DNA of 24,923 nt from a virus (Duplodnaviria > Caudoviricetes). The stretch lies in IMG/VR virus record IMGVR_UViG_3300033808_000067, positions 1-24,923 of that record; one strand, given 5' to 3'. Position numbers and translations under genes: made by a program. The notes beneath the pieces were generated by a model. That model had not been told where the DNA came from. It searched no databases and saw only the letters and a list, made by a program, of their open reading frames with translations. Below, piece after piece: positions 1-24,923 of the stretch. Numbering within the stretch: position 1 is the first letter of the stretch; each line of letters starts with the position of its first letter.

Positions 1-1159
1 ATACGTCGTAGCCGAACAGTGTCTTGTCGGCAACCAGCTTGGCTTCCTTGAACCCGCCGAGCGCGGCGGACAGCGAGAACTGGACCAGCGAAGTGCCCGT
101 CAGGCCGTTGCCGACAGTCCACAGCAGCGACGGCTGCGTATTGGCGATCATGTTATTGAGAGCGGTCTCGTCCAGCGCCGGGTCGTATTTAAGGTCGAAT
201 GTGCCGTCGAGGGGACCGCGGGCCAGGACGAACGGGGCTTGCGCGCCGTCAACTGTCGGAATCGGCTCGACGACCCGGGTGAGCGTGATATCCCACGACG
301 AGATGTCGTTAACTGACGCGGATGCGAGCGTGGACGTGCCCCGCCAGGACGGGATCATGCGGACTGTCGAGATATTCGACGACACCGGCGCCGCCGGGGT
401 GCCCTGCGGCCAGGTGGTGACGTTGCCTTCCCAGGTGAGCAGCCCGGATGCTTCCCCGGTGATCTTTACCTGGGAGAAGCATCCGTACGTGTAAAGGTCA
501 GCGTAGTTGCCGGCTAGCCCGACGACCTGGCTGCGGTGGACCAGCGTATGCGACGGGGGCTGCCCGGTTACGCTGCCCGTCGAGCTGGCCGGGTTCATCA
601 CGCTGAACGTATGCGTGTACGTCGGCCCTGTGTTCTGGACTGCCGCCCCGCTGAGGTGAGCGAACCGGAGCGGTGTCGTCGCGTTCAGCGTGATGGACGT
701 TGACGCGCCTGACTGTACCTGCACGATCTCGGATGTGGTGGTCGCGCCGACCTGGATCCACATGCCCGCGGTGAAGGATGTCCCGGAGCTGACTGTCAGC
801 GATGTGGCGCCTGCTGCCGCATTCGCGGTCGTGGCCGTGCTCGGTGTTACTGCCGTTCCGGTGGCCGTGTAGTCGCCGAACAAGTTGAACAGGATATGCC
901 CGAACGTGTCCCCGAACAGCGGGGATGCCGGGATGGTGGCTTCCGTCCAGTACGGTCCCGGCTGCAGGTCGTAGATCGACGTCATCGCCCCGCGGAGGCC
1001 CTTGTCCTCCAGCCAGGTGATTTTCGGATCAGGGGTGAACCCGGCAACCGGGACCGTCACGTACGTGCCAGCGGACGCCGTGCCGTAAATCGTTTCCCGG
1101 GCGACGTTGAGGAAAGATTCAGCGACCGGGTAAACCGCCGCCGGAACACTGATAGGCAT
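1..1159 (-). CDS. Putative major tail (tube) protein, partial (runs off left edge; absent from ORF track)
   Basis: Hand translation from ATG at 1159: MPISVPAAVYPVAESFLNVARETIYGTASAG...WLEDKGLRGAMTSIYDLQPG...; the same frame reads ...GGFKEAKLVADKTLFGYDV at the window edge. Lies downstream of the tail terminator-like gene. Confidence 0.75.
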   Translation of the reverse strand, partial: MPISVPAAVYPVAESFLNVARETIYGTASAGTYVTVPVAGFTPDPKITWLEDKGLRGAMTSIYDLQPGPYWTEATIPASPLFGDTFGHILFNLFGDYTATGTAVTPSTATTANAAAGATSLTVSSGTSFTAGMWIQVGATTTSEIVQVQSGASTSITLNATTPLRFAHLSGAAVQNTGPTYTHTFSVMNPASSTGSVTGQPPSHTLVHRSQVVGLAGNYADLYTYGCFSQVKITGEASGLLTWEGNVTTWPQGTPAAPVSSNISTVRMIPSWRGTSTLASASVNDISSWDITLTRVVEPIPTVDGAQAPFVLARGPLDGTFDLKYDPALDETALNNMIANTQPSLLWTVGNGLTGTSLVQFSLSAALGGFKEAKLVADKTLFGYDV

Positions 1160-1162
1160 GGG

Positions 1163-1369
1163 TCACGCGCCTTTCCCGGGCGCAGCCGCCCACCAGCTGT
1201 CATCAGGTGCCTGCACGAACCGCCGTGTATCACCGGGAGCGACGGTTCCGACGATGACGCCGGCTGCGTCACGCAATTCCGGGAACGTGTACGGCGTGAA
1301 CGCCGTGAAAACATATTCAGCGGCTTTGACGGCGTGTTTCGCCGGGCTATGAGCCGTTTCTGGTTCCAC
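1163..1369 (-). CDS. Small hypothetical protein (68 aa) in tail module
   Basis: GGAGG SD upstream of GTG; fills the gap between neighbouring genes. Confidence 0.65.
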   Translation of the reverse strand: MEPETAHSPAKHAVKAAEYVFTAFTPYTFPELRDAAGVIVGTVAPGDTRRFVQAPDDSWWAAAPGKGA

Positions 1370-1386
1370 ACGCCTCCGGGGGATAG

Positions 1387-1899
1387 TCAGGAGTTGAAAT
1401 ATTCTTCAAGCGTCACGGTCAGCCGTGCGTCATATCGCAGATACCGCTGGTCGGCGAGCGTGTGAACAACCGAGAAATCGTAGGTGAGTTCCTCGCCGAT
1501 GCCGATGAGCACTGATGACAGGGCTCCGGATACCGGGTCGGTGATAGTGACCTGGTCGTCGCTTATCCGCAGGGCCGACATGACTGCGTCGATGACAGCC
1601 GGGAAATTTGTGTCCGCGGACGGGTCGTTCGCAGCGCCGACCCAGGTCAGGTACAGGGCGACCCGGTGGGCGATGCATTTCCAGCCGGGCCCGGCGACGT
1701 TCTGGACGCCGACCCGCGGCGGTGTCAGCCGTTTCTCCTGGCCGTTCTCAGGCCAGATGTAGGCAGTCGGGACAGTCAGGGTACCCGGGTCGGGCGGCGT
1801 CAGGTAGGCGGCCAGGTTCCCGGCTTCCCCGGCCGGCCCTGGCAGGGGAATGCCGTTGAGCAGGCTGACCAGCCACTGGCCTACAGAGTTGACGGGCAC
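1387..1899 (-). CDS. Putative tail terminator/completion protein (170 aa)
   Basis: Size, position before the tail tube gene, and pattern 'PTAYIWP...VALYLTW...FPAVIDAVMSALR...YDARLTVTLEE'. Confidence 0.55.
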   Translation of the reverse strand: MPVNSVGQWLVSLLNGIPLPGPAGEAGNLAAYLTPPDPGTLTVPTAYIWPENGQEKRLTPPRVGVQNVAGPGWKCIAHRVALYLTWVGAANDPSADTNFPAVIDAVMSALRISDDQVTITDPVSGALSSVLIGIGEELTYDFSVVHTLADQRYLRYDARLTVTLEEYFNS

Positions 1900-2566
1900 C
1901 GGCCACCTGCCCCCATCGCAGCCGCCACGCCGTCGTCACCTGCGCGTCCAGGAACGTTTCTGTGACCGGCACGGCCATCCCCCAGGTGATAGCCGTGCCG
2001 TGGTGCAGTACGGCCGCGTGCGGCCCCCACGACGCCGCCGGGACCGCATCCCAGATCCGCTGATACTGCTGGGCGGCGGTCAGGTCCAGGTCGAGGACAA
2101 GTCCCGGCCCGGCGAGCGGCTCGCCGTCTTCCAGCCAGACGGCGCCGGTGAGGGGAACGCCGGCGAGGCCGGTGTCTGCGAGGACGGCCAGGACAGCGGT
2201 GATGCTGGGCCCGGCGAGCGCATGCAAGGCGAGCACGTCCCTGGCGGGAGCGCGGATGCCAGTGCAGGCGAGGAGACTGTTCGCAGCAGCGGCGGCAGCG
2301 CAGCTGTCATGCTGGTCGTTGCCGCCGAGAATCCACCCGCCGCCGGGCATGCCCGGCCGGGCGAGCTGTGTGGTCCGCTTGGTTTTCCCGACAGAACGTT
2401 TCGCCTTGGCTGCGGCTTTTTTCTTTTTCTGCGCGGCGGCGCGTTGTTTCTTATTGTACGGATGTGCTTTCAGGTAGGCTGCGTAAGAAGCCTGTCCCGA
2501 TGAGACCGCGGTTTTCCCGGTTGCTGCCGTGTGACTGGTTTTCGCAGTTATCTTGCGTTTCTTCAC
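1748..2566 (-). CDS. Lys/Arg-rich N-terminus plus putative papain-like cysteine peptidase domain
   Basis: Motifs GNDQHDSCAAAA (candidate Cys), GPHAAVL (candidate His), ITWG...TETFL...AW; 3' end overlaps the next gene by about 150 nt. Confidence 0.55.
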   Translation of the reverse strand: MKKRKITAKTSHTAATGKTAVSSGQASYAAYLKAHPYNKKQRAAAQKKKKAAAKAKRSVGKTKRTTQLARPGMPGGGWILGGNDQHDSCAAAAAANSLLACTGIRAPARDVLALHALAGPSITAVLAVLADTGLAGVPLTGAVWLEDGEPLAGPGLVLDLDLTAAQQYQRIWDAVPAASWGPHAAVLHHGTAITWGMAVPVTETFLDAQVTTAWRLRWGQVAGARQLCRPVAGQPAQRHSPARAGRGSREPGRLPDAARPGYPDCPDCLHLA

Positions 2567-2578
2567 AGCGCGTCCGGG

Positions 2579-3553
2579 TTATATGACTCTTTTGTAAGGA
2601 TGAACCAAGAGCTCGGCCTCTGTGGCCAGGTCTTCACCTGTCCGCCCCCCGGCGATAGACTCCGACCCCGGCATTGCCTGAATCGTGGTGGCAGTCGCAC
2701 CGCGGACAAGCGCCTGCGCCACACAGTAGAGAATCGCGGCCTGGATAATCGAATTCGGCAGCGTGCTAACCATCGTGCCGACTGGATGCGCATACGCCGC
2801 CGCCGCTGCGAGCGTCAGCACACCAGGCCCGGTCGCGGAGGACGCCGCGACAGTCGTAAACACTTCCTGCCAGCCGGGATCGTAAATCGTCCCGGCCGCA
2901 CCGGACGCGGCGGCGGGCAGCGTGCTCGCCGGCGGCGGACCCCACCCGGCACAGTCGTCCATGCTGACAGTCATGTCCCCGACAGCAACCGGTTCAGTAA
3001 GCGACCCGTGCGGCCAGCCGTTCACATATTCGATAGCGACCATGTACCCGAGCCGGCCTGCAAGCCATGACACGTTCCCAGGGGCGAGGAGAACCGCCTG
3101 CCCGGCATTGTCGGAACCGCTGGGAACACTCGTGCCATACACGCCGATCAGCGGTTTCTCGACCCTGACGTTCGCCGGGCCGACTGCCGTCCAGACAGGC
3201 GGGAACTGGCTGGCCAAAGTCACGTAGGCATTGAGTACCTGCGTGACAGGCGACCGGGACAGCAGCAGCCGGGCGTTGCCGTTCGGCTGCATGTGGAACC
3301 GGAAATCCCCCGGCCCGTACAAGACTTCCTGGTCAAGAGTCGCCCGGAGCGGCTGATTGCAATACCCGTCGATCATGGATGTGCTGCGGCGGCAAAGGTT
3401 AACCTGCTCGTTGAACTGCTGCTGCTCGGTGGGCTTGGCACCAGGCCCGAGAGTGGACCACACGATCCCGGTCGGAGCAGACAGAAGCATCTGAGGTGTC
3501 ACATACGGAGTGCCGGACGAAACAGCGACGGAAGCCGGATTCAGCTCAGCCAT
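2579..3553 (-). CDS. Putative head-tail connector/adaptor protein (324 aa)
   Basis: N-terminal 'PYVT...STSMIDGYCNQPL', 'YVNGW' and C-terminal 'LPNSIIQAAIL...AELLVHPYKRVI' resemble gp6/gp15-type adaptors; position downstream of capsid. Confidence 0.7.
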   Translation of the reverse strand: MAELNPASVAVSSGTPYVTPQMLLSAPTGIVWSTLGPGAKPTEQQQFNEQVNLCRRSTSMIDGYCNQPLRATLDQEVLYGPGDFRFHMQPNGNARLLLSRSPVTQVLNAYVTLASQFPPVWTAVGPANVRVEKPLIGVYGTSVPSGSDNAGQAVLLAPGNVSWLAGRLGYMVAIEYVNGWPHGSLTEPVAVGDMTVSMDDCAGWGPPPASTLPAAASGAAGTIYDPGWQEVFTTVAASSATGPGVLTLAAAAAYAHPVGTMVSTLPNSIIQAAILYCVAQALVRGATATTIQAMPGSESIAGGRTGEDLATEAELLVHPYKRVI

Positions 3554-3596
3554 AGAGAGGTGACCCCCTCCGCTGGCTTTCCCAGGAAAATGTCAG

Positions 3597-3749
3597 TCAG
3601 CTGAACCGGGCGACCATCGGCACGGTCAGATGCTGACAGTCACACCAGGTACCGCCGGGACAGCCGAGATGAAACCTGGCGATCACGTCAGCGCGTTCCG
3701 GCTGATCACGGAGCACCCGTCCCGCACACTGACATGACGGACAGATCAA
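3597..3749 (-). CDS. Small Cys/His-rich protein (50 aa; absent from ORF track)
   Basis: TTG start after AAAGG; MICPSCQCAGRVLRDQPERADVIARFHLGCPGGTWCDCQHLTVPMVARFS; MICxxC...HxxC...CxCQH pattern. Confidence 0.65.
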   Translation of the reverse strand: MICPSCQCAGRVLRDQPERADVIARFHLGCPGGTWCDCQHLTVPMVARFS

Positions 3750-3760
3750 CGTTCAACCTT

Positions 3761-3949
3761 TCAGCTGCCCGGCTGCCCGGCCCGAGCACACCTAGTGCAG
3801 ATCCACCCGCCGCAGCCAGGATCCTCTACCGCATGCCGCAGGCAGATCAGATCACCGCAGGCGAAGCAGATAATAGACGCAATTGACGGATGCCGTTTCG
3901 GGCCGCCGCACCTGGCGCACTGCGGCCGGGATCTGCGCCGGGCCCGCAC
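3761..3949 (-). CDS. Small zinc-finger-like protein (62 aa)
   Basis: CARC, CFAC, CLRH and CTRC motifs; packed between neighbours. Confidence 0.6.
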   Translation of the reverse strand: MRARRRSRPQCARCGGPKRHPSIASIICFACGDLICLRHAVEDPGCGGWICTRCARAGQPGS

Positions 3950-3956
3950 CCCCGGA

Positions 3957-4475
3957 TCAGCGGGCCCGTGACATACGAGACGCCGCAGTTTTCGCCGCAG
4001 GCTTCGCAGCTTCCACCGCGGGCGGCGCGTCTCCCTGAAGCAGCGCGGCGATCTGCGCCCGCTCAGCCGCAGGCATCGCCGCCAGCTGGGCGACCAGCGC
4101 TGATGCGGTAAGAGCCGACTGCGGCTGCGCCGCCGGGAGAATACCCTGCACCTGCTGGGCGACAGCCGACCCCATGGCCTTCATCGCCATCCGCATAGCG
4201 ACCTGCCCTTCCCGCTCGGCTATCTCCACTTCACCTTTCTCATCCGGAGTCATCGGCACACCGGACGGGTTATTCGCCCACCCGTAATGCCCGGCGATCA
4301 GCGCTGGCGCGCATTGCGGGCAGGTGATAACCGGCCGGCCGTTACCGTCGAGACTGACATGATGCGCCTGCCCGCAGCCGCCCCGGTCAACAGATACACG
4401 CACATGGCCGCCGGCAGGATTATCGTCGGACGGGGCAAGGTCACTCATCCCGTAGGCGATCGTCGTTTTCAACAT
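3957..4475 (-). CDS. Hypothetical protein with C..H/CxxC motif and Ala-rich helical C-terminus (172 aa)
   Basis: GGAGG SD; overlaps upstream stop; 'GGCGQAH...CPQC'. Confidence 0.7.
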   Translation of the reverse strand: MLKTTIAYGMSDLAPSDDNPAGGHVRVSVDRGGCGQAHHVSLDGNGRPVITCPQCAPALIAGHYGWANNPSGVPMTPDEKGEVEIAEREGQVAMRMAMKAMGSAVAQQVQGILPAAQPQSALTASALVAQLAAMPAAERAQIAALLQGDAPPAVEAAKPAAKTAASRMSRAR

Positions 4476-4753
4476 TCCTCCAGAACAGTAGTCGTTTTAC
4501 CGCAGCGGGGACAGTCAGCAGACCATGCCTGCCAGACACGTTTACACGGCGCGCACCAGCGGCCGCGGCGAGTGCCGAGAGTAAACTGCGGGCCGCCGCG
4601 CATAACCCCCGACTGGCCGTACCAGGATCGGCGCAGATACTTGGCATCAGTATTCGACATTTCAACCAGGCCGCCGGGTTTCCCGGCCGAATATTTCCTG
4701 CCGTCTGCCATGTCCAGGCCGGAACAGCCGTCAGGCAATCGTATAAGCGTCAT
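4469..4753 (-). CDS. Hypothetical zinc-ribbon protein (94 aa)
   Basis: C-terminal CAPC...CPRCG; start overlaps upstream stop. Confidence 0.7.
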   Translation of the reverse strand: MTLIRLPDGCSGLDMADGRKYSAGKPGGLVEMSNTDAKYLRRSWYGQSGVMRGGPQFTLGTRRGRWCAPCKRVWQAWSADCPRCGKTTTVLEEC

Positions 4754-5682
4754 CAGGGAACCCGGCCTTTACTAAACGAGATGGTACGCGGCTGAACTGG
4801 CCGCCGAAGTTCCGGGGCTTCCGGTGAATTGCCCAGGAATCCCTGAACACATGCGATGAACAGCCATCCGGCAAGCGCCGCAGAATAAACAAACCGGAGA
4901 AAATCCCCATACCCGGCTGTGACCGTCAGCGTCGGCGCGGCCAGGCCCGAAGTGAATAGGTACGCGTCGGAGAAAGTCAGCGCGCACGGCCCGCCCGCAG
5001 CAGGCTGCGTGACCACGATATCGATTTGCTGACCGTCAGCGGGGTTCACCGGAGTGTCAAGCTCCCGGGTCGCGCCGACATCCGCCGTGCATACCAGGAG
5101 GAACATATTCCCGGCCGCTGCATTGACTTTGACGACAGCCGCATCCGTCAGCATGGCTGCCGCCGGCGCGGTTGCCCCGGTGAACCTGGCACCCGTCAGC
5201 GCCGCCGCGCCGAGCGCTACTACCGCCGCCGCCCCGGTCGCTGACCCGGTGCCGCCCTGGGCAACAGGCAGCGGGGCGGCCAGGTGCGTGGAGACAACTT
5301 CCGGGTCTGCTGCCGTCCCGCCGATATCACCGGCAGGCGGCGCGAGCGCCGACCCGGACATACACGAACTATTAACTTCCAGGCAATCCAGGTCACGGAC
5401 ATCCGGCGTCGACGGGATGAGAATCGGGTAAGAGTAGGGTTTGCTGCCGTCGAGGGCAACCGTCACTTCCCATGTCCACCCTGGCGGGAGCAGACCGGTG
5501 TTGTCAGTGGCCAGGAGCGGATCAGACGTGAAAGCCCCGCCTGTAAGCGGATACGTGTACCCGCCGGGGCCGATGATGGCGGCCGTTCCGGTGAGATCGG
5601 TGATAACACCCGGCGGCATGAAACGCACAGTCCCGGTGGCACCGGGAAACGAGCCGTACACCGTAACAAAGTTGTATGCCAC
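4753..5682 (-). CDS. Virion structural/fibre-like protein (309 aa)
   Basis: N-terminal 'TVYGSF...GTVRFMP...GAFT..LLATDN...P.GWTWEV' domain; 'LPVAQGGTG' motif typical of phage fibres. Confidence 0.65.
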   Translation of the reverse strand: MAYNFVTVYGSFPGATGTVRFMPPGVITDLTGTAAIIGPGGYTYPLTGGAFTSDPLLATDNTGLLPPGWTWEVTVALDGSKPYSYPILIPSTPDVRDLDCLEVNSSCMSGSALAPPAGDIGGTAADPEVVSTHLAAPLPVAQGGTGSATGAAAVVALGAAALTGARFTGATAPAAAMLTDAAVVKVNAAAGNMFLLVCTADVGATRELDTPVNPADGQQIDIVVTQPAAGGPCALTFSDAYLFTSGLAAPTLTVTAGYGDFLRFVYSAALAGWLFIACVQGFLGNSPEAPELRRPVQPRTISFSKGRVP

Positions 5683-5685
5683 GGA

Positions 5686-5955
5686 TCATGCTCCTGTCTG
5701 AAGGACAGTCACCGTAGACGACCCCGCCGAATAAGCCCAGATCTGGTCACCGGGAAACAAAAATCCGGTGAACGTGCCGTTTATGGCCACGAGCGCGCCT
5801 GTCGTCGACGACACGGTGCCGTCGCCGCCGAGGTAGACGGCCGCGGCGCCGTTGGCGACATAAAACCAGCCGACCGGCGCTATCGTCGCCCCCGCCGGCG
5901 CGGCAATAATCAGCTGCGGTGCGCTGGTGACCGTGTACTGCTGGCATCCGGCCAC
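5686..5955 (-). CDS. Small beta-rich structural/decoration-like protein (89 aa)
   Basis: 'VANGAAAVYLGGDGTVSSTTG' pattern; tight packing downstream of capsid. Confidence 0.65.
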   Translation of the reverse strand: MAGCQQYTVTSAPQLIIAAPAGATIAPVGWFYVANGAAAVYLGGDGTVSSTTGALVAINGTFTGFLFPGDQIWAYSAGSSTVTVLQTGA

Positions 5956-5958
5956 GGC

Positions 5959-6303
5959 TCAGACCGCCATCCAGCCCCATGCCGGCGTGCCCGCACTGTA
6001 GGTGCAGGTGAATGTCTGATTAGCGGGGATCAGAATACTGGCGAACCCGCTTGCGGGAATCGACGGGGTGCCGCCGATGGTGACGCCGTTGATTTTGATG
6101 ACGGTTATGGCACCGGAACTGTTGGTGATGTAGGCCATTACGTTCACGCCGGTCGTGTTCGTGACTGCGACTGTGGTGGCCGGGAACGCGGGGGTTGTGA
6201 TGGTCGGCGGGACGGTGATGACACCGGGGAGCTGGGGGGGTGCGTAAAAGTTTTCGGATCCGGCTACAACTTGCGTGCCCGCCGGCGGCAGAGGCGTACC
6301 CAT
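5959..6303 (-). CDS. Small beta-rich structural/decoration-like protein (114 aa)
   Basis: AAGGAG SD; Thr/Val/Ile-rich; first gene after capsid. Confidence 0.7.
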   Translation of the reverse strand: MGTPLPPAGTQVVAGSENFYAPPQLPGVITVPPTITTPAFPATTVAVTNTTGVNVMAYITNSSGAITVIKINGVTIGGTPSIPASGFASILIPANQTFTCTYSAGTPAWGWMAV

Positions 6304-6353
6304 CTGGATTGACTCCTTGTGTGCGATTGGGATGCGCCGGGGCGGGCGCCGGG

Positions 6354-6400
6354 AAAGCCTGTGCGGGCCGGGAGTGTTCCGCCTTCCCGGCCCGCACAGG
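6354..6400 (-). terminator. Strong hairpin after major capsid gene (terminator, attenuator or stabiliser)
   Basis: 16-bp perfect inverted repeat CCTGTGCGGGCCGGGA / TCCCGGCCCGCACAGG (6358-6400) followed by CTTT on the minus strand. Confidence 0.7.
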
Positions 6401-6411
6401 AAAAATGTTGC

Positions 6412-7809
6412 TTAAGACCACGTTCCGAGAGTGCCGGACCGGTCAGTTTTCTGAACGCCCTGAATTAGGCCGCAGTAAAAAGGCGCGTTTACTACCAGGG
6501 CACCGTAAAGGAACATAGAATACCTGAAACTGGCATCAATCACCGGCCAGCTTATGCTCAGGTAATCTTGTACCGTCACAAACTCAACCACGTTGGTCAC
6601 ATTCGACCATGCGAACGGCATCGTATAAGACATGAGATATACGGACCCCTGAGGCAGCCAGGGATGGACGACGATCTTGACCACAGAACGTGTAATCGGA
6701 TTCTGAAATTCGGAAACAGCCGCGCCGAGGCGCACGCCGGGGACTTCCGCCTGCTCGACGAACAGCCGGTAGTTCGTGGCCGCGCCCTGCTGGACGATGT
6801 CATTAGACAGGCGCATGACATCGCCGCCCTCGGCAATGATTTCCGAAGGGTCAGCACGGTAAGCGCCGTATGTATTCGACGTGCCATCCCACAGCTGCTG
6901 GAACGCAGTGTTGAGCACTGACGTGCGCAGCGTGTCAGCAGTCGTGTTAGTGAAATAGCCGGCCTGCCAGTTCGACGGGTAAATACCGGACCCCGCCGAC
7001 GAGTGCCCAGACAGAACCGCGGTCAGCCCTTCCTGGTCATTCGCCGAATAGGTGCCGGCGGCAGCGACGGGAGCCGCAGTAGTGCTGGCTACTGCGCCCT
7101 GCAGGGTAACGTACGTGCCGCCAACGTTGGCGACCTGACGGTAGTAGGTGCCTGGGGCAGCGCCCGTGGTGATGTAAACGTCATACCACTGAGCCCCGAG
7201 CGACGGAGAGATCAAAACGTCGGCGACCTGGCCGTTAGACGCCGTAACGGCACCGGAACTGGTACTGACTGCAGAGTTGCCGTAGAACGTCCGGGCGACA
7301 ACTTCCACGTAAATGTTCGTGGTAATACCGGACATGGCGGTTTCCCCGCTGTTTGGGGAACGCATGGTAACAGTCGGCTGGCCGGGCGCGGGAACGACAG
7401 TGGACGTGGCCGCGAAATGCGCTGCTTCCTCATTCAGCATAAACTCCTGAAGCAAAAGCAGATTCGCCAGCGCGCTTATATCCTCAAAGCCTTGCCCCGC
7501 AAACTGAGCGAGCCATGACAAGTTTTCCGAGAGACCCCAGAAACGGTAGGGAATAGTGAGGTCGACGGCATCCTGAGTGCCCGTTCCTGGCAGGTTCAGC
7601 GGCCAGGTGACAGCTGTTGACGCCCCCCCGATTGCGCCATTGGACTGTACCAGCTCGGGAATGGCGAGGCGGACGAAACTCCCGCCGGACGGGCCGGTCT
7701 GCGACCCGGAAACGCCGGTGATGACCTTACGCTGCCTCTGAACACCCTGACCAGGCGTACGAGGCAATTTGTTGCGTAGAGGTGAATAGACCGGATAGAT
7801 GAGACTGCT
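6412..7809 (-). CDS. Major capsid protein, exon 2 (465 codons plus stop)
   Basis: Begins directly after the intron terminal G with SSLIYPVYSPLRNKLPRTPGQG, in frame with ORF 6412..7767; capsid-like C-terminus 'VSEFQNPITRSVVKIVVHPWLPQG...YGALVVNAPFYCGLIQGV'. Confidence 0.85.
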   Translation of the reverse strand, partial: SSLIYPVYSPLRNKLPRTPGQGVQRQRKVITGVSGSQTGPSGGSFVRLAIPELVQSNGAIGGASTAVTWPLNLPGTGTQDAVDLTIPYRFWGLSENLSWLAQFAGQGFEDISALANLLLLQEFMLNEEAAHFAATSTVVPAPGQPTVTMRSPNSGETAMSGITTNIYVEVVARTFYGNSAVSTSSGAVTASNGQVADVLISPSLGAQWYDVYITTGAAPGTYYRQVANVGGTYVTLQGAVASTTAAPVAAAGTYSANDQEGLTAVLSGHSSAGSGIYPSNWQAGYFTNTTADTLRTSVLNTAFQQLWDGTSNTYGAYRADPSEIIAEGGDVMRLSNDIVQQGAATNYRLFVEQAEVPGVRLGAAVSEFQNPITRSVVKIVVHPWLPQGSVYLMSYTMPFAWSNVTNVVEFVTVQDYLSISWPVIDASFRYSMFLYGALVVNAPFYCGLIQGVQKTDRSGTLGTWS

Positions 7810-9183
7810 CAGTTTTGTTACTCGGCCCCGGTTTGACCGGGCTACCGCGTTTCCGGGTAGCTCTGCATGTCTCCATGCAGCTCGGACTGTGTCACTATCT
7901 GATTACTGCGGACGGGATTCTTCCTTGCGTCGGCGTCCCGGCTTCCTGGGCTCAATGCCCAGGTGCTGCATAGCGTCCGTAACGGCGTGGACGCTGCACC
8001 CATACCGAGTGGCAAGCTGGCGCATGGTCTGACCGCTAGCGTACTGGTCGGGAAGGTCCGACCAGTCAATTGCTAGCCGCCGGTTGCTTTGTTCCGGATG
8101 CTCGCGCATCCAGTTCCCGTAGCACTTGGAGTCGCAGAACTTCTTCTTCGCGATGCGGGCGTTGTATGCATCCTTAGTGACCGGCTTGCCGCAGTGCCCG
8201 CAGGGCACGGTTTGCGGGCCGCCGTTCCAGTTTGGATTCTCAGCGCCCATCATCCCGGTGCGAATGTCCGCAACGGGATTTACATCTCGGACGAGGCCGC
8301 ATTCCCGGACCACCTTGCCGATGCATCCGGGAGCATCCCTGTTGATGTCAGCGCCGGTGAACCGGTAGACCGTGTATCCGGCCGCGGTGAGATTGGCGTC
8401 CCGTTCAGCATCCTGCTGTTTACGCAGATAGTGATGGGCGCCGTCTGCCTCGATGACAACCGGGGCCTGCTGAAGAAGAACATCTACGCAGTACCGGCCC
8501 AGCAGGACTCGCTGTGTCGAGAAGCTGATGCCGGCCTGAATGAGTGCTGCCTGGAGGAAACGTTCAAGGGGCGAGTTGGCTGACGGGCCTGTCATGGTCG
8601 GCAGGCGCTTGAGCAGCTTCGCTCTCGCATTCGCTCGGTACTCGGGCGTCGTTATCGCGGCCCGATGGTTCTGACGCCGTTCCGGGGTCCATGCTTCCCT
8701 AGTTGAGCCCCCGCGGTCGCGTGCGGTCACGCCGAGCCGCCGCATGGCGTTCTGGATGGCGTGAATGCTGCAATCGTAGTGGCTAGCCAGCTGCTCGAAG
8801 GTGAGCCCGCTAGCGTACAGGGCGGGAAGCTCGGACCAGTCGATCGCTAGTGATCGGCCTTCCGGCTGCGGGTTGATACCTTGCCGTTTCGCCTGCCAGG
8901 CAACGGTAGCCTTGCTAGCCCCGTATTCACGGGCAACGGCAGTGTACGAGCCAAGGCGTTCGTAGTCCGCCTTGAGGTTACTCCAGTCCATCAGATACCC
9001 CGCATACAGTCTCTACCGCCGGCTGGCTACGTGCCAGGCGACATCGGCGTTATCCACATAGCCACTATACCGGTTACATGAGCCGGTGCTCAGGCACGAC
9101 ACACCCGAACGCTAGTGCGAAGGACTTTCACCGAACAGCGGGGTTTGCTGCACGCCTCACGGCGTGAAGGCCCTAGCTAATCA
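7810..9183 (-). mobile_element. Group I self-splicing intron (1374 nt) in major capsid gene
   Basis: P1 with U.G at the 5' splice site; P2 CACGCC-GUGA-GGCGUG; P3 CCCCGC (9143-9138) / GCGGGG (9003-8998); P4 UCGGUG/CGCCGA; R UAGAGACUGU (9015-9006) and S GUGACACAGUCC (7895-7884) forming P7; P8 UAUCUGA/UCAGAUA; P9 CUGCAUG-GAGA-CAUGCAG; ends GUAACAAAACUG; removal restores the reading frame. Confidence 0.92.
7903..8991 (-). CDS. Intron-encoded putative homing endonuclease: Vsr/DUF559-like PD-(D/E)xK nuclease with three HTH repeats and a Zn finger (362 aa)
   Basis: 'SPLE...Q...GRYCVDVL...VVIEADGAHH...DAERDANL...GYTVYRF'; 'GAENPNWNGG'; 'CGHC...FCDSKC'; repeated 'DWSxL...Y...LA..Y.CS.HA...AM..LG'; located in the P8 loop. 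Confidence 0.85.
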   Translation of the reverse strand: MDWSNLKADYERLGSYTAVAREYGASKATVAWQAKRQGINPQPEGRSLAIDWSELPALYASGLTFEQLASHYDCSIHAIQNAMRRLGVTARDRGGSTREAWTPERRQNHRAAITTPEYRANARAKLLKRLPTMTGPSANSPLERFLQAALIQAGISFSTQRVLLGRYCVDVLLQQAPVVIEADGAHHYLRKQQDAERDANLTAAGYTVYRFTGADINRDAPGCIGKVVRECGLVRDVNPVADIRTGMMGAENPNWNGGPQTVPCGHCGKPVTKDAYNARIAKKKFCDSKCYGNWMREHPEQSNRRLAIDWSDLPDQYASGQTMRQLATRYGCSVHAVTDAMQHLGIEPRKPGRRRKEESRPQ

Positions 9184-9651
9184 AGGCGCGACGAGATCAA
9201 ATGGCACGAACCCGCTGGTCAGAGGGCTGGTAAGAGAAACCGACTTGCCGGTGATCTCAGACAGCTGGCTGTTCAGCTGGCCGACCAGGTTGGTCATTGC
9301 CTGGTTCTGCGGGGCGGCCTGCATGAACGCGCCGAACTGGCCGGCGAATTCGGGGGCCATGCCCTTGACCACGTCGCCAGGGTTTTCGATACCGTTCTTG
9401 ATCGCCCGGCGGAACGCGGATTCGGCCCGCATTGACCGTTTGAAGATCTGCTCGTCGTCGGCGAGGGGCTTGTTCCCGCCGGGCCGGCAGTATCCTGCGC
9501 CCTTGACGAGGGTCGGCATCTTATCGGAGAGCATCCGGTCTGGTGCTTCGTACCGGGATGCGTCAGCGTCGGCATACCATGCCGGGTTCGCGTCGGCTCG
9601 TTCCAGTGCAGCCTGTGCGGCTGAACCGTAAGGCAGAACGTCTGTACTCAC
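9184..9651 (-). CDS. Major capsid protein, exon 1 (156 codons)
   Basis: GGAG SD and ATG at 9651; ends ...SGFVPFDLVAP exactly at the predicted 5' splice site; the TGA at 9183-9181 is the first intron triplet. Confidence 0.85.
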
Positions 9652-9684
9652 ATGACTCCAAGAGAATGATTCGAAAATTTGAGG

Positions 9685-12600
9685 TCAGATGCCCGGTGCC
9701 GTCTGTGTCGGCGTGAGCATCTTGTCCAATGTGGCTAGGGCGGCCTCACGGACGCCGGGGTCAGGGGATTTGGCTAGGGCCTCGACGTAGGCCCGATACT
9801 GGGCTTGCTCGGCTTCGGCCATTTTTCGGACATGATCGGCATGTTCGTCTATCAGGGAACGGCGTTCCACGGGAACAGCCGTTTCTGCTGGCATTCTGGC
9901 CAGGGCGCCCCGGACGGGGGCCATCGCCGGGTCAGGCCGGGAACCGATTTCGTCTATCTGCTTGCGCAGTTCGGTGATCTGAGTTTCGTGAGCTTCCACC
10001 AGGGGGGTGAACTGCTCGGTCAGGAGTGCTTTCAGTTCGGCGGCGGTCAGCCCCGGCTGGACCGGGACCGCGGTTGTCTCGGCGGGGGGCGCATGCCGTT
10101 CGACTATGTCCAGGCCGAGACGGGCGGCGGCTTTCTCGATCCGCTTTCGTGTCATCACTGGCTTCACTGTGACTGGCATGCCTCCGCGGGCATTATGCCG
10201 GCGGATCGCGTCTGCGATGACGCCTTGCATTTCGGCTAGTGACATGACGTCCGGCTCAGTGGTTTTGCCGGCTGCGGGAATGCCGCCCTGGCTGGTGACG
10301 GTAACCGGCTGCGGGACGTTAGCCGCGCCGAGGTCGGGGGGGATGACGGACTTGGATGCGGCCATCGGGCACAGGTCGGGGAATGATCCGGCGATGTGGT
10401 CGTGCATGGCCTGCAATGCTGCTTTAGCGTTGTCACGCTGCTGGTTTGTGTAGTAGGTGCGGACCGCGCCGGTTCTGGGGGGGATAGGGAAGTTGTCTTC
10501 CTTGTTCGCCGGGGAATCCGCTTCATGGCCGTCTGTGATCAGCGGCCGGTGGAATTGTTCCGGTTCGGGTACTTTGCTTGACGGGGGAATGTTCGCGCTG
10601 CCGTTCCGTTCCGCCGTCTCGGCGGCATGCCCGGCAGTCAGGTACGGCCGCTGATAGGAGCCTGGCCTGATCCCGGACTGCGGGGTGATATTCAGGGTCG
10701 GGTACATGTCGGTGAATGCTTTGCGGAGCAGTCCGAGACCGTCCGCGATTGCAGCCGGGTCAGCATCCTTCACATACTGGGCGTCAGCGACCAGGCCGGC
10801 CAGGTATGCGGCTTCGGCGGCTTTCCCTGCTGCGGCGACGGCTGCGGCCTGGTCAGCGAACCAGGCGACATCTACCGCATCGGAAAATGATTTGAGCGAT
10901 GGGTATCCGGCGAGAGTTTCAGCCGGGTCGTAGGCGGCGCAAGTGAGGTCATGCAGGCGGCCGATGCGGTACGGGGCGCTGTCGTCTGTCTTGGTGCGGG
11001 GTTTCCCGGCGGGCGGCGGCCCGGTGTGGTCGTGGCTGGATACGGAGACGGGTATCTTGTCGGGAGTGCGGTCCGGGTCGGTGGGCAGCCCGGCGTCCGG
11101 TTCGAAGTCTTCGACGGTGGACGTGCCGTCTGGTTCCCGGTGCGGCCGGGCCGGTGCGACGTCGGCGGGCAGCTGCCGCTTTTTCTTGGCTTTGACCGCT
11201 GATTCGGCGGCTGCGGTGGCGATGATCTCGTCGGCGGCTTCGCGGGTGATCAGTCCGGCTTCAACGGTCTTGGTGACCGTGTCGGCTAGCGCGGCGAGCG
11301 CGGCTTCCCGTCTGGCTGTCTTGGCTGCCTTCCGGGCAGTCTTGCTGTCGGGGCTGGCCTCAGCTGCATCCGCATCCGCGGCGAGGGCGGGGGTGTCGGT
11401 CTTGGCAGTCATCTTCCCGGTGCCGTTACAATCCGGGCAGGTCCGGTTGTTGCCCATGATCTTGCCGTCGCCGTGGCAGGTGCCGCACGGCTTCCCGTCA
11501 CTGCTACTGCTGCTTTCGCCGTCTGTTTTCTTGACGGCGTCGGATTCTTTAAGCGGGTTCGGGACGCCGAGTTCTTTTGCCCGCCGGGAGATCAGCCGCC
11601 TGGCCGCAGCGACATTCCCGTGCCCGGATCTGGCTAGCACTGCGGCACGCCGCAGAGCGTCCGCGTCAGGGATCGGGTAACTGCCGTCCGGAAGCGAGTT
11701 GCCCTGGTGGGCAAGCTGCCGGCGGCGTTCAGCGGAGAAAAATCGTTTGTCTGCGACGTCGAGTGTTTTTAGGAGCGCTGTCTCGGCGGCGTCTGCTGCC
11801 TCGGCTTTCGCCAGCAGGTCGTCGTCGGCGCGCTTGGCCAGCCACCGTTCAGCGCCTTCCCGTGTCCCGGCCAGGCCTTCCGCGTCGCCTTCAGCCTGCC
11901 ATCGCATCCAGTCAGCGCGCTTGGCCAGGTATTCGGTGCCATGGGCGATGCCTTTGACGGTGGGCTCACAGGACAGCCATTGCGTCCTGGCGGCCTTGTA
12001 GGCCGCGCGGGTTTCATTGTCGGCGGCGGCGATCAGGTCAGCGGCGCCGGGTTCCTCCGTTTTTGACGCCGCATCGTCGTCATTGTCGTCATCACCGTCG
12101 TCGTCGTCATCGTCACTGTCATTGTCATCATCGGCGTCGCCGCTATCACTGGCAGCCTGGCTAGCATCATCCGCGGCCGGGCCGGATCCGTTACTGCTGG
12201 CCTTGACGAGCAGATCCTCCTCATCGGCGATCTTCGCGATCCAGTCCGGGTCGCCGACGAGCTCGCCGACAAGTTCCACGCTGTCCCCGGCGGCCTTGGC
12301 GATGACAAGCTGACAGTTTTTGTTCGCAGGCCGGTCCACCAGTGACAGCTCAGCCAGATGACCGCCTGTGACGATACCGCCGCGGGCTTTCCCGCTAGGG
12401 TCACGCATGACAACCGGCCGGGCAATGCCCACCGAGTAACTGGTCAGCACACCTTTCTCGACGAGCCGTTTGGCTACCGGCTCGACGACTAGTGACTTGA
12501 CCCAGTGGCCGCCGTCGCCGTCCTTGTCGATTTCGACAGACAGGCCCTTGCCAGCGGGGTCGCGCATGGCCTGATGCTGGACGCGGACATTGCCGCCGCT

Positions 12601-12777
12601 GTCCAGCCAGTCGGTGAGCGCTTTCGCGGACCAGGCCGGGTCGACTATCTGCTCGTCTGAGTCAACAGACCCGTCCGTGGCTTTCCCGACGACAATCAGG
12701 TCCCCGTCATCTGTCTTATCCCACTTGGTGATAGGGAAGGACAGGAACGTCAGCTCGTCACGTATGGCTGTAGCCAC
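9685..12777 (-). CDS. Prohead maturation protease (HK97-type) with long scaffold-like extension (1030 aa)
   Basis: N-terminal 'VDSDEQIVD', 'VRVQH', 'TSYSVG', 'ELSLVDRPAN'; acidic tract; CxxCxGxG pair; coiled-coil-like C-terminus; GGAGG SD; directly upstream of capsid. Confidence 0.85.
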   Translation of the reverse strand: MATAIRDELTFLSFPITKWDKTDDGDLIVVGKATDGSVDSDEQIVDPAWSAKALTDWLDSGGNVRVQHQAMRDPAGKGLSVEIDKDGDGGHWVKSLVVEPVAKRLVEKGVLTSYSVGIARPVVMRDPSGKARGGIVTGGHLAELSLVDRPANKNCQLVIAKAAGDSVELVGELVGDPDWIAKIADEEDLLVKASSNGSGPAADDASQAASDSGDADDDNDSDDDDDDGDDDNDDDAASKTEEPGAADLIAAADNETRAAYKAARTQWLSCEPTVKGIAHGTEYLAKRADWMRWQAEGDAEGLAGTREGAERWLAKRADDDLLAKAEAADAAETALLKTLDVADKRFFSAERRRQLAHQGNSLPDGSYPIPDADALRRAAVLARSGHGNVAAARRLISRRAKELGVPNPLKESDAVKKTDGESSSSSDGKPCGTCHGDGKIMGNNRTCPDCNGTGKMTAKTDTPALAADADAAEASPDSKTARKAAKTARREAALAALADTVTKTVEAGLITREAADEIIATAAAESAVKAKKKRQLPADVAPARPHREPDGTSTVEDFEPDAGLPTDPDRTPDKIPVSVSSHDHTGPPPAGKPRTKTDDSAPYRIGRLHDLTCAAYDPAETLAGYPSLKSFSDAVDVAWFADQAAAVAAAGKAAEAAYLAGLVADAQYVKDADPAAIADGLGLLRKAFTDMYPTLNITPQSGIRPGSYQRPYLTAGHAAETAERNGSANIPPSSKVPEPEQFHRPLITDGHEADSPANKEDNFPIPPRTGAVRTYYTNQQRDNAKAALQAMHDHIAGSFPDLCPMAASKSVIPPDLGAANVPQPVTVTSQGGIPAAGKTTEPDVMSLAEMQGVIADAIRRHNARGGMPVTVKPVMTRKRIEKAAARLGLDIVERHAPPAETTAVPVQPGLTAAELKALLTEQFTPLVEAHETQITELRKQIDEIGSRPDPAMAPVRGALARMPAETAVPVERRSLIDEHADHVRKMAEAEQAQYRAYVEALAKSPDPGVREAALATLDKMLTPTQTAPGI

Positions 12778-12810
12778 ATGCCTCCGGGTTGTCTAGTAGT
12801 TTCGGGCATT

Positions 12811-12836
12811 AAAAAGCCCCCCGGAGGACCGAGAGG
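12811..12836 (-). terminator. Intrinsic terminator-like hairpin upstream of protease gene
   Basis: Minus strand CCTCTCGG-TCCT-CCGGGGGG followed by CTTTTT. Confidence 0.55.
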
Positions 12837-12871
12837 AATTACGGAAATCTGGACGGCCGATATCGGCGGTT

Positions 12872-13231
12872 TTAAGGTTCCCCAGGTGCCCGGGCCCGGA
12901 AGTCCTCGTCAGCCTGATGTACGGCACTGTTCATCAGCCGGTGAACTTGCCGGCGGGAAGACCGCCACCCGGTCAGGACCACGATGTCGTCGCCGGGAAC
13001 AGCGCGGACAAGATAGTACGCCCAGCCGCCTTCATACGCGGTGGATAGCATTGCCGTGCCGCAGCTGGATTTCGCCAGGGCGCATGCGGCCCGAACACGT
13101 TCGGAGTCTTCAGGGAACAAGCCGGTAATGTCCGTGTCGTCCTGGCAGCGGCGGCGGCCGCGCGAATAGCCGACGGTGCCCCAGATGATGAGACCGGCAG
13201 CGGCGTAGACCAGTAGCAGCAACCAGACCAT
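12872..13231 (-). CDS. Hypothetical membrane-anchored protein (119 aa)
   Basis: Hydrophobic N-terminal helix followed by a basic stretch; purine-rich SD. Confidence 0.6.
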   Translation of the reverse strand: MVWLLLLVYAAAGLIIWGTVGYSRGRRRCQDDTDITGLFPEDSERVRAACALAKSSCGTAMLSTAYEGGWAYYLVRAVPGDDIVVLTGWRSSRRQVHRLMNSAVHQADEDFRARAPGEP

Positions 13232-13266
13232 CAGTTTGCCTGCCCCCCCGTCAACCTGTCATCCGA

Positions 13267-13635
13267 TCAGCGTTCCCTGCGCCTGGCAGCAGCAGCCTCG
13301 GCCTCGGCCGGGTGGGCCCGGGCCCAGCGTTCCCGCCAGTCAGCAGGATGCACGACGACCCACTGCCATCGGCTGCCGAAAACCGACTGCTTCCGATCCC
13401 ATGCCTGCCCGCGGATGAGGTGCGGACGACAGCGGACAGGCTTGATGCCCTGGCTGGTTTCGCGGAGGACATGCCAGCTGAGAAACCCGATCATGTAGTT
13501 GCGTTTCGGTCCCCATCGGACACCCAGGCATATCCCGTAGGGCCAGTACACATTCCAGTCGGCATGGGCCCAGACCCAGCGGCTGGTTAACTGCCAGCAG
13601 GGTGAGCCTCCGTGGTTACTGCGGGTGAATGGCAT
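13267..13635 (-). CDS. Hypothetical Trp-rich protein (122 aa)
   Basis: Fills the gap on the coding strand; no recognisable motif. Confidence 0.45.
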   Translation of the reverse strand: MPFTRSNHGGSPCWQLTSRWVWAHADWNVYWPYGICLGVRWGPKRNYMIGFLSWHVLRETSQGIKPVRCRPHLIRGQAWDRKQSVFGSRWQWVVVHPADWRERWARAHPAEAEAAAARRRER

Positions 13636-13694
13636 TTGGCGGTTCCCGCTATCGCGCGGGACAGGCGATGAGAAACAGGTATGAAGCCTTGAGG

Positions 13695-14480
13695 CTAGCA
13701 GCCGGGCGGCGTGAGTCCCAGCCAGGTGCGGGCTTCCTGCCAGTCAGCGAACACTCTCGTGTATGCACGGCTGGTTGACGGCACGTACGGGCGGGCGGGC
13801 AGCCACACTTCGATGCCGGGGGATGCGACTGTCAGCCGGGTCACCGGGTTGTCGTCGATCAGGATTGCCGGGTTCCCCGGCCCGTACCGGGCTGTCAGAT
13901 AGGCGGGCTTGTTCCCGGAGCCGACCGCGGTCACCTGCGGCAGCGGGCAGACACCCCAGTCCTGCAGCCATTGCAATGTGAGAGGCCCATGCTGGACGGG
14001 ACGTTCAGTGACGATCCTGGACGGATACCCGGCGGTGATGGCGGCGGTCATCGTGTCGGCTGCATGCCAGTCGGGGGCCATGTTCGCGGCGAGGGTGAAT
14101 CCGGTCAGCTGGTTGATCAGCCATGCTGCCTGGTCGGCTGGCAGCTTGCCGGGGATGAGCTTGCCGGGAAAGAACTGCTGGGTGAGCGCTTTGTAAGCGG
14201 TGTAATAGCGGGCGTTCAGCACGGCACAGAGTGCTTCTGCGGTGAACGCGAGGATGCCGTCCACATCCCATATGAGAGTCGGCCGGCCGGTATGCACGGC
14301 AGGCGAGGTGCCCGGCGGCGAGGGGGGGATGGCGGCGGTCAGTGTCCGGGGAATGTTCCAGGCAGCTTCGGTGACGGTGATGCCGGCTGCGAAGGCAGCG
14401 TCTTGCAGGTCGGCGAGCACCAGGTTGGCGGCGCTTCCGTGCCGGTCGGCGGGTCTGAGGCAACCGCAGGTAAGACAGAT
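13695..14480 (-). CDS. HAD-superfamily phosphatase (5'-nucleotidase-like) with N-terminal CxxCxC...H domain
   Basis: HAD motif I 'LIWDVDGIL', 'IVTER', 'NKP' and motif IV 'LIDDNP'; the frame extends upstream of 14420 as ICLTCGCLRPADRHG after a GGGGGTG SD. Confidence 0.75.
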   Translation of the reverse strand: MCLTCGCLRPADRHGSAANLVLADLQDAAFAAGITVTEAAWNIPRTLTAAIPPSPPGTSPAVHTGRPTLIWDVDGILAFTAEALCAVLNARYYTAYKALTQQFFPGKLIPGKLPADQAAWLINQLTGFTLAANMAPDWHAADTMTAAITAGYPSRIVTERPVQHGPLTLQWLQDWGVCPLPQVTAVGSGNKPAYLTARYGPGNPAILIDDNPVTRLTVASPGIEVWLPARPYVPSTSRAYTRVFADWQEARTWLGLTPPGC

Positions 14481-14496
14481 GCGGTCACCCCCGTGG

Positions 14497-14718
14497 CTAG
14501 TCGAGCTGGCCGCTGTCAGGCTGGGCTGCGCACCATTCGAGGCGGGCTGTTTCGACGGCGGGCCGAGTGATAATGTACAGGGCTTCGGTGCGGGTAAAGC
14601 CGGCTTCGCGGAGGCTGGTGAACCACTCGTGCTGGGCGACGCAGGCGATGCCGATGAACCCGAAACCAGCCGGCAAATCCACGTACCACTCCTTACCGCA
14701 GTGCGGGCTGCAATTCAC
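14497..14718 (-). CDS. Small hypothetical protein (true start may be an internal GTG)
   Basis: 'AQHEWFTSLREAGFTRTEALYII' resembles a recurrent small actinophage protein pattern; adjacent to portal stop. Confidence 0.6.
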   Translation of the reverse strand: MNCSPHCGKEWYVDLPAGFGFIGIACVAQHEWFTSLREAGFTRTEALYIITRPAVETARLEWCAAQPDSGQLD

Positions 14719-17700
14719 ATCTGCAGTTCGGATGCTGCGGCGGCTGAACAGTCCCGCCCGGAAACAACTCGCCGAACGGCATCGGGCCGGCGTCCTCGTT
14801 TTCGACGCAGACCGCGCACCTGTCCGAGAAAGGATCCGTGAGCCAGGCGACCGTCTGCACTCCGGCCTGCCGGTAATAGCCGGCCATCCCCTCGGCTATC
14901 GCCCAGGTAACCTCTGTCTGGGTTACTGTCAGCGCAGCCGGGATACTGCCCAGATCCGATCCCAGGCCGGCTTCCAGTTCCCCTGCCGGAACATTGGCGG
15001 CGGAAGCCAGCCGGGTGGTGATGGCATCTACCCGGGTCGCGGTCATCCCGTTAATCCGGGCTGCGGCCCGTGCGAGCGTCTGCTGCAAACCGATCTCGTC
15101 GGCAGCGGGCTCAGGCTGCCCGAGGAGTGTCGCAGCCGTCCGGCGTCCCAGTGCATAGCCGGCTGCCCACAAGTCCCGCAGGATGCGGGTCAGCACCGCC
15201 TGGATGGCTGCCGCGACCGCGGTGTCCTCCAGCCAGATACTCGGGCTGGAGCTTGTGAACGGCTGCCGGGCCAGCCAGCCCTGGGCTAGAGCCCGTGACG
15301 ATACTGCCGCAGCTAGAGCGGCTGCTAGTTCCCTGGCCGCCCGGCGGGCTAGCTTCCTGTCATGTTCCCAGCCGGGATTCCGCCCGGCCGGCAGTTTTGG
15401 GCGGCGCCCGCCGCCTGCCTTATTCGCCGGATCCGAGCCCTGATGGAACTGGAATGAATGTGTCTGATCCCACGGCCCGCCGTCCGCCGCGACGAACCCG
15501 ACATATGCTTTGACCGGCCGGTTAAGTTCCTTGTAGGCCAGTGTCCGGTGATGCCCGTCCACAATTTTGATCTTGTCGTCGCCGGGTTCCTGCACCGCGA
15601 CCACCGGCTGAGTATGCGCCTCCCCGGCCTTAATCTGCCGGGCGAACTCCCGGACCCTGGCCTGCTGATGCGTAGCCGCCCATTTGTGAATGTCGTCCAT
15701 GTCAATCCGGTCCACGGGAACCTGCACGGGCCCGATCCACCGGGCGTCCCGCATCCACCCGAGTGCTTTATCCGGAAAGTTTTTCCGCATCTGGTTGATA
15801 ACATGCTCGGCTTCAACCGGGTTCGGGTCCGTCAGATCCGCGGCGTCCTTGGCTAGCACGTCCCGGGCCGCGCCGATCACCTCGTCGGCTGTCAGGCCCT
15901 TGGCGAGGTCTTCGCCGATCGTCGCCATCAGGACCCCGGGCAGGTCCCTGGCCTGCCACCGGCCAGGATCGCCGCCTTTCCGCAGATAGGAACGCAGCAG
16001 GTCCAGTTCCCGCATTTTCCGCCCGGCCGCCGGCTGCCCGTTGCGGGCCGGCGTGCCAGCATGCGCCGGCGTGCCGGGAACATCCGTTCCGGTCGGGTTC
16101 CGCGGCGCGGTAAGTGCTGACCGGGGCCGCTGGCCTGGCAGCGGCGGCGGCGTATCCGTCTGCGCCTGCGCCTGCGGCTGAACCTGCGCCTGCGGCTGCC
16201 CGGCTGCCGGGGACTGCTGCCCGGTCACCGCCGGCGACAGCTGGGACGTGAACGGGATGAATCCGGTCCGCTCGGTTGACCAGCCGGGATCGGAAGTAGC
16301 AGGCAGGTTCCACGGGTCAAGCCCGAGTTCGGCGCGGGCCTCATCAATGGACCGCATGCCGGTGCTGACCTGCTGAACCAGCAGGCTGGTCAGCATCTCA
16401 GCGTCTTCGTCTTCTTCGAGACCTTCCCAGGTCCATTCCAGGTCAGACTGCCCGCAGACTCTTTGCAGAATCGTGTCGAAAATCGCGCATTTCATCCACT
16501 TGAGGAACGGGACAGTGCCTTTCCGTTCCTGCGTATCCTGCGAGCTTTTCGCCATCTGATTGCCGGCGCCCATAGTCTGGGTGGTCGAAACCCTGGGCGT
16601 TATCCCCAGTTCCATCGGCATCACGTTGAAAGCCATGCAGACCTGCACCATGACAATCTCATCGAACTGGTCTGCGAGACTCACAGGTTTCTGCGGGTCC
16701 ACTTTCGACCCGCCCGGCAGGACAATGATCTTATGCTTCCATGCCTGGTCTCCGGCCAGCGCATTCAAGGCGTCTTGCAGCTCGCGGATCTGCGTGGGAG
16801 TCATATTCGGGTCACCAGGTGACACGAACAGGCCGGGAATAGATCCTTCCTGAAAGAAATTCATCTGATATTGCTGTTTATTCAGCCCGGTCATCACCGG
16901 GATGATTGCCCGCTCGATCGGAGCCTGCCCGTACGGCGTCCATGTCCGCTGCGAGAACGGCAGGTACATCAGCTGGTCGGCCCGGTATTCGGCAGCGATT
17001 TTCTGCTCATCAGGATTGTCTTCGCCTAGCAGCAGGGTCATCAGGTCGACGCGGGGCACGCCGTACAGGAACTGCTGGAACGCGGGGTTCGGGGGGAGCG
17101 GCCGGCCGCCGCGGATGTCGACCAGCGGTCGTATCAGCGTGCCGTCGAGCAGGTCCAGCGCGGCAATGTCTGATCCGAGGAGTCCTTTTTTCCGGGCCAT
17201 GGCCGGCTGGCTGTAGACGGCGAGCGCGTCGGTGACGAATACTTCTTCGAGGAGCGCGTCGAACCAGGATGAAAAGTCGGAGTACATCGGGTCGGGGCGG
17301 GAGAAGAACCGGACGGCTGCGGCTTTGCGGGCGGCGAAGTCTTTCATTCCGCTCCGGTCGCCGCGGAGGGCTTTGGCGGCGTTTTTGGTGAGGGTAATAT
17401 CCCAGCCGATGCCGCGAAGTTCTGATTTGCGGAGTTCGATGCAGGCGCGGGCGACGGAGTACAGGTCGGCGATGGTGCGGAGTGTCTGGAAGTTGGCGAG
17501 CTTGCCGACGCCTTCGGTGCCGGGCATGCCCATGGGCATGTTCCAGCCGACGTTGTATTGCCATCTGCGTGGTTCTGGCCGGTCTTCGCCTGGTTCGGGG
17601 ATGTCGACGGGGACGGGGCGGATAGGAGCGAGCGGGCCGAACATGCCGGACAGGAACGCGGCAGGGTCGCGGGGGAGCGCGCCCTGAGTGCCGTAGGCGT

Positions 17701-17851
17701 GCCCGGATGTCCATTCGCTGTAGGAGGCGACGAGGGGGGACGGGCCGGGGCTGATGGATGGCGCGGCGGGGATGGCAGAGTACCCGCCGGCCTGCGGGTT
17801 CGGGGCCGTGGCCTTGAGCGCGCGCATGATGGCACGGGTATCCGCGGGCAC
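14693..17851 (-). CDS. Portal protein fused to a ParB/Srx-like domain and a C-terminal MuF-like minor head domain (1052 aa)
   Basis: Portal: 'VARACIELRK', 'PYGQAPIERA', 'FFQEGSIPG', 'AFNVMPMELG', 'SIDEARAELGLDP'; ParB: 'PVVAV...IVDGHHRTLA'; MuF: 'WLT...RCAVC..N...PPQHPNCRC'. Confidence 0.85.
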   Translation of the reverse strand: MPADTRAIMRALKATAPNPQAGGYSAIPAAPSISPGPSPLVASYSEWTSGHAYGTQGALPRDPAAFLSGMFGPLAPIRPVPVDIPEPGEDRPEPRRWQYNVGWNMPMGMPGTEGVGKLANFQTLRTIADLYSVARACIELRKSELRGIGWDITLTKNAAKALRGDRSGMKDFAARKAAAVRFFSRPDPMYSDFSSWFDALLEEVFVTDALAVYSQPAMARKKGLLGSDIAALDLLDGTLIRPLVDIRGGRPLPPNPAFQQFLYGVPRVDLMTLLLGEDNPDEQKIAAEYRADQLMYLPFSQRTWTPYGQAPIERAIIPVMTGLNKQQYQMNFFQEGSIPGLFVSPGDPNMTPTQIRELQDALNALAGDQAWKHKIIVLPGGSKVDPQKPVSLADQFDEIVMVQVCMAFNVMPMELGITPRVSTTQTMGAGNQMAKSSQDTQERKGTVPFLKWMKCAIFDTILQRVCGQSDLEWTWEGLEEDEDAEMLTSLLVQQVSTGMRSIDEARAELGLDPWNLPATSDPGWSTERTGFIPFTSQLSPAVTGQQSPAAGQPQAQVQPQAQAQTDTPPPLPGQRPRSALTAPRNPTGTDVPGTPAHAGTPARNGQPAAGRKMRELDLLRSYLRKGGDPGRWQARDLPGVLMATIGEDLAKGLTADEVIGAARDVLAKDAADLTDPNPVEAEHVINQMRKNFPDKALGWMRDARWIGPVQVPVDRIDMDDIHKWAATHQQARVREFARQIKAGEAHTQPVVAVQEPGDDKIKIVDGHHRTLAYKELNRPVKAYVGFVAADGGPWDQTHSFQFHQGSDPANKAGGGRRPKLPAGRNPGWEHDRKLARRAARELAAALAAAVSSRALAQGWLARQPFTSSSPSIWLEDTAVAAAIQAVLTRILRDLWAAGYALGRRTAATLLGQPEPAADEIGLQQTLARAAARINGMTATRVDAITTRLASAANVPAGELEAGLGSDLGSIPAALTVTQTEVTWAIAEGMAGYYRQAGVQTVAWLTDPFSDRCAVCVENEDAGPMPFGELFPGGTVQPPQHPNCRCELQPALR

Positions 17852-17877
17852 GACACCCCCGGCATGACCTGAAACGC

Positions 17878-17906
17878 TTGCATGTTAACCGGGGTTGCTG
17901 TAACGT
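17878..17906 (+). promoter_or_regulatory. Putative housekeeping-sigma promoter for the plus-strand gene pair
   Basis: TTGCAT - 17 bp - TAACGT, upstream of GGAGG SD and ATG at 17950. Confidence 0.5.
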
Positions 17907-17949
17907 TGCCCATGTAGCAAGCCCAGGCTGACATCCCGGAGGACAGAAA

Positions 17950-18297
17950 ATGGCCATCATGCTTGAGGGCAGGACCGCGACCCCGTACCTGATCGAGGCC
18001 GTATACATGCCCGGCGACCCGCCGGACGTCCTGTTCTTCCCGAACGAAGACGCTCTGATCAGCTGGCTGTGCAAAGACATCGAACACGCCTATTACCAGA
18101 ATGACGGGCATACCAGCCAGAAGATCTACCAGTACGCCAGCGGCCAGCTGACCGAGCTCACGGTCACGTCAGCGAACCGGACTCAGGATTTCGACATGGA
18201 TGCCGACCGGATCTGGATCTGCCAGCGGTTCGACGTGCTGCTGCCCGCCGGGACGCGCCTGTTCTCGTTCACCGTCTGCTTCGACGGCGACGCCTGA
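17950..18297 (+). CDS. Hypothetical protein (115 aa), moron-like
   Basis: GGAGG SD, strong GC3 bias, opposite strand to the late operon. Confidence 0.75.
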   Translation: MAIMLEGRTATPYLIEAVYMPGDPPDVLFFPNEDALISWLCKDIEHAYYQNDGHTSQKIYQYASGQLTELTVTSANRTQDFDMDADRIWICQRFDVLLPAGTRLFSFTVCFDGDA

Positions 18298-18338
18298 ACC
18301 AGCAGTCAGCCGTAAACCAAACCGAAAAGAGGTAAAAA

Positions 18339-18554
18339 ATGGCAACCTATGACGTGACAGCCATCTCACATCAGCGTGACTACACGCCGCTCGCCGCCAG
18401 CGTGCCAGCGCGGCCAGTGGCCGAGGAAGTTGCTCGTACCGCTTCAGCCGCAATGTCCGGTGACCAGACCCTCTGGAGTGCAGTCCAGGTAAAGGAAGCT
18501 CATACCGGCCAGATCGTCGCCACCTACGTGGCCGGAGTCAGGCAGCTGACCTGA
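18339..18554 (+). CDS. Hypothetical protein (71 aa), moron-like
   Basis: AAGAGGT SD; follows 17950..18297. Confidence 0.7.
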   Translation: MATYDVTAISHQRDYTPLAASVPARPVAEEVARTASAAMSGDQTLWSAVQVKEAHTGQIVATYVAGVRQLT

Positions 18555-18564
18555 TTTCAGCCCG

Positions 18565-18717
18565 TCAGCGCCCGTCGCCTGTGTTCCCGGCGGCGGGCGT
18601 TTCCTCGCCCGCCTGGGCCGGGTCATCCAGGAGTGCTCGCAGCAGAGCAAGTCGGTCAGCTACCTCCCGGGCGATTTTCTCGCTGACCGGAATCCCAGGT
18701 CGTTCAGCCGGTTTCAA
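18565..18717 (-). CDS. Small hypothetical protein (50 aa; absent from ORF track)
   Basis: TTG overlaps the upstream TGA (TTGA); MKPAERPGIPVSEKIAREVADRLALLRALLDD... Confidence 0.4.
   Translation of the reverse strand: MKPAERPGIPVSEKIAREVADRLALLRALLDDPAQAGEETPAAGNTGDGR
18568..18604 (+). terminator. Hairpin after plus-strand gene pair
   Basis: GCGCCCGTCGCC...GGCGGCGGGCGT followed by TTCC at the convergence point. Confidence 0.45.
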
Positions 18718-18926
18718 TGCAGCACCAGTCCGCCGCGACAGTAAACTTCATGATCACGGCGTTCCGCCATCATCTCCGGCAGCTGCCTCCGGTGATTAGC
18801 CACCCACACCCGGCCGCACCACCTCTCGCCGTTAGTGCACAGCAGAATCCCGGGAACACGGATCGGCGCGCCGAACACCGACCCCGCCGGCTCGGCACCC
18901 GGATCTGAGGTGACTTTGACGGTCAC
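18714..18926 (-). CDS. Small hypothetical protein (70 aa)
   Basis: GTGA start/stop overlap with the upstream gene. Confidence 0.5.
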   Translation of the reverse strand: MTVKVTSDPGAEPAGSVFGAPIRVPGILLCTNGERWCGRVWVANHRRQLPEMMAERRDHEVYCRGGLVLH

Positions 18927-19126
18927 CGGGACGGGTGAGCTTTCAGCTGGGCGATTTCAGCTTCCAGGACCTCGATACGAATCCTCAGATCCAGGATGGT
19001 GGCATGGATACGGTTCACGTCCCGGACGGTTCCCTCGACGCGCTGGAGAGCCGCCTGGGCGGTGCTGGAAGCATCCTGGGCGGCGATCTGCGTATCCGGC
19101 ACCCGACTGTCGCGGTAAAGATTCAA
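18923..19126 (-). CDS. Small coiled-coil protein (67 aa)
   Basis: AGGAGG SD and TTGA overlap give MNLYRDSRVP...LDLRIRIEVLEAEIAQLK; 3' part of track ORF 18923..19318. Confidence 0.6.
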   Translation of the reverse strand: MNLYRDSRVPDTQIAAQDASSTAQAALQRVEGTVRDVNRIHATILDLRIRIEVLEAEIAQLKAHPSR

Positions 19127-19365
19127 AATGGGCCTCCTGGTTCTGGCGGCAGGTCTTCCGGCCACTGCACACTGTTGGCAGGCCATTTCCCGTCCGGCCA
19201 GAACTCGACGGATGCGAGGGTCGTGTTCTGGTGGAACTCTAGTCGTTTCACCCGCGGGCAGGCGCGAGCATGGACGCCGCCGCAGTGCATGCAGCAGCGG
19301 TCCCGGAAGATCCGCCATATTTCCGTGATCTCGTCGTCGGTGAATCCGTGGCCCGGGTCGCTCAT
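19123..19365 (-). CDS. Small Zn-binding hypothetical protein (80 aa)
   Basis: ATGA overlap with upstream stop; 'CMHCGGVHARACPRV'; 3' part of track ORF 19123..20061. Confidence 0.65.
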   Translation of the reverse strand: MSDPGHGFTDDEITEIWRIFRDRCCMHCGGVHARACPRVKRLEFHQNTTLASVEFWPDGKWPANSVQWPEDLPPEPGGPF

Positions 19366-19988
19366 GCGGCGAGCGGCCAGATCATCCAGGCGACCAGGCT
19401 CGTGTCTGTGCCGGAGGTGGACCGGATCGTGAATCCCGTTCCCGCAGTGATCGTGTTGACGTAAACGGCGCCGGGTGTGCCGCCGGGGGCCTGGGTGGTG
19501 AGGAAGATACGGGATGTGGCAGTGATTGCTGTTGTTGTCACCGTAGCCCCGCCGGCGGCGAGGGTGATAGTGCCTTGCGGGATGCTGATCGCGCCTGTCT
19601 GGCCGTTCAGGGAAATAACGTACAGGCCGGGCTGGGGCTGGGCCATGACCGGGGCGGGGATGAGCGTCGACATGTCCACCGTGGTGCCGAGGGTGTGCGG
19701 CAGCGTGATGTTGAACGGCGTCTGATAGGTGCAGGCAATAGCCTGAGTGACCGTGTAATAGAACGGGTTCGGGACGACTGCCGTGTTGTCGGTGCAGGGC
19801 AGGGTGACCGTGAATGCTCCGGCGGTGAGCGGGGCGACGATCGGGGCGTCGGTCAGGATCGTCGTCCCGGCGATGTCGCACAGCGGAGCGGACGGGGTGA
19901 ATAGGACGGTCCCGCCAGCGGGGGCGCCGGTGACAGTCATGTAGCTGCCGGTGACCGTGATCGTTGTCAGGTTGCCTGGCAGTGCCAC
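19362..19988 (-). CDS. Virion structural/fibre-like protein (208 aa)
   Basis: AGGAGG SD before GTG at 19988 (MALPGNLTTITVTGSY...); N-terminal domain similar to 4753..5682; 'VISLNGQTG' fibre-type motif. Confidence 0.7.
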   Translation of the reverse strand: MALPGNLTTITVTGSYMTVTGAPAGGTVLFTPSAPLCDIAGTTILTDAPIVAPLTAGAFTVTLPCTDNTAVVPNPFYYTVTQAIACTYQTPFNITLPHTLGTTVDMSTLIPAPVMAQPQPGLYVISLNGQTGAISIPQGTITLAAGGATVTTTAITATSRIFLTTQAPGGTPGAVYVNTITAGTGFTIRSTSGTDTSLVAWMIWPLAA

Positions 19989-20057
19989 CGGGATCAGCCT
20001 CCTGGCTCCAGCCGATGCCGAACCGACCGCCATCACCATTTGGGGCGAATGCGGCGC

Positions 20058-20201
20058 TCACTTCTCGTCCCGGACGGCAAGTCCGGCTTCCAGGAGCCAG
20101 ATCATCTGGCTGTTCAGTGACCTATGATCCGTTTCAGCCGATGCCTTGATGAGCGCGTGCAGGTCCTCTGGGATACGGACGTTAACGTTCTTGATAGCCA
20201 T
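20058..20201 (-). CDS. Arc-like ribbon-helix-helix DNA-binding protein (47 aa; absent from ORF track)
   Basis: MAIKNVNVRIPEDLHALIKASAETDHRSLNSQMIWLLEAGLAVRDEK; matches the Arc/Mnt pattern 'xNxRIPxxL...A....RSLNxxxxxxL'. Confidence 0.8.
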   Translation of the reverse strand: MAIKNVNVRIPEDLHALIKASAETDHRSLNSQMIWLLEAGLAVRDEK

Positions 20202-20223
20202 AGAATGATGCTATCATGTAGCC
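20202..20223. promoter_or_regulatory. Overlapping divergent leaderless promoters and palindromic operator
   Basis: TATCAT 6 nt before tnpB ATG (+); TAGCAT 6 nt before RHH ATG (-); palindrome ATGAT-GCT-ATCAT (20205-20217). Confidence 0.6.
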
Positions 20224-21399
20224 ATGCAGGAGACCGTGCGTTACAACTACCGGCTGCGCCCTGGTGCCCAGGCGGAACGCGCGCTGCTCGCTGAGTGGGC
20301 TCGGTGCCGGTGGATTTGGAACGAGTGCGTTCACCAGTACCGCGCCGGGCGAAAGCCCACTCGATGCAAGCTGGGAAAACTGCTGACCGAGGCACGCAGG
20401 CAGTTCCCCTGGCTCCGCGAAGGCTCCCAGAACGCCCAGCAGCAGATGCGAGACACCTACATGCGGGCGCTTCAGGATTCCTTCCGAGTCAAAGGCCGGG
20501 GCCGGCCCGTGCTCAAGCGTCGGAAGATTGAATTGCCATCGCTGGAGTACACAGTCAACGGGTTCAAGATCAAGGACGGCCTGCTGTTTTTGCCCAAGGG
20601 CGTCTCGGTGCCCGTGGTGTGGTCCCGTGACCTGCCTAGCGAGCCGAAGAGCGTCCGGATCTACCAGGACAGCCTCGGCTACTGGAACGCATCGTTCGTC
20701 GTCCGACGTAAAGCAGAGCAGTTCCCCGAGGCTACGGGCGGCATCGGCATCGACTGGGGCGTCAAGACTCCCGCAGCTACCACCGACTCTGCCTACGATC
20801 TGCCGTATCTCGGGCACCGGAAGCGGTGCGCCGCCGAGGTTGCCCGGGCTCAGCGGAAGATGGGCCGCCGGGCCCGCAAACGCGGCGGCAAGCTGCACGG
20901 CATGCAGTCGAAGAGTTACCAGCACGCGGCCCGCCAGGCCGCTCGGCTGCACAAAAAGGCTGCCCGGCAGAACCGGCACGACGGACGTCAGTGGGCCAGG
21001 AAGGTTACCGCCGATCACGCCCTGATCGCCGTCGAGGACTTCCGGCCCAAATTCCTCGCCAGGTCCACGATGGCCCGCAAAGCAGCCGACTCCGCAGTCG
21101 GCACCCTCAAGCGGACCCTCATCGAGTACAGCACGCGGGCTGGCCGGAAGGTGGTGCTGGTCCAGCCCGCCTACACGACCATGACCTGCTCTGGGTGTTT
21201 CGCGAGAACCAAGCAACGCCTTGAGCTGGCCGAGCGGACTTTCGTGTGCCGGTCCTGCGGAATGGCAGAGGACCGAGACGTGAACGCTGCCAGGGTGATC
21301 CTGGCCGTGGCAGAACGGGGCCACGCAAGCGCTGAGGATATAAGACCCGGATGCCTTCGGGCAAACAGGCAGTCTGAGTTTGGAATCCCCCGGCTTTAG
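20224..21399 (+). CDS. tnpB: RNA-guided endonuclease TnpB (IS200/IS605 family), 391 aa
   Basis: N-terminal HTH 'YNYRLRP...CRWIWN'; RuvC-I 'GIDWG', RuvC-II 'AVEDF', Zn finger 'CSGC...CRSC', RuvC-III 'DRDVNAA'. Confidence 0.95.
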   Translation: MQETVRYNYRLRPGAQAERALLAEWARCRWIWNECVHQYRAGRKPTRCKLGKLLTEARRQFPWLREGSQNAQQQMRDTYMRALQDSFRVKGRGRPVLKRRKIELPSLEYTVNGFKIKDGLLFLPKGVSVPVVWSRDLPSEPKSVRIYQDSLGYWNASFVVRRKAEQFPEATGGIGIDWGVKTPAATTDSAYDLPYLGHRKRCAAEVARAQRKMGRRARKRGGKLHGMQSKSYQHAARQAARLHKKAARQNRHDGRQWARKVTADHALIAVEDFRPKFLARSTMARKAADSAVGTLKRTLIEYSTRAGRKVVLVQPAYTTMTCSGCFARTKQRLELAERTFVCRSCGMAEDRDVNAARVILAVAERGHASAEDIRPGCLRANRQSEFGIPRL

Positions 21400-21436
21400 C
21401 CGTGGGGAACCGTTAACCTCCTGGCGGGTTCCCGTC
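21340..21436 (+). ncRNA. Predicted 3' part of TnpB omega/reRNA: right-end hairpin plus flanking guide (boundaries approximate)
   Basis: GGAATCCCCCGGCTTTAGCCGTGGGGA...GTTAA is a typical IS605-type right end overlapping the tnpB stop; by analogy the guide is the next 16-20 nt (CCTCCTGGCGGGTTCCCGTC). Confidence 0.65.
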
Positions 21437-21730
21437 GACGGTGATCTCGGCGACCAGGACTTTCGCGATGACGTGCACGACCTGGCTGGCTGCGGTGACG
21501 AGCTGGAGGTCGTCGACTACGGGGATGGGCCGGCCGGTGTCCATGTCTTCGAGGCGGACGGGCCAGCCGTGGAGGATGGTTTCGCCGGCGGGGCCGTCGC
21601 TTAACGGGGCGGGTGCGGGGAGGACGAGGCGGAGCTGTGCCCATCGGGGGCCGGATGGCATGGTCGGGGGAGGGTTTCCGGCGGCTGGAGACGGGGCTGT
21701 GGGACGGCGGCGGGGGCGGGTTATTCGCAC
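21413..21730 (-). CDS. Hypothetical protein (105 aa)
   Basis: Start overlaps upstream gene end; its TAA stop lies in the GTTAA element end. Confidence 0.55.
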   Translation of the reverse strand: MRITRPRRRPTAPSPAAGNPPPTMPSGPRWAQLRLVLPAPAPLSDGPAGETILHGWPVRLEDMDTGRPIPVVDDLQLVTAASQVVHVIAKVLVAEITVDGNPPGG

Positions 21731-22041
21731 CCTGGCGTTACCTCGGTTTCGCCGTCATCGTGACTGCCTGTTTTGAATATCGTGCCGGCGGTATTCGTGT
21801 TCATGGTTACGGTTGTCGTGCAGGTAGCGGCCGGGGGGCAGGTGTGCTCGGATATCCAGGGGGCTATTACAGTGCCGCAGTCGGTGCATTTCCATCCTAT
21901 GGCCATCGGCGGTCGGCTGGCTGCCGGTTCCGGCCATGTCGGGATGCTGCTGTTCCAGGTGTACGGCCACGTATATGAGGAAGTGCCGGTCCAGTAGCCG
22001 CCGGGACCGGTGTCATATGTGCCGGAACCGGTGTGACTCAT
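21721..22041 (-). CDS. Small Zn-ribbon hypothetical protein (106 aa)
   Basis: AAAGGCGG SD before ATG at 22041; 'GWKCTDCGTVIAPWISEHTC'. Confidence 0.6.
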   Translation of the reverse strand: MSHTGSGTYDTGPGGYWTGTSSYTWPYTWNSSIPTWPEPAASRPPMAIGWKCTDCGTVIAPWISEHTCPPAATCTTTVTMNTNTAGTIFKTGSHDDGETEVTPGCE

Positions 22042-22107
22042 ATTTCCGCCTTTCAGGCCGATTAGAGGAAGCCGCAAGCGTTATCGAATAGCTCTGGGAA
22101 AGCCCGG

Positions 22108-22569
22108 TCATTTAGGGGCGCGACTCCCAGCCGTGATATTCGAGTCGCACGGATGATGTCCGTAGGCTAGGAACCACTTATTGGCTTTCCGGAACCTATC
22201 GCCAAGCCAGAATCCCCATTCCCGTGCCGGGCGGCCGGTGATGAGCACCGTCCAGGCGCCGCCTGTATCAGGCACAACTGTGTGGCGGTGAAGGGCCGGG
22301 CGGTAGCGGACCGATCCGGCAGTCAGGTGATCAGCGTGGCCGGGATTCTTATCGGTGTACCCGCCGGACAGGACGAAGGTGACGAACCACCACGGGTGGT
22401 CGTGGAAGGCGCGATTATCATCGGGGCCGAGCCAGTGATGGACACGCAGCGATCCGAGCGGGGTTTCGAGCCGCCAGCAGATCACGTACGGGCATTCGGG
22501 CAGGCCGAGTCGCTCGGCCAGTCTGACCAGTACGGGGTAGGGGAATCGAACCCGCCGTCGCCGCCTCAT
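22108..22569 (-). CDS. Cupin-like phage protein (start uncertain)
   Basis: 'LRVHHWLGPDDNRAFHDHPWWFVTFVLSGGY...RYRPALHRHTV...WTVLITG...WGFW' has cupin HxH and distal His motifs. Confidence 0.7.
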   Translation of the reverse strand: MRRRRRVRFPYPVLVRLAERLGLPECPYVICWRLETPLGSLRVHHWLGPDDNRAFHDHPWWFVTFVLSGGYTDKNPGHADHLTAGSVRYRPALHRHTVVPDTGGAWTVLITGRPAREWGFWLGDRFRKANKWFLAYGHHPCDSNITAGSRAPK

Positions 22570-22602
22570 CTGAGCGGTGCTCTGCCGTTGAGCTATCCCC
22601 GT
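22531..22602 (-). tRNA. Degenerate tRNA-like element (GAU at the anticodon position; probably a pseudo-tRNA)
   Basis: Cloverleaf: ACGGGGA-TA-GCTC AACGGCA GAGC-A-CCGCT CAGATGA GGCGG-CGACG-GCGGG TTCGATT CCCCT-ACCCCGT-A; A33 instead of U33, two stem mismatches, no encoded CCA. Confidence 0.6.
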
Positions 22603-22694
22603 GCGCCGGAGCCCGCCGTGCCGGGTTGGCTCCCAGGCCAACCTACAGGTCCCCGGCGTTCACGACGTCGATCCTACTGCGGGCGCAGGCCCGA

Positions 22695-24719
22695 CTAGAG
22701 GAAGTCGAAGAATGCGCTGCCGGACGAGGATGTCGCGAAGCCGCTGAGTGCCAGCGGAGTTGCCGCTGCCTGCCAGCCGCCGGCGGGAGCGGGCGGGTAC
22801 TGGTCCGAGAGTTGGAGATAATCCAGCCACACGCCTGTTGTCGTGCCGGTTAGCGGGCCGATGTCCATGAGGTTCAGGCCGGTGTTGCTGGCGTTCGTGG
22901 CAGTCTTGACATGCTCGATGAACACGCCGGTCACACCGTCGTAGGAACTGTACTCGCCGTATCCGGCGGAAGAATCAACATGCCAGTGGGCGCTGACGCG
23001 ATATGTGTACTGCGCCGTGTAAGTGTACGTCCCTGCCGCGCTGATCGCAGAAGTGGCATTGACTATTATCCTGTTATTAGTCTGATAGCCGATCTGGCAG
23101 GTCGAGGTGTTGGCCTGATTCAGGACGTCGATGAGAAGAGCCGTGCCTCCCGTGGGAGCAGCGTTCATAACGAAATAAAATGACATGTACAGGTCCCATG
23201 TCGCGTTTACATTAGCGACATACCAGAGGTTTACCTTGCCGCTGGGAAACCACACCGACATTCCGCCCTCGGCGGAATACGTGGTGCTGTACTGCGATCC
23301 TGGATTATTGGCAACAGCGTAATCGAAAGGGTCTCCGCTGCTTGCCTGGCTGCTGTTACCGACAACCGGTCCCTGCGTGGTCCCGCATAGCGAGCACATG
23401 GCCGTAGCAACAGTAGCGCTGCTAGTACAGGAGCCAGATTGCGCACCAGTGGTGCCGCTTATCGCAAGCGTCTTGTCCGCCACCATGACGGCCGGGCTGC
23501 CGGGCAGGGTAACTGTCGTATTCGTATGAGTGTTGCCGAATCCGGACGGCTGGGTGATGACGTAACCGCTGGTGCCGTCATAATCGGCGCCGAACCAGAG
23601 CAGCAGGTTATTCGGGTTAACAGGGCCGATGGCATTGGCTGTCATCGTCTGAGTTGCCGCTGCCCCGGCAGCGGACGGTGTAAGCGTGTCAAACATGCCC
23701 GTTGCGCCGCTTACGGTTACAATGACACCGGAAATAGCATAGCCGGATCCGGAGAAATTGATCGTGAAAGTGCCGCCTTCGCTGCCGTCAGCATAACGGT
23801 AGATCAGGGCACCGTACTTGTTGGTGTCCTGCTTGATCTGGAATCCGGTGCAGGTGACAGTCGTGCCGCCCGAATAGACGTACATGATGATCCAGTCACC
23901 GGCAGCGGTGTTAGCCTGCTTCGTCACTGCATAAGAAGTGACCGTGCCCGTACTTGAGAATGTGGCTGGAGTAGCACGATAGGCCCAGCTGCTGGTAAGC
24001 GAGCCGCCGTCAGCGGTGAAAAGCTTTGACTGCGGCAGGGCAGACAGGTCGGCGTTACCTATCCAGCCCTGGTCCGACATCGCGGGCAGCGCGTAATAAG
24101 TGGTTGCAGTCACACCAGTAGACCAGCCGATAATCAGCGCAGTATTCCACATGGCATATGCGTTGCTCAAGGTAATCGTCTCAGCCAGGGTAATCCCGTC
24201 ACTGTCGTAAATCTTAGCCACTATGCCGCCGGGCCAGCCCTGCGTGAACTGTACATCCACCATATACCATGTATTGGCGGCAACAGGCGTAGTGCCGTTC
24301 TGAGTGAAAGAACCGCCGATTGCGCTGGCAGAGAAAAGCTGCCATTTCATGCCGGACGCGCTTGCAGTCTGGAGAATAAGCGGGTTGTTTCCTCCTCCCT
24401 GCCAGTCCAGGACTCGCTGCGCCACTGCGGTCCCTGAAAAATATACCCAGATGCGCATATTCAGGGTGGTGATGCTAGGTGGAGTTACCCACTGGAAATA
24501 AGCGTTACCAGATCCATTTGCCACCATCTTATAGCATGCAGTTGCGCCGGGCGGCAGCCCTGGCGCGGACCCGTCATCAAACGTAAAAGCAGACCCGGTG
24601 CCGATAGCAGTGGAGTTGATCGCGTAACCAGAGATGCCGCCGGTATTAGTGCTCGCCCCGGTCCCGACTGCCGTTCCTGACGGCTGGCCGGCGGCGTTGT
24701 TGTGCCGGATGAAGGTCAT
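22695..24719 (-). CDS. Large beta-rich virion fibre/adhesin-like protein, possibly with lectin-like domains (674 aa)
   Basis: Thr/Ser/Gly/aromatic-rich; 'VAANTWYMVDVQF' LamG-like pattern; visibly lower GC than flanks. Confidence 0.65.
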   Translation of the reverse strand: MTFIRHNNAAGQPSGTAVGTGASTNTGGISGYAINSTAIGTGSAFTFDDGSAPGLPPGATACYKMVANGSGNAYFQWVTPPSITTLNMRIWVYFSGTAVAQRVLDWQGGGNNPLILQTASASGMKWQLFSASAIGGSFTQNGTTPVAANTWYMVDVQFTQGWPGGIVAKIYDSDGITLAETITLSNAYAMWNTALIIGWSTGVTATTYYALPAMSDQGWIGNADLSALPQSKLFTADGGSLTSSWAYRATPATFSSTGTVTSYAVTKQANTAAGDWIIMYVYSGGTTVTCTGFQIKQDTNKYGALIYRYADGSEGGTFTINFSGSGYAISGVIVTVSGATGMFDTLTPSAAGAAATQTMTANAIGPVNPNNLLLWFGADYDGTSGYVITQPSGFGNTHTNTTVTLPGSPAVMVADKTLAISGTTGAQSGSCTSSATVATAMCSLCGTTQGPVVGNSSQASSGDPFDYAVANNPGSQYSTTYSAEGGMSVWFPSGKVNLWYVANVNATWDLYMSFYFVMNAAPTGGTALLIDVLNQANTSTCQIGYQTNNRIIVNATSAISAAGTYTYTAQYTYRVSAHWHVDSSAGYGEYSSYDGVTGVFIEHVKTATNASNTGLNLMDIGPLTGTTTGVWLDYLQLSDQYPPAPAGGWQAAATPLALSGFATSSSGSAFFDFL

Positions 24720-24725
24720 GGCCGG

Positions 24726-24923
24726 CTAGCCGGTGACGGTCAGCGCCGGCGTCAGCGGATACGAGCCGGACAGGATGTAGGAGACAGGCGAGGGCAGCAC
24801 GAATCCCTCCTGGTAAGCGCCCCCGCTAGTCCAGACCCCCCAGTGGCTGACAGTCGTCCCCGCCGGGACGGTGAAGCTGACCTGGCTGCCGGTCATGATC
24901 GGCGGTGACGGCGGGGACGGCCA
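24726..24923 (-). CDS. Partial structural/tail-fibre-associated protein (5' end outside window)
   Basis: Hand translation ...QVSFTVPAGTTVSHWGVWTSGG...LTVTG*, stopping 6 nt before the next ATG. Confidence 0.6.
   Translation of the reverse strand, partial: WPSPPSPPIMTGSQVSFTVPAGTTVSHWGVWTSGGAYQEGFVLPSPVSYILSGSYPLTPALTVTG

Follow-up and report, generated by a model that had tools for sequence, protein, structure and literature searches.

A group I intron with a putative Vsr-like homing endonuclease gene in the predicted major capsid gene of an actinobacterial-type phage

Group I introns have been described in the capsid genes of several phages, e.g., in the major capsid gene of mycobacteriophage LittleE, with RT-PCR and N-terminal sequencing as evidence of splicing (Pope et al. 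2013, PMC3706429), and, as cited in the text of the same paper, in the capsid gene of the lactococcal phage Tuc2009. The LittleE intron is given there as approximately 820 nt in length, with an antisense endonuclease ORF positioned downstream of P9, the product of which is called LAGLIDADG-like in the text of PMC3706429 and HNH in the record JF937101. According to the text of Yutin et al. (2021, PMC7886860), major capsid genes of the crAss-like phages also carry group I introns, with one such gene being split into five fragments; these are Bacteroidetes gut phages, and the introns were inferred there from endonuclease domains. Two other systems are relevant to the ORF described below. In phage T4, the introns in td, nrdB, and nrdD carry the genes of I-TevI, II, and III within an intron loop and under their own promoter, with the ribosome-binding site sequestered by RNA structure, as described in the text of PMC2988022, while I-Bth0305I is described in the text of PMC3239194 as an EDxHD (Vsr-like) homing endonuclease encoded by the group I intron within recA of the Bacillus phage 0305phi8-36.

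The window (the whole stretch of viral DNA that was analyzed, 24,923 nt) contains a locus that resembles these systems in part. In the model favored here, at a probability of roughly 0.92, the capsid mRNA carries a self-splicing group I intron, the removal of which yields a 621-aa HK97-fold capsid protein, and the ORF located in loop L8 encodes its homing endonuclease. The features of the locus are as follows.

6412..7809, minus strand: exon 2 of the predicted major capsid gene, 465 aa, the predicted HK97-fold body
7810..9183, minus strand: group I intron of 1374 nt, opening with an in-frame stop codon (TGA) and closing with the terminal G
7903..8991, minus strand: 362-aa intron ORF in L8, putative homing endonuclease, with HTH-like repeats and a DUF559/Vsr-like nuclease domain (aa 146-230), which is followed by a four-cysteine motif and an HTH at the C-terminus
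9184..9651, minus strand: exon 1 of the predicted major capsid gene, coding for 156 aa from a GTG start codon
9685..12777, minus strand: 1030-aa gene directly upstream, the N-terminus of which weakly matches a head maturation protease (phrog_9427, E 0.008)
14693..17851, minus strand: portal protein with fused ParB-like and minor-head domains (context)

The first-pass annotation had proposed that the two flanking ORFs are exons of a single gene, and the in-frame join (9651-9184 with 7809-6412) bears this out: exon 1 has 468 nt, or 156 codons, and ends in U, exon 2 has 1398 nt, or 465 codons and a stop, the coordinates are exact, and the 621-aa product has no internal stops. It is 80% identical to the intronless 622-aa relative P0002, with indels of single residues only, and the junction carries no gap in any of the 91 homologues that span both exons (of the 120 listed, the other 29 are shorter and lack exon 1). 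Two registers of the junction score equally, and only in the one given in the first-pass annotation is the insert preceded by U and terminated by G. No mini-inserts were found in either exon. That automated annotation would split the locus was foreseen there, and the 451-aa protein P0001 and the 362-aa protein P0121 are called separately. Taken with the lack of an Rfam intron match (see below), these calls would fit three separate genes, an assembly chimera, or some other element (an intein, an insertion sequence, or a group II intron); yet the boundaries, the covarying group I helices, and the model matches all agree with a group I intron, independent contigs show this arrangement again, and the gap-free homologues together with the covariation refute this explanation, which we regard as having next to no chance of being right. 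An intein is excluded because a stop codon occupies the first position of the insert, and a group II intron is rejected on the U/G boundaries and the covarying group I helices. An assembly error is an unlikely source of the junctions, since single contigs from run X1, from which this DNA may itself derive, cross both of them and one contig from run X2, which comes from another study, crosses the 5′ junction with zero differences; no joint skipping the intron was found among the contigs of the two runs, which are DNA data and have no bearing on splicing.

The assignment of the product as a major capsid protein, also made in the first-pass annotation, is upheld by Foldseek matches to capsids and by the position of the gene after those of the portal and the protease/scaffold, the protease match being weak (E 0.008). 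The structure model used was that of the relative P0002 (80% identical, mean pLDDT 72), and its predicted fold resembles the HK97-type major capsid proteins, with the capsids of SPO1, SU10, Pa223, and the Arthrobacter phage Jasmine as top matches, phage capsids (E 7.5e-9) and encapsulins as best PDB matches, and a major capsid protein as best BFVD match (E 3.9e-12). The whole-chain TM-scores are low (0.24-0.37 by query among the top matches), the Pfam family SU10_MCP scores 20.4 bits against a cut-off of 24.1, P0002 had no match in a sequence search of the PDB, and NCBIfam named no family for it. The 621-aa product is predicted to be an HK97-fold major capsid protein. Exon 1 is likely to be an N-terminal scaffold-like region that would reach the start of the N-arm. 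Among GenBank phage records, exon 2 matched five, at 25-31% identity, and the genome matches of the capsid family are to Actinomycetota in five of five cases, which lends indirect backing to the earlier description of an actinobacterial-type phage.

The helices P1-P4 and P7-P10 and the terminal G named in the first-pass annotation could all be located, and P6 (9043-9017), an extension of P5, P9.1, and P9.2 were found in addition.

9170..9187, minus strand: P1 and the internal guide, which also forms P10 with exon 2; the 5′ splice site lies at a U.G pair of P1
9151..9166, minus strand: P2 hairpin with a GNRA loop; two-sided changes in 7 of 8 counted pairs
9129..9143, minus strand: 5′ strands of P3 (9143-9138) and P4 (9134-9129)
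9050..9128, minus strand: P5 and its extension, with a candidate -10 promoter element (9069-9064; putative role)
9017..9049, minus strand: 3′ strand of P4 (9049-9044) and P6 (9043-9017)
8991..9013, minus strand: 5′ strand of P7 (9013-9007, with the guanosine-binding G), 3′ strand of P3 (9003-8998), and 5′ strand of P8 (8997-8991)
7884..7902, minus strand: 3′ strand of P8 (7902-7896), J8/7, and 3′ strand of P7 (7889-7884)
7810..7883, minus strand: P9 (7880-7863, GAGA loop), P9.1 (7861-7841), P9.2 (7840-7828), the conserved 3′ motif, and the terminal G

The P4-P5-P6 domain, P8, and P9 are all present. In the case of P7, the helix as such is there, while the additional U-A pair that had been drawn is lost in L082, L088, and L091; the conserved form consists of G9013, a bulged A, and then five base pairs down to 9007, paired with 7889-7884. 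The U.G pair of P1 is kept in eight of the nine aligned rows, the ninth (L161) being misaligned at that point, and the match of the 3′ model R2 stops exactly at the terminal G at 7810. The classic phage introns of subgroup IA2 have extra helices, P7.1 and P7.2, between P7 and P3. Membership in this subgroup is rejected, as a linker of 3 nt separates P7 from P3 in the 27 introns that were parsed on this spacing. By minimum free energy, the 5′ half of the intron folds no better than shuffled sequences (z -0.39), and the models R1 and R2 found no second intron in the window.

That the insert is a group I intron, as first proposed, is substantiated by covarying helices and by matches to models of introns from other sites. 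Across the nine 5′ halves from the same site, 94.9% of the cells pair, with two-sided changes in 19 of 46 pairs, a value reached by none of 500 shuffles, and controls slid out of register give 40-48%; among introns from other sites (n = 20) 98.8% are paired. Watson-Crick pairs with the own partner exceed those with the partners of other introns in P7 (5.67 vs 4.74 of 6), P3 (5.74 vs 4.00), and P8 (5.85 vs 4.48), an excess reached in 0 of 2000 shuffles for each helix, in a 27-intron set where the 3′ strand of P7 was placed by P7-like patterns, L104 is mis-anchored, and L041 and L054 (site 272) were left out. The guanosine-binding G-C pair is present in 27 of 27 introns, within a P3-P7 pseudoknot core with a bulged A. 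The models trained on introns from other sites, with no site-156 intron in the training set, match 9147-8990 of the window at 59.6 bits and 7904-7810 at 64.9 bits, i.e., both intron halves with E of about 1e-15. The Rfam match anticipated in the first-pass annotation did not materialize, RF00028 giving none on the whole window or on the 5′ half. The same model also misses ORF-less introns of this class in relatives as well as the full-length ones in L016, L041, L061, and L075, with one 30-nt fragment at E 0.95, whereas another intron class is scored at 27-66 bits; it has been reported to miss some subgroups (PMC6125680, PMC11878797).

P10 in the window requires an offset of one base and a bulge, and a TTG at 7767 could serve as a start for exon 2, both of which would suit an intron that has decayed or splices poorly, with the capsid made from exon 2 alone or the phage being defective. 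This is considered very improbable. The guide of the window has its strongest pairing with the window's own exon 2 (-5.5 kcal/mol, as compared to -0.1 to -2.8 kcal/mol with six other exons of the same site) and has changed to match it, the core is intact, the ORF has its full length, a TTG start would cost the protein 14 residues that every full-length homologue conserves, and exon 1 is 64-81% identical to its nearest relatives. Across the class, the mean P10 energy is -2.66 vs -1.30 for cross-site pairs (1 of 5000 shuffles), with many of the single helices being weak.

In the splicing model, which here follows general group I chemistry, guanosine bound in P7 would attack the U.G site in P1, and P10 would align exon 2, the exons being ligated past the terminal G; a likely effect of the stop codon that opens the intron is the release of ribosomes, leaving the RNA free to fold. 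LittleE shares with this locus the group I intron, its U/G boundaries, the major capsid gene, the actinobacterial phage, and the structural class, the models from other sites scoring its intron (JF937101) at 62.0 and 55.6 bits, and in both cases the intron lies shortly past the point where the mature capsid protein begins, probably at equivalent points of the N-arm. The two differ in that the antisense ORF downstream of P9 described for LittleE is replaced in the window by a sense Vsr-like ORF in L8, and in that the capsid proteins show no detectable sequence similarity (best E 4.0). Given this RNA-verified intron, published in 2013 (PMC3706429), the first-pass annotation overstated how unusual the placement in a capsid gene is.

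The first-pass annotation did not recognize the loop ORF as a Vsr-like nuclease. Its DUF559 match is over the cut-off (56.6 bits), and the predicted catalytic residues are nearly invariant in the homologues: E143 in 55 of 56 and D170, E181, H187, and D194 in 56 of 56. The active site looks intact, the mapping of its residues onto I-Bth0305I being putative. The intron endonucleases of T4 are GIY-YIG or HNH enzymes. With I-Bth0305I, as described in the text of PMC3239194, the ORF has in common a Vsr-like domain with conserved acidic and histidine residues, HTH modules, and the residence in a phage group I intron; in contrast, the I-Bth0305I ORF is inserted in P5 and encodes NUMOD2 repeats at the N-terminus and a nuclease at the C-terminus, while the ORF of the window lies in L8 and has a central nuclease followed by the four-cysteine motif and an HTH. 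The best solved-structure match of the ORF profile is 3HRL (E 3.5e-7), and the I-Bth0305I domain (PDB 3R3P) is absent from its five matches at E up to 1. Neither a tblastn search with the ORF nor blastn searches with the intron core and with the intron of a relative gave a match among 50,697 GenBank phage records.

The same intron is found at the same codon, 156, in capsid genes the exon 1 of which is just 26-44% identical, the intron cores being 70-87% and the ORFs 44-67% identical; because such distant genes share it, spread by homing is indicated. The closest capsid relatives (76-83% identical) do not have the site-156 intron, and it was found in none of 80 capsid-first viral loci, the same-site copies having come from a search with the ORF, which is a biased route. 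The closest ORF relatives with enough flank lie in the capsid gene at or adjoining codon 156, and the more distant ones are each tied to a site of their own (166, 269, 272, 274). In a mixed infection, the Vsr-like nuclease would cut the intron-free allele near codon 156, and repair of the cut allele would copy the intron into the intron-free capsid gene. It could also be that the intron splices and the ORF is not the homing endonuclease for this site, acting instead as a passenger, as an aid to splicing, or as a nuclease directed mainly against co-infecting phages, interference by an intron endonuclease being reported for phiPA3. The differing domain order, the missing sequence match to the characterized EDxHD structure, and the close relative L085 (64% identical), which appears to lie about 10 nt upstream of site 156, speak for this, whereas the near-invariant residues and the site-bound distribution of the relatives speak against it, and homing and interference are mutually compatible; we regard it as unlikely, and homing by the ORF product as the preferred reading.

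Introns occur in the capsid gene of 12 of the 80 capsid-first loci, and across the phage family approximately 20 intron sites are found in this gene, with up to five to six per gene; the site count excludes 8 of 56 spliced-alignment inserts that failed the boundary filter, of which four looked misplaced or spurious and those at sites 272 (L041, L054) and 573 (L094) failed on P1 length alone. Capsid-gene group I introns are already known, and the new details are this family-wide hotspot and the candidate promoter in P5; in the literature covered (mostly open-access, main texts), no paper was found on the phage family of the window or on a promoter in P5. More speculatively, the nuclease may be expressed from that promoter, in a manner comparable to the T4 intron endonucleases. 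A sigma-70 promoter scan of 6200-13000 returned no site. The 3′ strand of P3 (9003-8998) is Shine-Dalgarno-like for the ORF, the start codon of which overlaps the 5′ strand of P8, and in local folding most of the ribosome-binding site is paired, even in the short internal transcript. As in T4, the endonuclease gene lies within an intron loop; the T4 introns, as described in the text of PMC2988022, differ in residing in DNA-metabolism genes and in using a dedicated hairpin, where the window would use a promoter in P5 and a core strand of P3. A wider proposal, which we put forward tentatively and hold to be somewhat doubtful, is that of a radiating family of introns and Vsr-like nucleases that has entered a single capsid gene of uncultured actinobacterial phages at about 20 sites, passes between capsid lineages of approximately 25-45% identity, and has a promoter in P5 and the ribosome-binding site and start in strands of P3 and P8. 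If true, the conflict between splicing and endonuclease expression would be solved by embedding promoter, ribosome-binding site, and start codon in the core, a regulatory design of which no description was found in the same literature, and the family would constitute a natural library of retargeted nucleases and guides aimed at neighboring sites of one gene.

The annotation of the locus is corrected from three apparent genes to one capsid gene and an intron ORF. As the intron class is missed by standard Rfam screening, such capsid genes are split or mislabeled in metagenomes. The view that phage group I introns favor DNA-metabolism genes is weakened, and the 12 of 80 loci with capsid introns suggest that conservation of the target sequence may matter more than gene function. 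With related Vsr-like ORFs tied to different sites of a single gene, the retargeting of nucleases and intron-guide co-evolution become directly testable.

A frame of 156 codons on the minus strand runs directly into TGA and an insert with a final G, which is followed by a 465-codon frame. The features considered here, all on the minus strand, are:

9651-9184, minus: exon 1
9183-7810, minus: 1374-nt insert
8991-7903, minus: 362-aa ORF within the insert
7809-6412, minus: exon 2
9685-12777, minus: unusually long 1030-aa protein in the protease/scaffold position, containing an acidic tract and, around aa 430-460, a DnaJ-like cysteine repeat
14693-17851, minus: portal protein fused with a ParB-like and a minor-head domain
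20224-21399, minus: 391-aa ORF, assigned to no family by Pfam and NCBIfam, whose motifs we take to resemble IS200/IS605 TnpB
22530-22602, minus: tRNA-Ile (GAT) gene

Exon 2 as a query returned 837 homologues; 91 of the 120 listed also match exon 1, the two parts lying end to end with no residue missing or extra in any of the 91, and the remaining 29, all shorter, do not include exon 1. The joined exons encode 621 aa with 80% identity to P0002, an intronless 622-aa capsid relative, and the in-frame joining proposed by the first-pass annotation is borne out by these gap-free homologues. Two junction registers yield an identical protein, of which only the one originally claimed has a U before the insert and a G at its end. 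Contigs of sequencing run X1, possibly the source of the window, cross both junctions, and one contig of run X2, from another study, crosses the 5′ junction with 0 differences. The insert is a real and correctly delimited feature.

Comparison with related introns indicates that this insert in the major capsid gene is a group I intron, very probably functional and probably mobile. The first-pass annotation had proposed covariance models as a check, and an Rfam search of the window gave no group I intron match on the insert. This null result is uninformative, because in eight related loci RF00028 found one class of inserts (27-66 bits) and missed full-length inserts of the window’s class, including ORF-less ones of 266-290 nt; gaps in RF00028 coverage are noted in PMC11878797 and PMC6125680. 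The structure was therefore tested by comparison of related introns. Over the 46 proposed pairs of P1, P2, P3, P4, P5, and P6 in nine 5′ halves from the same site, 94.9% of cells pair, compared with 40-48% in slid-register controls, and 19 of the 46 pairs show two-sided changes, a result reached by 0 of 500 shuffles. Among 20 introns from other sites, 98.8% of the cells of 16 core pairs are paired. In 27 introns of the class, P7, P3, and P8 each pair better with their own partner than across introns (0 of 2000 shuffles each) and the guanosine-binding G-C pair is present in all 27, in a motif-anchored count that left out two introns, mis-anchored one, and used a P7 anchor of incomplete independence. 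The guide follows exon 2 in sequence: pairing of the window’s guide with its own exon is put at -5.5 kcal/mol, against -0.1 to -2.8 for six other exons from that site. Covariance models trained without any intron from site 156 (insertion after codon 156) gave two matches in the window, 9147-8990 with E 5.8e-15 and 7904-7810 with E 2e-15, and no other convincing one. The covarying helices and these matches bear out the claim of a group I intron. Extra helices between P7 and P3 are the defining feature of the IA2 type, which was rejected, since three bases join the two here.

The ORF shares its first base with the end of the P8 5′ strand and terminates immediately ahead of the P8 3′ strand, which places it in loop L8. 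It carries a DUF559 (Vsr-like) domain above the Pfam cutoff, HTH-like modules at each terminus, and four cysteines that are invariant; it has 151 homologues, and its predicted catalytic residues are conserved in 55-56 of 56 aligned. In action it may be likened to the EDxHD homing endonucleases described in PMC3239194. Its profile search gave no match to the structure of the characterized EDxHD enzyme I-Bth0305I, and its domain order differs, for which reasons the product is called a Vsr-like, putative homing endonuclease rather than a proven EDxHD member. Vsr-related ORFs in phage introns are reported in PMC12350094. In X1 and X2, other contigs carry diverged relatives of intron and ORF (window 8440-9145), one at greater depth than the window’s phage.

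The closest ORF relatives, in loci fetched through the ORF, lie in capsid genes at the same codon (L081, L082, L084, L086, L087, L088, L091, L161, and duplicates). All except L161 have 81-87% identity to the window in the intron core and 60-67% in the ORF, but only 29-44% in exon 1; for L161 the values are 70%, 44%, and 26%. The nearest capsid relatives (76-83% identity) have no intron. These identities, with the absence from the nearest relatives, would fit lateral spread. Codon 156 has been reached by two intron classes, L099:1383-1683 holding there an ORF-less, RF00028-like intron. The L161 intron (2814-3884) lies in a capsid gene just ~24% identical to P0002. In L085, whose 5′ end is cut off, a close ORF relative seems to lie ~10 nt upstream of the site.

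A TAnnnT hexamer in the P5 extension, at 9069-9064 in the window, occurs in 17 of 17 ORF-bearing introns of the class (8.2 expected from shuffling the same stretches), and its extended TG form in 7 of 17 (0.63 expected). In 10 ORF-less introns P5 is short, and the three hexamer matches coincide with the P4 strand. The hexamer is hypothesized to be a candidate endonuclease promoter; together with Shine-Dalgarno-like bases formed by the P3 3′ strand, it would parallel T4 intron endonucleases, for which PMC2988022 describes intron-internal promoters and a ribosome-binding site that is masked. Against this promoter reading, the 17 introns fall into few lineages and the hexamer also lies within a helix. 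A promoter scan found no promoter, and local folding of a short transcript did not free the ribosome-binding site. In L092, L093, and L104 (site 166), the ORF has no start codon at P8 and may begin farther upstream, within P5, in which case it would read through the core of the ribozyme. An in-frame stop opens most same-site introns, a feature linked to folding in PMC3984707.

Among 80 viral loci (the best 80 of 120 matched by the start of exon 2, with L016 and L017 near-duplicates), 12 contain intron 3′ ends, 26 in total, with as many as six in one locus (L042) and five in another (L075). Spliced alignment of 34 chosen loci, which imposes U/G ends, gave 56 distinct inserts, 48 of which passed a boundary filter with a lenient P1 requirement (best match within 50 nt) and occupy 21 sites, clustered at P0002 codons 152-166, 243-282, and 564-600; the count is given as about 20 sites rather than 21, because a few neighboring ones may be boundary errors. 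The shortest exons are ~27-42 nt. L042, L075, L041, L044, L082, L090, and L092 have three to six group I introns of two classes per capsid gene, and their related Vsr-like ORFs belong to different sites. In L040:3626-3998 and L031:3582-3966 the 5′ boundaries do not resolve cleanly, and in L040 a short extra insert may precede the full intron.

The capsid product gave a below-threshold Pfam match to the SU10 major capsid protein (E 4e-4) and a PHROGs match to an unnamed family. An AlphaFold2 model of P0002 (86-sequence alignment; mean pLDDT 72, pTM 0.65) matched phage capsids and encapsulins in the PDB, among them the capsids of SPO1 (E 7.5e-9), SU10, and Pa223, and its best viral structure matches are major capsid proteins (Arthrobacter phage Jasmine, E 3.9e-12). 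TM-scores were modest, probably because the N-terminal 160 residues are poorly modeled and a beta-rich insertion lies near 300-415. The genes upstream include one for a portal protein and a long one whose protease match is weak, and this order and the modeled fold support the major capsid identity originally assigned. Prokaryote genome matches of the family are to Actinomycetota in 5 of 5; X1 and X2 are both peat metagenomes.

Capsid-gene group I introns are already known in kind. The closest verified example is that of mycobacteriophage LittleE, whose splicing is shown at the RNA level in PMC3706429, a paper that also cites a Tuc2009 group I intron; its gene is of the same kind and its host group the same, and since our models score both introns as highly, it belongs to the same class, whereas the capsid proteins are unrelated by sequence and the endonucleases differ. 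A capsid intron at L040:4346-5282 has an antisense ORF, presumably LAGLIDADG-like by motif, an echo of LittleE’s antisense ORF. Multi-intron capsid genes of crAss-like phages are described in PMC7886860. What the window’s intron adds is a Vsr-like ORF in L8, one site common to several capsid lineages, and a family-wide hotspot.
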